Both the position numbers and the translations under genes were made by a program. 64,000 nucleotides of DNA from a phage: sequence record PZ445530.1. The stretch is one strand, 5' to 3'. The notes beneath the pieces were generated by a model that saw only the letters and a list, made by a program, of their open reading frames with translations, did no database searches and was not told the origin of the DNA. Positions 1 through 64,000 of this stretch are shown here, in pieces (position 1 is the stretch's first letter; each line of letters begins with the position of its first letter).

Positions 1-1034
1 GGACACTCGTAATGCTTACAGGTCCATCAGGTGGCGGTAAAACAACCGTAGCTAAAAAACTGGAACACTGTATTGCAAGATACCTAATGGACCCGACATG
101 CCCGAAGGCTGATGACTATGAAGAGGATGATCGTCTATGTATGATCCATCTTGAGGAGGACCCAGAGGAAGCAATTAACTCCTTGTATGCAAACCAGTTA
201 GGGTTTGATGTTAAAGAGTTTGTTGAAGATCCTAGCCAGTTTTTAACTGATCAAGAACACGCAGAGATTCACCAATCATGGGCAAAAGCTGGAAAAATCA
301 AAGTGTTCAAACATTTCGGGTCTATTCCGGTGGATGAGTTGATTACCAAGCTTAAGCAAATGGTTTGCCTGTACCATTGCCGTTATATTGTGCTGGATCA
401 CCTGTCCATGGTAATTTCAGGGCTTAATGTTAAGGATGAGCGAAAAGAACTGGACATGGCTATGACTCAGCTGGCTGCGTTTTGTAAGCAGTTTAACGTG
501 TTTATCTTGGTGATCGCTCACCTCAAACGTACAGAGATTGTGCCTCCTAAGGACAAGGATGGTAACCCGTTACCTTTCTGGTATCCTGTGCGAAAAGAGA
601 ATTTGCGAGGATCGGCGGGGCTTGAACAGTTGAGTTGGGTAGTCATAGGTGTCGAGGCCGAAGAAATGGTGGATCGTTCTCGTGGACGTGTCCGTCTGGT
701 AGGTCTTAAAAACCGTCCAGCAAAAACTCTAGGTATTGCTGACACTTTGGTTATGGACCCGCACACAGGTAAGTTCCATGATGCCAGTAATTGGTACTGG
801 GACAAAGAAATGCAAATGTTTACAGACGGAGAAGGTGGGGAGGTTGTTTGGAGACCTCAGGCTATGTTTGAGGATCAGGAGCATGCAGTTGTAGAAACAC
901 CTATGGGCAAGGTTGTGGCTGATAAGGTTGTAACTCCTACTGTTAAGCCTGTTGACACGCAGGAAGACCTCCAGTACGATGATCCGTCCTCTGACCATGT
1001 TCCTGGTTTTGAGGATGATGAAACACCTTTTTAA
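1..1034 (+). CDS. DnaB-family replicative helicase (C-terminal part of primase-helicase), 5' end cut by window edge
   Basis: Reading frame open to position 1; Walker A GPSGGGKT near start; acidic C-terminal tail ending GFEDDETPF. Confidence 0.7.
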   Translation, partial: TLVMLTGPSGGGKTTVAKKLEHCIARYLMDPTCPKADDYEEDDRLCMIHLEEDPEEAINSLYANQLGFDVKEFVEDPSQFLTDQEHAEIHQSWAKAGKIKVFKHFGSIPVDELITKLKQMVCLYHCRYIVLDHLSMVISGLNVKDERKELDMAMTQLAAFCKQFNVFILVIAHLKRTEIVPPKDKDGNPLPFWYPVRKENLRGSAGLEQLSWVVIGVEAEEMVDRSRGRVRLVGLKNRPAKTLGIADTLVMDPHTGKFHDASNWYWDKEMQMFTDGEGGEVVWRPQAMFEDQEHAVVETPMGKVVADKVVTPTVKPVDTQEDLQYDDPSSDHVPGFEDDETPF

Positions 1035-1092
1035 TGTTTAACAAAGAGTGGGAGGGGTAGTACAACCGCCTCCCCTTTAAGGAGAACTGTAT

Positions 1093-3516
1093 ATGAGCAT
1101 GTGGTCGTTCGATTTTGAGTCATCCGGTTTGCTGGAAGACCCAGATCTTTATTATCACTGCGGCCTGTTTAAAGAGCTGAATAAGAACCGTTTTATGCTG
1201 TTCCTTCCTCTGAATGACCGCACACACTACTCCGAGGAGGATATAGAGAAGGCCAAGAACTTTATTCTGGCAAAGAAAACTCTTTATAAGGATTTTGAAG
1301 TTCGCATAGCAGATTTTTCGGAGTTGGAAGGTTGGCTTACAGGAAATTCCGACTGGTCACCAACAGCTTTGAACTGCCATAACTGCTACAGTTATGACTT
1401 TATGCTGATGGAGAGATTATCCGGTATTCATTTTGATATGTTCCGTGATCCTAAATGTATGGGGACTATCAACGACCACCAGGTTAACCTGTTTGATACG
1501 TTGGCGATGAGCCGAATCTTGTGGCCTGATCGCCCTTTACCAAAAGGTTGTCCGGACTCCGTATTCAACCCGGTTACTAAGAAAATGCAGCCTGTTGGTC
1601 CTCACGGCCTTATGGCATGGGGCTACGCCCTTGGTAACCAGAAAGTTCAAATTGATGATTGGCGCGATCTTCCGTTGTGGAAGTATGTGGATCGTGTATT
1701 CGAGGACGTTATCATCCAGGAGCTACTCTGGAAAGAGCTGGTAGCGGAATCAAAAGGTGTATTCTACGGCAAATCTGACATGCAGAACTTTATGTACGAT
1801 CCTGCCAAAGAGAAGCCGAAAGGGTTCAAGAAGATCACCTGGAAGAACGCATTGCGCCGGGGTATGCTGCAACACTTCCTGATGGAGCTGCAGGCCCGTC
1901 AGGGTGTGTATTTTGACATAGATGGAGCTATTGCTTTACGTGACCGTTGCGATGCGTGGATGAAAGAAATCGCTGATCGTGTTGAACCACAACTGCCTTT
2001 AAAAGAGCTGTCAATGTCTCAGCGGCCCAAGTTCCCTGAAAAGCCGTTTAACCAAGATGGGACAATCTCTAATAATGGTTGGAAATGGTTAAAAGATAAG
2101 CTTGGCTATCCTGTGGACATGAGTGCTTTAGAGTTCAAAGCCCCACCTAAGCGAGCATTTACCTCTACAGGAGATGTCAGTAAGATGGGGATAAAATGGT
2201 GTGAAGAGATGGGCTGCAAAGACCACGATAAGATGGCTGATTTCTTGAGAGGCTATATTAAGGGCACCTCCACACCACAACCTTTACCTAAAGAGCTGAT
2301 GGATCAGGCAATAAGCGATCTGCAGCAGAAGCGAATGCCTGACTGCAAGATACCTATGAAAATCAGCAATCAGGACGATATTAAGCGATACCTGATCAGT
2401 GCTGGTTGGCTTCCGACAATGTGGAGAACTAAGGATGTAACTAAAGACAGCAAGAAGAAAGCTTTACCTGATGCAGATGTTGATGCACGAGTATATGCAT
2501 ATATGGACGAGCTTTTGGAGTCAGAGTATTGTGACCTAATTATCAACTTCTGGAACAAAACTGATGCTAAGTTCCAGACAACCGTGCACAAGTTCCGAAG
2601 CTTTCCTAACTCCGAAAGGATTAAAAAGGAAGTATTCGGGAAAATACGTAGAAAAGCTAGGGCACTTATTACTTCTCCGCAACTGAAAGATACGTTTGGA
2701 CACCTGTGTCCGAATCTTGAAAAATTGAACGGAGAGATGGCTAAAGATATCGTCTTATGGTTATCATTGCGAAACCGCAGATCGGTACTTGATCCAATCA
2801 AGGAGGATAAGGTTGACACTGGTCTTCTTAATCACCCACGTTTGAAGATTGACCATAAGCTTCCTGCTAAAAGCTCTGGATTAACAAACACTTCCAGACA
2901 GAAACACAGTATTTGTGCAAACATGCCTAAACCCTCTCCTAAAGTGGTTATGGGTAAAGAGATGCGTAGCTTGTGGGGTGTTCCTCCAGGATACTTTGAG
3001 ATCGGTATCGACGGGTCCAACTTAGAGCAGCTTATCGGGGCTTGGGGTGCCTTTGAGTTCGACAACGGCCTGTATTACGATGTTGTAAGTAACGGAGACG
3101 CACACCAAAACAATGCTGAGGCATATACAAAAGTAGCAGGCAGAGAGGTGTCCCGTAACGACGGTAAACCTATCACGTATGGGGTTATGTACGGGGCACA
3201 AAAAGATAAAGTTGCAGATATGCTGGACATCTCTCCAGAGTTGGGACAAAGGGTAATCGATGCGCTTTGGGATGCCAACCCTGGTCTTAAGGGCCGTAAA
3301 GAGGATCTGGAGAAATTCTGGGAAGCAACGGGTAAGAAGTTTATCTACTCTTTTGATGGTCATGCCATCTGGACCCGATCTAAACACTCTTTACTTAATG
3401 CATACCAACAGAATGGTGGTGCATCGCTGTGTGACTTGGTTGGGATACTTATGCACCACCAAATGGTGAAGCGTGGGTGGTACGATGAAGGTGTTCGTCG
3501 TATTATCTATTACCAT
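1093..3516 (+). CDS. DNA polymerase family A, exon 1 (3'-5' exonuclease + polymerase motifs A/B)
   Basis: Exo I-like FDFESSG at N-terminus; motif A-like GIDGSNLEQL; motif B-like KPITYGVMYG; ORF stops shortly after, before motif C; SD ggagaa upstream. Confidence 0.8.
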
Positions 3517-4358
3517 AAATAACATTGTGGCTTCGTGCAGTGATGCACGTCGAAAACCTCTTTAATTGACGGGAAGGCTAAGTTGACTTTTACACCTAAA
3601 CATGGTAAAAGCTCAATATGCTAATCCGCAGCGAAGACTAAAGGGGTGTAGTTAAAATGGCTAGATCAGTTGAGTATCACGGATATACCGTGTTTGATGA
3701 TGGAACAATACCTTTATCGAAACGTGATCATACAACAATGTTTTGTTTTGATAATGGTCGAGGTTACCTTTGCGTAACCATGTTCATCGAGGGGAAGCAG
3801 TGCACAAAAGGTGTCCACCACTTGGTTGCTGAATGCTTTGTATCAAACCCTGATCCTGAAAGGCTCACATGGGTGAACCATAAGGACGGAAACAAATACA
3901 ACAATGCATACTGGAACCTTGAATGGACCACCCCTGGTGGAAATATCAAACACGCTTATGATAATGACCTCAGAGTAAGGCCAGTCGGTGAGTATAATGC
4001 CAACGCTGTACTGACCGAGGATGAGGTAACGGAGATTTGCGAACTGTTACAAAGTGGTTTACGACAATGCGAGATTAGGGATCTTGGGTATCCTTATGAG
4101 ACGGTCAGAGCCATAAAGCAAAGAAGACAGTGGAAACATATCTCTAAAAACTACACCTGGTAGTAACGTTCAGAGACTATCGAAAGCATAGCGCCAACAT
4201 AAATTGGTGCGAAGAAGCGAGTAGAGTAGACCAGCAAGTGCGGTCGAAATGGGAGGTGCCTTGGTAACAAGGTAGTGAGATAGTCCGATCCATACAGGAA
4301 ACTGTATGGCTGTGCACGTAATGGTGCGGGGTAGCTTAACGACCTACCTGAACTATTG
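3517..4358 (+). mobile_element. Group I self-splicing intron in DNA polymerase gene, carrying HNH homing endonuclease ORF
   Basis: P-like aattgacgggaagg 3564-3577, Q taatccgcagcgaag 3622-3636, R gttcagagacta 4168-4179, S gagatagtcc 4277-4286; exon 1 ends in U (3516), intron ends in G (4358); joining 3516 to 4359 restores pol motif C (YHDEYQ). Confidence 0.7.
3657..4163 (+). CDS. HNH homing endonuclease (intron-encoded)
   Basis: HNH_3-like VNHKDGNKYNNAYWNLEW motif; sits between intron Q and R elements; SD aaagggg upstream. Confidence 0.8.
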   Translation: MARSVEYHGYTVFDDGTIPLSKRDHTTMFCFDNGRGYLCVTMFIEGKQCTKGVHHLVAECFVSNPDPERLTWVNHKDGNKYNNAYWNLEWTTPGGNIKHAYDNDLRVRPVGEYNANAVLTEDEVTEICELLQSGLRQCEIRDLGYPYETVRAIKQRRQWKHISKNYTW

Positions 4359-4712
4359 GATGAGTACCAACTTCAAGTCCCTGACACACCGAAGTATAAG
4401 ACTGTGTACACCTTCGACACAATTGAAGAATTGGAAGCATTTAAGGCAGAGCAGGAGGCCAAACTTCATGTGTTCGACGGTCATAAGTACAAAAAGGCAC
4501 GCAAGGATGAAAACGGAAACGAAGTGGTTGACAGAGACGGAAACACGGTGTACGATCCTATCTTGAACGATGACGGAAAGCTTGAACTTATCTGGAGTCC
4601 TGTGGGCGAAATGGTGGTACATTGCTTCTGGCAAGCTTCTAAAATGATGGGAGTCCCGTTCCAGATCACAGGTGAATACTTGTGTGGTCGTAATTGGGGT
4701 GATTGTCACTAA
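4359..4712 (+). CDS. DNA polymerase family A, exon 2 (motif C and C-terminus)
   Basis: In-frame continuation after intron; begins DEYQLQV giving HDE motif C at splice junction; ends with terminal His as in family A polymerases; no SD or ATG of its own. Confidence 0.65.
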   Translation, partial: DEYQLQVPDTPKYKTVYTFDTIEELEAFKAEQEAKLHVFDGHKYKKARKDENGNEVVDRDGNTVYDPILNDDGKLELIWSPVGEMVVHCFWQASKMMGVPFQITGEYLCGRNWGDCH

Positions 4713-4761
4713 TGTAAACTATCAACACATGGAAGTGTTGTTGAGCAAAGAGGAGACTTTT

Positions 4762-5046
4762 ATGGTAGTAGAACCAACAAAAACATTTACATCTATGACT
4801 ATCCCTGTTATTATGCAGGTGGAGTGTGTTCAGGTATCTCAAGTGTGGCCTGGTACCAAAATCCCAACAGGGCCTGATTTCTTTCAGGTTGGGAAAGTGT
4901 ACAATGTCTGGAAGGCACCAGATTGTTACCCTTTCATCAAAGATGACCGTGGAATGTTGTGGTATCTTGGAAATGATTTGACACTGCACCTTGGGAATGT
5001 TATTATTGCAGTATTCAGACTTAACAAGAAGGAGACCGATCAATGA
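4762..5046 (+). CDS. hypothetical protein
   Basis: ORF with SD agaggag 7 nt before ATG 4762. Confidence 0.45.
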   Translation: MVVEPTKTFTSMTIPVIMQVECVQVSQVWPGTKIPTGPDFFQVGKVYNVWKAPDCYPFIKDDRGMLWYLGNDLTLHLGNVIIAVFRLNKKETDQ

Positions 5047-5270
5047 CAACTTTGGTTAAAGCTACTTTTGTAGAAGAAAAGATGACAGACCTGTCATTCT
5101 TTAAAGAAGGAAAGACCTACGAGGTTTATTACGATAAAAATCGTGCAAACAAGATGATTAAAGACGAGGAAGGGATTGCCTGGTTTATCTCCCATCTGGC
5201 AAACGGTGAGTATCATATCTACGGAACCACCCTGCTTGCCAAGTTTGTAGCTGTAGAAGAGGACCTATGA
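5043..5270 (+). CDS. hypothetical protein
   Basis: ORF with SD aaggag; start overlaps upstream stop (ATGA). Confidence 0.5.
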   Translation: MTTLVKATFVEEKMTDLSFFKEGKTYEVYYDKNRANKMIKDEEGIAWFISHLANGEYHIYGTTLLAKFVAVEEDL

Positions 5271-5461
5271 AAGTAAAGTATCTTGCTGAAGGTATGAGTA
5301 GGTATTTTACCCTTGGCGAAGAATATTGGCCCTTTACAAGCAACGGCGATGTCTACGTGAAAGATAATTTCGGAACGCCGTGGTTTCTGCACTCTAATGG
5401 GCTGGGATACTCCATTTACTGCGGTGCAGTGAACAACACAACTCTTGCAGAGTTCGTTTAG
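5267..5461 (+). CDS. hypothetical protein
   Basis: ORF, start overlaps upstream stop. Confidence 0.45.
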   Translation: MKVKYLAEGMSRYFTLGEEYWPFTSNGDVYVKDNFGTPWFLHSNGLGYSIYCGAVNNTTLAEFV

Positions 5462-5471
5462 AGGAGGTAGG

Positions 5472-5843
5472 ATGTTAGTAAAAGGTACCCACACAGTCAA
5501 ACAACGTATTGAAGTTGAGATTGATGATTGTGAGCTGAAGCATATTCTACGGTCATGTTCTAACGTTTTGCTCCTTAGCATTCTCCAAGAGCGAGCGGAG
5601 AACGAGTTCTTAAATGCATTGGCAGGCCGTCCGGGTGACTTTTGTGTGCGTAAGCGTGGTGACAACAAGTCATGGCTGTGGGAAATCGATGCCGACTGGG
5701 ATTACCACAAAAATGAGGGTATAGATGAGCCTATTCGTGAACTGACGGACAAAGAGATTCAGATGTACAATGAAGTTTGTCATTGGGCAACACGCCAACA
5801 AATTTACCTCGACCCTGTGTGGCTGATTGAAAATAGCCATTGA
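5472..5843 (+). CDS. hypothetical protein
   Basis: ORF; SD gaggagg before ATG 5472. Confidence 0.5.
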   Translation: MLVKGTHTVKQRIEVEIDDCELKHILRSCSNVLLLSILQERAENEFLNALAGRPGDFCVRKRGDNKSWLWEIDADWDYHKNEGIDEPIRELTDKEIQMYNEVCHWATRQQIYLDPVWLIENSH

Positions 5844-5919
5844 CAAGAAGTAAGATTAGATATAAGATGCTTCACACAAACAGATCGGTGATTTTTAAAT
5901 AACTAAGGAGACTGCCAAG

Positions 5920-6174
5920 ATGAAAATTACTTTGAAGCCAGATTGCGTTGCAAATGACCGAGCTTTTAAAGATTGCCCAGTCGGTGCAATTTATGAAGCA
6001 GAGTTTTGTGAGAACCCTCTGGTAAAAGCCCTTCTGGAAGAAGGGGCCCCTTTATCACAAGAAGAGATCGATGAGCTGGAAAACTCAGCACAGTGCCTTA
6101 CCTTTAAAGATGATGAAGGAGACTCTGTCTGGTGCACTGTTAATGAAGTCGTTTTTGTAAAACCTGAACATTAA
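5920..6174 (+). CDS. hypothetical protein (member of tandem paralog pair)
   Basis: SD aaggag; shares KPD..D.AF.DC and KDD.GD.V.CT motifs with next gene. Confidence 0.5.
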   Translation: MKITLKPDCVANDRAFKDCPVGAIYEAEFCENPLVKALLEEGAPLSQEEIDELENSAQCLTFKDDEGDSVWCTVNEVVFVKPEH

Positions 6175-6237
6175 TACTTGACAACAGCGATAGGACCTAG
6201 TACAATGGTCCTATCAAAACGAAAGGGGACCACAACA

Positions 6238-6510
6238 ATGACCAAACAATACCAACGAATTAAAGCCAAGGTTAAGCCAGACTATCTGGAGAAGGACTCT
6301 GCTTTTCGGGACTGCACAGCTGACAAAGTTTATACAGGGGCCGTCCTGTTGAACGATGAACTTGAAGTAGATATTCTGGGTAAAGAGGCAACTATTAAGG
6401 ACGACCAAGGCGATTATGTTTGCTGCACCACACGTGAGCTAGAAATCTTAGAATACTTCGGTGAAATCTTCACCTCTCTTGATGATTACTTAGATGATGA
6501 GGAAGCGTGA
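6238..6510 (+). CDS. hypothetical protein (paralog of 5920..6174)
   Basis: SD aaagggg before ATG 6238; motif similarity to upstream gene. Confidence 0.5.
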   Translation: MTKQYQRIKAKVKPDYLEKDSAFRDCTADKVYTGAVLLNDELEVDILGKEATIKDDQGDYVCCTTRELEILEYFGEIFTSLDDYLDDEEA

Positions 6511-6899
6511 TGAAAAATATTTGGGATATCGATATCTTTGAAGCCTCTAAGCTTGATGGTGCTGATGGAGTGATTATGGTGTCTGATGGCAAGGCAACAC
6601 TAACTTCCGGAGATATCATCTATGCCTTGGACGAGCTGGCGCTTCTGAAATCTACCGGTAACACTTTGGAGGAGCGTCTTCAAGGATTCGCTTTCAAAGA
6701 AGGTACAAATACAGCCATGATGTGCACCACACGGACAGTTCAGGTTGGTAACGGTGTCTATATGATTATTGCTGTGTGTCCTAAATTCAGCAACGTCAAC
6801 AAAGATGATGCTGACGCGGTCAACGATGTGGTTGTTCTCTTCGTGGGTGACGCTATGGCAGATCTGATGAATGCAGGAGAAGCAGCAAATGAAGACTGA
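6507..6899 (+). CDS. hypothetical protein
   Basis: ORF, overlapping start/stop with neighbours. Confidence 0.5.
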   Translation: MMKNIWDIDIFEASKLDGADGVIMVSDGKATLTSGDIIYALDELALLKSTGNTLEERLQGFAFKEGTNTAMMCTTRTVQVGNGVYMIIAVCPKFSNVNKDDADAVNDVVVLFVGDAMADLMNAGEAANED

Positions 6900-7191
6900 A
6901 AACATCACCCCAGCAGGGTTCTTAAAAGTATACCGTGAACTGCTATATACTACAGAGGACAGTGTTCTAGAGTATCCAGAATATCTTTTGCTGTATAAGT
7001 ATCTGCAGGAGGCTGGTGAAAATCTGCCAGTTAGTGCAGAAGGTGGTCCAAACTGGATATACAGTGCATGGAGAAAGGTTGACATTCTCCCAGACCCAGG
7101 TAAAGATATGGTAGTTTGGCAGCTTATCAACAACATCGGGATTCCAATCTTTGATGAAGCTGTTAAAATCTATTTTGAACTTGACGATTAA
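6889..7191 (+). CDS. hypothetical protein
   Basis: ORF; SD gcaggag before ATG 6889. Confidence 0.45.
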   Translation: MKTENITPAGFLKVYRELLYTTEDSVLEYPEYLLLYKYLQEAGENLPVSAEGGPNWIYSAWRKVDILPDPGKDMVVWQLINNIGIPIFDEAVKIYFELDD

Positions 7192-7208
7192 TATCAGGAG
7201 ACCTTAAG

Positions 7209-7454
7209 ATGACTGAAGCAGTTGCTCGCGCAGGACAGAAAGTACGTTGTGTTGAAGTAGGTTTTGGTGGCAAAGGGTGTCAAAACTTGACTCAAGGTAA
7301 GGAATACGCTGTTATCTCTGGGGGCGGAGACGAAAGTATTGTGTTCGAGGGCCACATCCTGGATGCTGAAAACTTTGAAATCTTTGACGACGATGGGGAC
7401 CCGATCACCTGCCTGCTGGACGGGAATTGGGGAACTTTCGAAGTGATTGGCTAA
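7209..7454 (+). CDS. hypothetical protein
   Basis: ORF; SD caggag upstream. Confidence 0.5.
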   Translation: MTEAVARAGQKVRCVEVGFGGKGCQNLTQGKEYAVISGGGDESIVFEGHILDAENFEIFDDDGDPITCLLDGNWGTFEVIG

Positions 7455-7537
7455 CAAATACCTATTGTAATTTACAGAAGGGGATGCTAAAATAGTGTCT
7501 CCTTCTATGTTGTTCAAATAAAATCGGAGATTCCATA

Positions 7538-7906
7538 ATGGAACAAATGAACGATCAAGCGTCGGTTGCGATGAACGAGCAAGAACAACCTCAAGAATTT
7601 TTCTTAGGGTTAAGTAAAGATCAAGTGTCTCTTCTGCTAGTGCTTTCTTCTTTCATGGGAAGACTTCAGGAGCTCACACAACAGCCAGAGGCTGAACAAT
7701 TATTTCAGGCTCTGCGTGAAGAAGAAAAATATCGTCGTTTGGACTATGCCTTGGGTTGGGTAGCTCAACAACGAGATATGCTGATGGCCCTCTCTGGGAC
7801 CACAAGTTTTGCAATGGGCCTGTTGGCTCAAGTTCAGGACAAATTAATTCAAGCAGGGTTTGCACACACGGCAAACACTAACGAAGAACAAGGAGACAAA
7901 GAATGA
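7538..7906 (+). CDS. hypothetical protein
   Basis: ORF; SD cggag upstream. Confidence 0.5.
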   Translation: MEQMNDQASVAMNEQEQPQEFFLGLSKDQVSLLLVLSSFMGRLQELTQQPEAEQLFQALREEEKYRRLDYALGWVAQQRDMLMALSGTTSFAMGLLAQVQDKLIQAGFAHTANTNEEQGDKE

Positions 7907-9129
7907 GCGTTATTCAACAATTCGCTAACCCGATGAATCCGCGTGAAACTGTTTTACTGGCTCACGGCATGATTAAACGCGTCAGCATCAAGCCTATCAA
8001 AGGTGCTGATCCTACAACAGGTATTAAAACCACTGTGTGGCAAGGTAAGAAAATTGAGTCCAGCCACACCATCTCTTTACTGATTTCTGAACTGGATTCC
8101 TCTGATAACCTACTTCAAGGTGGTGAAGAAGTTTGGATCAGTATGGGCGATAAGCTGCTTAAACCGGGTCATCAAGACTCTGTCTCTGTTAAAATTGATG
8201 ACAAGTGGGAAACCGTAACGCCAGGATGGATCGTAAATATCCCTTTGAAGGCAAACGAGCATAACGGTAAGACCTACTACAAAGGCTCACTGGCTAAGAT
8301 GGTTAAGCTGGGTGCAGGAGAGGCTCCAGCAGCGACTCAGCAGCAAAAACAGCAACAAGGTGCACAATCACAAGGCCAGAAGCAGAAACCTCAGCAGAAT
8401 GCCAATCAGGACGTTTTACGCATCTATGGTGATGTGACTCAGATTGTTGGCAACGTGGTTACTGTTAATGACCACAAGATTGGCGAAGGTGCTATGGTTG
8501 TAACTGATGAGCAGCTTAAAGACCTGGTGGTAGGTGGTCGTGTTGCAGCCATTGTTGACAAAGACACCGGAAACATTATCAGTGGTTTCAAAGCCTATCC
8601 TCCTAAGGCAGAGAACGGTACTCAAGGCTCTGGTGGCAAGCGTAAATCCTCTTACGACCCTATCGGTGTGGAAACGGGGCATAGCATCAATGCGTTGCAA
8701 ATCATCCTGGATCGCGGGTTTAAGGTAGACGACCCACTAGGAGTGGCTAAAACACTACACGTAGTCACTATTGAGCTTAAGAAAGAGTATGCTCAAGCCA
8801 CCAACCGAACTGAAGATGAAGTAGGTGCCAGTGTCGGTAATGCGGTGTTGAACGCTTGTCGCCGTATTGACAAGAAAACGAAAGTTGATGATTTTGCAGC
8901 GGCAATTACTGCAGAAGCAAAAGATGTCTTGACTAATCTGGCTGAGCCGTTGTACGATTGGATCAAGAACGGTGCTGGGTCAACTGACCATCAAGAACCT
9001 CAGGCTGCCAAACAGGAAGCAGCTCCACAGCAAAACACTGTAGACGCTCCTCCTGTAAATGATGGGGAAGATGACCCGATGGATCAGAATCCAGCACAGT
9101 ACGCCTTTGATGATGACATCCCATTCTAA
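7903..9129 (+). CDS. Putative single-stranded DNA-binding protein
   Basis: C-terminus AFDDDIPF matches the acidic SSB tip (DDDIPF); Gln-rich linker; position in replication block. Confidence 0.5.
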   Translation: MSVIQQFANPMNPRETVLLAHGMIKRVSIKPIKGADPTTGIKTTVWQGKKIESSHTISLLISELDSSDNLLQGGEEVWISMGDKLLKPGHQDSVSVKIDDKWETVTPGWIVNIPLKANEHNGKTYYKGSLAKMVKLGAGEAPAATQQQKQQQGAQSQGQKQKPQQNANQDVLRIYGDVTQIVGNVVTVNDHKIGEGAMVVTDEQLKDLVVGGRVAAIVDKDTGNIISGFKAYPPKAENGTQGSGGKRKSSYDPIGVETGHSINALQIILDRGFKVDDPLGVAKTLHVVTIELKKEYAQATNRTEDEVGASVGNAVLNACRRIDKKTKVDDFAAAITAEAKDVLTNLAEPLYDWIKNGAGSTDHQEPQAAKQEAAPQQNTVDAPPVNDGEDDPMDQNPAQYAFDDDIPF

Positions 9130-9145
9130 CATCTAGTTAACATAG

Positions 9146-9173
9146 CCCTGCCCGAAAGGGTGGGGCATTTTTG
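9146..9173 (+). terminator. Intrinsic terminator-like hairpin
   Basis: ccctgccc-gaaa-gggtgggg stem with GNRA loop followed by cattttt. Confidence 0.5.
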
Positions 9174-9191
9174 TATAAGGAGATCTGAAAA

Positions 9192-9608
9192 ATGACATTA
9201 GAAGATATCATTGTTAAACCTGAGAACTATGACCAATACAACCTGTCAACTCAATCTGTAGACCTTGGATGCGCCACAGTTAGTGCGTGGCTGGTTAACG
9301 GAAAAGAGCTGGACAAGTGCTTAGAAGCTCACATGTCTGTTAACAAGTTTCTGGATGAAAATACTCACTGGCTGGAAGGTGCAGGCGTATATGCTTCATG
9401 GTTGGAGAGCATGGGCTTTGACTATCAATCTGATGAAGGGTGGTGGAGCTATCTAGCTATCTGTCCAGAAACACGGCAATGCTTCATGAAATACTCTGAA
9501 GATCTTGAGTACCGAGCGGTGGTTGATAGTGCTATTGCCCGTTATAGCCGTAAACCTTTTTCCCACGACATTAAAACTGTGGAAGAATTTGTTGAAGTTT
9601 TCTGTTGA
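9192..9608 (+). CDS. hypothetical protein
   Basis: ORF; SD aaggag upstream. Confidence 0.5.
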   Translation: MTLEDIIVKPENYDQYNLSTQSVDLGCATVSAWLVNGKELDKCLEAHMSVNKFLDENTHWLEGAGVYASWLESMGFDYQSDEGWWSYLAICPETRQCFMKYSEDLEYRAVVDSAIARYSRKPFSHDIKTVEEFVEVFC

Positions 9609-9704
9609 CACAGGTTGAAAGGTGTGCAATTATAACTTCATATAACGGGAGGACGCGATGAACGAAGAAAACTGGGATGTATAACTAACAGGAGGCCACT
9701 GCCC

Positions 9705-9902
9705 ATGATTTATCGAATCCGTGTAAGAGAAGATGCACCAGGCTGTTACTTTGACTGGCGTGGGTGGTGGTTTCTCCACCCAATGGATGGACTCACAGAT
9801 AGAATGCTGGATGCTGCCCTTTATACAGATACCGACATAGAATATAATCTCTATCTGAAGGACGGTATAGATAACGGTCTATTTGAAGCAATTCCTGTGT
9901 AA
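9705..9902 (+). CDS. hypothetical protein
   Basis: ORF; SD caggagg upstream. Confidence 0.45.
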   Translation: MIYRIRVREDAPGCYFDWRGWWFLHPMDGLTDRMLDAALYTDTDIEYNLYLKDGIDNGLFEAIPV

Positions 9903-9967
9903 GAGACTGTGATAGCCATGTTTTATGATCTTCCTGTAGCACCACCTGTTGAACCTAGAGAACTAAG

Positions 9968-10393
9968 ATGATCTATGAAATGCCAAAACTGATTCGTGAC
10001 GATGCCCAAAACGCTAACACCATTATTATGGGCAAACGCATGGATATTATTTGTCATAAAGATTTCTGGGAAGGGAGTTACTTCACAGAGTATTTTGGTA
10101 AACTGGACAATGGTCTGCTGATCCAGTTCTACACCGATGCGGAAAACAATATCTGCTGGGAGTTCGAAACTGAAGATATCCATAAACTTTTCACCTTCCT
10201 AGGTATTAAGGTTGAGGCCAAGTTCGAAGAAGGTGAGTGCGACGATTGTGGATTCTACGAGGTAACAGATTTCTATCTCCCAAGTGGTGAGAACCTTTAC
10301 TATGAAAGCCACTTCGGTAACTCCAATATGCCACAGTGCTGGACTGAGTTTTTTGAAATTGCGGAAGAGGAGCTGGCATACCGTGATTATTGA
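9968..10393 (+). CDS. hypothetical protein
   Basis: ORF. Confidence 0.5.
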   Translation: MIYEMPKLIRDDAQNANTIIMGKRMDIICHKDFWEGSYFTEYFGKLDNGLLIQFYTDAENNICWEFETEDIHKLFTFLGIKVEAKFEEGECDDCGFYEVTDFYLPSGENLYYESHFGNSNMPQCWTEFFEIAEEELAYRDY

Positions 10394-10841
10394 TACTGTA
10401 GAGGGAGATTTAATCTCCCTTTTTAAGAGCGGTGCTGGTCACCTGATCCACGGTTGTAACTGCTTCCACACAATGGGCAAGGGGATAGCAAAACAGATTT
10501 CCCGTGAGTTCCCTCAAGCATTGGCAGCTGACAAAGAGACTAGATATGGTTGCCTAAGTAAACTGGGTGCGTTCTCCCGATGGGAGCACTTATCTCCGAG
10601 AGGTATTGTCTACGGAATCAATCTGTATACTCAGTTCTACCCAGGACCTAATGCTGAATATTTCTCAATTCTGAAAGGCTTTGAGCTAGTCAATGAGGTA
10701 TTCAGTAGATCGACTTTACCATTCTACATCCCTAAGATCGGGTGCGGCATAGGCGGTTTGAAGTGGGAGCACGTAGAGGACGTTATTAACCTTGCCACTT
10801 TTGATATGGATATTATCGTGGTAGACTACAAAAAGTGTTGA
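10383..10841 (+). CDS. Putative macro-domain (ADP-ribose binding/processing) protein
   Basis: Macro-like pattern VEGDLISL..HLIHGCNCFHTMGKGIAKQI and IPKIGCGIGGL; probable GTG start after SD gaggag. Confidence 0.45.
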   Translation: MIIDTVEGDLISLFKSGAGHLIHGCNCFHTMGKGIAKQISREFPQALAADKETRYGCLSKLGAFSRWEHLSPRGIVYGINLYTQFYPGPNAEYFSILKGFELVNEVFSRSTLPFYIPKIGCGIGGLKWEHVEDVINLATFDMDIIVVDYKKC

Positions 10842-10894
10842 CAGCTGGTTTTTGGGATGGTGTAGTCACCACAACGATTGAGATAGGGAGCACT

Positions 10895-11065
10895 ATGGAG
10901 ACTAAAATCTTAATTCTAGCTGTGATAGATACAACCGAAGGGGCTGTGTTCGAATCTGCAGGAGGGTATTTCTACCTACCCTACGGAAAAAGAACTGCTG
11001 AACCAGGTAAAGATTCAATCATCAAAGTGTTCCCGTGTGCTTTCTGGCTGGAGATTTTGGTATAA
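10895..11065 (+). CDS. hypothetical small protein
   Basis: ORF; SD gggag before ATG 10895. Confidence 0.35.
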   Translation: METKILILAVIDTTEGAVFESAGGYFYLPYGKRTAEPGKDSIIKVFPCAFWLEILV

Positions 11066-11091
11066 GATTGCAGAGGATTTGGGAGAGAATT

Positions 11092-11286
11092 ATGAGAAAC
11101 AAGAGAGAGCTTTACTCTGGCGAGTGGATAAACGATCAACAGGTTGGAGAGGTAACCTGCTTCCGGTGTTTTACTCGGTACAATCTTAAAACTGCACCAA
11201 AAAGTATTCCAAAGACTGATGGTTATTACATAAAAGAACCTCATTGCCCGAAATGTAAATGCCGATTATACTGGAGCAACCTGTAA
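11092..11286 (+). CDS. Small zinc-ribbon protein
   Basis: CFRC ... CPKCKC cysteine pairs; SD gggagag upstream. Confidence 0.4.
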   Translation: MRNKRELYSGEWINDQQVGEVTCFRCFTRYNLKTAPKSIPKTDGYYIKEPHCPKCKCRLYWSNL

Positions 11287-11290
11287 AAGA

Positions 11291-11318
11291 TTGACATCTG
11301 AAAACTACAGTGTATAAT
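11291..11318 (+). promoter_or_regulatory. Consensus sigma70-type promoter
   Basis: ttgaca - 16 nt - tataat (perfect hexamers). Confidence 0.6.
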
Positions 11319-11349
11319 ATACGCACAGACTAACAGAGAGCGATGTATT

Positions 11350-11541
11350 ATGGTAATTTTTAACCGGGATGGTATCATAGTTAGACAGCACCCCTTCCTT
11401 GAATACTATCAAATTGAGCAATGGTGCTACGGGGATTGCAGTCACTCCTATGGGCAAAGTTGGGGATATCGCACAGTTTTTGAATCAACAGACCTTGACA
11501 AAGTAAGACAGAAAGTTTTAGAACTTATTAACAACAAGTGA
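11350..11541 (+). CDS. hypothetical protein
   Basis: ORF downstream of consensus promoter. Confidence 0.45.
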   Translation: MVIFNRDGIIVRQHPFLEYYQIEQWCYGDCSHSYGQSWGYRTVFESTDLDKVRQKVLELINNK

Positions 11542-11550
11542 GTATGATAC

Positions 11551-11883
11551 ATGGTAACATTAGAAAGACGTAAAGCTATCGCCGCCACACTGGCAGACAT
11601 CTTTTGGGATTGCAACTTAAAAGATACCCGAAATTGTGGCGCATCTGTAGATGTATTATTCCCACGGCCCACCATTGTTGCAATGGGAAACCTGTTAAAC
11701 GTAGTGTACGGAGCATGGGACAAAGAAGGTGGATTCTATATCTGGCAACCTGACTACGGAGCCTGGAAAGAGGTAAGGGGTGCGGATGACTTTGGGCCTA
11801 CAGTTGCTAAGATGGATGGCTGGGAAATTTATGTTGGAAACGACATGAAGCTGAAAGGCGAGATTGTTTACTGGTTACCTTAA
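11551..11883 (+). CDS. hypothetical protein
   Basis: ORF. Confidence 0.5.
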   Translation: MVTLERRKAIAATLADIFWDCNLKDTRNCGASVDVLFPRPTIVAMGNLLNVVYGAWDKEGGFYIWQPDYGAWKEVRGADDFGPTVAKMDGWEIYVGNDMKLKGEIVYWLP

Positions 11884-11903
11884 GAAAGTGCAGGAGATAA
11901 AGT

Positions 11904-12149
11904 ATGAACAAAGGGTGGACATTTGTAGACGGCGTTAAAAACATGCCTCTAGGAAAGTATATCGTAGCCATGGCTGATGAGGATGGCAATGTAGATTTCG
12001 GAGCTTGCGAGGTTGTTCTTGCAGGATCTGGTAACTATGTGAGTAAAACCGGGATAATTAACGGTCAGTTCTACTTTGATCACAACCCTGTTGTAGCGTA
12101 TATGACTATGCCAGAGTTCAAGTTCCCAAAGGAGGGTGCAGATGTTTAA
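11904..12149 (+). CDS. hypothetical protein
   Basis: ORF; SD caggag upstream. Confidence 0.5.
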   Translation: MNKGWTFVDGVKNMPLGKYIVAMADEDGNVDFGACEVVLAGSGNYVSKTGIINGQFYFDHNPVVAYMTMPEFKFPKEGADV

Positions 12150-12339
12150 GCTTAAATCTGCATGGAACATCGCTGTGGGGGACGAGATCCGTATCCCAGG
12201 TGGAAAGACCATTATGAAGATATCTCGTATTGAGTACGAAGGTGACCGTGTATTCCACATCCTCGCAGAAGATGGTCGAGAAATTTATATACAGGCAGGT
12301 TCTCACATTTATATCCGTAAGAAAGGGGACGACAAATGA
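12142..12339 (+). CDS. hypothetical protein
   Basis: ORF; SD aaggaggg before ATG 12142. Confidence 0.45.
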   Translation: MFKLKSAWNIAVGDEIRIPGGKTIMKISRIEYEGDRVFHILAEDGREIYIQAGSHIYIRKKGDDK

Positions 12340-12665
12340 CAGAGATCATCATTTCAACTGCAGGGTATGTGTTCCTGACAATCATTGCACTGACTATTTT
12401 GGTGACAGTGTATGGGTTTGTTATCCTTCCTATCCTTGAGACATTTAGTTTGTGTCGGTGTTGGAGAAAAGCTTACGGTCCACAACCATGGAAGGACTGG
12501 CCCCACCTGGTGCGCTTAGCGTTCTCTTATGCTTACGATCACTCCAGTAGTGCATGCATAACCGGATACCACGCCCACAACTGGAGCTGGGAAGGATTGA
12601 GGAAATGGAATGTTACAAAGACCATACCTCTACGCATGTACAAACCTAAAAACAAAGACAGCTGA
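12336..12665 (+). CDS. Small membrane protein
   Basis: Hydrophobic N-terminal segment; SD aaagggga upstream. Confidence 0.5.
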   Translation: MTEIIISTAGYVFLTIIALTILVTVYGFVILPILETFSLCRCWRKAYGPQPWKDWPHLVRLAFSYAYDHSSSACITGYHAHNWSWEGLRKWNVTKTIPLRMYKPKNKDS

Positions 12666-12699
12666 TACTTGAAAATTCCTGGCATATCAAGTGTAAGGG

Positions 12700-13260
12700 G
12701 GATTTCTAAAATGGATTTCCTCCTTTTGATATTTCACCGGGCTGGATATTTTAAAATTCTTAGAAAATCAGAAAATGGATCGAAAACTAAAATGGATTTT
12801 TCAGAGTAGGCGCGACAAGCTGAATAACTCATCCTATCGTTTGCACCATATTCCAGGCCACCATTATAGATTTTCCACACATGCTAACCTCCCTCTACTA
12901 GAACTTCCTCCACTTGCCCTTAACCTTCTATGGTAACAATCTAACCACTATCTTGAAGTTGCGGTGCAGCTTTCCAAGTACTCGATCTGTTTTTCATTTC
13001 ATGGCTTGGATTTTCTGAAAATTTTTCTCGATAAATTTCTCAGTACTCGATCTGTTTTTCGTTTTCTGAATCGGATTTTCTGGAAATCGTTCCGGATCTC
13101 GACCTGAAATTTTTGGGGACGAAATCGATTTTTCGTTTTCAGAAATGGATTTTTAAAATTTCTATATGGGAATATTTTATGGGATACTGTTTTATAGGAA
13201 ATTGTTACGGAGGGTAATTAGCATGCTAATTAAATTTATTAAATGCGAGGAGTTCTCATT
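12700..13260. repeat. Iteron-rich non-coding region (candidate origin/regulatory region)
   Basis: Repeated aaatggat(t) and ggattttctg motifs; direct repeat cagtactcgatctgtttttc x2; perfect palindrome taattagcatgctaatta at 13219-13236; no plausible ORF. Confidence 0.5.
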
Positions 13261-13269
13261 TAGAATTTT

Positions 13270-13286
13270 GAATGATAATCATTCTC
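13270..13286. promoter_or_regulatory. Fur-box-like palindrome (copy 1)
   Basis: gaatgataatcattctc, 15 of 17 match to GATAATGATAATCATTATC core. Confidence 0.35.
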
Positions 13287-13403
13287 GTTTGCAGAATAAC
13301 GGGCAGGCCCGGTGATTGTCTCCCGGCCCCTGTTGCCCCGGCTTGTTATTATAGTATCACACAGGACAAAGAAAGCAAGGATTTTTTGCATAAATTTTTA
13401 AAT

Positions 13404-13422
13404 GATAATGATAACCGTTCTC
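13404..13422. promoter_or_regulatory. Fur-box-like motif (copy 2)
   Basis: gataatgataaccgttctc, 16 of 19 match to Fur consensus; followed by GC-rich element similar to that after copy 1. Confidence 0.3.
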
Positions 13423-13693
13423 ATTTTATGCAGCGCCCATCCCCGGTGGTTGTCTTCCCCGTCACCGGTGCCTGCCGTCCTTTCGATAGGTATATTGTGC
13501 CACCTGGCGGGGCCGCTGTCAACACTTTTCAAAAAATTTTTCTAACCTGATGCGCTAACCGCTGCAACCTGGCGGGGCCAGCCTGGCAGGACCTAACTGA
13601 CCAGGTAGGAGAGAATGAAGGCTTGTAAACCTGGTGGGCCTATGCTATAGGACAGGTAACAATTGAAGAGGAGGTACAAAAATAAAAGGTAAT

Positions 13694-13852
13694 ATGATCC
13701 CCCTGGAAAATGTAGCTATTAATGACGCTGAGGCTATCGCCCTGGTTGAAAAGGCCATGGCGGGAGCGTTGGAACATAAAGAAGAGTACGAAAAAATGAT
13801 GGTTAACCTGGCAGGGCGGCGGCAGGTGGATTCTATCATAAAAATAATTTAA
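13694..13852 (+). CDS. hypothetical small protein (52 aa)
   Basis: Short ORF below track cutoff; weak SD. Confidence 0.3.
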   Translation: MIPLENVAINDAEAIALVEKAMAGALEHKEEYEKMMVNLAGRRQVDSIIKII

Positions 13853-13940
13853 AATAATTGTTGACAACCGGGGGAGTCCTGCTATTCTTACCCTACAAGG
13901 TGAACAACACCGCACTAACTAGTAAAGAGGATAAAAAATC

Positions 13941-14138
13941 ATGAACGCATACGGAATCAAAGTACGTCGCAACACTCGCCAGGTGGTCACCGATCAAGTG
14001 GTTTGCCTGGTGGATGTAACCATCAACAACGGGCAAGGCCTTTATAAATTTCGTCGCGGTCATAGCTATACCCTGCAACAGCTTAATCGTTGCGCCCTGA
14101 CAAAAGGTCAGATCAATCACTGGTTTAATAAAAAATAA
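13941..14138 (+). CDS. hypothetical small protein
   Basis: SD aagagga; promoter-like ttgaca upstream. Confidence 0.5.
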   Translation: MNAYGIKVRRNTRQVVTDQVVCLVDVTINNGQGLYKFRRGHSYTLQQLNRCALTKGQINHWFNKK

Positions 14139-14142
14139 GTAT

Positions 14143-14170
14143 TGACATACGCCCCGACACAAAATATACT
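14143..14170 (+). promoter_or_regulatory. sigma70-type promoter
   Basis: ttgaca - 16 nt - tatact. Confidence 0.55.
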
Positions 14171-14202
14171 GAAATCACAAAAGACACTAAGAGGATAAAA
14201 TC

Positions 14203-14601
14203 ATGAAAACCACAACCTTTAATTTTGACAATGCCGACTTCTCTTTTTCTGATGTCAAGAACTGCCGCCGTGATCGTGGATTTTACAAGGCTTATAATCT
14301 GGTTGGCCTGGACGATGATAATAATTTGCACGAAGTAGCGGAGATCCGGTACTATGCCGCCGCCAGCGGTAACACTAACTACTGCGTTTTTTGGATACAC
14401 GACAACAAGAACAATAAGTACGGTTATACTGGCGGCAAGGCGAGCGGTCACGGTTATGATAAAGCTAACGCAGCACTTGAGAGCGCATTAAATGCTATGG
14501 GGATCACTGCCAACGGCTGGATCTACGAAGAAGAGTTTTTGTCGGCACTTGCTGACCACCTAGGCTATAAAAAGCACATTGTAACATGTGCCCACGAATA
14601 A
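14203..14601 (+). CDS. hypothetical protein
   Basis: SD aagagga; own promoter. Confidence 0.55.
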   Translation: MKTTTFNFDNADFSFSDVKNCRRDRGFYKAYNLVGLDDDNNLHEVAEIRYYAAASGNTNYCVFWIHDNKNNKYGYTGGKASGHGYDKANAALESALNAMGITANGWIYEEEFLSALADHLGYKKHIVTCAHE

Positions 14602-14608
14602 AAAATTA

Positions 14609-14636
14609 TTGACACGCTGCAAAATTCAAGTAAACT
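14609..14636 (+). promoter_or_regulatory. sigma70-type promoter
   Basis: ttgaca - 16 nt - taaact, followed by 5'-UTR hairpin ggcggg-gatgttt-cccgcc. Confidence 0.5.
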
Positions 14637-14684
14637 AGACACAAAAGGCGGGGATGTTTCCCGCCAGCACAAAGGAAAAAGATC

Positions 14685-15089
14685 ATGAATAAGAACGTAC
14701 GCCGCATCATGAACGAACTGGCAAACGATGAAAAAATTATTGACATGCATTTATTCAACATTTGCCGCCGTTGTGTAACATATAACAACCGCGCCGCAAA
14801 AGCGCGTGAGATGAACGCAAAAGGCACCTTAAAGCCATTCCAGGTGGTGGTAAAGGCCATTAAAGATGTAACTAATACGGCAAACCAGGTACAGGGGAAC
14901 ACCAACGAGAGTACCAATATTGATCCGGCTTACATCATGAAACGGATCCGGACCTGCAAGAACAAAGAGCAAGTGTATAATATCATAGACTGGTTGGATT
15001 CTATGGGCGATGTGGTTTACAATAGGTTTTCTGCAGCTATCGAGATCCAGCTTGACAGGTTGGACGGTAAAGTACTGAAAACTTACTAA
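14685..15089 (+). CDS. hypothetical protein
   Basis: SD aaaggaaa; own promoter and leader hairpin. Confidence 0.55.
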   Translation: MNKNVRRIMNELANDEKIIDMHLFNICRRCVTYNNRAAKAREMNAKGTLKPFQVVVKAIKDVTNTANQVQGNTNESTNIDPAYIMKRIRTCKNKEQVYNIIDWLDSMGDVVYNRFSAAIEIQLDRLDGKVLKTY

Positions 15090-15137
15090 GTTTATTTTTA
15101 GATGGCCTTGACTTCAGGGCCATCAATAAAGTAAACT
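15090..15137 (+). promoter_or_regulatory. Hairpin-embedded promoter/operator unit (copy 1)
   Basis: tttattttta + gatggcc-ttgacttcag-ggccatc palindrome containing ttgact, then taaact 18 nt downstream. Confidence 0.5.
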
Positions 15138-15170
15138 AATCTCAACTAAGCGAAAAAAGGGGGCTTTAAG

Positions 15171-15290
15171 ATGAGCACTACACGCCAATACACAAAGGTA
15201 ACTATTATCGTTTGCGTTGTCGGTTACATCCTGGCGCAAATGTTAATGAGTAGCGCTAACAGTTTTGCAAAATTTTTCTTAAATTTTTAA
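15171..15290 (+). CDS. Small hydrophobic peptide (39 aa)
   Basis: SD aaaagggggc before ATG; hydrophobic core VTIIVCVVGYILAQML. Confidence 0.35.
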   Translation: MSTTRQYTKVTIIVCVVGYILAQMLMSSANSFAKFFLNF

Positions 15291-15369
15291 TTGACAAACT
15301 AACTTAGATCGATATACTTAAACACGTAAACGGGAAAACTTCCCAGAGCACACAAAAGGAGAAAACACC

Positions 15370-15711
15370 ATGACTACTATGACCGCCGCAGAAAAAGCTA
15401 TGCAGATCGCCGCGCTGAAAAAACAGATCGCAGACCTTGAGAACAAGATCGACAACTTTGAAATCGACGAGGACAAGTACGACGAAAACTATGATGAATG
15501 GTTAGACGAGATCTACGGCGAAATTATGATCGGAAACATTTCTTTTCTTCCGTCGCGTATCCTCAAGGAGCTAGATCCTATCGCTTACCGCTGCGGATTT
15601 AGCGACTACATCGACAGCCTGGATATTGAGGAAGATGAAGAATACCAGGAACTACAGACAGAGTTAGAAGAAGCAAAAGAAGAGCTTGCGGAGCTGGAAG
15701 AAAACGAGTAA
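15370..15711 (+). CDS. hypothetical acidic protein
   Basis: SD aaaggag; upstream promoter ttgaca and leader hairpin. Confidence 0.55.
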   Translation: MTTMTAAEKAMQIAALKKQIADLENKIDNFEIDEDKYDENYDEWLDEIYGEIMIGNISFLPSRILKELDPIAYRCGFSDYIDSLDIEEDEEYQELQTELEEAKEELAELEENE

Positions 15712-15759
15712 GATTATTTTTAGATGGCCTTGACTCCAGGGCCATCAATAAAGTAAACT
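15712..15759 (+). promoter_or_regulatory. Hairpin-embedded promoter/operator unit (copy 2)
   Basis: Near-identical to copy 1: gatggcc-ttgactccag-ggccatc + aataaagtaaact. Confidence 0.5.
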
Positions 15760-15800
15760 TTATACTGTTAACACTGAACTAATTCAGAGGAGTTAAAACC

Positions 15801-16046
15801 ATGGCAGCACTAATCACCAAATATTATGCCCCTACCAACACCAAAAGCGCCCGTATCATGGTAAAAGGCTTCGGACGTAAAAAGGTTTACACCTGGGATT
15901 ATGCCTTAGACATGGAAGACAACTACACCAACGCGATGACCGATTTTATTAATGATCTGAACACGCGGATCTTGACAAATTATAAAATTACCGATATTGC
16001 CTATATAGGGGAAGGCGGGATCTGTTTTGTCGGTATCGTCAAATAA
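15801..16046 (+). CDS. hypothetical protein
   Basis: SD agaggag. Confidence 0.5.
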   Translation: MAALITKYYAPTNTKSARIMVKGFGRKKVYTWDYALDMEDNYTNAMTDFINDLNTRILTNYKITDIAYIGEGGICFVGIVK

Positions 16047-16095
16047 GCTGTTTTTTCGGTGGTCCTGGTAGCAGGGCCATCTATAAAGATAGTTT
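16047..16095 (+). promoter_or_regulatory. Variant hairpin-promoter unit
   Basis: ttttttcggtggtcctg-gtag-cagggccatc + tataaagat; diverged copy of the 15090 unit. Confidence 0.35.
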
Positions 16096-16121
16096 ATCAA
16101 CACAATGAAAGGAGAAAGTAC

Positions 16122-16469
16122 ATGATCAGCGGGGCAAGTTTTATTATTGGCGCTATTGCTACGGCTTTAATTGTAAACAAGATCCAATCTAAAAACGAAA
16201 AAGAGAGCAACGCGCTCACAGAATACCCATTTTGGGTATTCAACGACAATGAAGACTACATTATCAAGTACAAGAATGAGAAGGGCGACCAGGTAACACC
16301 GCGACCGATCCCGGCCTACAAGATGCAAGAAACACTATACCGCCTAAAGGCTGGAGGCGCAAAAATCGTAGACTTTTGGGGATATGATTGCAAGGATCAG
16401 GAGGTTATAAAACGGCGTATCCGGGCTATTCAGGCCAATATTGAAGTTAGCAAGGGGGGGAATATATGA
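16122..16469 (+). CDS. hypothetical protein with N-terminal membrane anchor
   Basis: SD aaaggag before ATG 16122; hydrophobic N-terminus. Confidence 0.5.
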   Translation: MISGASFIIGAIATALIVNKIQSKNEKESNALTEYPFWVFNDNEDYIIKYKNEKGDQVTPRPIPAYKMQETLYRLKAGGAKIVDFWGYDCKDQEVIKRRIRAIQANIEVSKGGNI

Positions 16470-16663
16470 AGATTAATTTTGAGAAGATTGTAAAGCGATC
16501 TCATGATTCCGAAGAGCTGCCGGAACGACGCCAACGTAACAATAAACTGAATAAGCCAAAAAGATTTGGAAAGATCTGGCGAAATCATTATGATCGTAAA
16601 TTGCCTGGCCTACTTTTGGAACGTGAACGACAGGCAGAACGATACCGCCATAAAGACAAATAA
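16466..16663 (+). CDS. Small basic protein
   Basis: SD aagggggg; Arg/Lys-rich. Confidence 0.5.
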   Translation: MKINFEKIVKRSHDSEELPERRQRNNKLNKPKRFGKIWRNHYDRKLPGLLLERERQAERYRHKDK

Positions 16664-16671
16664 CAACCAAC

Positions 16672-16701
16672 GCCCCCGCCATTGTGCGGGGCTTTTTATT
16701 T
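16672..16701 (+). terminator. Intrinsic terminator
   Basis: ccccgc-cattgt-gcgggg hairpin followed by ctttttattt. Confidence 0.6.
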
Positions 16702-16822
16702 CTATCCTACGAATAGCGCCCCTGGTTGGCCCTGTAAGCGCCAAAAAGGCCCCACCTATGCAATCGCCCCCTTTAACCTGAAAACATCGCCCAGGGCCGT
16801 TTCATGGCGTTAAAAATATCAT

Positions 16823-16850
16823 TGACATCGTCAACAGGTTAGCTATACTA
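16823..16850 (+). promoter_or_regulatory. sigma70-type promoter
   Basis: ttgaca - 16 nt - tatact. Confidence 0.55.
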
Positions 16851-16881
16851 ACCACATCAAAGAGAGAAAGGAGTAAACGCC

Positions 16882-17142
16882 ATGCGTAAATTAAAAAATT
16901 TTGATAAAGTTGATGTTGTCCTGAATAATTTTTACTACTGCAACAACAAGGCCATTTGGTGGCGTGATAGTTCCACCGATAAAGTCAAGGCGCGCTTTCT
17001 CCAGGGGCACTGGCAAGGCCGCCCAGTGATTAAAATCATGGGGCAATTGGTAGCGTTTAAAAATTGCCGCCGTGTTGATGACGTTGAGGAGATTTTAAAC
17101 ATTTTGCGCCACAATAATTTAAAAAATAGTGTTGACAAGTAA
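16882..17142 (+). CDS. hypothetical protein
   Basis: SD aaaggag. Confidence 0.5.
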   Translation: MRKLKNFDKVDVVLNNFYYCNNKAIWWRDSSTDKVKARFLQGHWQGRPVIKIMGQLVAFKNCRRVDDVEEILNILRHNNLKNSVDK

Positions 17143-17216
17143 ATCTCAATAAGTATAATTAAACACACAGGCGGGAAAACTTACCGCCACTAACAAAGAA
17201 AACAGGAGAAAATATC

Positions 17217-17297
17217 ATGACCACCGTTAACATTACCACAGGTTACAATTTATCTTTCGACGTGCTGACCGATGAACAAAAAAGAAAAAGCTATTGA
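17217..17297 (+). CDS. Short leader ORF (26 aa) at the canonical cassette start, out of frame with the downstream long ORF
   Basis: Promoter ttgaca..tataat, leader hairpin ggcgg-gaaaactta-ccgcc and SD caggag all point to ATG 17217; frame ends at TGA 17295-17297 after an A6 run. Confidence 0.3.
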   Translation: MTTVNITTGYNLSFDVLTDEQKRKSY

Positions 17298-17841
17298 AAT
17301 GGTCCGCGAAAGAGAAGAACACAGCGGGGATAACTTTTTTGCAGAAAGTGTAATTGAAGACTACAAAGAACATATCTTTCCAGAGTATGGCCTTGAAGAT
17401 ACCAAGGTACATTGGTCCGGCTTTTGGTGCCAGGGCGACGGCGCGTCAATCAGTGCGGAAAACGTGGATTTAGAAAAATTCTTGCGTAAAGTCAAGTCTC
17501 TGACTAAATTCCGCTCAATTCGTCACTTGTTCGGCACAATGCACGATGGCGAGCTATCCGCAAGTGTTGAGCGTGATCCATATAGCCGCTATAGTCACGA
17601 AAACACTGTAAGCGGGTACATCGATACTACATGGCTAGACCTGACAGCCAAGCAAGAAAGTAAGGTTGAAGAGCTGGAAGAGTTGATCACCGAGAACGTA
17701 CGGGAACTATCCCGCAAGGTTTACGTAGACCTGGAGCAAGCTTATCTTGAACAATTTACTACCGAAAACCTGATCGGCCTTATCGAGGCCAATGATTGGC
17801 GGTTTGATGTGGATGAATATGGAGAGATGAGTTTTTCATAA
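17272..17841 (+). CDS. hypothetical protein (start uncertain: 17272, 17299 via TGAAATG coupling, or 17217 if the A6 run is an indel)
   Basis: Long ORF; no SD of its own at 17272. Confidence 0.45.
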   Translation: MNKKEKAIEMVREREEHSGDNFFAESVIEDYKEHIFPEYGLEDTKVHWSGFWCQGDGASISAENVDLEKFLRKVKSLTKFRSIRHLFGTMHDGELSASVERDPYSRYSHENTVSGYIDTTWLDLTAKQESKVEELEELITENVRELSRKVYVDLEQAYLEQFTTENLIGLIEANDWRFDVDEYGEMSFS

Positions 17842-17931
17842 ATAAAGTGTTGCAATAATCTAAAAACCTGCTATATTAAAACTCAAGGGGCAAGACGTTT
17901 GCCCCCCACACAAAACAAAGAGGAAAACATC

Positions 17932-18312
17932 ATGAAAAACACTACTAAAGCTATTGACACCGTCATGTTTAACCTGGTTACCTTTCGCGAGGATATGAAA
18001 GATCTTCCACGTGAAACAGTGTGCGATCACATTGAAAACTATCGCAAACTAATCAAAGAGTTGCCTTTAAAACGTGATCAGTATGCGGCTAACGCCATGC
18101 TTAATGCCATGATCAAAAAGATGATCCAGTGTGATTTAACTCTGGCCTATGACTATGCGGGTGGTCGTTTTGCAGTATACAATCAGCCCGTGCCCGGTAT
18201 GGGCACCACCGAAGAATTGCACGCGTTAAATCTGAAGCAAGATGTATGGGATAACATGCCCCGCGTGGTGGTGTGGGCAGAAAGCGGAAAGATTTACGGC
18301 GATAATTTTTAA
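17932..18312 (+). CDS. hypothetical protein
   Basis: SD aagagga; leader hairpin ggggcaa-gacg-tttgcccc. Confidence 0.55.
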   Translation: MKNTTKAIDTVMFNLVTFREDMKDLPRETVCDHIENYRKLIKELPLKRDQYAANAMLNAMIKKMIQCDLTLAYDYAGGRFAVYNQPVPGMGTTEELHALNLKQDVWDNMPRVVVWAESGKIYGDNF

Positions 18313-18376
18313 TCAGGTAACAGGCGGCATATTTGCCGCCTTATTGTTAAACAGAGCTGCAAAAGAGGTACATAGA

Positions 18377-18748
18377 ATGGAATTTATTATTTTGGCTGTA
18401 GTAGTTGCCTTGTTCAACGCCTGGATAGCTGGCAAAATAGGTAGATCCGCTTTTCTATGGTTTGTTATATCTATTTTCCTGGGAGTGGTTGCAACCATTG
18501 TACTAGTTATCCTTGCAATTGTTGACAAGGATAATAATAAGAAGGGTAAAGTATTTTCCGACCTGTATGACGCCCAAACTTTTGTTAACGCCTATTATAG
18601 TGATCTTCCGGTCTCCTTGCGCTGCAGCCTGGCGCAACAAGTTTTTGATGAGGCTAAAACCAGAGATCAAGCCCATGAGATATGTTTAACTGAGGCGGAT
18701 CGCCTATTTGAGAGGAATAGAAAATATGTGGGCCAGCCGTTTAAATAA
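18377..18748 (+). CDS. Membrane protein (two predicted TM segments)
   Basis: SD aaagagg before ATG 18377; hydrophobic stretches. Confidence 0.5.
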   Translation: MEFIILAVVVALFNAWIAGKIGRSAFLWFVISIFLGVVATIVLVILAIVDKDNNKKGKVFSDLYDAQTFVNAYYSDLPVSLRCSLAQQVFDEAKTRDQAHEICLTEADRLFERNRKYVGQPFK

Positions 18749-18971
18749 TACCACGTTAATTAATCCCTTTAGTGAAGATTTGAAGCCAGCCGCCTGGCGT
18801 GATGGATTCAATAACGAACGCTTTATTTTCAAGCCTGATCTTGAGGAATTTTATAACAATGGATCGAACAACAGCGGAGATAATTTTTCTTGGGATGTGC
18901 GTGGTGATGGTACTCCTGGGGGCCATTGTAAACCACGTCACTACTACCAGGAGGAAAGGGGGAGACGATGA
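18726..18971 (+). CDS. hypothetical protein
   Basis: ORF; weak SD. Confidence 0.4.
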   Translation: MWASRLNNTTLINPFSEDLKPAAWRDGFNNERFIFKPDLEEFYNNGSNNSGDNFSWDVRGDGTPGGHCKPRHYYQEERGRR

Positions 18972-19087
18972 CAACCAAGGATAAGCCCCGTACCGATAAG
19001 GCGCGCCGGGTTATGGTATGGCTTGAGATCATCGCCCTTGAAATATTGCTAGGCGTAGGGATGTACTTTATCGCTGTAAGTAACTAA
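18968..19087 (+). CDS. Small membrane peptide (39 aa)
   Basis: SD aggagg; hydrophobic WLEIIALEILLGVGMYFIAV. Confidence 0.3.
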   Translation: MTTKDKPRTDKARRVMVWLEIIALEILLGVGMYFIAVSN

Positions 19088-19091
19088 GAAC

Positions 19092-19120
19092 GGCCCCCGA
19101 TCATGGGGGCCTATCTTTTT
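19092..19120 (+). terminator. Intrinsic terminator
   Basis: ggccccc-gatcat-gggggcc hairpin followed by tatcttttt. Confidence 0.6.
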
Positions 19121-19229
19121 AAAAAATTTCCCTTTCAGGGTGTTGCAATCCGGTCCGCAATATGGATAATAACAATCAACGGGGAAACATCCCCGCCACA
19201 CAAACAAAAGCCCGAAGAGGAGAAAGAAG

Positions 19230-19429
19230 ATGAGCAACAATATCCGCGTTATTAACTTCAAAAAGAAGAAAAAATTGCCGTGCTGATTGACGGTCAAGAA
19301 ATCTTCAAGGGCGACTATGAAGATCATCAAACGGCGATTAGTATCACTCGCGTGATTGGTTATCATAATTTCTACCCCCAAGGCGCTGAGGCAGCAGTTA
19401 AACGAATCAAAGAGATTGTAGGCCTGTAA
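19230..19429 (+). CDS. Small protein gene interrupted at an A6 run (frameshift or indel)
   Basis: Canonical start 19230 reads 18 codons to TGA; the remaining 52 codons continue in the -1 frame from the A6 run at 19269-19274. Confidence 0.35.
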
Positions 19430-19430
19430 A

Positions 19431-19478
19431 ATTTATTTTTAGATGGCCTTGACTTCAGGGCCATCGATAAAGTAAATT
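19431..19478 (+). promoter_or_regulatory. Hairpin-embedded promoter/operator unit (copy 3)
   Basis: tttattttta + gatggcc-ttgacttcag-ggccatc + gataaagtaaatt. Confidence 0.5.
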
Positions 19479-19522
19479 TAAACCCTGTTAAAATACCACG
19501 CAGTTAACAAGGAGTGATAGAC

Positions 19523-19822
19523 ATGTTTATCCAGGCTAATAATCTTTATTTCTTTGATGGTCAGATCGTAGATGGTGTGGAAGTGGAGATCACCGGGTGC
19601 CCTGGTGGTCAGGCTATGACTTTCCGGAATAATGCCTTTGATGATTCTCATATCGTTATGAGAATGGAAGTTACGAAGCTGGACGACAAGAAAACACTTA
19701 TTGACTATTCTGTGAAAGATCATCCAGACTACCACATGATCTATGGTGATTTGTGCATTGTTGACCGTGACAAGGTGGGCGGCATTGTGATCGCTATTGT
19801 GAACGATGTTTTCTCAAACTAA
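19523..19822 (+). CDS. hypothetical protein
   Basis: SD aaggag before ATG 19523. Confidence 0.5.
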   Translation: MFIQANNLYFFDGQIVDGVEVEITGCPGGQAMTFRNNAFDDSHIVMRMEVTKLDDKKTLIDYSVKDHPDYHMIYGDLCIVDRDKVGGIVIAIVNDVFSN

Positions 19823-19839
19823 TTTCAGCAGGTGATTTT

Positions 19840-20190
19840 ATGAAAGTAAAACTATATTACCTTAATGAGCTTAACCCCCTTGCCCAGGTCCGCGCCCTGG
19901 CTAATACCTTGATTTGTGAGAAATCTGTATATTGTGTTGAGCTTAACGCCATGCGTGAACGTCTCAAAGGTGGTTACTTTGACATCCATGCTGCAATCAA
20001 CGGCCTGAATATGGAATTTATCCGCTTACGTAACAACAGCCGGAATCTGGCAAGAATGGAACAAGATCCGGCCCACCTTCGTAAGCTGGTTATTGAAAAT
20101 CATCTGATGTTCAATGCCGAGGGTGATTATTACCATTTTCACCGCAAACGTTGGTACCGTGGCGGCAATACAAGCAAGAATGCAAAATAA
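19840..20190 (+). CDS. hypothetical protein
   Basis: ORF. Confidence 0.5.
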   Translation: MKVKLYYLNELNPLAQVRALANTLICEKSVYCVELNAMRERLKGGYFDIHAAINGLNMEFIRLRNNSRNLARMEQDPAHLRKLVIENHLMFNAEGDYYHFHRKRWYRGGNTSKNAK

Positions 20191-20225
20191 GGCCCCTAGC
20201 AGGGCCTGCAGCGATATAATCACAT

Positions 20226-20260
20226 AAAGGCTATGCGGTTGCATGGCCTTTATTATTTTA
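20226..20260 (+). terminator. Terminator-like hairpin
   Basis: aaggctatgc / gcatggcctt stem followed by tattatttta. Confidence 0.4.
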
Positions 20261-20392
20261 GCGTTACAGCGACCCCTAAGGCGCTTAAAAAATTTTTTAA
20301 AGAAGTACTTGCATCAAGCCCTACAGTATGGATAATAGGACGTGTCGGGGGGCGGCCCCCAATCATTAACCGGATAGATAGGAGTTAAAACC

Positions 20393-20677
20393 ATGGCTAT
20401 TGTTACCGCTGGCGATGTAGTAGAAATGGAAGCAAAATACTTAAAAGCGGGTATGCATATCCTACGCAACGATCTTGAACTGGTCCTGACAATGGTTGAC
20501 TATAACCCAGGGCAAGATTATCCAAGTGTTGACTACTTTTTTGAGTATGTTGATGAAGAATTAAAAGAGGATGAGGCTTATCAGGGCGAATTCTGTAATT
20601 TCTTTTGCTCTGATGAGGTTGTAAAAGTTATCTATCAACCTGGCGTACCTTTCCCGCTGCACGCTATCAATAAATAA
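20393..20677 (+). CDS. hypothetical acidic protein
   Basis: SD ataggag; upstream TG-extended -10 (tggataat). Confidence 0.5.
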   Translation: MAIVTAGDVVEMEAKYLKAGMHILRNDLELVLTMVDYNPGQDYPSVDYFFEYVDEELKEDEAYQGEFCNFFCSDEVVKVIYQPGVPFPLHAINK

Positions 20678-20733
20678 ACCTGGCGGGGCCGAAAAGGCCC
20701 CCCAATTATGAAAATAAAGAGAGGCAAATCATC

Positions 20734-20967
20734 ATGATGGAACAAATTAAACGCGCCGAGGCTATTAATGGCAACGTGATCTATTTTGTCAGCAAAAACG
20801 AAAAAGGCGTACCCTATGCGGCTGTAATAGTACAGCCTGACGGCGATTATTGGTGCACTGTGTACGGCGCTTATTCTTTTGGGCGTCCAGTGCATGATAA
20901 AATTTTGAAAGTAGCGAACCCTACCGGGAAAAATATTACAGCAGAAAAATTTTTTGAAAAGTGTTGA
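20734..20967 (+). CDS. hypothetical protein
   Basis: SD aagagagg. Confidence 0.5.
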   Translation: MMEQIKRAEAINGNVIYFVSKNEKGVPYAAVIVQPDGDYWCTVYGAYSFGRPVHDKILKVANPTGKNITAEKFFEKC

Positions 20968-21045
20968 CATGACCTTATAAGACTGTAGAATATAAATCAA
21001 AGGGGGGCAACAAGCCCCCCACCAACCACAAAGAGGATAAAAATC

Positions 21046-21225
21046 ATGGCTATTATTGCAAAGACTGAGATCGTAGGCTTAGATTCTATTCTCCTCGCAT
21101 ATGAGGAAGCTATAGAAATGTATGTGGTTTCCTATGGTGAGTATATTCGTGAATATAAATCTATTGATCTGGCTTTTGAATGTTATATTCGCCAGGTAAA
21201 TAAAGCATATGATGATTATCGTTAA
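21046..21225 (+). CDS. hypothetical small protein (59 aa)
   Basis: Full cassette: ttgaca..tagaat promoter, gggggg-caacaag-cccccc hairpin, CA-rich leader, SD aagagga. Confidence 0.4.
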   Translation: MAIIAKTEIVGLDSILLAYEEAIEMYVVSYGEYIREYKSIDLAFECYIRQVNKAYDDYR

Positions 21226-21310
21226 AATAGTTTGACAACAATTACAAATCGGGTAGAATGTATTTCGTAGGGCGGCAATGATGCCGCTCACAACTAAAAG
21301 AGAGATCATC

Positions 21311-21505
21311 ATGGCGCTTAAAAAACTAACAAGCAATACTCGTTGGGATGAAATCGACGGGGAAGTTTACATTTTTGCCCGTAAACCAGGGGATCAAAAA
21401 TGGTCAAAGGCTTTTACTTGCCATCCTGCAACAATAGATCTGATAAAAAGTCAAGGACTACGTGAAGCAGTAGCAAGAAGTTTACTGATCCCTTGTAAAA
21501 ATTAG
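21311..21505 (+). CDS. hypothetical small protein
   Basis: Promoter ttgaca..tagaat, hairpin gcggca-atga-tgccgc, SD aagagag. Confidence 0.45.
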   Translation: MALKKLTSNTRWDEIDGEVYIFARKPGDQKWSKAFTCHPATIDLIKSQGLREAVARSLLIPCKN

Positions 21506-21582
21506 TTTGACAACAGTCAACAATCTGGTAAAGTGTACTACATAGCGCGGGAATACTTCCCGCCATTAATGAGGGTAATTTA

Positions 21583-21720
21583 ATGAAAACTTTCAACGCA
21601 ACAGCCTCGACAATTGGTTATATTATTACAGTACAAGCCGTGGATCTGGTAGCAGCAGCAAACAAGATTAAAAAGATGATTCCGCCAGGTAGTGAATTTT
21701 CCGTTTGGGAAGTAAAATAA
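21583..21720 (+). CDS. hypothetical small protein (45 aa)
   Basis: Promoter ttgaca; hairpin gcgggaa-tac-ttcccgc; leader cattaatgagggta shared with next gene. Confidence 0.35.
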   Translation: MKTFNATASTIGYIITVQAVDLVAAANKIKKMIPPGSEFSVWEVK

Positions 21721-21803
21721 ATCTTGACAATAATTTATTACTTGATAGACTGTATTTCGTAGTGCGGGGAAATAAGGCAACGCCCATTAATGAGGGTAGA
21801 ATC

Positions 21804-21908
21804 ATGTTAGAGAAAATTTTCACGGTTGTAGTAGTTGGCCTGGCATTATCGGTTGGATGGGTTGCAACTATGGCTAACATGATCCTATCTTCCCACGGTA
21901 TCGGTTAA
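21804..21908 (+). CDS. Small hydrophobic peptide (34 aa)
   Basis: Leader cattaatgagggtagaatc; hydrophobic VVVVGLALSVGWVATMANMIL. Confidence 0.3.
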   Translation: MLEKIFTVVVVGLALSVGWVATMANMILSSHGIG

Positions 21909-21909
21909 G

Positions 21910-22134
21910 GTGAATCAAATGATCACGAATAAAACAGGTAAAACGGAATTCTTGCGCGGCTTGCAGGTCGGCAAGCCTGAGATCTGGCATTGCACTAAAA
22001 CACCACGTGACGAAATGAAAGACTTCACCGCCACGCTGCAACGGGTAAAGATATCCATTACGCAGAAAAAAGCCTTGATAGTGGTGGAAGGTGAGATCCC
22101 TCAAGCCGTTGTTATAGTTGAGCGTACAGCATAG
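21910..22134 (+). CDS. hypothetical protein
   Basis: ORF immediately after previous stop. Confidence 0.45.
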   Translation: MNQMITNKTGKTEFLRGLQVGKPEIWHCTKTPRDEMKDFTATLQRVKISITQKKALIVVEGEIPQAVVIVERTA

Positions 22135-22225
22135 TTTAATTTATACCGATACCCGAAAATTAACCAACAAAGCATAAACAGGCGGTTGCCGCCGCCTTAA
22201 ACGTAGCAGAAAGAGGATAGATACA

Positions 22226-22459
22226 ATGAAAAAGATGATCGCAGTAGTTGCCCTGGTTCTGGAAGAAGAAATTAAAGCCATGCACCATAGCAACAGATTT
22301 ATTGGTGACGCGCAGGATAATATGAAAGTATGCCGCCATAAAGTTAATGAAGTGCTTAAAGAGTACGGCTATAAAGATCTTATGATCAAACGTGAGGAAA
22401 AATTCCGCTACCGTAACGACCTGGCAAATCGGATTTTTGAAATATACGAATCATTATAA
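22226..22459 (+). CDS. hypothetical protein
   Basis: Leader hairpin aggcgg-ttgccg-ccgcct, SD aagagga. Confidence 0.5.
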   Translation: MKKMIAVVALVLEEEIKAMHHSNRFIGDAQDNMKVCRHKVNEVLKEYGYKDLMIKREEKFRYRNDLANRIFEIYESL

Positions 22460-22478
22460 TTTTTTAACTGAATTATCA

Positions 22479-22504
22479 AGGGGCTTAGGCCCCTTTCTTT
22501 TTGT
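22479..22504 (+). terminator. Intrinsic terminator closing the plus-strand early block
   Basis: aggggc-ttag-gcccct hairpin followed by ttctttttgt. Confidence 0.6.
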
Positions 22505-24935
22505 CTGCTCTTCTCCTACCATAAACGGCCCTACCTGGCAAGTGGAATAATTGACTAGCCATCAATCCCACATACTGTACAAATATACATGGAAAATAAC
22601 TATTGCATAATTTTTCATTGTGTGGTAGCAAGTCCATTTTTACCCGTTTTCTCTCCCAAAAGTGCACGTAATGCCGCTATTGCACAAATTTTAACCTGAT
22701 GCACATCTCCAATATCTTGTCAACAACTAAAAATCTTTATAAGTCATACACTTACACAGCATCGAAAGCGTGTTCTACGCGAAAAATCGAGTATAACTAT
22801 AGCCGCCAGATCTCAGAATTCACGTACGCACGCCATTCTATAGCCTGCAAAGTATTTATTCCAACCACAGAATAACGGAATAGTCAATACCTGCATAAAA
22901 TAATTATTCGTGCAAACTGCATAACATAAATCAGCTCAGGTGTCAACATTTTTCGTAAACAGTCCGAAATTATAACGATGAGTTATCATAAACAGAGAAA
23001 TCTTTAGTCGTCTAATGTTTACTGTACATTACTATACTGACTGGAATCATTAGATGACTAAGAGAAAGATAAGAAATAATTAATAATGTAATTATTTTAC
23101 CTGTAACAATAAGGCAACTATGCAAACGAATGGCATGGCGCGACGGAGTCGCGACATAATATAAAAGCAGTAACCATCACCCCCGTGATAGTTTGTCTGC
23201 AAACTATTAATCAGATCATAGTTGCCTTGTATTTAGTTAATCATGACATAACAAGCAAGGCAACTATAGATCTGCTAATAGTTGCCCTGCTTTTATATTA
23301 TGTCATGCTAATTATAATCAGTGCGATTATTGTCATGTATAATTATTGTCATGCAAACGAATGGCATGGCTGATTATCGGTGTGTAAACAGTCAATCATG
23401 TAAATGGTTAGCATGTGAACAATCAGGAATGTAAACAATCCAGTGTGTAAACTAATAGGTGTGTAAAAGTGTCATGTTGTGTCAGTTAGGTCACATTATG
23501 TCAGACAAGTTTTTCTCCTCTTTGTCAAGTGCTGCATGAAAAATTTACAAACTGGTATGGTAGCATTTTTGCGGCCCTGTTTACATTCAGTAATGTATGT
23601 ATAATCCTTGTTGTGTGGGCGTTTAGACGTCTAGACGGTTGGAAGTCCACAGGTCAATATCTAATCTATCGGCTGCTAACTATATCCCACACAAATAGCA
23701 AGAAATATGATTGTTATATGCGTAAACTGTAACTCATGTTATCAATCCCTGTATGGATCGCCAGTGGTGCGCATAATGGGTATTATGTTAAATTGCCCGT
23801 AATGATAACTATTCTCACAATGATAGGTATTCTCATTCATCCACATAAAATAGGTTGCAAATGTTGTGCCACTGTGTGAACGGCCTGGCCTATTAATTTG
23901 CCTCACTGCCTTGATATTTGAGAATTGTTATAAGAATGAGAAGTATTCCCATTTCGTCCGCCTGGCAGCACTCCTGTAGGTCAGGTCAAAATCGTGGTAG
24001 AATTGGGCCTGTTCAGATATTTCTGGCTGACTCTTCAGGTCTGTGTGGGAAAAGCCAACCTCTCCGGCGGGGCAGGGGGTCATGACGGGAAAATTGCAGG
24101 TCAATTAAAAATTTACGTGGTGTATGAAGCGCTCTTCAGGTAAGGCATGTATTATGGGATGAAACCCGCTTCAGGCAATGATATTTGTGGGTGTGATATT
24201 TGCTGGAAAGCCAGATATGACGGGACTCCCGGCGGGGATGGGGTAGTACAGACAGGGAAAATATGAGAATGTAGTTGGGGAAATTGATCAGACAGGTAGA
24301 GTATGGAATATGTTACAAGTATGTTAAATATGGAGGTTGAATATCTGTAGGATTTGTGTGTAAAATCAAAGACTTAAGGGGTGTTGTGGTATTTTCTATA
24401 AATAATTCAAGTTTAATAGGCAATATTTGTCTCTATCCGTTTTGTGTGGTAAACAGATTCAGATTAGATTGGTTTACAAGTGTATACATAATATACAAAT
24501 TAAAGATACAAGAAACCCCCCTCCCCCCTTCGGCTACCATTCACCTTTTCCTCTGACTGGTACTTAAACACTTATTCAGACTCTTCAGGTTATCACCCAT
24601 ATATCATATGGCAGTGACTGGTGTCCTCCGGCCCCTCTTTCGTCACCCGTCCGCTTCGCCATGCTAATGCCATAGCCAATGGTTCGGTTGTTCACCCTGT
24701 TCACTCAGGTGTATCTCCATACCCCTTCAAACCGAAGAGAACAGAAAACCCGAATTACTCGGTAAAAGAAAAGAGAAGAACTTAATTTTATCAGGATAGG
24801 CAAGAATGTCAAGGCATGACTGCTCACTAAACAAGCAAACAGTCATGTGTGGAAGGTAAGTGATTGTGGTGGTGGGAAATTTAGTTGAAAGATGTGTTAT
24901 AGGTGCTTCCAGCACTTTAGCCGGGCAGCTAATTG
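22505..24935. repeat. Repeat-rich non-coding region at the convergence of plus and minus transcription
   Basis: No convincing ORF; inverted repeats ggcaactat/atagttgcc; tgcaaacgaatggcatggc x2; tgtaaaca-type iterons 23380-23470; CTCTTCAGG x4; duplicated tccggcggggcagggg unit. Confidence 0.5.
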
Positions 24936-24939
24936 TGTG

Positions 24940-25155
24940 TCAGTCCAGCGGTTCATCCTCTACTTCACTGAAATCAATGTTCATGGTCTCTTCCCAACCA
25001 TCGATCTCAGCACAAGAGTGGAGTTCTTTAGGGTTTACTCCCAAAGCCTCAGCAACAGAGTCTATATTTAACACCTCTGGCAGGTATGATTCATCGAATT
25101 CAAGGTAAATCAGGCCACGAGTGTTGTCAGCTCCACCAAATATTTCTATCTTCAT
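24940..25155 (-). CDS. Small acidic protein (MKIEI family)
   Basis: N-terminus MKIEIFGG, acidic C-terminus; SD ggagatt upstream. Confidence 0.45.
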   Translation of the reverse strand: MKIEIFGGADNTRGLIYLEFDESYLPEVLNIDSVAEALGVNPKELHSCAEIDGWEETMNIDFSEVEDEPLD

Positions 25156-25276
25156 GAAATCTCCTCTGGAAATGAGAGTGTGAACAGGGTTTTATACGTT
25201 CCGATGCACAGGAATTATGCACGTTTGCCTCTTCAGGCCATGCTTTAGCATGAGGAACCTGTGTGGGCTCGGTGCT

Positions 25277-25489
25277 TCATAGTCTACCACCCCTGAACTC
25301 TTCGTGCTCAGGCATAATAGAGAACCAGATATCTACGATGTCTTCCCACGTTAGGTCATCAGCCTCAGGATCTACCTGGAGCGAAGATGGAGAATCTTCA
25401 GAATCTAAGTTTTCCTCTTTCACTGGCTCAGCCAAGGGACATATAGTCACTCCTTTGGATGTCTCTTCAGATGCATGTGTGTTTATCAT
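25277..25489 (-). CDS. Small acidic protein
   Basis: ORF; ATG overlaps upstream TGA. Confidence 0.45.
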   Translation of the reverse strand: MINTHASEETSKGVTICPLAEPVKEENLDSEDSPSSLQVDPEADDLTWEDIVDIWFSIMPEHEEFRGGRL

Positions 25490-25575
25490 GTTCCACCCGT
25501 GAGTATTCCGGCAACAGCCGCTATGGACGTAATGATCATCAGGATCACCACTAAAACTTCGGACAATGTTCTCAT
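25486..25575 (-). CDS. Small membrane peptide (29 aa)
   Basis: SD ggag 7 nt upstream; hydrophobic VLVVILMIITSIAAVAGIL; stop overlaps next start (ATGA). Confidence 0.3.
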   Translation of the reverse strand: MRTLSEVLVVILMIITSIAAVAGILTGGT

Positions 25576-25849
25576 TGTGTACTCCATATTCTACAAACTA
25601 TGTGTGGATACTATCACTGGATCGGTAATGTGTCAACAGAAACGCCGCGAGGGTTTGGTTAAAATCCGAGCGTATGGTGATTTGGGTCAAAACGGACGTG
25701 CGTTCTCGCTACGCTCGAAATACGGAGTTGTTTGTAGGGAGCTCTTAAACGCTCTGTAATGAGATTAACTGCCCAAGGTATGCAATCGTGCACCAGATAA
25801 AGAAAAGGACGCCACAGAGCGTCCTAGGTGTCTTAAATTTGATATTTTG

Positions 25850-26161
25850 CTATACCCACGAGGGCTTATCAAGGTTGGAGTAGCTGAAAGGTGTCAAAAG
25901 GTGACTGTCAAAATCTCTCAAACTATCCAAATCTTTTTCCTCGTCCTGACACCATCTGTGCCTACATTTGTTGTTGTAGTGCATGGAATGCATAGCGTTC
26001 TGCAACTTAACAGGCACAAGTGATTCAGGAGTAGATAGTATTGTTGGGTATGCCAGAACCACCTCAAACAGTGGAAACACATCGAAACTAAAGTCTACCT
26101 CTGCAGAGGTTGATGGCATGTAGGAGTATTTAGCCGCCTTTGTAGACATAATCCACCTCAC
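25850..26161 (-). CDS. hypothetical protein
   Basis: ORF. Confidence 0.45.
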   Translation of the reverse strand: MRWIMSTKAAKYSYMPSTSAEVDFSFDVFPLFEVVLAYPTILSTPESLVPVKLQNAMHSMHYNNKCRHRWCQDEEKDLDSLRDFDSHLLTPFSYSNLDKPSWV

Positions 26162-26490
26162 ACAGGTTTGATAATACCTTCACCGAATAGCTCTTCGTAT
26201 CTAATCTTGTCCGGATCCCACTCCTGGATAATTTCGAAGACAATATCCAACCCAGGAACAATCACTTCTCCAGTGTCAAGCTTAGCAAGAACAAAACCGG
26301 AAGGTTGAATGGTTTCCCAGTTACGGCGATCAGAATAAAATACTTCGAAAATATCACCAACCTCAATCCGTTTCTGTTGCTCAAGATGCTCAAGGTTCTC
26401 TTTCATACGGATGCAGCGTATTTTTCGTGCAGGCCATAGACCACCTGCATCACGTTCATTCAATTCTTTTACAGTGATCGGTATACCCAT
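26158..26490 (-). CDS. hypothetical protein
   Basis: ORF; SD gaaggag upstream. Confidence 0.5.
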   Translation of the reverse strand: MGIPITVKELNERDAGGLWPARKIRCIRMKENLEHLEQQKRIEVGDIFEVFYSDRRNWETIQPSGFVLAKLDTGEVIVPGLDIVFEIIQEWDPDKIRYEELFGEGIIKPV

Positions 26491-26545
26491 CTCAAATCTC
26501 CTTCATAGATAGTAAAAAGAGGGGCCCAAGCCCCTCTTTTTGTCA

Positions 26546-26851
26546 TTATTCTACAGAGCGTTTGAACAGAATGTCTGCCTCGGACATGTGCTCAACCTCT
26601 TCTTCGATTTTAGCTCGACGTTTTTCAGCCTCATAGCGAATATCGAACTCGGTAGCCACCAGAGATTTGATGAATTTAGGAGAATACAGGTGATCCTGCT
26701 TCTCAACGAGAATGATATCCTTAATGGCATCTTTCAGATCTTTAATCTGAAGTTGGAGTTCCACCAGTTCTTCGATTGTCTTGCGAAGGCGATCACGCTC
26801 TGCAGTGTCAGAAGGAAGAGAGGTGAACAGTTCAACTTTAGATTTAGCCAT
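26546..26851 (-). CDS. hypothetical protein
   Basis: ORF; SD aaggag upstream. Confidence 0.5.
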   Translation of the reverse strand: MAKSKVELFTSLPSDTAERDRLRKTIEELVELQLQIKDLKDAIKDIILVEKQDHLYSPKFIKSLVATEFDIRYEAEKRRAKIEEEVEHMSEADILFKRSVE

Positions 26852-26879
26852 AGTAAGAGTCTCCTTATGTTGTTTTAAA

Positions 26880-27131
26880 TTAACGTTCTACAAAAATACC
26901 GTTCAGTTCAATAACCAGGAATTTCTGGTCTTCACTGTCGTCTCGTGCCAGCACCTCACAGACGTATCGGTCATCTCCATCATCATCGCAGTCAAATACA
27001 AGACTGAGGACTTTATCATGATAAACCTTCGCCACTACCGCCTCGTAAGTATTGCCGATTGTGAATCCAAGATAATCTCCGATGCATTTGACAACAACAT
27101 GGTCGCCAGCATTCAAGTCAATCTTCGTCAT
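26880..27131 (-). CDS. hypothetical protein
   Basis: Start moved to MTKIDL with SD aaggag 8 nt upstream. Confidence 0.45.
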   Translation of the reverse strand: MTKIDLNAGDHVVVKCIGDYLGFTIGNTYEAVVAKVYHDKVLSLVFDCDDDGDDRYVCEVLARDDSEDQKFLVIELNGIFVER

Positions 27132-27286
27132 TACTGCGCTCCTTGGGTAATAATACTGTATGTAAAACTTTAACCAGAGATGTGAATAACGCCCCAAAAC
27201 ACACCGATAGCGCTAAAACAGACAAGGCCATCATTAAAGCTTCAGTAAAATCAGTCACTCCTCACCTCTTGTTAGTCACTATACTG

Positions 27287-27550
27287 TCATTTATCCTTGC
27301 CGTCAAGAACTTTTTTAAATCTTTCAGGGATATCGCCTGTTCTTAGATAGCTCATGACCTCACAAGGTTCCCACTTGAATTTCTTACAAAGCAGGGCGGC
27401 TGAGATTGTTTCATTGCGAAAAGAAAGGATATTAATATCCCATTCTGAGAACCCCAACTTCCGAAGGGTAGCTACAGAAATCCTCACCGCAACCCAGCAG
27501 CAAAAACATGCAACAAACGCCACTGCTATAACCCACATCAGGATGTTCAT
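27287..27550 (-). CDS. Small membrane protein
   Basis: Hydrophobic N-terminus MNILMWVIAVAFVACFCCWVAV. Confidence 0.45.
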   Translation of the reverse strand: MNILMWVIAVAFVACFCCWVAVRISVATLRKLGFSEWDINILSFRNETISAALLCKKFKWEPCEVMSYLRTGDIPERFKKVLDGKDK

Positions 27551-27639
27551 ACAAGCACCTCACTGAAATACAAGACACAGTGTTAAGGTTACAGACCAGC
27601 AAATAATTAACAGTGCCGTTGCAACCTTGGCAAGATTTA

Positions 27640-27927
27640 TCATAGTGCCTCTAAGATTTCATATCCTTCGGGTCGGAATACAAGCCACTCCGTGGCTCCG
27701 TTTGGTCGATACGTTTTATACAGAACAACCTGATCTCGGCACATGCACATAGCTACATAGTTTTCATCCACACCTGCAGCCTGCATTGCAGCTTCTTCTC
27801 CGGCAACTGCTTTGCTTACAACCTCCTTAGTAGGCAGGTGTGCGATCAGCTCGTCACCATCATTAATTCCAAAATGGCTGAGTTCTCCATTGGTATCTTT
27901 AATCTTAATCTTAACCAGATCTTTCAT
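27640..27927 (-). CDS. hypothetical small protein (MKxL family)
   Basis: ORF. Confidence 0.5.
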   Translation of the reverse strand: MKDLVKIKIKDTNGELSHFGINDGDELIAHLPTKEVVSKAVAGEEAAMQAAGVDENYVAMCMCRDQVVLYKTYRPNGATEWLVFRPEGYEILEAL

Positions 27928-27979
27928 TAGTCTTCCTCCAGGTTCAAAGGCCCTAAGATTTCATATGCCAGATTAGAAG

Positions 27980-28258
27980 TTACCAGAGGGTCTTCTGCAT
28001 CTTTAGTATTATACCACCCGTGAATAACCAGAGTCCCACACTCTGTTTCATATCTAACTGGAACTGTTCTGCAGTTTCCTCATCCATCTCTAAGATCTCC
28101 ATAAGGTACTTGATGTTAGGAAGGTATGCAGCTGTTACAGTTCCCTCTACCAGACCTTCGGGCCAACCTACATCCGGATGACAAGTAGGAACCAGATTAG
28201 TCAGCTTAATAGTGTACGCTTTTTCTGCACGAGCCTTCAGTAACGGGTCAATCTTCAT
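27980..28258 (-). CDS. hypothetical protein
   Basis: ORF. Confidence 0.5.
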   Translation of the reverse strand: MKIDPLLKARAEKAYTIKLTNLVPTCHPDVGWPEGLVEGTVTAAYLPNIKYLMEILEMDEETAEQFQLDMKQSVGLWLFTGGIILKMQKTLW

Positions 28259-28608
28259 TATTCGTCCTCCTCTTCGGTGCCTGCTTCCAGTAATAAGTTA
28301 AGAATATCTTCTGCACAAGGCTCATAGAACTCTTGGCCTTCATTATCAATGATTTTGTAGTCATCTCCACGAATAATCAGGGGATCACTCTCAAAATTAT
28401 CGAGACCTTTAACAACGACAACACGATCGATTGCCATCATTGTAAGAACTTTATCGACATCTTCCTCTGCTACACCATACTGCAGCAGAATGTCTTTGGT
28501 AGGAGGAACAGCATCCACCACAACGCCGTTACCAAAACCTTCCGGAAGTTTAGCTAAAATATCTTCCGGAACCACATTCACATCAAAACCGGTAATTTCT
28601 ACTTTCAT
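28258..28608 (-). CDS. Small acidic protein (MKVEI family)
   Basis: N-terminus MKVEITGF; acidic C-terminus EEEDE. Confidence 0.5.
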   Translation of the reverse strand: MKVEITGFDVNVVPEDILAKLPEGFGNGVVVDAVPPTKDILLQYGVAEEDVDKVLTMMAIDRVVVVKGLDNFESDPLIIRGDDYKIIDNEGQEFYEPCAEDILNLLLEAGTEEEDE

Positions 28609-28869
28609 TTACAGCACCTCTTCGTCAACTACTTCATAAAAATGGCCTGGGATTGCAATAGCGTTCTCACCTTCACCTACAAACACAGTTCCGTCAAGAA
28701 TCAACATCATAAGAATTTCTGTAATATCCTCTTCCGGAACGTTGCCAAAACCTTTAATCAGCTCGTAGGTTGGAATATTTACCTCTAAGATGTCACCATC
28801 TTTAGAACGGAAATCAACACCGTCCTGAATCTCTGCCGTTTCAAGGTTTTTCAATTTAATCTTCATCAA
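28609..28869 (-). CDS. Small acidic protein (MKIKL family)
   Basis: N-terminus MMKIKLKNL; ends VVDEEVL. Confidence 0.5.
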   Translation of the reverse strand: MMKIKLKNLETAEIQDGVDFRSKDGDILEVNIPTYELIKGFGNVPEEDITEILMMLILDGTVFVGEGENAIAIPGHFYEVVDEEVL

Positions 28870-28945
28870 TCGGTCTCCTGTCTTGTTAAGATGAAGGTAT
28901 TATTTCACACAGGGTTGGCGTTGTCAACACCTGTGTGCAAGAAAA

Positions 28946-29341
28946 TTACTGAAACAGTGCGGATAAATTACCTTCTGGTGGGAACTTATCTGCCAAAAAC
29001 GGTGTTAGCACAGTAGCCTTCTGAAGATCTGGGGTCCACTCGTTGTTCAGAACATCCCAGTAGTACGCAATGTTGCTGTGTGGGTGCCGCATTACGAACT
29101 TTTTCCCTTCGTAGTCATCTGAAACCTCTACAGAAGAAATAACAACAGAATCTTCAAGGGTTTCTTCATAGAAAGATCCACCTTCAAATTTCCAACGAGA
29201 TGCAAGAGCCCCTGCCTTGAACGCTGCAGATAACGGACTGTCGGCAAGAACATACATTTCTTGCACTCTGTCGCTGCGATCTTTGCTTCTTACGTTGTAT
29301 ACAGTATCTGAGCTATACTCAACACGGTATAGGCTTACCAT
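28946..29341 (-). CDS. hypothetical protein
   Basis: ORF. Confidence 0.5.
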   Translation of the reverse strand: MVSLYRVEYSSDTVYNVRSKDRSDRVQEMYVLADSPLSAAFKAGALASRWKFEGGSFYEETLEDSVVISSVEVSDDYEGKKFVMRHPHSNIAYYWDVLNNEWTPDLQKATVLTPFLADKFPPEGNLSALFQ

Positions 29342-29673
29342 TACCGCACCTCCTCAATAACTTCCACATCTGAACCTACCGCAAATGCAAAAGGACAGGT
29401 TTCATGAAAGATATCCGGATCGCCGCCAAGCTTGCTAACAATTTCTCCACCACTAATAAACACAAGCTCACCGATATTCATCAGATTGCTGAAATAGTAC
29501 CCATAATGATTAAAGAATGCAGCAGGGTCAGGTAGACTAGTAGCCTCAAGCACTACATCGGTTGAGGTTACTTTCTTATCATAACCTCTCGCCTTTTGAG
29601 ATGCAAGATCTGCAGAATCCTCAGGAGACCGGAGATGCACAGGAATTGTTTCACCAATAAAGCGTACTTTCAT
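29341..29673 (-). CDS. hypothetical protein (MKVRF start)
   Basis: Start placed at ATG 29673 with SD-like gggtga upstream; track start 29700 is TTG. Confidence 0.45.
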   Translation of the reverse strand: MKVRFIGETIPVHLRSPEDSADLASQKARGYDKKVTSTDVVLEATSLPDPAAFFNHYGYYFSNLMNIGELVFISGGEIVSKLGGDPDIFHETCPFAFAVGSDVEVIEEVR

Positions 29674-29677
29674 ATTA

Positions 29678-29941
29678 TCACCCAACAACCATAGCTTCAA
29701 AAGGAGTCATGAACGAATAAACGGCATCATCATCTGCTTCAGGGAATGCTCCCAAAGACTTCATGTCTGAGCCCTTGACAAATACAAGGTTTTGATCAAA
29801 AGCTTCTTGGGGGTCAATCCGATACATATTTCGTAGAATATCGCTTACCTCCTCATCAAGAGGTGAGTATGCTGTGCACGTTTTTCCGATCAAGCTTTGA
29901 GAATCAGGGTAGCCACCTGAAGTTTTAAAATAAACAATCAT
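29678..29941 (-). CDS. hypothetical protein
   Basis: ORF. Confidence 0.5.
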   Translation of the reverse strand: MIVYFKTSGGYPDSQSLIGKTCTAYSPLDEEVSDILRNMYRIDPQEAFDQNLVFVKGSDMKSLGAFPEADDDAVYSFMTPFEAMVVG

Positions 29942-30032
29942 ATAGTATCACCTCTGGTAAGAGATTGGGATTCCTTTCCCATAAATAATTACAAATCTTC
30001 CTTAGCGAGGAAGTATGCTAATCCAAGCAGGA

Positions 30033-30302
30033 TTATTCCTCTACAATCTCATACACATCAGGAGTTACAATCAACTCTTCTCCGTTACCCGGTGCAACAA
30101 ACACCACCAAGCCTTCAGGTGTGTGCTTTTTAGCCATCTCGATAACATCTTCTCGCAGAGCTGGCTCCATCAGATCAAAGCCTTCACCCAGGGCATCACG
30201 AACCACCTTCATATAGTCCACTGGTTGTGCTTCAACAATCATGCCTTCAACCAGTCCACAGTTTTTGTCTGCCAGCTCAGTTTTGAATAATTTAATTTTC
30301 AT
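30033..30302 (-). CDS. Small acidic protein (MKIKL family)
   Basis: N-terminus MKIKLFKTEL; ends YEIVEE; SD gaggag upstream. Confidence 0.5.
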   Translation of the reverse strand: MKIKLFKTELADKNCGLVEGMIVEAQPVDYMKVVRDALGEGFDLMEPALREDVIEMAKKHTPEGLVVFVAPGNGEELIVTPDVYEIVEE

Positions 30303-30354
30303 TTAGAGGTCTCCTCAATTATTTGATATTAATAGCCGTAACCTAACACATTAA

Positions 30355-30609
30355 CTACAACTGCGATTGCAAACATAATTTCAAAGCATGCCCATGGTAA
30401 AAATCTTTGTCCTTAGACAGTTTCTCATCTATATCTGCATCAACACATTCGTGATCCATAGCATTTTGCCTGAACGCATCGGTTATGCCAATGCACGCCT
30501 TGCTCTCAAGACTGGTATATCCGATATCTTTTAATTCAGTTTCCCAAGTCCAGTACCCTATAAAAGCTAAAACAGCTACCCACAGTAATAACGTTTTAAT
30601 CTTTGGCAT
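30355..30609 (-). CDS. Putative secreted small protein
   Basis: N-terminal signal-like LLLWVAVLAFIGY. Confidence 0.45.
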   Translation of the reverse strand: MPKIKTLLLWVAVLAFIGYWTWETELKDIGYTSLESKACIGITDAFRQNAMDHECVDADIDEKLSKDKDFYHGHALKLCLQSQL

Positions 30610-30671
30610 TCTCTCTACCTCTTTCTTAGTTTATTTCACTATGGCACATCCTTTGTGCCATATCTCAACTA

Positions 30672-31142
30672 CTACTTAAATAGTAGTTCAAAATAGTGCA
30701 AAATTAACAGAAGTTGAACTACACCTAGTGCAACGGCGAGTATGTTAATCTTAGAATCGAAAAACTTCTTAACTTTTACTCTAAAAGGTTCCTTAATGTC
30801 CTTTACGATCCTATCTATAGATGACCTCATATCTCTGATTACCCTCCTGAACATTAAAGACGGATGCTCCCCCATCTCTGTAACGGAATCGAAAACATAC
30901 TCTCTTCGGTCATAAGGGCCGCCAGCTCTGCGTATTAACCTCTCCACAGAGACCTCGAACGTCACACCTGTAACGTAATCATCTATAACAAGTCGTGACG
31001 GGTCTTTACCTTTACTATCAAGAGGTATCAAAGTTATCTTTCCAGATTTTGTTAAAATTTCCCCTTTTTCAAGCAAGGTGTACCAATGCTCTCTGCCAAG
31101 ACTGTTGAGGCACGTTTTTACATATTTAACAAACATCGTCAC
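30672..31142 (-). CDS. hypothetical protein with C-terminal TM segment
   Basis: ORF; hydrophobic C-terminus ILAVALGVVQLLLILHYF. Confidence 0.5.
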   Translation of the reverse strand: MTMFVKYVKTCLNSLGREHWYTLLEKGEILTKSGKITLIPLDSKGKDPSRLVIDDYVTGVTFEVSVERLIRRAGGPYDRREYVFDSVTEMGEHPSLMFRRVIRDMRSSIDRIVKDIKEPFRVKVKKFFDSKINILAVALGVVQLLLILHYFELLFK

Positions 31143-31342
31143 CCCTCATCGCACGTCTGATATAACCACTCTATAAAATCTTGATACCATTCGCCCTCTG
31201 AGCGCTCCGTAGGCCAATAATCTTCACCCTCTCGTGCATTAAAATCTGAGTATTCAACTTTCCACTCCTTTACCAGCTCGTGGAGAAGGTTTTCAGCCTG
31301 CTCTAAAGATTTATTTTTTACCATTGCTGTCTCCTTTTTCAA
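31139..31342 (-). CDS. hypothetical protein
   Basis: ORF; overlapping stop/start. Confidence 0.45.
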   Translation of the reverse strand: MKKETAMVKNKSLEQAENLLHELVKEWKVEYSDFNAREGEDYWPTERSEGEWYQDFIEWLYQTCDEG

Positions 31343-31543
31343 GATAGTTATACATCAGAACTGCACCACCTAAGATGGCTACCAGTAACAATACCCCAGA
31401 TAGCATCTCAATAAACATGGCTTGAAACACTGGAAGGCCTCCCTAAATTAACGCACCATTTTAAATACATGCTCTTTTCCCATAAAGGTGCCTGGCTAAG
31501 ATCTGCGTAGAACGCAATCTCTTTAAGAACAGTATAAACAGTT

Positions 31544-31780
31544 TTAGGTGCGGTCTCCATCCCTACCCTCCTTTTTCTCCTTACGGATATTCTTGTAGTA
31601 ATCAACCAGGCACATTATCACGATGAAGATAACAACAGGCCAAAAAGGTGCAGCAGTGATGATGGTGATAAAATCATCAAACTTCACCCTTCGTCTGGAC
31701 ACGATGCATACACCTGTCAAGAATACCGCTGTTATAACGGACATTACCAGGTAACCTATTAGCACAACATTTATACTCAT
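31544..31780 (-). CDS. Small membrane protein
   Basis: Two hydrophobic segments. Confidence 0.45.
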   Translation of the reverse strand: MSINVVLIGYLVMSVITAVFLTGVCIVSRRRVKFDDFITIITAAPFWPVVIFIVIMCLVDYYKNIRKEKKEGRDGDRT

Positions 31781-31810
31781 TGGTCCTCCCTTTGTAGGTT
31801 AAATTGTATA

Positions 31811-32344
31811 CTACAAATGGCAGCTGAGGGTGTCAAGAAAATTATCCCGTTCTTTCTCAGAGTTTTCATGGGTGTAGCTGAAAAACATATCGAGAATAAC
31901 CTTATTGATATATTCCAGCTCCTCTGTGTTCAGATGCTTAGCAGGATCTACAATGACATCCCAAATATCATACAGACCCCACTCATGATACCCATAACGC
32001 CACTCAATTGTCAAGCTGAGCGGCAAATCTTTACCGTCACAAACAACCTTCCATCTACATATGTTGGTATCTGGTCGTACCTGTGCACGGTACACCTGTA
32101 CAAAATCCAATTTGAATTTGAGGTACTCGTCATACAATTTAAGCACAAAGCTCTCGATTTGTGGAGACACTTTTGCAGCAAACTGTGCGTATTTGTACTT
32201 GCACTGGATGATCTTTCTGCGTTTTGCAGTTAAATTTTTTGCCGCCAGTTGTTCTTCAGTATATCTCCACCTACGATCAACAAACGCAACAGGGTCTTTG
32301 TCTCCATAGAGGTCTTCCCAGTTAATCAGAAGCATACCTGTCAC
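31811..32344 (-). CDS. hypothetical protein
   Basis: ORF. Confidence 0.5.
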   Translation of the reverse strand: MTGMLLINWEDLYGDKDPVAFVDRRWRYTEEQLAAKNLTAKRRKIIQCKYKYAQFAAKVSPQIESFVLKLYDEYLKFKLDFVQVYRAQVRPDTNICRWKVVCDGKDLPLSLTIEWRYGYHEWGLYDIWDVIVDPAKHLNTEELEYINKVILDMFFSYTHENSEKERDNFLDTLSCHL

Positions 32345-32574
32345 TCCTCTACAACTTCAAGGCCTTTACCGCCTCGCTCTGGCAGATTACTTAAAGATAG
32401 GTAATACATATAATCAGGAGAGATCCTGCCAGACTCTGCACCTGCAGCTAGTAAATCCTTCCCTTTAACCAGGACAACATTCTCGTTTGCAGATAGCCGT
32501 TTTGTTTCCACAATTTTACCAACACAGTCAACCAAGGAAGGGTACCCTAAATCTGTAAGAAATTTAACTTTCAT
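32341..32574 (-). CDS. Small acidic protein (MKVKF family)
   Basis: N-terminus MKVKFLTDL; ends LEVVEE. Confidence 0.5.
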   Translation of the reverse strand: MKVKFLTDLGYPSLVDCVGKIVETKRLSANENVVLVKGKDLLAAGAESGRISPDYMYYLSLSNLPERGGKGLEVVEE

Positions 32575-32611
32575 GCTACCTCCTACCTACCGTCCCTGGT
32601 AAGATAAATTA

Positions 32612-33010
32612 TTACTGAACAGAGCGCGGTGCTGGGAAGGATAACTCTTCTAAAGAGAAGATTTCATTTCCTACCACCCAAGTTGCTGGGTCATCTGGAT
32701 CAACAGGTTGGATAATCATTACCTCATCCGCCTCGCACACACGTTTCCCACCCATAGTAGCGTCAGCCACTAACATACGCGGCTCTTCAGAAATGCACAG
32801 GTAGCCACCTCGGCCCACTGTTCCTTCCACGGGATCCTGCCCTTTGACCACAATGAATACCTTCTCTCCTGTGGCGATATTACTTTTCACACTAACAGTT
32901 TGACCAACTTTAGATGTACCGATCTTGGTGGCTTCAAACATTAAATCCCGAATTACTGTTGCATAGTTGCCGGACACTTTCTTACCTTCTTTAGTAATCT
33001 CAATCTTCAT
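32612..33010 (-). CDS. hypothetical protein (MKIEI family)
   Basis: N-terminus MKIEITKEG. Confidence 0.5.
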   Translation of the reverse strand: MKIEITKEGKKVSGNYATVIRDLMFEATKIGTSKVGQTVSVKSNIATGEKVFIVVKGQDPVEGTVGRGGYLCISEEPRMLVADATMGGKRVCEADEVMIIQPVDPDDPATWVVGNEIFSLEELSFPAPRSVQ

Positions 33011-33282
33011 AATCTAGGCTCCTTAAATGAATCTATGTAATCAATTAAATCCCAAACATCGCGATGGGCTGTCAGAGGGTATACTTCTCCGAGAGGGATC
33101 ATAGCAATAAGTCTATCAAAAACCCAGTCTGGACGCAACATTTTATGGTGATATTCCCACTCACCTTCCACAGATTTTTTCTGAGTGATCAGGATCTCTG
33201 TGTAGTGTTTCGCCTGTCTTGAGTAGATTGAAAATGACTTGTACATAAATGACCCCCTCTTGTTGAAAACAACAATACACAA
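33007..33282 (-). CDS. hypothetical protein
   Basis: ORF. Confidence 0.45.
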   Translation of the reverse strand: MCIVVFNKRGSFMYKSFSIYSRQAKHYTEILITQKKSVEGEWEYHHKMLRPDWVFDRLIAMIPLGEVYPLTAHRDVWDLIDYIDSFKEPRL

Positions 33283-33597
33283 CTACCAGGTTACTGTCAA
33301 GTAGGCAACCGTATTATTTTTCTCTGGGGAGATGCCAACAACATCTACCTGCAGACCTCCTGCCCTTAAATCTCCAACAATGTGCGGGAAGTAATCTGAG
33401 AGATGCGAGGGTAGATTTATCGAAAATCCGCACCCCAGAAAGCCTGCTAACGCTTTATTTTGTATCTCCCCCACAATCGAATCATAAATGGAGTTAAGCT
33501 CGTCAGGGAGCGTTACAGGACGTTTTAGCGCTAACTGGTGTAATTTGTCCTTAGCACTCATTTTCATTTCAGGTCTACCTCTGGTGGTGCCAACCAC
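33283..33597 (-). CDS. hypothetical protein
   Basis: ORF. Confidence 0.45.
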   Translation of the reverse strand: MVGTTRGRPEMKMSAKDKLHQLALKRPVTLPDELNSIYDSIVGEIQNKALAGFLGCGFSINLPSHLSDYFPHIVGDLRAGGLQVDVVGISPEKNNTVAYLTVTW

Positions 33598-34097
33598 ATA
33601 AATGGCGGCAAGCCTAAACGGTTTTTCTTATCCCACACAAAATATGCATATGCTTGCCCGTCAGTTCTGCCATTTGATTGAAAAGATGGACGCTTAGATA
33701 TTGTGATCACAGAGGTAGGTGCATTATCAAGCCACCATTCAAATCTGGCTTTGCTTTCCAGAAAATTAAGACGCAAAAGCATAATAACTACGTCAGCATC
33801 TTTCAACGCCTTGTCTACAAACTCACGAGCCAAACTGTATGGTGGGTTGGTGATAATACAGTCAACATGGTTGTATTCTGTATTCAGATAGTCAACACCT
33901 TCTTGGATTTCTCCCCATGCAGATCCTAACGGCATACGGGAGTAGAACACACCTGAGGCACTATTCCTGCAAGGCTCTAAGTAGGTCCAGTCTTCTGGGA
34001 ACGGAATAAGGTCATACAGCCCTTCTGCACACCACTCCGGTGTCACATACTCATCGTAAGCGTTACGTTGTTCATCAGGTTTTCTAGCACAAGTCAT
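33564..34097 (-). CDS. DNA N6-adenine methyltransferase (NPPY type)
   Basis: Catalytic motif DCIITNPPYS. Confidence 0.7.
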   Translation of the reverse strand: MTCARKPDEQRNAYDEYVTPEWCAEGLYDLIPFPEDWTYLEPCRNSASGVFYSRMPLGSAWGEIQEGVDYLNTEYNHVDCIITNPPYSLAREFVDKALKDADVVIMLLRLNFLESKARFEWWLDNAPTSVITISKRPSFQSNGRTDGQAYAYFVWDKKNRLGLPPFMWLAPPEVDLK

Positions 34098-34148
34098 GCA
34101 AATCTCCAGATCATAAAAGCCCTCCGAAGAGGGCTTTAGAATTAATGT

Positions 34149-35195
34149 TTAAGCTTCTTCGACAATTCCTGCACCCAGGATTTTTTCATTGAGCTCTTTT
34201 GCTGTTTTAATAATATTGTCCACCAGACGCTTGCGAGTCTTATCTTTTACCTTAACCTCTTCACCGCCGTTCAGGGTTGTCTTCAATTGGGACAGAATGT
34301 CTTGAAGTTCAACGACAGAGAATCGCTGCAGATCTTCTGAGGTAATCTCACCTAAGGCAATCTTAATGGTCTCACCACTTTCCATCTGCAGATTTAGGAA
34401 CACAGTGTGAACATCACCTTTCGAACCAACCGCTTTCGCAGATTCAACAGCATGAACTAGCTCATCTAAAGAGGTGCACTGGTGAATCTCAGGAAGACCT
34501 GCTTCACCTAACACGCCTTCATCACCTTTTGCCAGAAGCTTTTTAGGTTTTTGTCCGTTCTGGATGCGCTGTATGTTACCTTCATCCAGAATGATGGCTC
34601 CAGTTCGAGCTGCCAGCTCCTCTCCGTCCAACCACACTTCACCACCAGCTGTGATGGATGCGATCTCATCTTCTGTCAGCACCCCACCGTAGTATTTTTC
34701 GATCAGGCGTTCAAAACGTTTTTTCCAGTAGCTGACCTGAGTATTCATGTTCACACCGTTACCATAAGTGCCACCTTGATAGTAGTGGAACATAAATTCT
34801 GTGTCCGGAGCCACAGTGCGTTCTTTACAACCCAGCCATAAGATTGTTCCCGCAGAGCAGCACATCCCTTCAGCATGTGCAACAACGCTTGCCTGAGACT
34901 CGCGGAATGCCTGCAGATAAGCCATTGCAATGTGCACGCAACCACCAGGGCTATTGATGATCACCCGAATGCTTTCTTCCGGCTGAGCCATACGGATCGT
35001 CTGCAGACGAGACATATGATCCTGCAGGTCTTCCAAATCGTCGATATAAAGAACGTGGTCAACAACAGGTGTTGGGTAGCTGTATGTTTCCATGATACCG
35101 CCCGGCATACCAAACATTTTATTACTCATAGGTTCGAAACCGTTCTGTTTTTCTTTCATGCCGTGTACCATGGTGCTGCGAGGTGTTAAATTCAT
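34149..35195 (-). CDS. ClpP-family serine protease with C-terminal extension
   Basis: ClpP-like INSPGG and catalytic-Ser region GMCCSAGT. Confidence 0.65.
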   Translation of the reverse strand: MNLTPRSTMVHGMKEKQNGFEPMSNKMFGMPGGIMETYSYPTPVVDHVLYIDDLEDLQDHMSRLQTIRMAQPEESIRVIINSPGGCVHIAMAYLQAFRESQASVVAHAEGMCCSAGTILWLGCKERTVAPDTEFMFHYYQGGTYGNGVNMNTQVSYWKKRFERLIEKYYGGVLTEDEIASITAGGEVWLDGEELAARTGAIILDEGNIQRIQNGQKPKKLLAKGDEGVLGEAGLPEIHQCTSLDELVHAVESAKAVGSKGDVHTVFLNLQMESGETIKIALGEITSEDLQRFSVVELQDILSQLKTTLNGGEEVKVKDKTRKRLVDNIIKTAKELNEKILGAGIVEEA

Positions 35196-35255
35196 GAGAA
35201 ATCCTTAATATTGGAAGTTGAAAGCTATTTATTTAAACCTGATTCACATTTACCT

Positions 35256-35627
35256 TTATTTAGCAATCACTATGGAATACTTACGATTGTCAGAAGCATC
35301 ACAACTCAATGATTGCCAGTCTACCACATACCACGTATCATTGTCAACAATTACTTTATCGCCTGTTCTGTAGCAAGTGCTGCTTTCAATAATTCGAGAC
35401 TCGATAAAGAATCTGTGTCGGCGCTCACGTAGCAACGCTAAGTTAATTATATTACCACCGCTGTCCTTGGTCCACACATTCTTGGATCCTTTATTTGCCA
35501 AAATTGTCTCGCCGTTATAGACAAACAGGCAGTATATTTTATTCAATCTCTCTTGTATTGTAGCCATACTGTCCTTCTCTTTGTTTTGTCCGATAATAAT
35601 ATCTAAAGCTTGCCTATTTGTCAACAA
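35256..35627 (-). CDS. hypothetical protein
   Basis: ORF. Confidence 0.4.
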   Translation of the reverse strand: MLTNRQALDIIIGQNKEKDSMATIQERLNKIYCLFVYNGETILANKGSKNVWTKDSGGNIINLALLRERRHRFFIESRIIESSTCYRTGDKVIVDNDTWYVVDWQSLSCDASDNRKYSIVIAK

Positions 35628-35668
35628 CTGTTTTAGATATTTAAGGGTGGAATAACCACCCTTCTATA

Positions 35669-36457
35669 TTACTCGGAAACAGGGGTCCAAATATGATTTG
35701 CACGATCCTCAATAAGATTGAGTGCGATCTGACGACCCAACCCGGAACGAACGACATCGTCTGGACTATCAAAGCTGATCATTCCAACCTCAGGATCTGG
35801 ATGACGAGTAAAGAAATCCGTCACCCATGCAAGTCCAGATTTACCAGGGATGTCACGTTGGCTATTATCCCCCATAATTACAAGGGTGGCCTGATCAGAG
35901 ATCCTTGTGATAATTGACAACATTTCTTCAGGGTTAGTTTGCTGTGCCTCGTCAATCAGGACAAAGCATCGCTCATCGAAACTACGACCACGAATGCTTT
36001 CAACTTCACAAATCTCGATACGGCTGTTCTGACCGTCTCCCAGCATTGCGGCAAAAGCACCTTTGCCAACACGGCGACAAATCGTGTCCATCATGCTTCG
36101 AAGATAGGGCCACAGTTTCTGCATTGCATTTCCAGGTTTAAATCCTGAAGTCTTCCCTGTCTGAACGTAAGGGCGTGCAACAATGATCTTATCAATCTCG
36201 TTCTTACGCAGAAGATCACCTGCATATGCAGATGCCATGAATGTCTTACCGGATCCAAACACACCGTTTACAATAATAATCTTACGTGACCCTAGATAAT
36301 CAAGGTACTTTTGCTGCTTTTTATTCATTGGTCGGAGAGCTGGAGCGGTGTGCTCTCTTTCGTCAGCAAATTTCTCAGCAGCCTTACGCAGGCGATCAGA
36401 TTTGCGAGCCTCTCTAGCTTCATCACGCATGCGTTTTGTTTCTTTAGCTCGACCCAT
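35669..36457 (-). CDS. phoH: PhoH-like ATPase
   Basis: Walker A GVFGSGKTF; Walker B-like FVLIDEAQ; typical PhoH length. Confidence 0.85.
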   Translation of the reverse strand: MGRAKETKRMRDEAREARKSDRLRKAAEKFADEREHTAPALRPMNKKQQKYLDYLGSRKIIIVNGVFGSGKTFMASAYAGDLLRKNEIDKIIVARPYVQTGKTSGFKPGNAMQKLWPYLRSMMDTICRRVGKGAFAAMLGDGQNSRIEICEVESIRGRSFDERCFVLIDEAQQTNPEEMLSIITRISDQATLVIMGDNSQRDIPGKSGLAWVTDFFTRHPDPEVGMISFDSPDDVVRSGLGRQIALNLIEDRANHIWTPVSE

Positions 36458-36495
36458 GTTGGGACTCCTTTCAGATTGAGATGTGCCAAGTACTT

Positions 36496-36846
36496 TTACT
36501 GCAACAGTTTTTCAATAGCCGCTTCCATGCTGCTTGCAACAGCCTGAACTCGGATATTCATCTCTTCTTGGTGGATCAGCTCCTTAAGCTCTTTAATGGT
36601 AAATTCTTTAGAGAAACCTTCCACCATAATCTTGTGCAAGGCTTCTTGCGTGTCTACTTGCAAGAACTTTTCCAGTTTGTTGGCAGAGGCTTCTAAATCA
36701 GCCCGAATACGAGGGTCATCTGTGCGATTCAGCATTAGGCGTAAGCCATCAAGATTAGTAGAAATAGCATCTGCATGTTGAGTAACTAACCGTGGCAAAA
36801 TGAGATCTACAACCTTATTAGCCAAATCGATACGTTCTTGTGTCAC
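36496..36846 (-). CDS. hypothetical protein
   Basis: ORF; GTG start overlaps upstream stop (GTGA). Confidence 0.45.
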   Translation of the reverse strand: MTQERIDLANKVVDLILPRLVTQHADAISTNLDGLRLMLNRTDDPRIRADLEASANKLEKFLQVDTQEALHKIMVEGFSKEFTIKELKELIHQEEMNIRVQAVASSMEAAIEKLLQ

Positions 36847-36956
36847 TGTTGCACCCCCTCTTCATCTTCATGATGTTTCTTTTCACGCTTGTGTTTTTTC
36901 TTAAGCTCAAGCGCAATCTCTTTCTTGTACGCCTTCTTCAAGGCTTTTTTAGCCAT
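36843..36956 (-). CDS. Small basic protein (37 aa)
   Basis: SD gaggagg 6 nt upstream; Lys-rich MAKKALKKAYKK. Confidence 0.35.
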   Translation of the reverse strand: MAKKALKKAYKKEIALELKKKHKREKKHHEDEEGVQQ

Positions 36957-37020
36957 TTGGCACCTCCTCTGCTTTCATTTTACGATAATTATACCTATCT
37001 ACACCAAGCTTTGTCAACAA

Positions 37021-37494
37021 CTAGTCTACCTGAACCCAACCGCCTGCTACTTTTTTAAACATTCTTTGGTTATCGCTGCCTCGGAACGGTTTCTTGGTTG
37101 GTAAATCTTTTACATACTTACCGTCAATGATGATATCAGCCAGTTTAAGAACATCACTAGAGATATGGTCAAATGTGAACCCAGTATATACAAGAATAGT
37201 TTTCTTGTCACCAAATTTTTCCTTAATTTTCTCCATCAGGCTAATAATACCTGGCTCATTATAGTATGCTAAGGGTTCTCCACCCAGCAGAGAGATACCG
37301 CACACAGACGGGTTATCCAGATCTGACAAGATTTTTTGCAAATCTTCTTCAGTGAACTCCCTCCCCTTATCTTTTGACCAAAATGCCTGATTAAAGCAAC
37401 CAGGGCAAGCGTGTGGGCACCCAGATACCCACAAGGCAGTTCTAATACCTGGCCCTTCTGTGTAAGATACTTCTGTGTATCCGACAATGTTCAT
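37021..37494 (-). CDS. nrdG: Anaerobic ribonucleotide reductase activating protein
   Basis: Radical-SAM CPHACPGC motif; adjacent to nrdD. Confidence 0.8.
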   Translation of the reverse strand: MNIVGYTEVSYTEGPGIRTALWVSGCPHACPGCFNQAFWSKDKGREFTEEDLQKILSDLDNPSVCGISLLGGEPLAYYNEPGIISLMEKIKEKFGDKKTILVYTGFTFDHISSDVLKLADIIIDGKYVKDLPTKKPFRGSDNQRMFKKVAGGWVQVD

Positions 37495-37523
37495 AGATAC
37501 TCCGTATCACATTTAGGGCAATG

Positions 37524-37607
37524 TCAAATAAAATCGTCTAGTGCCTTGCACCAACGAAGATTGCAACGACAACCACACTTGCAAATTTTATAAATACCTG
37601 TAGACAT
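37524..37607 (-). CDS. Cys-rich micro-ORF (27 aa) between nrdD and nrdG
   Basis: Strong SD aggagg 6 nt before ATG; sequence MSTGIYKICKCGCRCNLRWCK. Confidence 0.35.
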   Translation of the reverse strand: MSTGIYKICKCGCRCNLRWCKALDDFI

Positions 37608-37670
37608 ACTGTACCTCCTAGCCCACTGTGTGTCAATAATATGCCACATCCTTGTGGCTTTTGTCAAGTA

Positions 37671-39794
37671 TCAGCAACTACAACTTCCATAGTGCTTAAC
37701 TCGCTCGATAACTTCCGCTTGCTTACCTTTATTGTAAGGACGGGAGTTAGGACTGGAAAGGTATCCAGACACTCTTCGGATCACTGAGATATATTGTTCA
37801 TCGTGGCATCCGCACGCAGGGCAGCAGAACCCTTTAGCTGTTGCACTGAACTCACCAGAGAAACCACACTTGAGACATTTATCTACAGGTTGGTTAATAC
37901 CAAAATACATAATGTGTTTATACCCGAAGTCAACAAGAGCCTCTAAAGCATCCAGGTTGTTTTTCAGGTTAGGTGTCTCTACGTATCCGATGTTGCCACC
38001 AGAGGAGATCATAGCAAAACCTTCCTCATACTCCCACTTATCAAAAGGAGAGCTATTTATCCATACTGGCTGATGGAAACTGTTGGTGAGATATTCATGC
38101 TCGTGCTTCAACACTTCCGGATATTCACGATCCAGACAGGTTGCAGCTTTATAGCATAGACTCTCAGAAGGAGTGCCGTACAAGCTAAACGCTAGTCTAC
38201 TTTCCTTCTTGTATCGCTCACAAGCATCTCTCATGTGCTGAAGGATTCCAAGAGCTAAAGCCTTGTCACCCTCTCTACCCAAAATCTGACAGGTTTCATA
38301 CACACCAATATACCCAATACTGATGGAAGCGTACCCGTCATAGAAGAGTTTATCAATACTCTCTTCAGGATCCAGGCGAGCAAGAGCTCCTTCACACCAC
38401 ATGATGGGGTTCTGCCCTGCCTTTGTTCCTTTTAGACGGTTAACCCTTACAAGGTGAGCCTCGTATGCAAGATCCAAGTATTCGTCAAGAACTGCAAAGA
38501 AATCAACACCTTCCGTCTTAGCTTTTGCCGCAATCATTGGCAGGTTAAGGCTAACAACGCCTAAGTTAAATCTGCCAAGGTATTTCTCCTCGCCTGTTTC
38601 CAAGTCATTGTATTTGCTAAGAAAACTCCTGCAACCCATGCTAGTTACTTTGCCATCTGTCGAGCCTGTCACTTTTCTATTTAGTGGTACAGATACGAAG
38701 TCAGGATAGATACGTTCTGCACAGCATTCCAGAGCTAATCGTTTCAAATCATAGTTAGGATCCCCAGGGTTCATGTTGACACCCTCTTCCAGGAAGAACA
38801 GCACTTTAGGGAACACAGGTGTGATACGTTCTTCACCAAGACCCATTTTGTGGACTTTCAAGTAGTTTTTGGTAATCATTCTACCAAAGACCGAGGTATC
38901 CAGCCCTAAACTTAATGTTATGAATGGAGTTTGCCCGTTGACAGAGGTTAACGTATTGATTTGATAGAGCAAAGTCTGCATGCTGTCAAATACGTCTTTA
39001 TCTGTCATTTGCATTGCAACAGTCTCAGCATCTGGCAACCAATGTTCCTGGCAAAATTTAAGGTTCTTCTCATAAGTTGCTTCAGCATATTGTGCCAGAT
39101 AATGATCAATATGGCTCATAGTCTGACCACCATATTGAGCACTAGCTACCGCACTAGAGATTTGGCTAAGGATTGTTGTTGCAACCCCTATTGACTTCGG
39201 CTTACTGACATGGGCGTTACCAATGTTGAATCCGTTTTCCAACATATCTGGATAATTTACCAAACAACAGTTTGTTAACGGACTGATCAAGTAGTCAAGA
39301 TCATGCACATGGATGAATCCTTTATTGTGCTCTTCGGAGACACGGTCTGGCAGGATCTGTGTTGATGCAAGGTGTTTGCTAAGAATACCTGCAAGCAGGT
39401 CGCGATGAGTGTGTACATGATTAGTAGGCTTATTTGCGTTTTCTTTTGTAAATTCATCACAAGTTCGATCCAAGAAGCCACTAATATCTGCAAGCAGTTT
39501 TCCACCTGCCTCTCTGTTATTATCTCTTGTCTGTCTATACTGGATGTATTCTCTGGCTGCACATTTTAAACCCATATCCATAAGAGCATCTTCAACAAGG
39601 ATATGGATATTTTTTACAGAGATCGTGCACTGGTCGGTTGGTAGATTGTTAGCAACAACTTCATTAACTGCACAAGCTATCCGGTAAGCTTCTTCTTCAG
39701 TATGTCCAGACTCAAGTAAGGCGGACTCTGCCGCCTTGATCACCTTAATTCCGTTATAAAACTCTTCTCTACCGTCCCGTTTTACAACTTTCAC
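37671..39794 (-). CDS. nrdD: Anaerobic ribonucleoside-triphosphate reductase
   Basis: C-terminal glycyl-radical motif RVSGY; C-terminal Zn ribbon CLKCG..CPACG; about 700 aa. Confidence 0.9.
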   Translation of the reverse strand: MKVVKRDGREEFYNGIKVIKAAESALLESGHTEEEAYRIACAVNEVVANNLPTDQCTISVKNIHILVEDALMDMGLKCAAREYIQYRQTRDNNREAGGKLLADISGFLDRTCDEFTKENANKPTNHVHTHRDLLAGILSKHLASTQILPDRVSEEHNKGFIHVHDLDYLISPLTNCCLVNYPDMLENGFNIGNAHVSKPKSIGVATTILSQISSAVASAQYGGQTMSHIDHYLAQYAEATYEKNLKFCQEHWLPDAETVAMQMTDKDVFDSMQTLLYQINTLTSVNGQTPFITLSLGLDTSVFGRMITKNYLKVHKMGLGEERITPVFPKVLFFLEEGVNMNPGDPNYDLKRLALECCAERIYPDFVSVPLNRKVTGSTDGKVTSMGCRSFLSKYNDLETGEEKYLGRFNLGVVSLNLPMIAAKAKTEGVDFFAVLDEYLDLAYEAHLVRVNRLKGTKAGQNPIMWCEGALARLDPEESIDKLFYDGYASISIGYIGVYETCQILGREGDKALALGILQHMRDACERYKKESRLAFSLYGTPSESLCYKAATCLDREYPEVLKHEHEYLTNSFHQPVWINSSPFDKWEYEEGFAMISSGGNIGYVETPNLKNNLDALEALVDFGYKHIMYFGINQPVDKCLKCGFSGEFSATAKGFCCPACGCHDEQYISVIRRVSGYLSSPNSRPYNKGKQAEVIERVKHYGSCSC

Positions 39795-40069
39795 TTTTTC
39801 TCTCCAAAACCATTCTTAACAAAAGAGATGAAATCGTCTGCACCGCCTATATGGACACTGTCAAGATCGCTTTCTAAGAAGATCTGCGGCAACGTTCTGG
39901 GGACGATTGGACTACACTTCTCAATAAGCTCTTCTTTTGTGTAGCCCTCGCCAAGTGTCTTATATACAAAAGGCAGACCTTTGCTGATTGCAAATTCTTT
40001 TGCTCTGACACAATGTGGGCAGTTATCCTTACCGTAAATGATGATGAAAAAAGATTTTTCGCAGCTCAT
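39791..40069 (-). CDS. nrdH: Glutaredoxin-like protein (NrdH-like)
   Basis: Redox motif CPHC near N-terminus; about 90 aa; between nrdB and nrdD. Confidence 0.7.
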   Translation of the reverse strand: MSCEKSFFIIIYGKDNCPHCVRAKEFAISKGLPFVYKTLGEGYTKEELIEKCSPIVPRTLPQIFLESDLDSVHIGGADDFISFVKNGFGEKK

Positions 40070-40072
40070 ATA

Positions 40073-41161
40073 TTAAAACTCCCAAATTTCTTCTTCAGCG
40101 TCGTTAACAGTTGTGTTGACGCGGTAGTCAGTGTTCGACATTTCTTGGTTCGCCGTCTGTTGCAATGAAGGTTTCATCCACACCTGCATAAACGGTAGCG
40201 GGTCCTTTGTTGGCGGCACAAAGTCTTTGTCGATGTCGTAGTAATCATAAATCGGTGAGCAGTTATAGTCAACCCACTCTTTAAGCAACGGTGAGTTAAG
40301 ACCTATAATCGCTCTTCCTTCGCTGAAAATATAGTCACTCCAGCCGTACTCTTTGGTTCGTACTTCATCAAGAATCTCTTTTAACTCCCCCTTTATCTCA
40401 AGGAAGCTTTTCTCCCATGCGGGATCATTAAGCAAGATATCAATGATGGCAAAATCACCTTTCGAATGTAGCATTTCGTCAAGCATGATTTTTTGAACAA
40501 GCTGCGCCACCTGAACAAAGATACCCTGTTCAGCTACTGCGAAAGTGCATGCAAAACTTGCAATAAACTCAATACTTTCCAGAGCTAAAAGTGCAAAAAG
40601 CGCTCTAAGAATGCATTTCCGCACAACATCTTCTTCAACACTAGAAGGATCCAGTCGGTATTTTGCACCAATAACCTCAAGCTCTTGCATGTATTTGACA
40701 ATAACTCCGGATCTGCTCAGAACGTTTTGGTTTTCCTGAATCTCTTCTATAATCTCACGGGCATTAGGGAGGCATTGTCTAACAATCTCTGAGTAAGTTA
40801 GTGCGTGAAGAACTTCAATCTCTGACTGTTTCATCAATAGAGTGAAAAGCTCACTATTAGTGATGAATGGTGAAAAGAGGCAGATGATCGATCTTGCCGC
40901 AACGCTATCAGCCTCCCATTGCCACATCAAGGTCTGCACCATCACGTCATAAGTTGACTTTGAGCATGTTACAAAATCTGAAATAGATTGCGACAAATCC
41001 ACTTCATCCTCTGCCCAATCTTGCTCTTTTTGTTTTTTGTATAGTTCAAACAGTTGTGGATATTTTTTGTTGATAGAGTCGTACATACCCATTTGCTGTC
41101 CCAGAAACAGCGGATAGTCACCAGTTTTATGAGCGGTGTTCTCAGCATTAAATACAGCCAT
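40073..41161 (-). CDS. nrdB: Ribonucleotide reductase class Ia small subunit
   Basis: N-terminus resembles E. coli NrdB; start moved to MAVFNAEN with SD agaggtag; next to nrdA. Confidence 0.85.
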   Translation of the reverse strand: MAVFNAENTAHKTGDYPLFLGQQMGMYDSINKKYPQLFELYKKQKEQDWAEDEVDLSQSISDFVTCSKSTYDVMVQTLMWQWEADSVAARSIICLFSPFITNSELFTLLMKQSEIEVLHALTYSEIVRQCLPNAREIIEEIQENQNVLSRSGVIVKYMQELEVIGAKYRLDPSSVEEDVVRKCILRALFALLALESIEFIASFACTFAVAEQGIFVQVAQLVQKIMLDEMLHSKGDFAIIDILLNDPAWEKSFLEIKGELKEILDEVRTKEYGWSDYIFSEGRAIIGLNSPLLKEWVDYNCSPIYDYYDIDKDFVPPTKDPLPFMQVWMKPSLQQTANQEMSNTDYRVNTTVNDAEEEIWEF

Positions 41162-41199
41162 TATTCTACCTCTAAAATGGGGCCGAAGCCCCTTTAAAA

Positions 41200-43515
41200 T
41201 TATAGTGCACAGCTTTCGCAATACGGATCTTCAACTGAACTATCTGCAATCAAAGGATAGTTCTTTCTGGTTTCATCTTCAGCCTGTTTCTTGGCATGAA
41301 GTTCCTCTGCCAAGGAGTCACCAGCACCAACCCTAGAGTTTAAATAATACCATGTCTTCATCCCGAATTTAGTGGCACGGATAAGGTACCCTAACTGCTC
41401 CTTCATTGAAATTTTACCATCTTTCAACTTGGTGTAGTCTATGTATAAATCCGCGCTGATTGCCTGACCTGTGAATTTTTGAATCACGGCATACATATCG
41501 ATCATGTCGTTAGTATCAACGTCCCAAGCCGAGGTGTAATACTCTTTCAACTCATCATAGTCAGGAACGATAAACAGCACCTGCCCTTGTGGCGACTTTT
41601 TAAAGATAATGTGCTCACGGACAGGATAAACCCCGTTAGTGGTGTTTGTTGCCAGCGAAGAGCTTTCATTAGGCATATATGCTTCAAGAACGCTATTACG
41701 TAGCCCACCATTCTCAATGATTTCTTTACGTAACCCTTCCCAATCCTGTTTAAGAGAAGGATCTTTCACCACGCTATCGACCTCTTTGTTATAGGTGTCG
41801 ATTGGTAACCAACCTTCTGGATATTTTGTTTTATGCATCCACTCGCAGACACCACGCTCTTTTGCCAACCGTAAACTTGCCTTATGCAAGCTGTAGCTGT
41901 GAAGTTCTGCAAGATCGTGAACGAGCTGTTTACTTTCAGGAGACCCGTAAGTAACCTTGTGGCTGGCAATAAAATGTGCAACATTGGTAAGGCCAACCCC
42001 GATGGATCTGCGTTTTTTAACTGTGCTTTCCATATTTTCATACGGATATGTCATGATTTCCATAACATTGTCAATCATAAGCACCGTGTAGTATGCAACA
42101 TCCTCATACTCCTCTGGAGTAACCCTTCCAGCTACAAGAGATGACAGGAAGCACAATGCAACCTCTCCATCATCAGCATCGTACTTGAAGATATTACGCA
42201 TATCTGAATAGCCTTTTGTCGGGAGGGCTATTTCTGCACACAGGTTACTTGAATAGATCACATCTTTAAAAGGTGTATGTCTATTCATCTCATCTGTCCA
42301 GTATACATACAGCCTTCCCACCTCAGTACGCTGCGTGATCAGTTCAACAGCAAGATCTCTGGCTCGGATCCATGTTTTAGGAATACTGTCATCTTTAGCA
42401 ATACGCTCAACCTCTGCATCGAACTCCTCCATAGACATGGTGAAGATACCCTCATGCAGTTGAGGAGCGTGCTTATAAGAAACAAGCATCCAATCTAAAT
42501 TCTTAGCCACACGGTTGATAAACGACCTATTAATACCGATGGAGTAGTCCATGGTGTTGATTCTTTTTGAAGCAACAGTCATAGGGTTTCTCAAACGGAT
42601 TAGCTCATCAATCTGCGGGTCCAGTGCAAGGAATGATACTGTTGCAGAACCGCCACGTGATTGTTGTCTGTTCTCCTTAACACCAGCATCAATACCTCGA
42701 TAATATGGAATCTTACCCATATGTTTAATAGTGTTACCACGAACACCATCGCCTGCAGATCTTGAGGATAAGTAGTAGCCGATACCTGCTTGGTTAACCG
42801 TCATTGTGTACGCAACTTCACGTGCCACACCAATAGATTTTGCTGTATCGTCAGCTTTTATTACACAACAAGATGCATACCCTGTCTTACCTGTGCGCAG
42901 CCCGTTTAAGTACGGTGTCGGGGCATTGATCTTTAAGTCGGACAGATAAGTGTATAATTTTACAACATCGTTGATACGACGTTCTTTCGGCATATTCTTC
43001 ATGACAGCCATTGCTATCCCCATAAACATCATCTGGGGAGATTCAAACAAGGTGTCTTTAAGAGTATCCTTGATCCCGTATTTGTCGCGAAACTGTTTAA
43101 GGACTGCATAGCCATAACCGAGATCTTTACTGTGGTCAATAACAGCGTCTAAAGTGTTTAGCTCGGTAAAGCTATAACCCATATCCTCCCAATAACCTTT
43201 CTCAACCATGTCATTGTAAAATGATGGTAAGGAAGGGATCTTTGTAAACCCTCCAAAAGCCTCTTTATAGATCTGACCAATAAGAACACGACCAGCCATA
43301 CGGGAATGTGCTTCGTCTTTACGGCTAACACAAGAGTCTATAATAGCTTGGTTAACTTCTTTGGTTGTACATCCATCATACAACCGCTTGTAGGCATCCA
43401 GTGCAATATGTGACCAATTGCCGTTACCATCGTCACCGAAAATAGCTGCCTTATTTAAACGTTCTGGATCGAATGCTACTTCACATCCGTTGCTTTTAAT
43501 TACCTTGGTGATCAA
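41200..43515 (-). CDS. nrdA: Ribonucleotide reductase class Ia large subunit
   Basis: N-terminal ATP-cone; C-terminal CESCAL redox cysteines; about 770 aa. Confidence 0.9.
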   Translation of the reverse strand: MITKVIKSNGCEVAFDPERLNKAAIFGDDGNGNWSHIALDAYKRLYDGCTTKEVNQAIIDSCVSRKDEAHSRMAGRVLIGQIYKEAFGGFTKIPSLPSFYNDMVEKGYWEDMGYSFTELNTLDAVIDHSKDLGYGYAVLKQFRDKYGIKDTLKDTLFESPQMMFMGIAMAVMKNMPKERRINDVVKLYTYLSDLKINAPTPYLNGLRTGKTGYASCCVIKADDTAKSIGVAREVAYTMTVNQAGIGYYLSSRSAGDGVRGNTIKHMGKIPYYRGIDAGVKENRQQSRGGSATVSFLALDPQIDELIRLRNPMTVASKRINTMDYSIGINRSFINRVAKNLDWMLVSYKHAPQLHEGIFTMSMEEFDAEVERIAKDDSIPKTWIRARDLAVELITQRTEVGRLYVYWTDEMNRHTPFKDVIYSSNLCAEIALPTKGYSDMRNIFKYDADDGEVALCFLSSLVAGRVTPEEYEDVAYYTVLMIDNVMEIMTYPYENMESTVKKRRSIGVGLTNVAHFIASHKVTYGSPESKQLVHDLAELHSYSLHKASLRLAKERGVCEWMHKTKYPEGWLPIDTYNKEVDSVVKDPSLKQDWEGLRKEIIENGGLRNSVLEAYMPNESSSLATNTTNGVYPVREHIIFKKSPQGQVLFIVPDYDELKEYYTSAWDVDTNDMIDMYAVIQKFTGQAISADLYIDYTKLKDGKISMKEQLGYLIRATKFGMKTWYYLNSRVGAGDSLAEELHAKKQAEDETRKNYPLIADSSVEDPYCESCAL

Positions 43516-43742
43516 TTTGCTTCCTCCACTTCACTAACGTATTTATCAAGGCAGGTATCAGTATCTTGCTGGATAAAAGTATCCTCTTCTACAGAGATAT
43601 TTATAATTTTACCTGTATACTCGTCATAATAGACATCATCATACATTTTAATATCGTTTGTCAGGCCATTGAACCAAAGCCAACCAACATACTCTGCCCG
43701 ACTTGCAAAACCAAGATCCTTCCACTTGGAGTTATGACTCAT
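43512..43742 (-). CDS. hypothetical protein
   Basis: Start moved to MSHNSKW with SD aaggtgg. Confidence 0.4.
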   Translation of the reverse strand: MSHNSKWKDLGFASRAEYVGWLWFNGLTNDIKMYDDVYYDEYTGKIINISVEEDTFIQQDTDTCLDKYVSEVEEAN

Positions 43743-43752
43743 CTTCACCACC

Positions 43753-44253
43753 TTAGCTTTCAATACCGAATAATTTTTCCAGGCGATGCAGATCTTCAAA
43801 ATTGAAAGGTTCATCAACAATATGAATATCTTCAGCCTTTTCAGATTGTTTTGTATACTTTCTTACATTAACACGATCCTCTACAGGGATATCATACGGG
43901 AGATCTTGAACAAGCATTGCCTCACCAGGTGCTTTATCTACATCTAAAATATCTACACCGTTATACATTTGTGGGTATCTAAAGTCTGCACGCATGACAC
44001 CAGCAAATACATCTGCCTTTCGATAATGTGTTGGCTTATTTTTGCATCGAACGTTTTTTCCACGAAGAACATCAATACTTTTTAAATCAAACCCTACGGC
44101 AAAGAGTGCAGCTCGGAGACCGTTTCGTGTGCGAACGTTAAACCCGGGGACGGTAGATAGAAAATCTAAAGTAACTGAAATAAATGTCTTTTTAGGAATC
44201 ATAACATTACTCATATCTGTCTCCATTTCTGGCTCACCAACAAAGTGAGCCAT
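43753..44253 (-). CDS. hypothetical protein
   Basis: ORF. Confidence 0.45.
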   Translation of the reverse strand: MAHFVGEPEMETDMSNVMIPKKTFISVTLDFLSTVPGFNVRTRNGLRAALFAVGFDLKSIDVLRGKNVRCKNKPTHYRKADVFAGVMRADFRYPQMYNGVDILDVDKAPGEAMLVQDLPYDIPVEDRVNVRKYTKQSEKAEDIHIVDEPFNFEDLHRLEKLFGIES

Positions 44254-44312
44254 TATTATAGATTATCTAATACTATTAGTCAACACAAAAGTTACCTATC
44301 GCTGTGATAGGA

Positions 44313-45296
44313 TTAACCTTTCACGAAGTGGTTATTAAGCAGTTGTCTGTGCTGAACCCACCCACAAAAGTTGGCAGACCAGAATTTACCATCACGGTCT
44401 TGATGGGTTACACCTTCCTGCCAAGTACTGATGTCTTGTGTGATTTCACATGAAGACAGGTAGTAGTTTAAACGTTCCATTGCATTATCGTGATCCATAG
44501 GTGTTGCCTGGTGCTCGTAAGGGCTTGCATGAATACGATCCCCACCAATCAATTTTTTAGCAACACTATCTGCCTTTTCAAACGTGCTGTCAATATTTCG
44601 ATAAGATACTTGTGCACAGCAACTAGCACTGATAGACAGAGCTTCTTTAGTATCGAGAATGCAAAGCTTTCCTTCTGTGTCACGTACAGCGTAGTTAAAC
44701 TCTCCGTCCAAATAAACGTGCTCTACATATGGGGTGTGCCATTGACCCGGTTTAAGGATTTCAGGAGTGCTATTCTCAAGAGCCTCCCACATACAATTAG
44801 CTAACATCTGAATCGTAGGATCCGCATCGTGCCAGCAACGGAGGTGGAAAAAATTATTCCACTCGGTGCTTGTTACAACTGTTTTCATGCGCTGGAACGG
44901 CTCCACTAAGCGGTTACATACTTGCTTATGGTAACCAGCAAGGGCGAACTTCTCTGCATGCCAAGCGGCGTTTTTTGCAGCTTCTTTCCAAAACTCTTCA
45001 GGAGTTAGCTCCATGTCAGTGTACTCTACACGGATCTTTTGATCGTGTTCCCCACCATCTTCCATTCCTCGCTTATTTACACCGAAGCGAACTGGCATTG
45101 CCGGATTCTCCACAATCTGTTGCAGCATCTTGCCGACAGGTACTGCACGGGAAGACATGGCGTTTCTGCTGAACACTCGGTGCGTCATAAGCTCTGAGTG
45201 AATAATTCGAGGATACTCTAGTTCAAAAGTGGTGATACGCTTACCTTTCTCGGAAATGCTGTCAGCAATAATCTTTGCAGTGCACAGTTTTAGCAT
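44313..45296 (-). CDS. thyX: Flavin-dependent thymidylate synthase (ThyX-like)
   Basis: ThyX-type signature variant THRVFSRNAMSSRA (RHR-x7-S pattern); location in nucleotide-metabolism cluster. Confidence 0.6.
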   Translation of the reverse strand: MLKLCTAKIIADSISEKGKRITTFELEYPRIIHSELMTHRVFSRNAMSSRAVPVGKMLQQIVENPAMPVRFGVNKRGMEDGGEHDQKIRVEYTDMELTPEEFWKEAAKNAAWHAEKFALAGYHKQVCNRLVEPFQRMKTVVTSTEWNNFFHLRCWHDADPTIQMLANCMWEALENSTPEILKPGQWHTPYVEHVYLDGEFNYAVRDTEGKLCILDTKEALSISASCCAQVSYRNIDSTFEKADSVAKKLIGGDRIHASPYEHQATPMDHDNAMERLNYYLSSCEITQDISTWQEGVTHQDRDGKFWSANFCGWVQHRQLLNNHFVKG

Positions 45297-45496
45297 TATT
45301 TAGCTCTCCTTGTTTTAATTTTGGAAATTTCGTCTGGGTTTATGTTGGCCTTAAATGCAAGGTATCTGTTGAACATGTCAGAGCACATATCTTGGGTGAT
45401 CCTAGAGGCATACACTAGCTTACCTCCTAGATCATACACCTCTAGCCAGTCACCATATCTGACTACAGGATCGCCACCTTTAGAACATCTGCCCAT
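45296..45496 (-). CDS. hypothetical protein
   Basis: ORF. Confidence 0.4.
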   Translation of the reverse strand: MGRCSKGGDPVVRYGDWLEVYDLGGKLVYASRITQDMCSDMFNRYLAFKANINPDEISKIKTRRAK

Positions 45497-45497
45497 T

Positions 45498-46091
45498 TCA
45501 AATACCTTCTAAAAATTTTCCTATTTTATACCAGCTATTAGCGGTATAGTCAACACTGACCTTTAACTCCTCGAATTGCTCATAAGGCGTATCTTTTAGG
45601 ATTTTAATAACTTCAGGTCGTGAAGCGAATTGGTTCAGGTATTCATGCCTGTCGTCAATTATAACATCTACAGCCACATTCCCTTTGAAATGTGTGGCGT
45701 AGAAGCCGTGGCCCTGGGTGTGGTCGTCCAGATCCATAAAATCACTGGTCCAACGCTTTAAGAACCTTGATTTAGATGCAAGGTGACCTTTCTTGCATAC
45801 CGAGATAAATGCAAGCTTGTGACCACGAGCCACCAAATCTTTCATAACCTCAATAGCCCCCTCTTCAGGCTTAAGGAAGTCGTAGAGGAACGGATCACTC
45901 CAGAAATCAAAAGGTCCTATGATGTTTTCTTTGGGACGATCAGGCCAATACTTTGACAGATCGTAATACATTAGCCCATTAGAAGGTTTAGCTACTGTCT
46001 TACTGGCTGGACCATACAAACGCTCCAACCACTCCCACCATGCTGTTCCTGAATCTACCAGTGTCAGATCTACATCAATTCCGATTAACAT
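45498..46091 (-). CDS. HAD-superfamily 5'(3')-deoxyribonucleotidase-like phosphatase
   Basis: HAD motif I IDVDLTL (DxDxT); downstream DVIIDDR motif. Confidence 0.6.
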   Translation of the reverse strand: MLIGIDVDLTLVDSGTAWWEWLERLYGPASKTVAKPSNGLMYYDLSKYWPDRPKENIIGPFDFWSDPFLYDFLKPEEGAIEVMKDLVARGHKLAFISVCKKGHLASKSRFLKRWTSDFMDLDDHTQGHGFYATHFKGNVAVDVIIDDRHEYLNQFASRPEVIKILKDTPYEQFEELKVSVDYTANSWYKIGKFLEGI

Positions 46092-46699
46092 TCTTCTTGG
46101 GCCTCTTTAACATCAATATACTTGCACACAATCTCCGATGCACACTCCCAAGGTGCACCTTCAGGGTTTACAACATCAAACTCAACCCCTTTTATTCCGT
46201 TCTTTTCCAGACTTAGATAGGTTCTGGAATCATTTCCCCAGTCATATCCTACACGGTGAATACGGAACAACAACAGATCTCCACCTGTGCTGTATGCGTA
46301 CTCGCTAAGGCATGCCAGCTCCTCTTTGAATCCCCCATCGGAGTAAACAATAACCCCTTTACCTTCAGGGAAATCTTTCTTCAAAGATGCGACTGCGGCT
46401 TTACCGAAAGCATCTTCACCAAAGATAGGTTTAATCAGATTTTCACTACAATGGATCATCCATTCTCGCGGAGAAACATGCTTGCCGTCTATCATTAAGA
46501 AAGGGCAAGGCTCTTCTTTGTAGTGGCGGTCATAAAGTGCATTCCAGAGTTGAGGAGTTACACCAGCTGCCTTAATTGCCACACTGAAGAGCATTTCCTT
46601 AACCTCACGGTGGTGTGAGTTAGGAATAGCTTCCAACAAGAGATCTGCAATGTGATCCTTACCACTGCTGGGTGGGGCGTTAAGAACAATAATATCCAT
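46085..46699 (-). CDS. Deoxynucleoside monophosphate kinase (T4 gp1-like)
   Basis: N-terminal P-loop IVLNAPPSSGKDHIAD resembling T4 dNMP kinase. Confidence 0.6.
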   Translation of the reverse strand: MDIIVLNAPPSSGKDHIADLLLEAIPNSHHREVKEMLFSVAIKAAGVTPQLWNALYDRHYKEEPCPFLMIDGKHVSPREWMIHCSENLIKPIFGEDAFGKAAVASLKKDFPEGKGVIVYSDGGFKEELACLSEYAYSTGGDLLLFRIHRVGYDWGNDSRTYLSLEKNGIKGVEFDVVNPEGAPWECASEIVCKYIDVKEAQEEC

Positions 46700-46902
46700 T
46701 AAAAACCTCCGTGGTATTCTTCAACTGCATCAATAATACTTTTACACTTATCTACCAGCTCGTTAGCCACTACAGCATCGTCTTCCCAAACAGCCTCCTC
46801 AATCTGATCAAGCAATGATCGCATCTTACTCATCATTTCTGGGATAAAGTTTTCTGAAAAGCTGTCTGGAATTGTTAACTCTAGTGTCATTTCGGTCTCC
46901 AA
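46699..46902 (-). CDS. hypothetical acidic protein
   Basis: ORF. Confidence 0.4.
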   Translation of the reverse strand: METEMTLELTIPDSFSENFIPEMMSKMRSLLDQIEEAVWEDDAVVANELVDKCKSIIDAVEEYHGGF

Positions 46903-46917
46903 TCATACTATGCGTTA

Positions 46918-47376
46918 TTAGAAGTTTGTTTTTACACGTCCCTTCTCATCAACCTCGTTGTTAGCTAAAAGCGTTACAAAGTCTGTGAAACGAACATGAA
47001 GAACCCTTTTCTTATCAAGGTATCCTAAAGCCACCCCTGAGAAATTTAGCATCAAAGGGGCTAAAGAAGCTCTGGCACTGAAATGCTGTTGTTCTACCCT
47101 TCCAACACCCTTAGTGTAGGATGGGTTAAGATTGTAAGTTCTGAATCCCAGTTTTGTTGGAGCTTTAGAATTAAAAACGACTTTATAGCGTTTCTTACTC
47201 AACTTATGCTCCAGGATAAGCATTCCCTTATCACCTTTGATAAGTTGAAAATCTGTAAAGTGCTCTTTTAAGACGAAAGGTAGTGCCAGTCCCATCGCCT
47301 GTCCTCTTTGTACCGCTGTCTCACCAAAAGCTTTTGCATCAGTAAGTTCTTTGGTCAAGTCTATGCTTTTGATCAT
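46918..47376 (-). CDS. hypothetical protein
   Basis: ORF; SD ggaga upstream. Confidence 0.45.
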   Translation of the reverse strand: MIKSIDLTKELTDAKAFGETAVQRGQAMGLALPFVLKEHFTDFQLIKGDKGMLILEHKLSKKRYKVVFNSKAPTKLGFRTYNLNPSYTKGVGRVEQQHFSARASLAPLMLNFSGVALGYLDKKRVLHVRFTDFVTLLANNEVDEKGRVKTNF

Positions 47377-48187
47377 ACCTGGTCTCCAAAATGTATTGTA
47401 GTTCTTTCTTACCTATACTCTTCATTCCAGCAGTCTTACCTGCTTCTTCTTGAAAAGAAGAATAGCATTCAGCAAACACTCTGTCAACACCGTTAACTAA
47501 AGATTTTATGAAATATGTTGATTCTTCAGATTTTGGGTCATCATCCCCCAATACTTTTCCAGCATTATACCCAACACGTCTTACACAGAAGTCGTAGTCA
47601 TCTGGTGTGCTAAAAGAAAATAACTTATTCTCTCCAATCTCTACAGGATCCCTATTGCACGCCTTTTTCTCCCAAATTTGGAAAACACATGGCACGTCAT
47701 AAGGTTTGCCATTAAGTAAAAACGAATTCTTAGGGCACCTTTCGCTGTAGACAAGGTGCATCGACATGTCCAGTTTGTTTGCAAAAAATATTTTTTCAAA
47801 TGTCCGTGGCAAGATGAAGGCTATAGCCCCTCCAAGCTCTAGCAATGATGCACAATGGTTAAAGAATTTGCAAGCTAAGGATGAATTCTTGCCAAATGGT
47901 GGGTTACCTATGAAGACATCTGCCTTGGGATGCACCTCCAAGAAGTTTGCCTGAATGCACGGTGTTGGTCCTTCAAATTCAGGATCTGGTACTAAATCGT
48001 ACGACAGTATCTCTGAAAATAGTTTTGAAAAAGAACCCCTTCCAGCAGAAGGCTCAACGTATGCACAATTCCCATACTTATCTTTTACTTTACCAACAAG
48101 ATATTCTGCATACTCAGGGTTTGTGTAGTATTTGTCGTTGGACTCTTTCTTGCTCAAAGTGCCTCCAAAAGGAAAAGGGAGGCGCAA
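47339..48187 (-). CDS. DNA N6-adenine methyltransferase (NPPF type)
   Basis: Catalytic motif FIGNPPFG. Confidence 0.6.
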   Translation of the reverse strand: MRLPFPFGGTLSKKESNDKYYTNPEYAEYLVGKVKDKYGNCAYVEPSAGRGSFSKLFSEILSYDLVPDPEFEGPTPCIQANFLEVHPKADVFIGNPPFGKNSSLACKFFNHCASLLELGGAIAFILPRTFEKIFFANKLDMSMHLVYSERCPKNSFLLNGKPYDVPCVFQIWEKKACNRDPVEIGENKLFSFSTPDDYDFCVRRVGYNAGKVLGDDDPKSEESTYFIKSLVNGVDRVFAECYSSFQEEAGKTAGMKSIGKKELQYILETRYDQKHRLDQRTY

Positions 48188-48202
48188 GCCTCCCTATAAT
48201 TG

Positions 48203-49186
48203 TTAGATTATCTGAATCAGGGTATTTTTCATTTCTTCTCTGGTGCGGATGTTGTTACGGTCACGAACAACAGATCCACAACCTTCGCAGCGGTATGTTT
48301 TAAATGCACTCAGTTGAGTATACGCCAAAGCTTCTTCCTCGTGAAGGTGTTCTCCACCACAGCGTGGGCAACGAACTTTTGGCTCCTCATCCTGGTAGTA
48401 CAATGACATGTTGGGGTGCTGCTTAGCAAACGGGCGAGCCAGCAAATACAGGCCTTCCAGAGATAGGATATCGCCAACATTGTACTCCCGCATCTGTTTA
48501 AACGCCTCAAGATCACCGTGAACACACTTGATCCACATTTCAAATGTGTGGTCAATCAGTTTCTGTCGGGCAAGTTGGAAGTATTTGCATGCATACTCCA
48601 AAGTGTTTGCATTCAAACGGAATGCCTTCTTGATCATTTTAAGGGTGTCAACCTCTTTGTAGGGGCTTGTTGGAGGCAATCCGTGAAATGCAAATCGTTG
48701 GTTGGCCCACCCACAGTCAAAACCTGAATTGTGGGCTACTGCGACATCACATTTATCCAGATAATACCACAAATCCTGAATCAATTCGAGATCATTGTGA
48801 ATATCCTCATCCCACATTTTGTAATCAGGAAGAGCGCAGTCAACCACACTAGGACTGTCTAACCACTTACCTGCGAAAGTTAGCATGTAGGGCATAATTT
48901 CAATACCGCAGGTTTGAATGTTGGTCTTATAGTGCCCAAAGAACCAGCCGTTTGTTGGAGATGTCTCTGTATCATACACCCAAACTTTAGCACCTTTGTG
49001 CTCTTCAAGGAAGCGCTCCGTTGCTTCTCCTACAATCTCTGACATATTCTCTTGTGCACGTTTAAGCTGTAGTCGGATCCAGCTCTCACGTGACTCACGG
49101 CCTAAAAATTCACGAGCAATTTGTCTATTAGTGTATCCCTGTTGCTTTAGTGTTAAAATTTGCTCAAGAGTTAACTTTGTCATCAT
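48203..49186 (-). CDS. DEDD-family 3'-5' exonuclease with N-terminal HTH and C-terminal Zn ribbon
   Basis: Exo motifs VYDTETS, AHNSGFD, YNVGD; HTH-like QQGYTNRQIAREF; CPRCG...CEGCG. Confidence 0.55.
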   Translation of the reverse strand: MMTKLTLEQILTLKQQGYTNRQIAREFLGRESRESWIRLQLKRAQENMSEIVGEATERFLEEHKGAKVWVYDTETSPTNGWFFGHYKTNIQTCGIEIMPYMLTFAGKWLDSPSVVDCALPDYKMWDEDIHNDLELIQDLWYYLDKCDVAVAHNSGFDCGWANQRFAFHGLPPTSPYKEVDTLKMIKKAFRLNANTLEYACKYFQLARQKLIDHTFEMWIKCVHGDLEAFKQMREYNVGDILSLEGLYLLARPFAKQHPNMSLYYQDEEPKVRCPRCGGEHLHEEEALAYTQLSAFKTYRCEGCGSVVRDRNNIRTREEMKNTLIQII

Positions 49187-49198
49187 CGTTAAGATTCC

Positions 49199-49420
49199 TT
49201 AGTAAAACTGAAGAATGTCTTTTAAAGCGAAGTCACGATATTCGCCCTTGTCTACATCGAAGGCACGCATCAACCACTGCTCTTCTTTATGATACTCTGT
49301 AGAGCCAAACCATAAATTAGGCTCAGTAACGCAGCGATCTGCAACAACACCTTTCCAGTTACGGTATTTCATCCTGATCAGGACTGAGTCGCAAGGATTG
49401 AATACCTTTTTCATCCCCAT
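49199..49420 (-). CDS. hypothetical protein
   Basis: ORF, overlaps upstream gene end. Confidence 0.35.
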   Translation of the reverse strand: MGMKKVFNPCDSVLIRMKYRNWKGVVADRCVTEPNLWFGSTEYHKEEQWLMRAFDVDKGEYRDFALKDILQFY

Positions 49421-49964
49421 AGAAATCTCTCTCCTCAGTTTTCTTTATAAACTCCTGCATGTAGGACTCAATAGCCTCATGCTTGGTGCACTCTGGATTA
49501 ATGACAAGATTGAGATCTGATTCTGCTCGTGCAATAATCGTAGCTTTAGAGCATCTCCTCAAGAACTTTGTCATATCATCTCTGTAGTTTTTGTGGAGCG
49601 GGAAGTCGCTGTAGTCTTTCTCCAGATAGTCAGCCATCCGGCGCAACGCCTCTGATAAACTGCAATCTGTATACTCGTTACAGTATTTCATCCAGTATTT
49701 AAGCACATACCCCTCAAAGGTATTAGTGCACTGAGACAAAACACCCCTGCAACGACCAGTCAGATGATCATGATCTAAACAAGGCTTACGAAGTGGCTCG
49801 CACAAGATCGGATCAAGACCATCCTGCTCCTCTGACAATTCTTTTCGAAAGTTGGCTATGTCCTTAGAATCTTTTAGCCACCCGCTATGAACGGGGGCTT
49901 TGACAGCTTTCTTTCTTATTTTACGCTTTGCGATAACCCCTCCAGATGCGCCCTGCCTATCCAA
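49359..49964 (-). CDS. Endonuclease VII-like Holliday junction resolvase
   Basis: T4 Endo VII-type motif CLDHDHLTGRCRGVLSQCTN. Confidence 0.7.
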   Translation of the reverse strand: MDRQGASGGVIAKRKIRKKAVKAPVHSGWLKDSKDIANFRKELSEEQDGLDPILCEPLRKPCLDHDHLTGRCRGVLSQCTNTFEGYVLKYWMKYCNEYTDCSLSEALRRMADYLEKDYSDFPLHKNYRDDMTKFLRRCSKATIIARAESDLNLVINPECTKHEAIESYMQEFIKKTEERDFYGDEKGIQSLRLSPDQDEIP

Positions 49965-50545
49965 TAAGCATCTGCGAGATCGGCCTTACCTTGTACCAAA
50001 TTGATCCCATCTAGGAACCCTGGTTCAGATACTTCGCAGGCCTTAACCATCAACTTTTTATCCATCGTAACAGGTTTCTTCACAGTATGCTCTTTACCTG
50101 TCTTTTTGTCAAGCTTTTTCTTCTCCTCAAAAGCAAGTTCTTCAGGAAGATGACTACGAGCAAACTTTTTGGCAGTTGTTGGTGTCACTGTGTGAACCTT
50201 AAACAGGCCGTCATTTTCACAATCAGCTAAAGCATCCCAAAGCATAACTTCGAGACCGTAAAACAACCCAGCCAGTTCACGTGTGGCATCCCCGCGAGAT
50301 CCGAAGGAAAGTCCTTCCATAACCACGGTGTCAACTCCGTGCGTGTGGATATAATATCTGACCTGTTTGCAGATCCAGTCAATACGCTCAGCAGCTGTTG
50401 CAAAAGAAACCGTCCCTGGTTTCTTCTCTTTTGCAGATGAGCTTTGAGTTCGTAACACAACCTTATGAACAGGCTTTCCATCGTCCCATACAACGCAAGC
50501 TGTGTGTGTCAACGACTGGTCTATGGATAATAGACGCTCTCTCAT
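49916..50545 (-). CDS. RuvC/RNase H-fold nuclease-like protein
   Basis: N-terminal SIDQSLTHTACVV resembles RuvC-like resolvases; weak. Confidence 0.35.
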   Translation of the reverse strand: MRERLLSIDQSLTHTACVVWDDGKPVHKVVLRTQSSSAKEKKPGTVSFATAAERIDWICKQVRYYIHTHGVDTVVMEGLSFGSRGDATRELAGLFYGLEVMLWDALADCENDGLFKVHTVTPTTAKKFARSHLPEELAFEEKKKLDKKTGKEHTVKKPVTMDKKLMVKACEVSEPGFLDGINLVQGKADLADAYWIGRAHLEGLSQSVK

Positions 50546-50877
50546 ACTTCCTCATCCTCCTCTCCTTCATCAGGAGCATAAGCCTTATCTTTGAACAAGA
50601 CGAGAGAGCAAAGCTTAACATCTGTTTCCACACTGGTGAACATGCATAACCGCTCGCCCTCAATCAGTTCACAATCCTCTTTTAAAACAGCAGACCATAC
50701 ACGGTCATCTGCGTAATCATCAGTGTACAGGATGTATGAAATGGTGTCATCTTCATACAACCGCCACATACCTGTGGCAACAACGAATGTATTTTTTGTT
50801 TTAAGTGTCCCTGTTGTATGATCATCCTCAAAAACAGCTTCCATAATTGCACTATCTACAGAATTTTTAGTCATCAA
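50542..50877 (-). CDS. hypothetical protein
   Basis: ORF. Confidence 0.4.
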   Translation of the reverse strand: MMTKNSVDSAIMEAVFEDDHTTGTLKTKNTFVVATGMWRLYEDDTISYILYTDDYADDRVWSAVLKEDCELIEGERLCMFTSVETDVKLCSLVLFKDKAYAPDEGEEDEEV

Positions 50878-52013
50878 ATTGCTCCAACATTTCTAAGAAC
50901 GTTAACAAGTTTTGTTTGATCATTGAATGTTCGCTTCATATACAAACAGTCAAAAATTATACTCATCCATTGACCTACGGAAATTCTACGATCAACACCA
51001 TTGAAGTCAGTATACTTAACAACACCTTTCGGGAACCACTTCTTGTACTGATCAATAATAGCCACCCACATCTCCTTTGGAGTGCTGCACTGAGACAGTA
51101 GGTAGAATGCTGAGGCATCCCCGAACTTACCCTTACCGATAAGTCCTTGATACGGCTTGATATTGTCGGCAGAGTCACCACACAGCATTTGGTATCCGAA
51201 GAACAGCATTCCGTAACCACCAACCTCTCCATTAGGCTTCATGAAGATGTTCCCCATACCGTTATCGATCAGCATAGGGGTTTCCCTTACAAAATCTCCC
51301 TTATCGTTTCGCATGGGATCGAACACAAGCCCCGGCAGTGTTCTTTGGTCCTTATCAATAGAGATAATAAACTTGTTGAACTTACCTGTTTTTTGGTAGT
51401 GGTTCCAACCTTCAAATTGCTGGATAGCTAACCAGTCGTCAGCCTCGATACCGTTGATCACTTGAGCATTATACTGCTTTTGGAGATACTGTCTTGCATC
51501 TCCAAGCAGCAGTGGTCGAAGAGTATTGTTACGGTTGGCTTTATATCTTTCCGGCATGGGAAGATCTAGTCTGAAATTACCTGTGCCTCCAAGTACCCCC
51601 ACGCACCGATCTTCCGGAATACCGAGATAATTAAGGACTGCATTAGCTTTACACTTAATTGTGTGCAAGCAGTTCTCTACAGGATCAGGGGTTTGGATAT
51701 CCAAGACATCGAAATCTTCTCGTGTCCACGGAATAAACTCCTTGCCAGCCTTTTTACATGCAGCTTCACGGTTGGTATTCTCAGCTTTTAACCAACCACC
51801 AACGGTGTTCTTCTGCCGCCCCCAGAACTCTGTTCGTGTTTTAAACATCTTCTTACGTCCGGAGGCTTTGTGTGTTACCTCAATTGTCCTTTTTTCACAA
51901 CTTGCTGCAGCTTGATATGCAACCTGATCGAAGTCATAATAAACTATAGCGTCAGGTTCAAGAAGATCAGCCAGACAATCTATGGACTCAATAAGTGGAT
52001 ATTCTCTACTCAA
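50874..52013 (-). CDS. 5'-3' exonuclease / flap endonuclease
   Basis: H3TH-type motif MLCGDSADNIKPYQGLIGKGKFGDA; acidic motif GIEADD. Confidence 0.7.
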   Translation of the reverse strand: MSREYPLIESIDCLADLLEPDAIVYYDFDQVAYQAAASCEKRTIEVTHKASGRKKMFKTRTEFWGRQKNTVGGWLKAENTNREAACKKAGKEFIPWTREDFDVLDIQTPDPVENCLHTIKCKANAVLNYLGIPEDRCVGVLGGTGNFRLDLPMPERYKANRNNTLRPLLLGDARQYLQKQYNAQVINGIEADDWLAIQQFEGWNHYQKTGKFNKFIISIDKDQRTLPGLVFDPMRNDKGDFVRETPMLIDNGMGNIFMKPNGEVGGYGMLFFGYQMLCGDSADNIKPYQGLIGKGKFGDASAFYLLSQCSTPKEMWVAIIDQYKKWFPKGVVKYTDFNGVDRRISVGQWMSIIFDCLYMKRTFNDQTKLVNVLRNVGAI

Positions 52014-52314
52014 AGACCCTCCTGTTAGTTATTCTGCAAGATGGTTGGATGCTGTAATGGAATGCATCATCACTCTCTGCAATAAGTGACTCAACATCCC
52101 AATACTTTTCAAAAAGGAACGGATTAGACCCCCAGTGGTGGGTTATTTTCATCAAGGAGTCTGATATCATATAACCACAGATCTTAATTACATCGCCAGG
52201 TTGAATTGTGTTTTCATGAAGGTTGCTTGCCTTCTTCAGAATCATACCTTTATGATTCTCGTTTGCATACAACTGGACAATATCTTTATCTTCAACAATA
52301 AAAATTTTAAGCAT
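52006..52314 (-). CDS. hypothetical protein
   Basis: ORF. Confidence 0.4.
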   Translation of the reverse strand: MLKIFIVEDKDIVQLYANENHKGMILKKASNLHENTIQPGDVIKICGYMISDSLMKITHHWGSNPFLFEKYWDVESLIAESDDAFHYSIQPSCRITNRRVFE

Positions 52315-52373
52315 ATCTAGTTCTCCTAGTTTATAGATATCTGACCGATAATATCAGATTAATAACACTTTTG

Positions 52374-52667
52374 TCAAGACTTTTTGGTCTTTCTTGGAGA
52401 GCTTTTTGTTGATCTTTTCCTTTTGTGGTAGATTCCAAGTGCAGCGTTTTCTTGGGCGCACGTTTTAACAGTTCTCAGACAAGAACTTTCAGCTTTAGGC
52501 AGGTTTAACTCCCACCAACCAAGCCAGTAAAGTTCTGATTCAGACAACTGCTCAGATTCAGCCTTCCGATACAAGGATTGCATACCTCTGATGATGTCGT
52601 CCAGAGGTGTATCGAATACAAAAGCTGTCTTATCAAATTTCTCTTTTAAAGGTTTCTTAGCCATCAA
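52374..52667 (-). CDS. hypothetical basic protein
   Basis: ORF. Confidence 0.4.
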   Translation of the reverse strand: MMAKKPLKEKFDKTAFVFDTPLDDIIRGMQSLYRKAESEQLSESELYWLGWWELNLPKAESSCLRTVKTCAQENAALGIYHKRKRSTKSSPRKTKKS

Positions 52668-53121
52668 GGTAACCCTCTATCCACGAAAAGTCAGTCTTCC
52701 ATTCTGGAACTTTACTAAGCTCACGCCACTCTGCAAAGCAGTCTCGGTAATACGCCTCTGCCATACCCTTGGTGATCTTATTCACCTTAGCCAACTGACT
52801 AACTGCCTGAGCATACTTTCCACGGATATTTGCTAACCCAGGATGCACAGATGTGTGACAATCTGGGCACAACGCTATCAGTCCGACAAGCCGGATCACT
52901 CCCTCTTCGAAAGTGTAAAGTTCATGACACTCCACTGGGTGTTTGCTGCCTTTACCGCCGCACACCTCACAGGTGTAGTTGGCTTCTCTATAGCACTTCT
53001 TGCGGATCTTATCCCACTCACTCTTCTTTACAGCGTTTCGGAGGTTATTATACCAAGCTGTTTCTGGGATCAGTTGCACAATAAGCCTGCGTTCAGACTT
53101 CATTAAACGTCCGTCTTCCAC
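52657..53121 (-). CDS. Putative HNH-type zinc-binding endonuclease
   Basis: CEVCGG ... HPVECHELY ... CPDCH pattern. Confidence 0.45.
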   Translation of the reverse strand: MEDGRLMKSERRLIVQLIPETAWYNNLRNAVKKSEWDKIRKKCYREANYTCEVCGGKGSKHPVECHELYTFEEGVIRLVGLIALCPDCHTSVHPGLANIRGKYAQAVSQLAKVNKITKGMAEAYYRDCFAEWRELSKVPEWKTDFSWIEGYLDG

Positions 53122-53130
53122 GTATCCCCC

Positions 53131-53337
53131 TTATTCAAAGAAATGGGTGCGAGGGCAGGAACCTGCCTCGCCTTGTTTCACAAGCTCGTAGAGCTCACCT
53201 TGGCTTGTCTCATAAAGGCAAATACGTTTACCATTGTCCCGATATACATCGACAAGATACGCTGTTTCACCTGCAAACACGACACCACAGGCCAGACATG
53301 CTGCCATGAACAAAATTGCCAACAGAAAATCTTTCAT
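53131..53337 (-). CDS. Small lipoprotein
   Basis: Signal peptide with lipobox-like LAACLACG; 68 aa. Confidence 0.5.
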   Translation of the reverse strand: MKDFLLAILFMAACLACGVVFAGETAYLVDVYRDNGKRICLYETSQGELYELVKQGEAGSCPRTHFFE

Positions 53338-53405
53338 GGTTAAACCCTCCCTAACATTGTATGAGGTAACAATACCACGTCCGTGTGGTCATGTCAATGA
53401 TACTG

Positions 53406-54104
53406 TTACAATCTTTCAGCAAGAGCCTTTGCGTAACACGCTTCAGCAGACTCTTTGGTGTCAAACCTGCCTAGCGTTTTTCCTCTGAAAGTTACTTTCC
53501 ATTTGCCCCTATCTGCTTCAAATCTGACACCTCTAGATTTATCCCTCCCTAAAGGCTGTCCACGATATTCCCTGACAAACGTGCCACTTTCAAAAGACTT
53601 TTGAGCAGCAAGGGCCTCTTCTAAGGTATCGTATTCTCCTAGGTCTTTCTTATAGTAATGACCTACCTTACCAAAAGCAGCATACCTTCCAGTTCTAGCA
53701 TGAAAATATACACCCAAGTGTCCAGTGTTAGATTTAGGTATCTTGCGTGCCAGGCATCCGTCATCTGCCGCCTTTTTTGCGTTTTCTTCTGGTGTTAACA
53801 GTTGTAGGTTTTCTATCCTGTCATCAGCAACACCATCGGAATAGAAAAGTGGCTTTATGTGATCAACTTCGTACCCTTCTGGAATTGGTCCATAATGCAT
53901 CTCCCACACCAATCTATGCCTGTAGTAATGCACGCCGCGATAGATTATATCCCTGTACCCGTCCATGTTAGTACATCCAGCCTCCTTTCCCATCAGTTGA
54001 GGTTTGTTTTTTGGTGGGGACTTCCAAAACAACCTTCCAGTGCCTGTATCGTATCTAAAGACACTCCACCAGTCAATCCCGTTACTCATCTGTAACAACT
54101 CCAC
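53406..54104 (-). CDS. HNH homing endonuclease with AP2-like DNA-binding repeats (free-standing)
   Basis: HNH motif EVDHIKPLFYSDGVADDRIENLQLLTPEEN; two AP2-like repeats. Confidence 0.8.
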   Translation of the reverse strand: MELLQMSNGIDWWSVFRYDTGTGRLFWKSPPKNKPQLMGKEAGCTNMDGYRDIIYRGVHYYRHRLVWEMHYGPIPEGYEVDHIKPLFYSDGVADDRIENLQLLTPEENAKKAADDGCLARKIPKSNTGHLGVYFHARTGRYAAFGKVGHYYKKDLGEYDTLEEALAAQKSFESGTFVREYRGQPLGRDKSRGVRFEADRGKWKVTFRGKTLGRFDTKESAEACYAKALAERL

Positions 54105-54570
54105 CTGCCTTCTTAAAGATCTCCAGCATCTTGTCTATACTTTCTGCTCGCTGATTGTACAGCTTTCCAGCCCCTGGCGGTGGTGGGAAGCTTGCCCAGC
54201 GGCTGCGGCATTTATAAATGGCCTGATGAATACGCCCTTCATCAATGTCGGCGAGAGCCTTGCACTCACGGATCAGTTGCAACGCAATCTTGTCCTGACT
54301 GTCAGGGCCAAAATCTGGTAATCCTAACTGTTTCATGTAGTGTTTAGCAAACTTCTCCAAAACCTGGTAACGCCCAGCAGCGGAGGAGGTAAGTTTAGCA
54401 TTTAGCTTAACGTAAACACCGGGATGCTTGCTGTAATCGCTGAACAGCTTGCCTCCGACTATGACATCGTACCCCCGATCCTTGGTAGGTTGTCTACCAT
54501 TATCTGTGCCTTCCGAATATGCGATCATATCCAAGAAAGCTTTTCGTTGAACATTTTTATCAAGTTTCAT
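54082..54570 (-). CDS. Endolysin, lambda R-like lytic transglycosylase
   Basis: Close match along length to lambda R (NVQRKAFLDMIAYSEGTDNGRQ, GYDVIVGG, AGRYQ, KQLGL). Confidence 0.9.
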   Translation of the reverse strand: MKLDKNVQRKAFLDMIAYSEGTDNGRQPTKDRGYDVIVGGKLFSDYSKHPGVYVKLNAKLTSSAAGRYQVLEKFAKHYMKQLGLPDFGPDSQDKIALQLIRECKALADIDEGRIHQAIYKCRSRWASFPPPPGAGKLYNQRAESIDKMLEIFKKAGGVVTDE

Positions 54571-54694
54571 TTTTCATACTCTCCAGTTTACTCATAACTA
54601 ACCCGATCAACAACACTGCATAGTGTGGTTATGTAGGTGCCAATTGAAAAACCATCATTCAATTGGCTACCGTTACCTACTGAACCTCCCTACA

Positions 54695-55978
54695 TCATTC
54701 CAGCACCTCCCAAGTGTCTGGGTTAACATTTCGGACGCAGATACCGACAGGGAATTGGTAGTTGTTGTCTTCTGTCCTTGCTTGATATTTGAAGGTGACA
54801 AACTTGCCGATCATTTCCTGCATCCTGTCATAGCTACGCTCCTCGTGCGTGCCTTTCATCTTCATTTTAACAACAACACCTTCCTTGTCAACACAGATAA
54901 GAACACCTTCATCATTCTTATCTTTCTCAACGTCAATAACTTTCACCTCTGCGTCGTTGAACTTTTTCCATTTCAATGCTTCAGATGTTCGCTGACCATA
55001 CTCATATTTACCACAGAAGTTACGCATAATGGTACCTTCATATCCTTCAGACATAAATATACCAACAGACTCTTCGCACCGATCAACCGTATATGCAAGC
55101 TCTGCATCAACAACCTTAATATGATCAAGCATCAAAGAAGTAATAGCACCGTTTGCCTCCATAAGATCCTTACAGCGACCAGACTCTGTTTCAGGATCCC
55201 ACCACACCTTATCGCTAGGAATATCGAAAATATGATACTCTAAGTCGTAGCTGCAGTACCCTCCGTAACGCAAATCATCACGAACAGGCTCAACATCAAC
55301 AGGAATGTCCACCTTGTTGAAGTTTTTGTATGTTGCTAAACCTGCTTTAATCGCAGCCTGACGGCGTTTTTTATCTGCCTTGTAGTCTTTATCGATCTCG
55401 GCCTGAATTTCTTCCTGTGTGCGCCACCGTTTAGCAAGAGACACTATTTTCTGCAAAGGAAGACCATGAATGTATAGTTCCCCATCAAGTTGTTTAATCC
55501 CAGTGGTAGAATGGAAAGAACGAAGTTGCTCTAAAAGCTTTCCTTGAATAGGGTAGGACTTATTACCACGGGAAATAAATTTAGGCTCACCATTTTGGAA
55601 AACAACAAGCAGACGAAGGCCATCTAACTTACGCAAGATCCAGCAAGGTAATTTAAGTGCCTTGCCACGCTTCAGGTAGTCATGCACCAGCATGGGTAAA
55701 AGATCAACACCCTGCTCGCAATCTTCCATGTTTTCAACATACCCCAGACGGACTTGTTTTTCCCACTTGCTGATAGCCTCAAGCTCGGCCTGTTGCTCAG
55801 CTGTAGTCTCGTTGGCACGACCTACGTTCTTAGGTGTGCATACCGTCTCTTTGTACTGCAGTTTACCATCAAGCTTGCCAAACTCTACGATAACCTTATC
55901 ACCATCCGTGAATACTTTCCACTGTTGGTAGCTGCCATCTTTATTCAGTGCGTACAGTGTTGTTTTGATCTGATGCAT
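54695..55978 (-). CDS. ATP-dependent DNA ligase
   Basis: Nucleotidyltransferase motif I KLDGLR (KxDGxR); size about 430 aa. Confidence 0.75.
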   Translation of the reverse strand: MHQIKTTLYALNKDGSYQQWKVFTDGDKVIVEFGKLDGKLQYKETVCTPKNVGRANETTAEQQAELEAISKWEKQVRLGYVENMEDCEQGVDLLPMLVHDYLKRGKALKLPCWILRKLDGLRLLVVFQNGEPKFISRGNKSYPIQGKLLEQLRSFHSTTGIKQLDGELYIHGLPLQKIVSLAKRWRTQEEIQAEIDKDYKADKKRRQAAIKAGLATYKNFNKVDIPVDVEPVRDDLRYGGYCSYDLEYHIFDIPSDKVWWDPETESGRCKDLMEANGAITSLMLDHIKVVDAELAYTVDRCEESVGIFMSEGYEGTIMRNFCGKYEYGQRTSEALKWKKFNDAEVKVIDVEKDKNDEGVLICVDKEGVVVKMKMKGTHEERSYDRMQEMIGKFVTFKYQARTEDNNYQFPVGICVRNVNPDTWEVLE

Positions 55979-56247
55979 TACTCGGCCTCTTCCTTAAAAA
56001 TTTTAAACATCTCTTCTTTACTCATTACCAACCAGTCTCCCATAAAGTCAACTAGCCAATCCCCCTGGTACAAGACAAGGTTACCAAAAGGCTCGACAAG
56101 CTCACACATGCGACGAAGATCTCTGGTCCGAACAGGTGACGATGTAAACACACCTGTATCAATCCACCGTTGCAGATCAGATACTGATGAAGAGCTTCCG
56201 TCAAACTGATGTGCTTCTACAGGTTTAGCAAGATTAAATAACGGCAT
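55978..56247 (-). CDS. hypothetical protein
   Basis: ORF. Confidence 0.4.
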   Translation of the reverse strand: MPLFNLAKPVEAHQFDGSSSSVSDLQRWIDTGVFTSSPVRTRDLRRMCELVEPFGNLVLYQGDWLVDFMGDWLVMSKEEMFKIFKEEAE

Positions 56248-56542
56248 TGCAGTCCTCCTTCTGTAGTAGGTCTTTTATAGGATAAACAAGTAAGTGTGGG
56301 TCGTAATAACGTATAGTCCTATTCTGCCACACTATGAACTTTATTACAACCAAATTTACAATATCTTTATCACCATGTAGCCCAACACACACATTTGTCC
56401 ATATTTTGTGGTTGAAGACCTTGCTATCGATGTAGATTTTAGTGTCAAACTTATCTTCCATTCTACCAATAAGTTTGATCAGCTCCTTCATCTGGTCGCC
56501 AAACACAGCATCTTTTTCAAGATCTCTGGAATGCTTGTACAT
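56234..56542 (-). CDS. hypothetical protein
   Basis: ORF. Confidence 0.4.
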   Translation of the reverse strand: MYKHSRDLEKDAVFGDQMKELIKLIGRMEDKFDTKIYIDSKVFNHKIWTNVCVGLHGDKDIVNLVVIKFIVWQNRTIRYYDPHLLVYPIKDLLQKEDCNAVI

Positions 56543-56604
56543 AACTGACTACCTCACTGCATACTTTCCATAATAAGTAAAGCCGGGTAATCCCGGCTAT
56601 GTTG

Positions 56605-57318
56605 TTAAATATACTCTGTTACATCCTTGAAGCTCGAAGGCTTCATAATCTTACCTTTACTGTCAAGGAATATAATAACTTTATTGCCGTTGTAGAACTC
56701 CTCTTTAGCAACGAAACCTTCGTAGCGACCACCAAAACGACGCTCAAGATCTTTAATCTCCAACTCGATGAGTTGTTCAGCAGGCATATCTGCACTGGCA
56801 CCGTGTGAATGCCGTAGATGGTTGATCCGTGCAAACTTACTGTCATTAGATTTTAGAACCTTCCGCATCATCCCACACACATCCCCGCTAAGCTGGAACA
56901 GCAAAGCTGTTGATAACTCCGCTAGTCGGTAAGCTGACGCTCTTTGCTTGGATGTGTTTTTCGCAGCGATCAGTGTATCATAGAACTCACCGATCTTGAA
57001 CTTAAGACCTCGCGGATTATCAAACAGGTTTGACCACTTTTCGTGGTTATCATTAACAAGATAAGCTGCATAACTTGTGACAACGTGAAGATCGCAGGCC
57101 TCTTTTAGCAGGTGATCTCCACCATCACCTTTCTCCAGCTCTTCCAAAACCTCATTGAACTCTTCCTCAATGAAGCTAAGCTGTAATTCGAATGGTGTGT
57201 ATGATTTTTTCACTTTAGCTGCCACACGGTTCCAGTTTTCCACCCAGTTGGCAGACCAAAGGTAGTTTTCAGGCTGGGACAGTTTTTCCAGGTTGTCGAT
57301 CAGTTTAGTATTCAGCAT
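56605..57318 (-). CDS. hypothetical protein, possibly MazG-like NTP pyrophosphohydrolase
   Basis: Acidic FIEEEFNEVLEELEKGDGGDHLLKEACD resembles EExxE motifs; weak. Confidence 0.3.
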   Translation of the reverse strand: MLNTKLIDNLEKLSQPENYLWSANWVENWNRVAAKVKKSYTPFELQLSFIEEEFNEVLEELEKGDGGDHLLKEACDLHVVTSYAAYLVNDNHEKWSNLFDNPRGLKFKIGEFYDTLIAAKNTSKQRASAYRLAELSTALLFQLSGDVCGMMRKVLKSNDSKFARINHLRHSHGASADMPAEQLIELEIKDLERRFGGRYEGFVAKEEFYNGNKVIIFLDSKGKIMKPSSFKDVTEYI

Positions 57319-57331
57319 TAAAGGTCTCCTT

Positions 57332-57865
57332 TTAAAGTTCCATAAAGTTTTCTACAGTTTCAATAAATGCTTTATCAGAGAAAGCGTCAACAGCACCGTT
57401 AAACCATACAGGGATCCCGCGATCCTCATATTGATAAAGGTCGCTACGTGAAATGCCACTTCCATCTGCACTCTGCGAATCATACTTGTTTACAATCAGC
57501 AGTTTTGTGCCTTTACAAGTAGCAGGAAACAATTCCCAGTTAAAATTAATAACTGTGTTAGAACAACCTACCAGGATCACCATATCATTGCTTGTGAGAG
57601 ATGTCAACAGGTCATACATGTCTGTATACTTAGGAGCAACCTCACCGAAGAACACTACATTGGGCTTAACCCAGGTATACTTGCCTGTATCTACCTCCGT
57701 GTATCCGATATTTTTAATTACATCATTACCTTCAGCATCTTCGTAGGTGATTTCAGGCAAATACCCGTGGACATGTAAAATATCTTCATGTTTTACACCA
57801 GCACGCTCCAGCAAATCATCTACATTGGTAGTAAGGTTGATCACACGACCAGACCAGCGGGTCAT
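57332..57865 (-). pseudogene. Sir2-family protein fragment lacking the N-terminal NAD-binding motif
   Basis: Sir2 motifs LTTNVDDLLERAG, HVHG, KPNVVFFGE, LVGCSNTV present; GAGIS region absent; no SD; stop 5 codons upstream in frame. Confidence 0.5.
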
Positions 57866-57920
57866 GGAGTTTGATTCATGTCAAAAACACAGATCTCAGT
57901 ATGATCACAATCTTGACAGT

Positions 57921-58370
57921 ATGAATGCGGGAATCATCGCCGAGTGGAACTCTGTTGTGTCACCTGCAGACACTGTGTTCCACTTGGGAGATATTGCGTG
58001 CACTAATGATAAGAATATCAACAACTTACTTCCAGATATTCTAAATATGTTGAACGGACATATTATTCTTGTTCGTGGCAACCATGACACAAGGACGACT
58101 GTCAGAATTATGAAAGAGTTCGGTCATGAGGTTGTAGATTATTACGAGCTTCGCCACAACAAGAATTTAATCTGTATGAGCCATTACCAGTTTGCAAAGT
58201 GGAACAGAAAGCCTCACGGATCAGTCCAACTGTTCGGTCATGCTCACGGAACCACACAACAGTTGTTTGGCAGGCAGCTTGATGTCGGTTGGGATGTGTG
58301 GGGGAGACTCTTACCATTAGAAGAGGCATACCGTATTGCAATGAGTTTTGATATTGACAGCAGGGAGTAA
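57921..58370 (+). pseudogene. Calcineurin-like metallophosphoesterase lacking N-terminal motif I
   Basis: Motifs II-V present (HLGDIA, GNHD, SHY, GHAHG) but DxH motif I absent; no SD; track N-terminal extension is antisense to Sir2 fragment. Confidence 0.5.
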
Positions 58371-58417
58371 TCCCTGCTATTTTAAAGAAAATTGCCACAC
58401 AAGGAGAATCAGGAGAT

Positions 58418-58768
58418 ATGAAAGATGGGGATAAGCTGCTATATCTTAAAGTCCCCCTTGAAATACTATCTATGTCAAAAGTTTTGAATGACACAACTGG
58501 GGAGGTTGTTGTTCTTGACTTGTATGACAAGATCGTATACTGCTACCTGCACAACTGGTATAAGCTTGGAGGAAATTCACGCTTCACACCAAGCACAAGG
58601 AAAATTGCAGCAGATGTTGGGATAAAGAAAACAAAAGCAGCAGCGTGCGTTAAAACTTTAGAATGTGCAGGAGTGGTTGAAACATCCACACAAGGGAGAG
58701 GTAAAAGATGCACATTTTCCAAAGTTTTGCCACCAGAAGAAGTTATTCGGATGTCAACAACTGGTTAG
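58418..58768 (+). CDS. Putative HTH DNA-binding protein
   Basis: HTH-like TRKIAADVGIKKTKAAACVKTLECAGVV; SD ggagaa; sits next to palindromic array. Confidence 0.4.
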   Translation: MKDGDKLLYLKVPLEILSMSKVLNDTTGEVVVLDLYDKIVYCYLHNWYKLGGNSRFTPSTRKIAADVGIKKTKAAACVKTLECAGVVETSTQGRGKRCTFSKVLPPEEVIRMSTTG

Positions 58769-58843
58769 ACCAGTAAAAACTTAAATATCTGTACTATAAG
58801 GATTCGTATGTTTTATGTTCGCCATGGAACGGATACTATTAAC

Positions 58844-58924
58844 TGTCCGTGATACGGACACTACTGTCCGTCACGCGGACACATCTGCCCGTAATACGGA
58901 CACTAACTGTCCGTGATACGGACA
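58844..58924. promoter_or_regulatory. Array of four tandem 17-bp palindromic operator-like sites
   Basis: tgtccgtgatacggaca (58844-58860, 58908-58924) plus variants tgtccgtcacgcggaca and tgcccgtaatacggaca, 21-22 bp apart. Confidence 0.55.
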
Positions 58925-59429
58925 CATAAAGAATATAACTAAAATAACTAAATAATAAAAAATAAAAGATCTAGTACTTATGGTACTAAGTACATATACT
59001 TAACTTATGTAGAATATACTAGATCCTAAGTACCATGTTTTAAATTTATTACTTACTATGGGCAGTGTCGGCCCTTCATTGGCACTCGCCTACGAGGGGC
59101 GAGATGCCGGGCCTCCTTGGTGCACACAATAACAGAAGTTCATACATGCAGGTCTGTTAACATGTGTGGGAGCGAAGCGATAGCGCAGGCCAAAGGCCGA
59201 GCACTGATGTGGACCACCGACGAAAGCTTGCCAGCGCCGTAAGGAGTCGGTTGAGAGTCTCCCGCGCGAGCTTGGATGAAGTTTATGTGTGGAAACTGAC
59301 AAGAAGGCCCCTAAATCGCTCCACAGCTATATAAACTATACCAGGTAATGCAATCGCACCAGTTTGATAGAAAAGCTCGTTACAAAGCGATACAGTGAGT
59401 TTTTCTATAACTTGAAGAGGGGGGCAGCT

Positions 59430-60008
59430 ATGGGTTCACGCAAAGATGACCGTGAAAAGATTGCAAAACGTTATCAGAATGAAGAACAGATGGAGAAAAC
59501 TTTCAAGTGGAAGCCCGGTTTCCAGCGTAATCATTCTAACGCTCGTGATCGTAAGCATCCGGATAAGTGGCTAACACCGCCAAATGATGGCATGCAGGTT
59601 GGTGATGAGAAGGAGATGTCACCTGGAAAAGATGGCAACTACATTCGCACTAAGGAAGCTGGTCCAAAGGATGACAGCTATCTTGTAGATAAGGTTCTTA
59701 ATGGTATTGATGTAGATGTTGACACTGCACGAAACCTTTTTCTTGGTTGGTATCGTACAGGGTTTTTCGACATCAAGGCTATTCGTCGTGTTTGTGATAT
59801 TAAAAAGTCTGCCTATGATGATGACTCCCTACATCGCACTCTGAGACAATACTCAGAGAGATACGGTCATCCAGTTATCACTCTTGACGATATTAACGAA
59901 GTGATGTATCATGCAGAGGTTGTTGCAGGTAGATTCGGTGATGCATATCTAGATATCCTTTCTGCAAAGGATGAGGTAATGTTAAATAAGATTTACTATG
60001 AACGCTGA
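59430..60008 (+). CDS. hypothetical protein
   Basis: ORF; SD gaagagggggg before ATG 59430. Confidence 0.45.
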   Translation: MGSRKDDREKIAKRYQNEEQMEKTFKWKPGFQRNHSNARDRKHPDKWLTPPNDGMQVGDEKEMSPGKDGNYIRTKEAGPKDDSYLVDKVLNGIDVDVDTARNLFLGWYRTGFFDIKAIRRVCDIKKSAYDDDSLHRTLRQYSERYGHPVITLDDINEVMYHAEVVAGRFGDAYLDILSAKDEVMLNKIYYER

Positions 60009-60018
60009 GGGGTGCTTA

Positions 60019-60207
60019 ATGAACAATCCGGTAGCAAAGAACTGTACTAAGTTTAACAAGTCTGCGATTCACACTGACAGGAAAAAGGGCTGGTCTCCTG
60101 ACATTGACGAGGAGCTTGAGAGTTACTTTGAAGACCTGGTCACTAATGCAGATGAGGTTGCGATTAAAGAATACACAGACAGGCGAGATAAGGCCGGAAT
60201 CTGTTGA
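60019..60207 (+). CDS. hypothetical small protein
   Basis: ORF. Confidence 0.4.
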   Translation: MNNPVAKNCTKFNKSAIHTDRKKGWSPDIDEELESYFEDLVTNADEVAIKEYTDRRDKAGIC

Positions 60208-60283
60208 CAAAAATAATGTTACCTGATAAGATCTGCAATATGATGTGATACAATTTTAACTTACGAGGTCTACAGGTAATGCT

Positions 60284-60526
60284 ATGTTTAAGGTTAAGCT
60301 CGTTTTTCGTTCCATGAATGAGGATTATTTAGAAGATGAAGGTGAATTTCGTGCACTGGATGATGCAATAGATTTTGCCAACGACTTAGCTTGTATGAAT
60401 ACGGGTTATGGGCTATGCTGTTGGGATGGTGGTGTTCAGATCGGTGATAGCAAGATCTTCTACTTCTACCCTGAGCCTGATAACAAACAAATTAAGTATG
60501 TTTTATTTATTTGTGCTTTACAATGA
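60284..60526 (+). CDS. hypothetical protein
   Basis: ORF; SD gaggtc upstream. Confidence 0.45.
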   Translation: MFKVKLVFRSMNEDYLEDEGEFRALDDAIDFANDLACMNTGYGLCCWDGGVQIGDSKIFYFYPEPDNKQIKYVLFICALQ

Positions 60527-60813
60527 GGTTGTTTTCGTGTATCATGATGAATATCCAATTTAAAGATGAATTTGATGGCTTTATCTCCGGATGCTTTGAA
60601 ACAGGGTTCGGAGAAGGCTGAGTTCCCCTTAGAGGGCTTGATAGTGCACCACACTTAAAATGGTAGGGGCAGCCAGCACATGACGATGTGACCCCAGCCA
60701 ACCTGTAATAAGGTCTAGCCAAAGCGCGGTAATGGGCTCTGGTAACCCACTTGTTGGGTCTTGCTGGTCCAGGACGCTGGACAAGTCGCAGGGAATACCA
60801 CCCTGCGGCGAAC

Positions 60814-60842
60814 TTGACAATCAGTATTTGCTATGATAAAAT
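60814..60842 (+). promoter_or_regulatory. sigma70-type promoter
   Basis: ttgaca - 17 nt - taaaat. Confidence 0.55.
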
Positions 60843-60870
60843 CCACCTATCACGTGATAATGGAGGAAAC

Positions 60871-61209
60871 ATGGCGGATACAACTAAAAAGCGTCGCCGT
60901 AGAGGCAGACCTCTGAAAGAGGAGTCCAACGCCATTCAGCTAGAGAAGAACATCCTTGATATGAAGGAATCTTTTATAGCGATGGTTCCAGAAGCTCACA
61001 AAGTTCTAAGAGAGCTGATGTTGGACCCGAAAACCAAACAAAATATTCGTCAAAGCATTGCAGAGTATGTTCTTGATAAGGCAGACCGAATGCAGGAAGA
61101 ATATGATGAGATGTTTGGTGAAGAGGAAGAGGTGGTAGTAGAAGAGGCTGAAAAACCAGCACCTTTTATGCCATTTACCACAGAAATACAACCTGTTAGC
61201 AATAGCTAA
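60871..61209 (+). CDS. Small protein with AT-hook-like motif
   Basis: KKRRRRGRP N-terminus; acidic C-terminal half; SD ggagga before ATG 60871. Confidence 0.5.
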   Translation: MADTTKKRRRRGRPLKEESNAIQLEKNILDMKESFIAMVPEAHKVLRELMLDPKTKQNIRQSIAEYVLDKADRMQEEYDEMFGEEEEVVVEEAEKPAPFMPFTTEIQPVSNS

Positions 61210-61218
61210 AATATTTTC

Positions 61219-61247
61219 TTGACAAACTTTGCTTAACAGTGTAATAT
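61219..61247 (+). promoter_or_regulatory. sigma70-type promoter upstream of tRNA cluster
   Basis: ttgaca - 17 nt - taatat. Confidence 0.55.
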
Positions 61248-61305
61248 TGTAAACATGGTCTCACACCTTTTCTGGCGGCTAAGGTGTAAAAGAAAGCCAC
61301 CCAGT

Positions 61306-61380
61306 GCCCTGTTAGCTTAGTGGATAAAGCAGCGGCCTTCTAAGCCGTTGACACTGGTTCGAGTCCAGTACGGGGTGCCA
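61306..61380 (+). tRNA. tRNA-Arg (anticodon TCT)
   Basis: Cloverleaf by hand: acceptor gccctgt/acggggt, T-loop ttcgagt, anticodon loop cttctaa, encoded CCA. Confidence 0.6.
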
Positions 61381-61384
61381 AATT

Positions 61385-61471
61385 GGGGAGTTATCCCGTA
61401 GAGGTAGCGGTGTAGACTGTAAATCTATTGTCATTACGACTCGGGTGGTTCGACTCCACCACTTCCCACCA
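61385..61471 (+). tRNA. tRNA-Tyr (anticodon GTA), class II long variable arm
   Basis: Acceptor ggggagt/acttccc, anticodon loop ctgtaaa, long variable arm, T-loop ttcgact, CCA. Confidence 0.55.
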
Positions 61472-61585
61472 AATTTATAGTTTTAAATGCATAAATCATA
61501 CAGATAATGGCATTGATATTTATCGTCGTTTATACTAGTCACTAACTGCTCGAAAATCAGTGTCATTATCAGTATTGTTTATAAA

Positions 61586-61676
61586 TGAGGGTAGGGAGCA
61601 ATGGTGCTCAAGCGGTCTTGAAAACCGTCCCGTTGAGGATGACTCGATGATGGTTCGATTCCATTACCCTCAGCCA
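61586..61676 (+). tRNA. tRNA-Ser (anticodon TGA), class II
   Basis: Acceptor tgagggt/accctca, anticodon loop cttgaaa, long variable arm, T-loop ttcgatt, CCA. Confidence 0.5.
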
Positions 61677-61774
61677 TATTGTTGACCTTGTAATTAAGCG
61701 AAAGCCGGAAGCAGAACCGGATTATCAAATGTTACAGTCGTCATCGCCGACTAGCAACATGGTCAACATACTGA

Positions 61775-61871
61775 GCTAGGTAAGCCCTTTGGCAAGGGCG
61801 AGGATTTTTAATCCTGAAAATAGACGAGGTAGTCGTTGAATACATAGGTGGTTCGATTCCATCACCTAGCA
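61775..61871 (+). ncRNA. Aberrant tRNA-like element (97 nt)
   Basis: Acceptor gctaggt/acctagc and T-arm ggtgg-ttcgatt-ccatc are canonical, but anticodon arm folds as aggat-tttta-atcct (5-nt loop) with about 30-nt extra arm. Confidence 0.3.
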
Positions 61872-61879
61872 CCTTTTTT

Positions 61880-61955
61880 GCTGATGTAGCACAATTGGTA
61901 GTGCAATTGATTTGTAATCAATAGGTTGCAGGTTCAAGTCCTGCCATCAGCACCA
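61880..61955 (+). tRNA. tRNA-Thr (anticodon TGT)
   Basis: Acceptor gctgatg/catcagc, anticodon stem attga/tcaat with loop tttgtaa, T-loop ttcaagt, CCA. Confidence 0.6.
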
Positions 61956-61956
61956 T

Positions 61957-62031
61957 GGCCCTGTAGCTGGAAGGTTCAAGCAAGCGACTCATAATCGCCA
62001 GACGGTGGTTCAATTCCACCCAGGGCCACCA
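61957..62031 (+). tRNA. tRNA-Met or Ile2 (anticodon CAT)
   Basis: Acceptor ggccctg/cagggcc, anticodon loop ctcataa, T-loop ttcaatt, CCA. Confidence 0.6.
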
Positions 62032-62043
62032 AATAATAAATAC

Positions 62044-62119
62044 TCCGCGTAGCTCAGCTTGGTAGAGCGCCTGATTTGGGATCAGGAGGTCGAGTGTTCG
62101 AATCACTCCGTGGAGACCA
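62044..62119 (+). tRNA. tRNA-Pro (anticodon TGG)
   Basis: Acceptor ctccgcg/cgtggag, anticodon stem cctga/tcagg with loop tttggga, T-loop ttcgaat, CCA. Confidence 0.6.
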
Positions 62120-62165
62120 CTTTCAGTTATACTTTAAACATATACAAACAAAAGGAACCTTTAAA

Positions 62166-62435
62166 ATGTATACACTTAAAATTGTAGAGCGTGTAAATCC
62201 AACCCATACCGTAGATTTTCGTGACGATTTCAATCCTCTGGCTGTAAATCTTCGAGAGTCATATCATGAACTCAGCTGCGATGCAGTGGTGGTCTTTTTT
62301 GAAGACAACTCTGAAGGGGCGGTAGCTTGTGTTGTTGATAGTGAGCAGAAGTTTTATATTTACAGAGATGTAGATGCATACTTGATGAATGAAAATGCAG
62401 TTACTGTTAGAATCATCCACCGAGTGCCTCGATAA
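62166..62435 (+). CDS. hypothetical protein (89 aa); small terminase subunit is one possibility by position
   Basis: SD aaaaggaa before ATG 62166; lies upstream of spanins and terminase large subunit. Confidence 0.45.
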   Translation: MYTLKIVERVNPTHTVDFRDDFNPLAVNLRESYHELSCDAVVVFFEDNSEGAVACVVDSEQKFYIYRDVDAYLMNENAVTVRIIHRVPR

Positions 62436-62488
62436 GTATTAGTCTCCTTTTAGTTAGTTTCGATCTATTTAGGTTACTCAATTTTAAC

Positions 62489-62523
62489 CCGCCCCGTTAG
62501 CTGTATAGCTGCGGGGTTTTTTC
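62489..62523 (+). terminator. Intrinsic terminator
   Basis: ccccg-ttagctgtatagctg-cgggg hairpin followed by tttttt. Confidence 0.6.
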
Positions 62524-62540
62524 GTTTCTGGAGCCTTAAA

Positions 62541-62939
62541 ATGATTTCAGTTTTAACATGGCTGAGTAGGTATAGAGGGATCATAAAAGGTTTAGTTTTT
62601 GCAGCTGCGCTAGGTACAGCTTATCTTGGAGCCGTATATTGGTTTAACTTTAAGCTTAATGAAGCCTACCAAGAGGGTGTGTCAGCAACAGAGTTAAAGT
62701 GGGAACGGATCCTTGATCAGCAACAAAAGCAGGCCGACAAAATTAAAATGGGCCACGCAGAGGAGGTTAAAAACCTTGAAAAATCCCTTTCTGATCTGCA
62801 GGATAAATTAAATATGGCTGAGAAGGCAGGTAAAGAAAAGCAGATTATCTACCTCCAGTCACCTGAAGGCAAGAAGTCAACACTCCCTGATCAGCTTATA
62901 GATATTTATAATGAGAGTATCAATCAGGAGGATCGATGA
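62541..62939 (+). CDS. i-spanin (Rz-like)
   Basis: N-terminal TM segment IIKGLVFAAALGTAYLGAVYWF then coiled-coil-like periplasmic domain; adjacent to lipoprotein gene. Confidence 0.6.
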   Translation: MISVLTWLSRYRGIIKGLVFAAALGTAYLGAVYWFNFKLNEAYQEGVSATELKWERILDQQQKQADKIKMGHAEEVKNLEKSLSDLQDKLNMAEKAGKEKQIIYLQSPEGKKSTLPDQLIDIYNESINQEDR

Positions 62940-63223
62940 GAGTTGCTACACTGGTTATTGTGTGCTTGTTATTATGTGGGTGTGCAACCAACGTTGAGAG
63001 AGAATACAAGATTGACCCTCCGGATGTAGGAAGGTTGATTGTTAAACCCCCGGAAGGTGCCATGAAACCACCTGCTAAAGCTATGCCTTTGAAGAAAGGT
63101 GCGCCAGATGCAGTGAATTCTGGCATTATGAGGGATAATAATCTGTCTTGTAGCAATGATAGAGCTAAATTGATCATTTTGCAAGACTATATTAGAACAC
63201 TGTTTCCAAAGGAGAGCGGTTAA
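62936..63223 (+). CDS. o-spanin (Rz1-like lipoprotein)
   Basis: Lipoprotein signal with LLLCGCA lipobox-like cysteines; Pro-rich mature part; start overlaps i-spanin stop. Confidence 0.6.
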   Translation: MRVATLVIVCLLLCGCATNVEREYKIDPPDVGRLIVKPPEGAMKPPAKAMPLKKGAPDAVNSGIMRDNNLSCSNDRAKLIILQDYIRTLFPKESG

Positions 63224-63648
63224 TGTCTAAGATTTACGGACCGTGTTCTGAAAAGCAGAAGATGATCCTCGAAAACGATGCAGATATTTTGGTAATCGGC
63301 GGTGCCGCAGGGTCTGGCAAGTCGTTCCTCTTGCAATTGATGCCACTTAAAATTATTGATGACCCCCACAGCTCTGTGGTTATGTTCCGAAGAACAACCC
63401 CGCAGTTGGAAGGTGAGGGTGGACTATGGCCTAAAGCGGTAGCTATTTATAGTGATCTGCCTGAAAACATTAAGCCAAAGTTCAGAGAGAAGGATCATAA
63501 GTTCATTTTTCCACGGTTTGATCCGAACACTGGCAAGTGGGATAGAAGCAAAAAGGGAGCTGTTGTAAAATACTGCCACATGGAGTATGTACAAGATAAG
63601 CTTAACCATCAAGGGCTTGAGTACACCATGGTTTGCTTCGATGAGGGT
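63223..63648 (+). CDS. Terminase large subunit, exon 1 (ATPase N-terminus)
   Basis: Walker A VIGGAAGSGKS; Walker B MVCFDEG at exon end; stop codon lies inside group I intron. Confidence 0.7.
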
Positions 63649-64000
63649 TAATTTGTAGCTCTCGTAAAACCTCCCTAATTGCGGGGAAATCTTTACTATT
63701 AATACCACCAACCTGTCATGGTAACATGATAGAGGCTTCGAAGAGAGATCGAAGGTATGGTAACAGTGTGTTAATTTAGATAATCCGCAGCGAAGCATCC
63801 GAGAGGATGAACGTTCAACGACTAGTCGAAAGACGTAGAATCAAGCGATTCGAAACGGGAGGATAAGCGGTTGTTGTCGCTTATAAGATATAGTCTGGTC
63901 TGCATGGAGACATGCAGCTGCCTGAAAATGGCGGGGCAAGACTAGCGACCTTGCCCGAACATAAACGACACAATTCGAATGGGAGCAGATAGACTATCTG
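63649..64000 (+). mobile_element. Group I intron interrupting terminase large subunit (3' end beyond window)
   Basis: P aattgcggggaaa 63677-63689, Q taatccgcagcgaag 63781-63795 (identical 15-mer to pol intron), R gttcaacgacta 63813-63824, S aagatatagtc 63885-63895; no long ORF inside. Confidence 0.65.

Follow-up and report, generated by a model that had tools for sequence, protein, structure and literature searches.

A predicted group I intron in the large terminase gene of a Vequintavirus coliphage, its polymorphism among related phages and its kinship with an intron in the polymerase gene

Close to the 3′ end of the window, as the whole stretch of phage DNA analyzed here (64,000 nucleotides) is called below, a reading frame for the large terminase subunit breaks off after 142 codons, directly behind a Walker B-type motif, and the question is whether the gene truly ends there or is interrupted. 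The original prediction that this frame runs to MVCFDEG and a TAA stop codon at 63649-63651 is borne out by the ORF at 63223-63651 (142 aa; this and all other features described are on the plus strand unless stated otherwise). The 142 codons themselves (63223-63648, taken from the ORF list and from their uninterrupted counterpart in intron-less phages) encode GAAGSGKS, a Walker A motif, and the Walker B-type MVCFDE, after which comes Gly142. Over its last kilobase the window shows 100% identity to Escherichia phages slur16 and slur12 (genus Vequintavirus), and 98-99.8% identity to other phages of this genus, namely rV5, LL12 and several from the BASEL collection; judged by these matches, the gene belongs to an rV5-like coliphage of the genus Vequintavirus and is its large terminase gene (terL). 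The window is nevertheless no base-for-base copy of slur16, given an offset shift upstream of 63000, nor of slur12, which lacks the polymerase intron described below.

When the whole window is searched with the Rfam models, Intron_gpI (RF00028) matches at 63639-63917 over its full length (model positions 1-253) and without truncation, with a score of 84.3 bits (E 5.5e-20; the gathering score is 50). The minimum free energy (MFE) of the region is -115.2 kcal/mol (z = -5.25 relative to dinucleotide shuffles). The ends of the intron were set by alleles that lack it, and delimit an ORF-less, IA2-like element of 319 nt (63649-63967). In the intron-less Vequintavirus phages (BP9, ECP2303, FV3 and others) terL is a single CDS of 1548 nt, and a tblastn search with the spliced terL N-terminus recovers BP9 (100%) and ECP2303 (99.7%), each as one contiguous piece. 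Nucleotide alignment to the intron-less gene puts the junction at GGY|ACN in a single possible register, and the predicted exon junction equals the contiguous gene of the intron-less sister phages base for base, which establishes its exact position at the level of sequence comparison.

The 5′ splice site is marked by the P1 hairpin (63641-63665; Rfam alignment and MFE fold), in which 63641-63650 pairs with the internal guide at 63656-63665 through ten canonical pairs out of ten, and in which the wobble pair U63648·G63658 places the site directly 3′ of U63648. Exon 1 therefore closes on a whole Gly codon (GGU), and the first three bases of the intron, UAA, provide the in-frame stop for the exon 1 frame. 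At the opposite end, the 3′ tail of the intron comprises 11 nt and closes with the omega-G, the terminal guanosine at 63967, which is identified as the last intron base by the junction in the intron-less alleles. A P10 helix is possible and would consist of just 3 bp (63654-56 with 63968-70). One element of the original prediction, namely that exon 2 lies beyond the window, has to be revised, as G63967 closes the intron and 63968 is the first base of exon 2, whose initial 33 nt (63968-64000; 11 codons, TQFEWEQIDYL) lie inside the window.

Because most of exon 2 falls outside the window, its sequence was borrowed from slur16, to which the last 1001 nt of the window are identical; in slur16 and JohannBauhin, exon 2 stays open for 1089 nt past the window end. 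Excision of 63649-63967 restores an ORF of 1548 nt, encoding a 515-aa terminase, in which Pfam Terminase_6N (E 6.2e-20) spans residues 25-294 and thereby bridges the junction at residues 142/143, while Terminase_6C, the nuclease domain, spans residues 394-489. Extended downstream via slur16, the gene thus reaches an in-frame nuclease domain through a canonical splice, as an intron at this position would lead one to expect. A comparison of the spliced terminase with PDB sequences gave no match at E <= 0.01, and the designation ‘Walker B’ is for this reason based on the hhhhDE pattern and the Pfam Terminase_6N assignment. Taken together, the RF00028 match, the 515-aa reconstruction and the junctions in the intron-less sisters uphold the earlier proposal that a group I intron splits terL after Walker B, and 63649-63967 is very probably a functional group I intron whose splicing would produce a single terminase.

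The elements of the ribozyme core are all in place, and P, Q, R and S do begin at 63677, 63781, 63813 and 63885, where they had been predicted. P2 is absent. The 5′ strand of P3 (63670-63675, CCUCCC) pairs with GGGAGG at 63857-63862, and the P element AAUUGCGGGG (63677-63686; Rfam) contains the 5′ strand of the core helix P4 (63679-63685; P4 in full, 63679-85/63784-90). A long arm, comprising P5 and P5a/b/c (63689-63781), is drawn from the MFE fold, with P5 at 63689-92/63778-81, P5a at 63698-705/63768-75, P5b at 63713-20/63725-32 and P5c at 63736-41/63749-54. The Q element UAAUCCGCAGCGAAG, together with P6/P6a, occupies 63781-63814 and includes the 3′ strand of P4 (63784-63790) and a hairpin (63796-800/63805-809), and is followed by the R element GUUCAACGACUA (63813-63824; Rfam alignment). 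P7 (63820-63824/63891-63895), formed by GACUA and UAGUC, is a pseudoknot and is consequently missing from the MFE fold; plain MFE folding mispairs the R region, and P7 and the guanosine-binding site were taken from the Rfam alignment and read by eye.

Downstream of R, two small hairpins with exclusively canonical pairs, P7.1 (63825-63834, GUC-GAAA-GAC) and P7.2 (63838-63851, GAAUC-AAGC-GAUUC), make up an insertion relative to the Rfam consensus (63825-63851). They precede a short P8 hairpin of 22 nt (63863-63884, AUAAGCG...CGCUUAU), the S element AAGAUAUAGUC (63885-63895), which supplies J8/7 and the 3′ strand of P7, and a P9 region (63900-63956) composed of P9 (63900-06/63911-17; Rfam alignment and MFE fold), P9.1 (63920-22/63930-32) and P9.2 (63934-40/63950-56). 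All pairs are canonical in P1, P3-P6, P7.1, P7.2, P8 and P9-P9.2. Insertions of the P7.1/P7.2 kind are typical of subgroup IA, and by resemblance only, on the strength of P7.1/P7.2, the extended P9 and blastn matches to the td and nrdB introns of T4, the terL intron may be assigned to the IA2 type. Across all frames of the 319 nt, the longest open stretch amounts to 64 codons and lies on the minus strand, in keeping with the earlier remark that there is no room for a homing endonuclease.

Given this architecture, P1 would arise in the pre-mRNA when the internal guide (63656-63665) pairs with the end of exon 1, and an external guanosine would attack 3′ of U63648 in the U·G wobble. The released exon 1 would then attack 3′ of the terminal G63967, ligating ...FDEG to TQFEWEQ... 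and generating an mRNA for one 515-aa terminase with both ATPase and nuclease. Translation of unspliced RNA would be halted at the UAA made by the first three bases of the intron. We infer that this splicing takes place in infected cells; a search of the literature found no published RT-PCR or in vitro splicing experiment for this intron.

Natural variation bears on the same point. The predicted structure was examined across eleven intron copies, taken from related phages and 96-100% identical, with the endonuclease insert found in P8 of some relatives masked in the alignment. Substitutions among them lie in peripheral helices and loops, with none in P, Q, R or S, and the core helices P3, P4 and P7 are invariant among the approximately 10 distinct close variants. 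Full compensatory changes are seen in three pairs (63700/63773, U-A to C-G; 63702/63771, A-U to G-C; 63717/63728, C-G to U-A), the last of which also shows a U·G intermediate among the natural variants. One-sided changes preserve pairing in a further six pairs and three pairs are broken, counts that derive from a shallow sample of some 10 close variants. Within the limits of this sample, which is too small for statistics, the natural variants support the view that the RNA structure of the terL intron is under selection.

These changes count against the principal rival to splicing, in which the 142-aa N-terminal ATPase and a separate C-terminal polypeptide would be made independently and assemble after translation. 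Such an arrangement has a precedent in the split NrdA of Aeromonas phage Aeh1, which consists of two polypeptides assembling post-translationally. The first terL ORF does have a clean stop, and several GenBank and RefSeq records list two ‘terminase large subunit’ CDSs; the RefSeq record of slur16 (NC_028248; locus L001, 3224-3652 and 4074-5090) is one of these, and HMD-6, Pr121LW, JEP1 and SophiaRose are annotated in the same manner. Endonuclease-associated inserts that do not splice are also known (PMC7344957). However, the entire ribozyme core is present and scores well over the Rfam threshold, and both the pair-preserving and the compensatory changes are suggestive of selection on RNA structure. 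In addition, a second CDS must start 35 codons into exon 2, as it does in the slur16 record, where the splice was missed and conserved residues were lost, although these residues are contiguous with the remainder of the protein in every intron-less homologue. The exons are, moreover, joined in curated annotations. A split terminase is accordingly very improbable.

Harder still to credit is a decaying, catalytically dead relic, which would either depend on a host or phage factor or inactivate terL in this isolate. It is true that the window copy has lost, or never had, a homing endonuclease, and it is at the ORF-less stage of the homing cycle that introns are expected to degenerate. Against this, terL is essential and the phages in question form plaques and have been sequenced, while in 23 independent records the ORF-less intron has been retained, 96-100% identical and with its core elements unchanged, and the Rfam score is high and the match untruncated. 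A mere chance resemblance to a group I intron is rejected outright (E 5.5e-20).

With a spliced intron as the preferred reading, its distribution can be considered. The terL junction region was found in 119 GenBank records of phages, of which 66 have no intron, 23 the intron alone and 30 the intron together with an endonuclease gene, which establishes the existence of three states at this site. The ORF-less form measures 318-320 nt in its 23 records and the endonuclease form 882-883 nt in the other 30. In the latter, P8 accommodates a 591-nt gene for a 196-aa protein of the Endonuclease_7 family (E 2e-21). This ORF begins 5 nt past GGGAGG, the P3′ strand, which at the same time serves as its Shine-Dalgarno sequence, and its stop codon UAG is the UAG of the 3′ strand of P7. 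Since the ORF shares its ribosome-binding site with P3′ and its stop with P7, translation and ribozyme folding must compete. The P8 stem of DrSchubert (locus L003, 1109-1991) reads GUGAAUGUG...CACAUUCAU, compared with AUAAGCG...CGCUUAU in the window, and as the stems differ no simple deletion separates the two forms. In Gotham (L016) the terL intron has 882 rather than 883 nt, being one A short in a run of A residues close to where the endonuclease ORF begins, and the annotated ORF has 570 rather than 591 nt; this looks like an endonuclease gene that is beginning to decay.

The exon flanks differ with the state of the site. All ten intron-bearing alleles that were sampled have GGT| at -1, followed in nine by |ACA CAA, whereas the ten intron-less alleles sampled uniformly read GGC|ACG, so that synonymous differences at -1, +3 and +6 go with the presence of the intron. 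A scan of IMG/VR for a degenerate pattern of the intron-less junction returned 2 contigs, in agreement with the GenBank alleles. The U at -1 and the flanking differences would fit a requirement for the U·G pair together with co-conversion during homing; alternatively, the flanking differences could represent variation in the target site.

As read from these alleles, the terL site is a classic mobile-intron polymorphism, with states of intron gain, ORF loss and intron loss. The intron is present or absent at the same site among close relatives, and the flanks bear a signature of the kind left by co-conversion; endonuclease-driven homing is the likely means by which it spread. The window copy, with no ORF, has no homing endonuclease. 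Because 30 related records carry the Endonuclease_7 ORF, the lineage is mobile and the window copy is not autonomous, and as its sisters have either the endonuclease form or no intron at all, it constitutes one state of the polymorphism. Also found in the GenBank records was a set of approximately 18 sequences labeled ‘Campylobacter phage’ (MG0656xx; host given as C. jejuni) that match E. coli Vequintavirus phages with 97-100% identity throughout terL and its intron; the C. jejuni host label of these records looks doubtful.

A second intron in the window interrupts the DNA polymerase gene (3517-4358; 842 nt). A permissive Rfam scan matches it to Intron_gpI at 3507-4308 with 39.1 bits (E 1.1e-7), the score falling under the gathering score because of a 510-nt insert in P6, and an ORF in this insert (3657-4163) has a weak match to HNH_3. 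The predicted junction reads ...IIYYH|DEYQL, and the polymerase of slur12, which has no intron, is contiguous across it at 99.5% identity. This site is likewise polymorphic, slur12 being intron-less and SYGMH1 carrying an ORF-less form of 328 nt; in YP-6 and D1 the intron seems to measure about 276 nt.

The original prediction had noted a 15-mer in the Q region, identical in the two introns, and taken it as a sign that they are related. The sequence, TAATCCGCAGCGAAG, does have exactly two occurrences in the window (3622 and 63781), against a chance expectation of 0.10 even when 2 mismatches are permitted, and two matches occurred in none of 100 dinucleotide shuffles. As 11 of its 15 bases are those of the Rfam family consensus, however, the 15-mer by itself is weak evidence of kinship. 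The proposed relationship is better carried by the whole cores, which are about 80% identical at aligned positions once the insert is removed and align with a score of 148, compared with 64.6 ± 9.8 for shuffles, and by an exact 37-nt block, TAATCCGCAGCGAAGCATCCGAGAGGATGAACGTTCA, spanning P4′-P6-P7, which the ORF-less polymerase intron of SYGMH1 has in common with the terL intron (63781-63817). Among 26 loci compared, this 37-mer is confined to terL or polymerase introns of Vequintavirus, and an IMG/VR scan found it in 2 contigs. These similarities support the conclusion that the terL and polymerase introns are related, as originally suggested.

The two introns are also alike in their IA2-like architecture and in splitting a region with a catalytic motif (H|DE in the polymerase, DEG| in terL). 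They differ in host gene and internal guide, and the polymerase intron, unlike the terL intron, has a P2; its P5 arm is also shorter and its P7.2 longer. Their endonucleases differ as well, that of the polymerase intron being HNH_3-like and situated in P6, and that of the terL intron in relatives being of the Endonuclease VII type and situated in P8. It is conceivable in view of the exact 37-nt block, and we propose it tentatively, at rather less than even likelihood, that the Vequintavirus terL and polymerase introns are recent paralogues that still swap core segments within one genome, that they have been invaded independently by different endonuclease families in different loops, and that each exists in all three homing stages across about 120 phages. 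No paper describing paralogy of these introns with core exchange was found in the literature. If true, the pair would offer a handy natural system for the study of ectopic intron transposition and modular endonuclease invasion.

With respect to annotation, records of rV5-like phages often list terL as two genes, an error that exact splice coordinates would correct. With respect to biology, the locus adds another phage group I intron in the catalytic-motif region of a gene for an essential enzyme, and the 66/23/30 split among near-identical phages provides a textbook snapshot of the homing cycle. Mildly new are the exact 37-nt block common to both introns and the fact that the terL and polymerase sites each show a clean three-state polymorphism. 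Phages of this group find use in phage-therapy and biocontrol collections, and the intron changes nothing that is known about them. A separate annotation matter concerns a 99-nt tRNA-like gene within a tRNA cluster at 61775-61873 (plus strand), which ARAGORN reports as ‘tRNA-???’ with a four-base anticodon (atcc) and which scores just 35.5 bits against the Rfam tRNA model. It is unnamed in the slur16 record and annotated in that of LL12 as tRNA-Lys with ‘inconsistent isotype’, and may represent either an atypical tRNA of long-arm or frameshift type or a degenerate one.

The terL intron of Vequintavirus is itself already published and annotated. The description of rV5 devotes a section to the subject, ‘Introns in terminase’, and acknowledges D. 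Shub for help in working out the position of the intron (Kropinski et al. 2013, PMC3606486), and the announcement of LL12 states that its large terminase and DNA polymerase genes are both disrupted by predicted introns (2019, PMC6658697). In the LL12 record, terL is labeled an ‘intron-containing gene’ and the intron appears as a gap in the joined CDS; the BASEL records of JohannBauhin and DrSchubert give terL as a two-piece join, and that of rV5 (NC_011041) as a three-piece join, ORF64ABC. The first terL intron of rV5 occupies the same site as that in the window, has the same length of 319 nt and is 97.2% identical to it. Unlike the window genome, rV5 has, further downstream, a second terL intron that encodes an HNH_3 plus HTH endonuclease (locus L007, 4906-5601) and leaves the CDS in 3 pieces; the window genome contains the first intron only, given that its terL after splicing has the same 1548 nt as the intron-less alleles. 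In JEP1, SophiaRose and phiWec193 the CDS that follows the first terL intron has just 291 nt, which points to a second interruption of the rV5 type. The 883-nt intron of DrSchubert (MZ501060) shares with the window both the site and the core (98-99% identity outside P8), and differs in P8, where a 196-aa Endonuclease_7-family ORF takes the place of the 22-nt hairpin.

Beyond Vequintavirus, group I introns are also present in the large terminase genes of Lactobacillus phage LL-H and Pectobacterium phage CB7, which are unrelated or distant phages. In CB7, a Certrevirus, the terL and polymerase introns were shown by RT-PCR to splice (PMC7344957), although the terL insertion site, in a phage of another genus, probably differs from that of Vequintavirus. 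Outside Vequintavirus, the nearest match to the terL intron core was observed in the phiKZ-like Pseudomonas phage fnug (L011, 1405-1741; 72% identity over 187 nt, E 4e-19), where it falls between homologues of PHIKZ071 and PHIKZ073 in a stretch that bears no annotation; located as it is between two ORFs of a jumbo phage, this match is probably an unannotated, ORF-less group I intron.

The classic self-splicing phage introns of subgroup IA2 are those of T4 td and nrdB. Blastn aligns the 3′ core of the terL intron with td at 82% over nt 238-316 and with nrdB at about 73% over nt 162-270. Like the terL intron, both possess P7.1 and P7.2, interrupt a conserved enzyme gene and have an in-frame stop near their 5′ end; they differ from it in host gene, in the peripheral helices and in their endonucleases, which are of the GIY-YIG or HNH families (I-TevI, I-TevIII).
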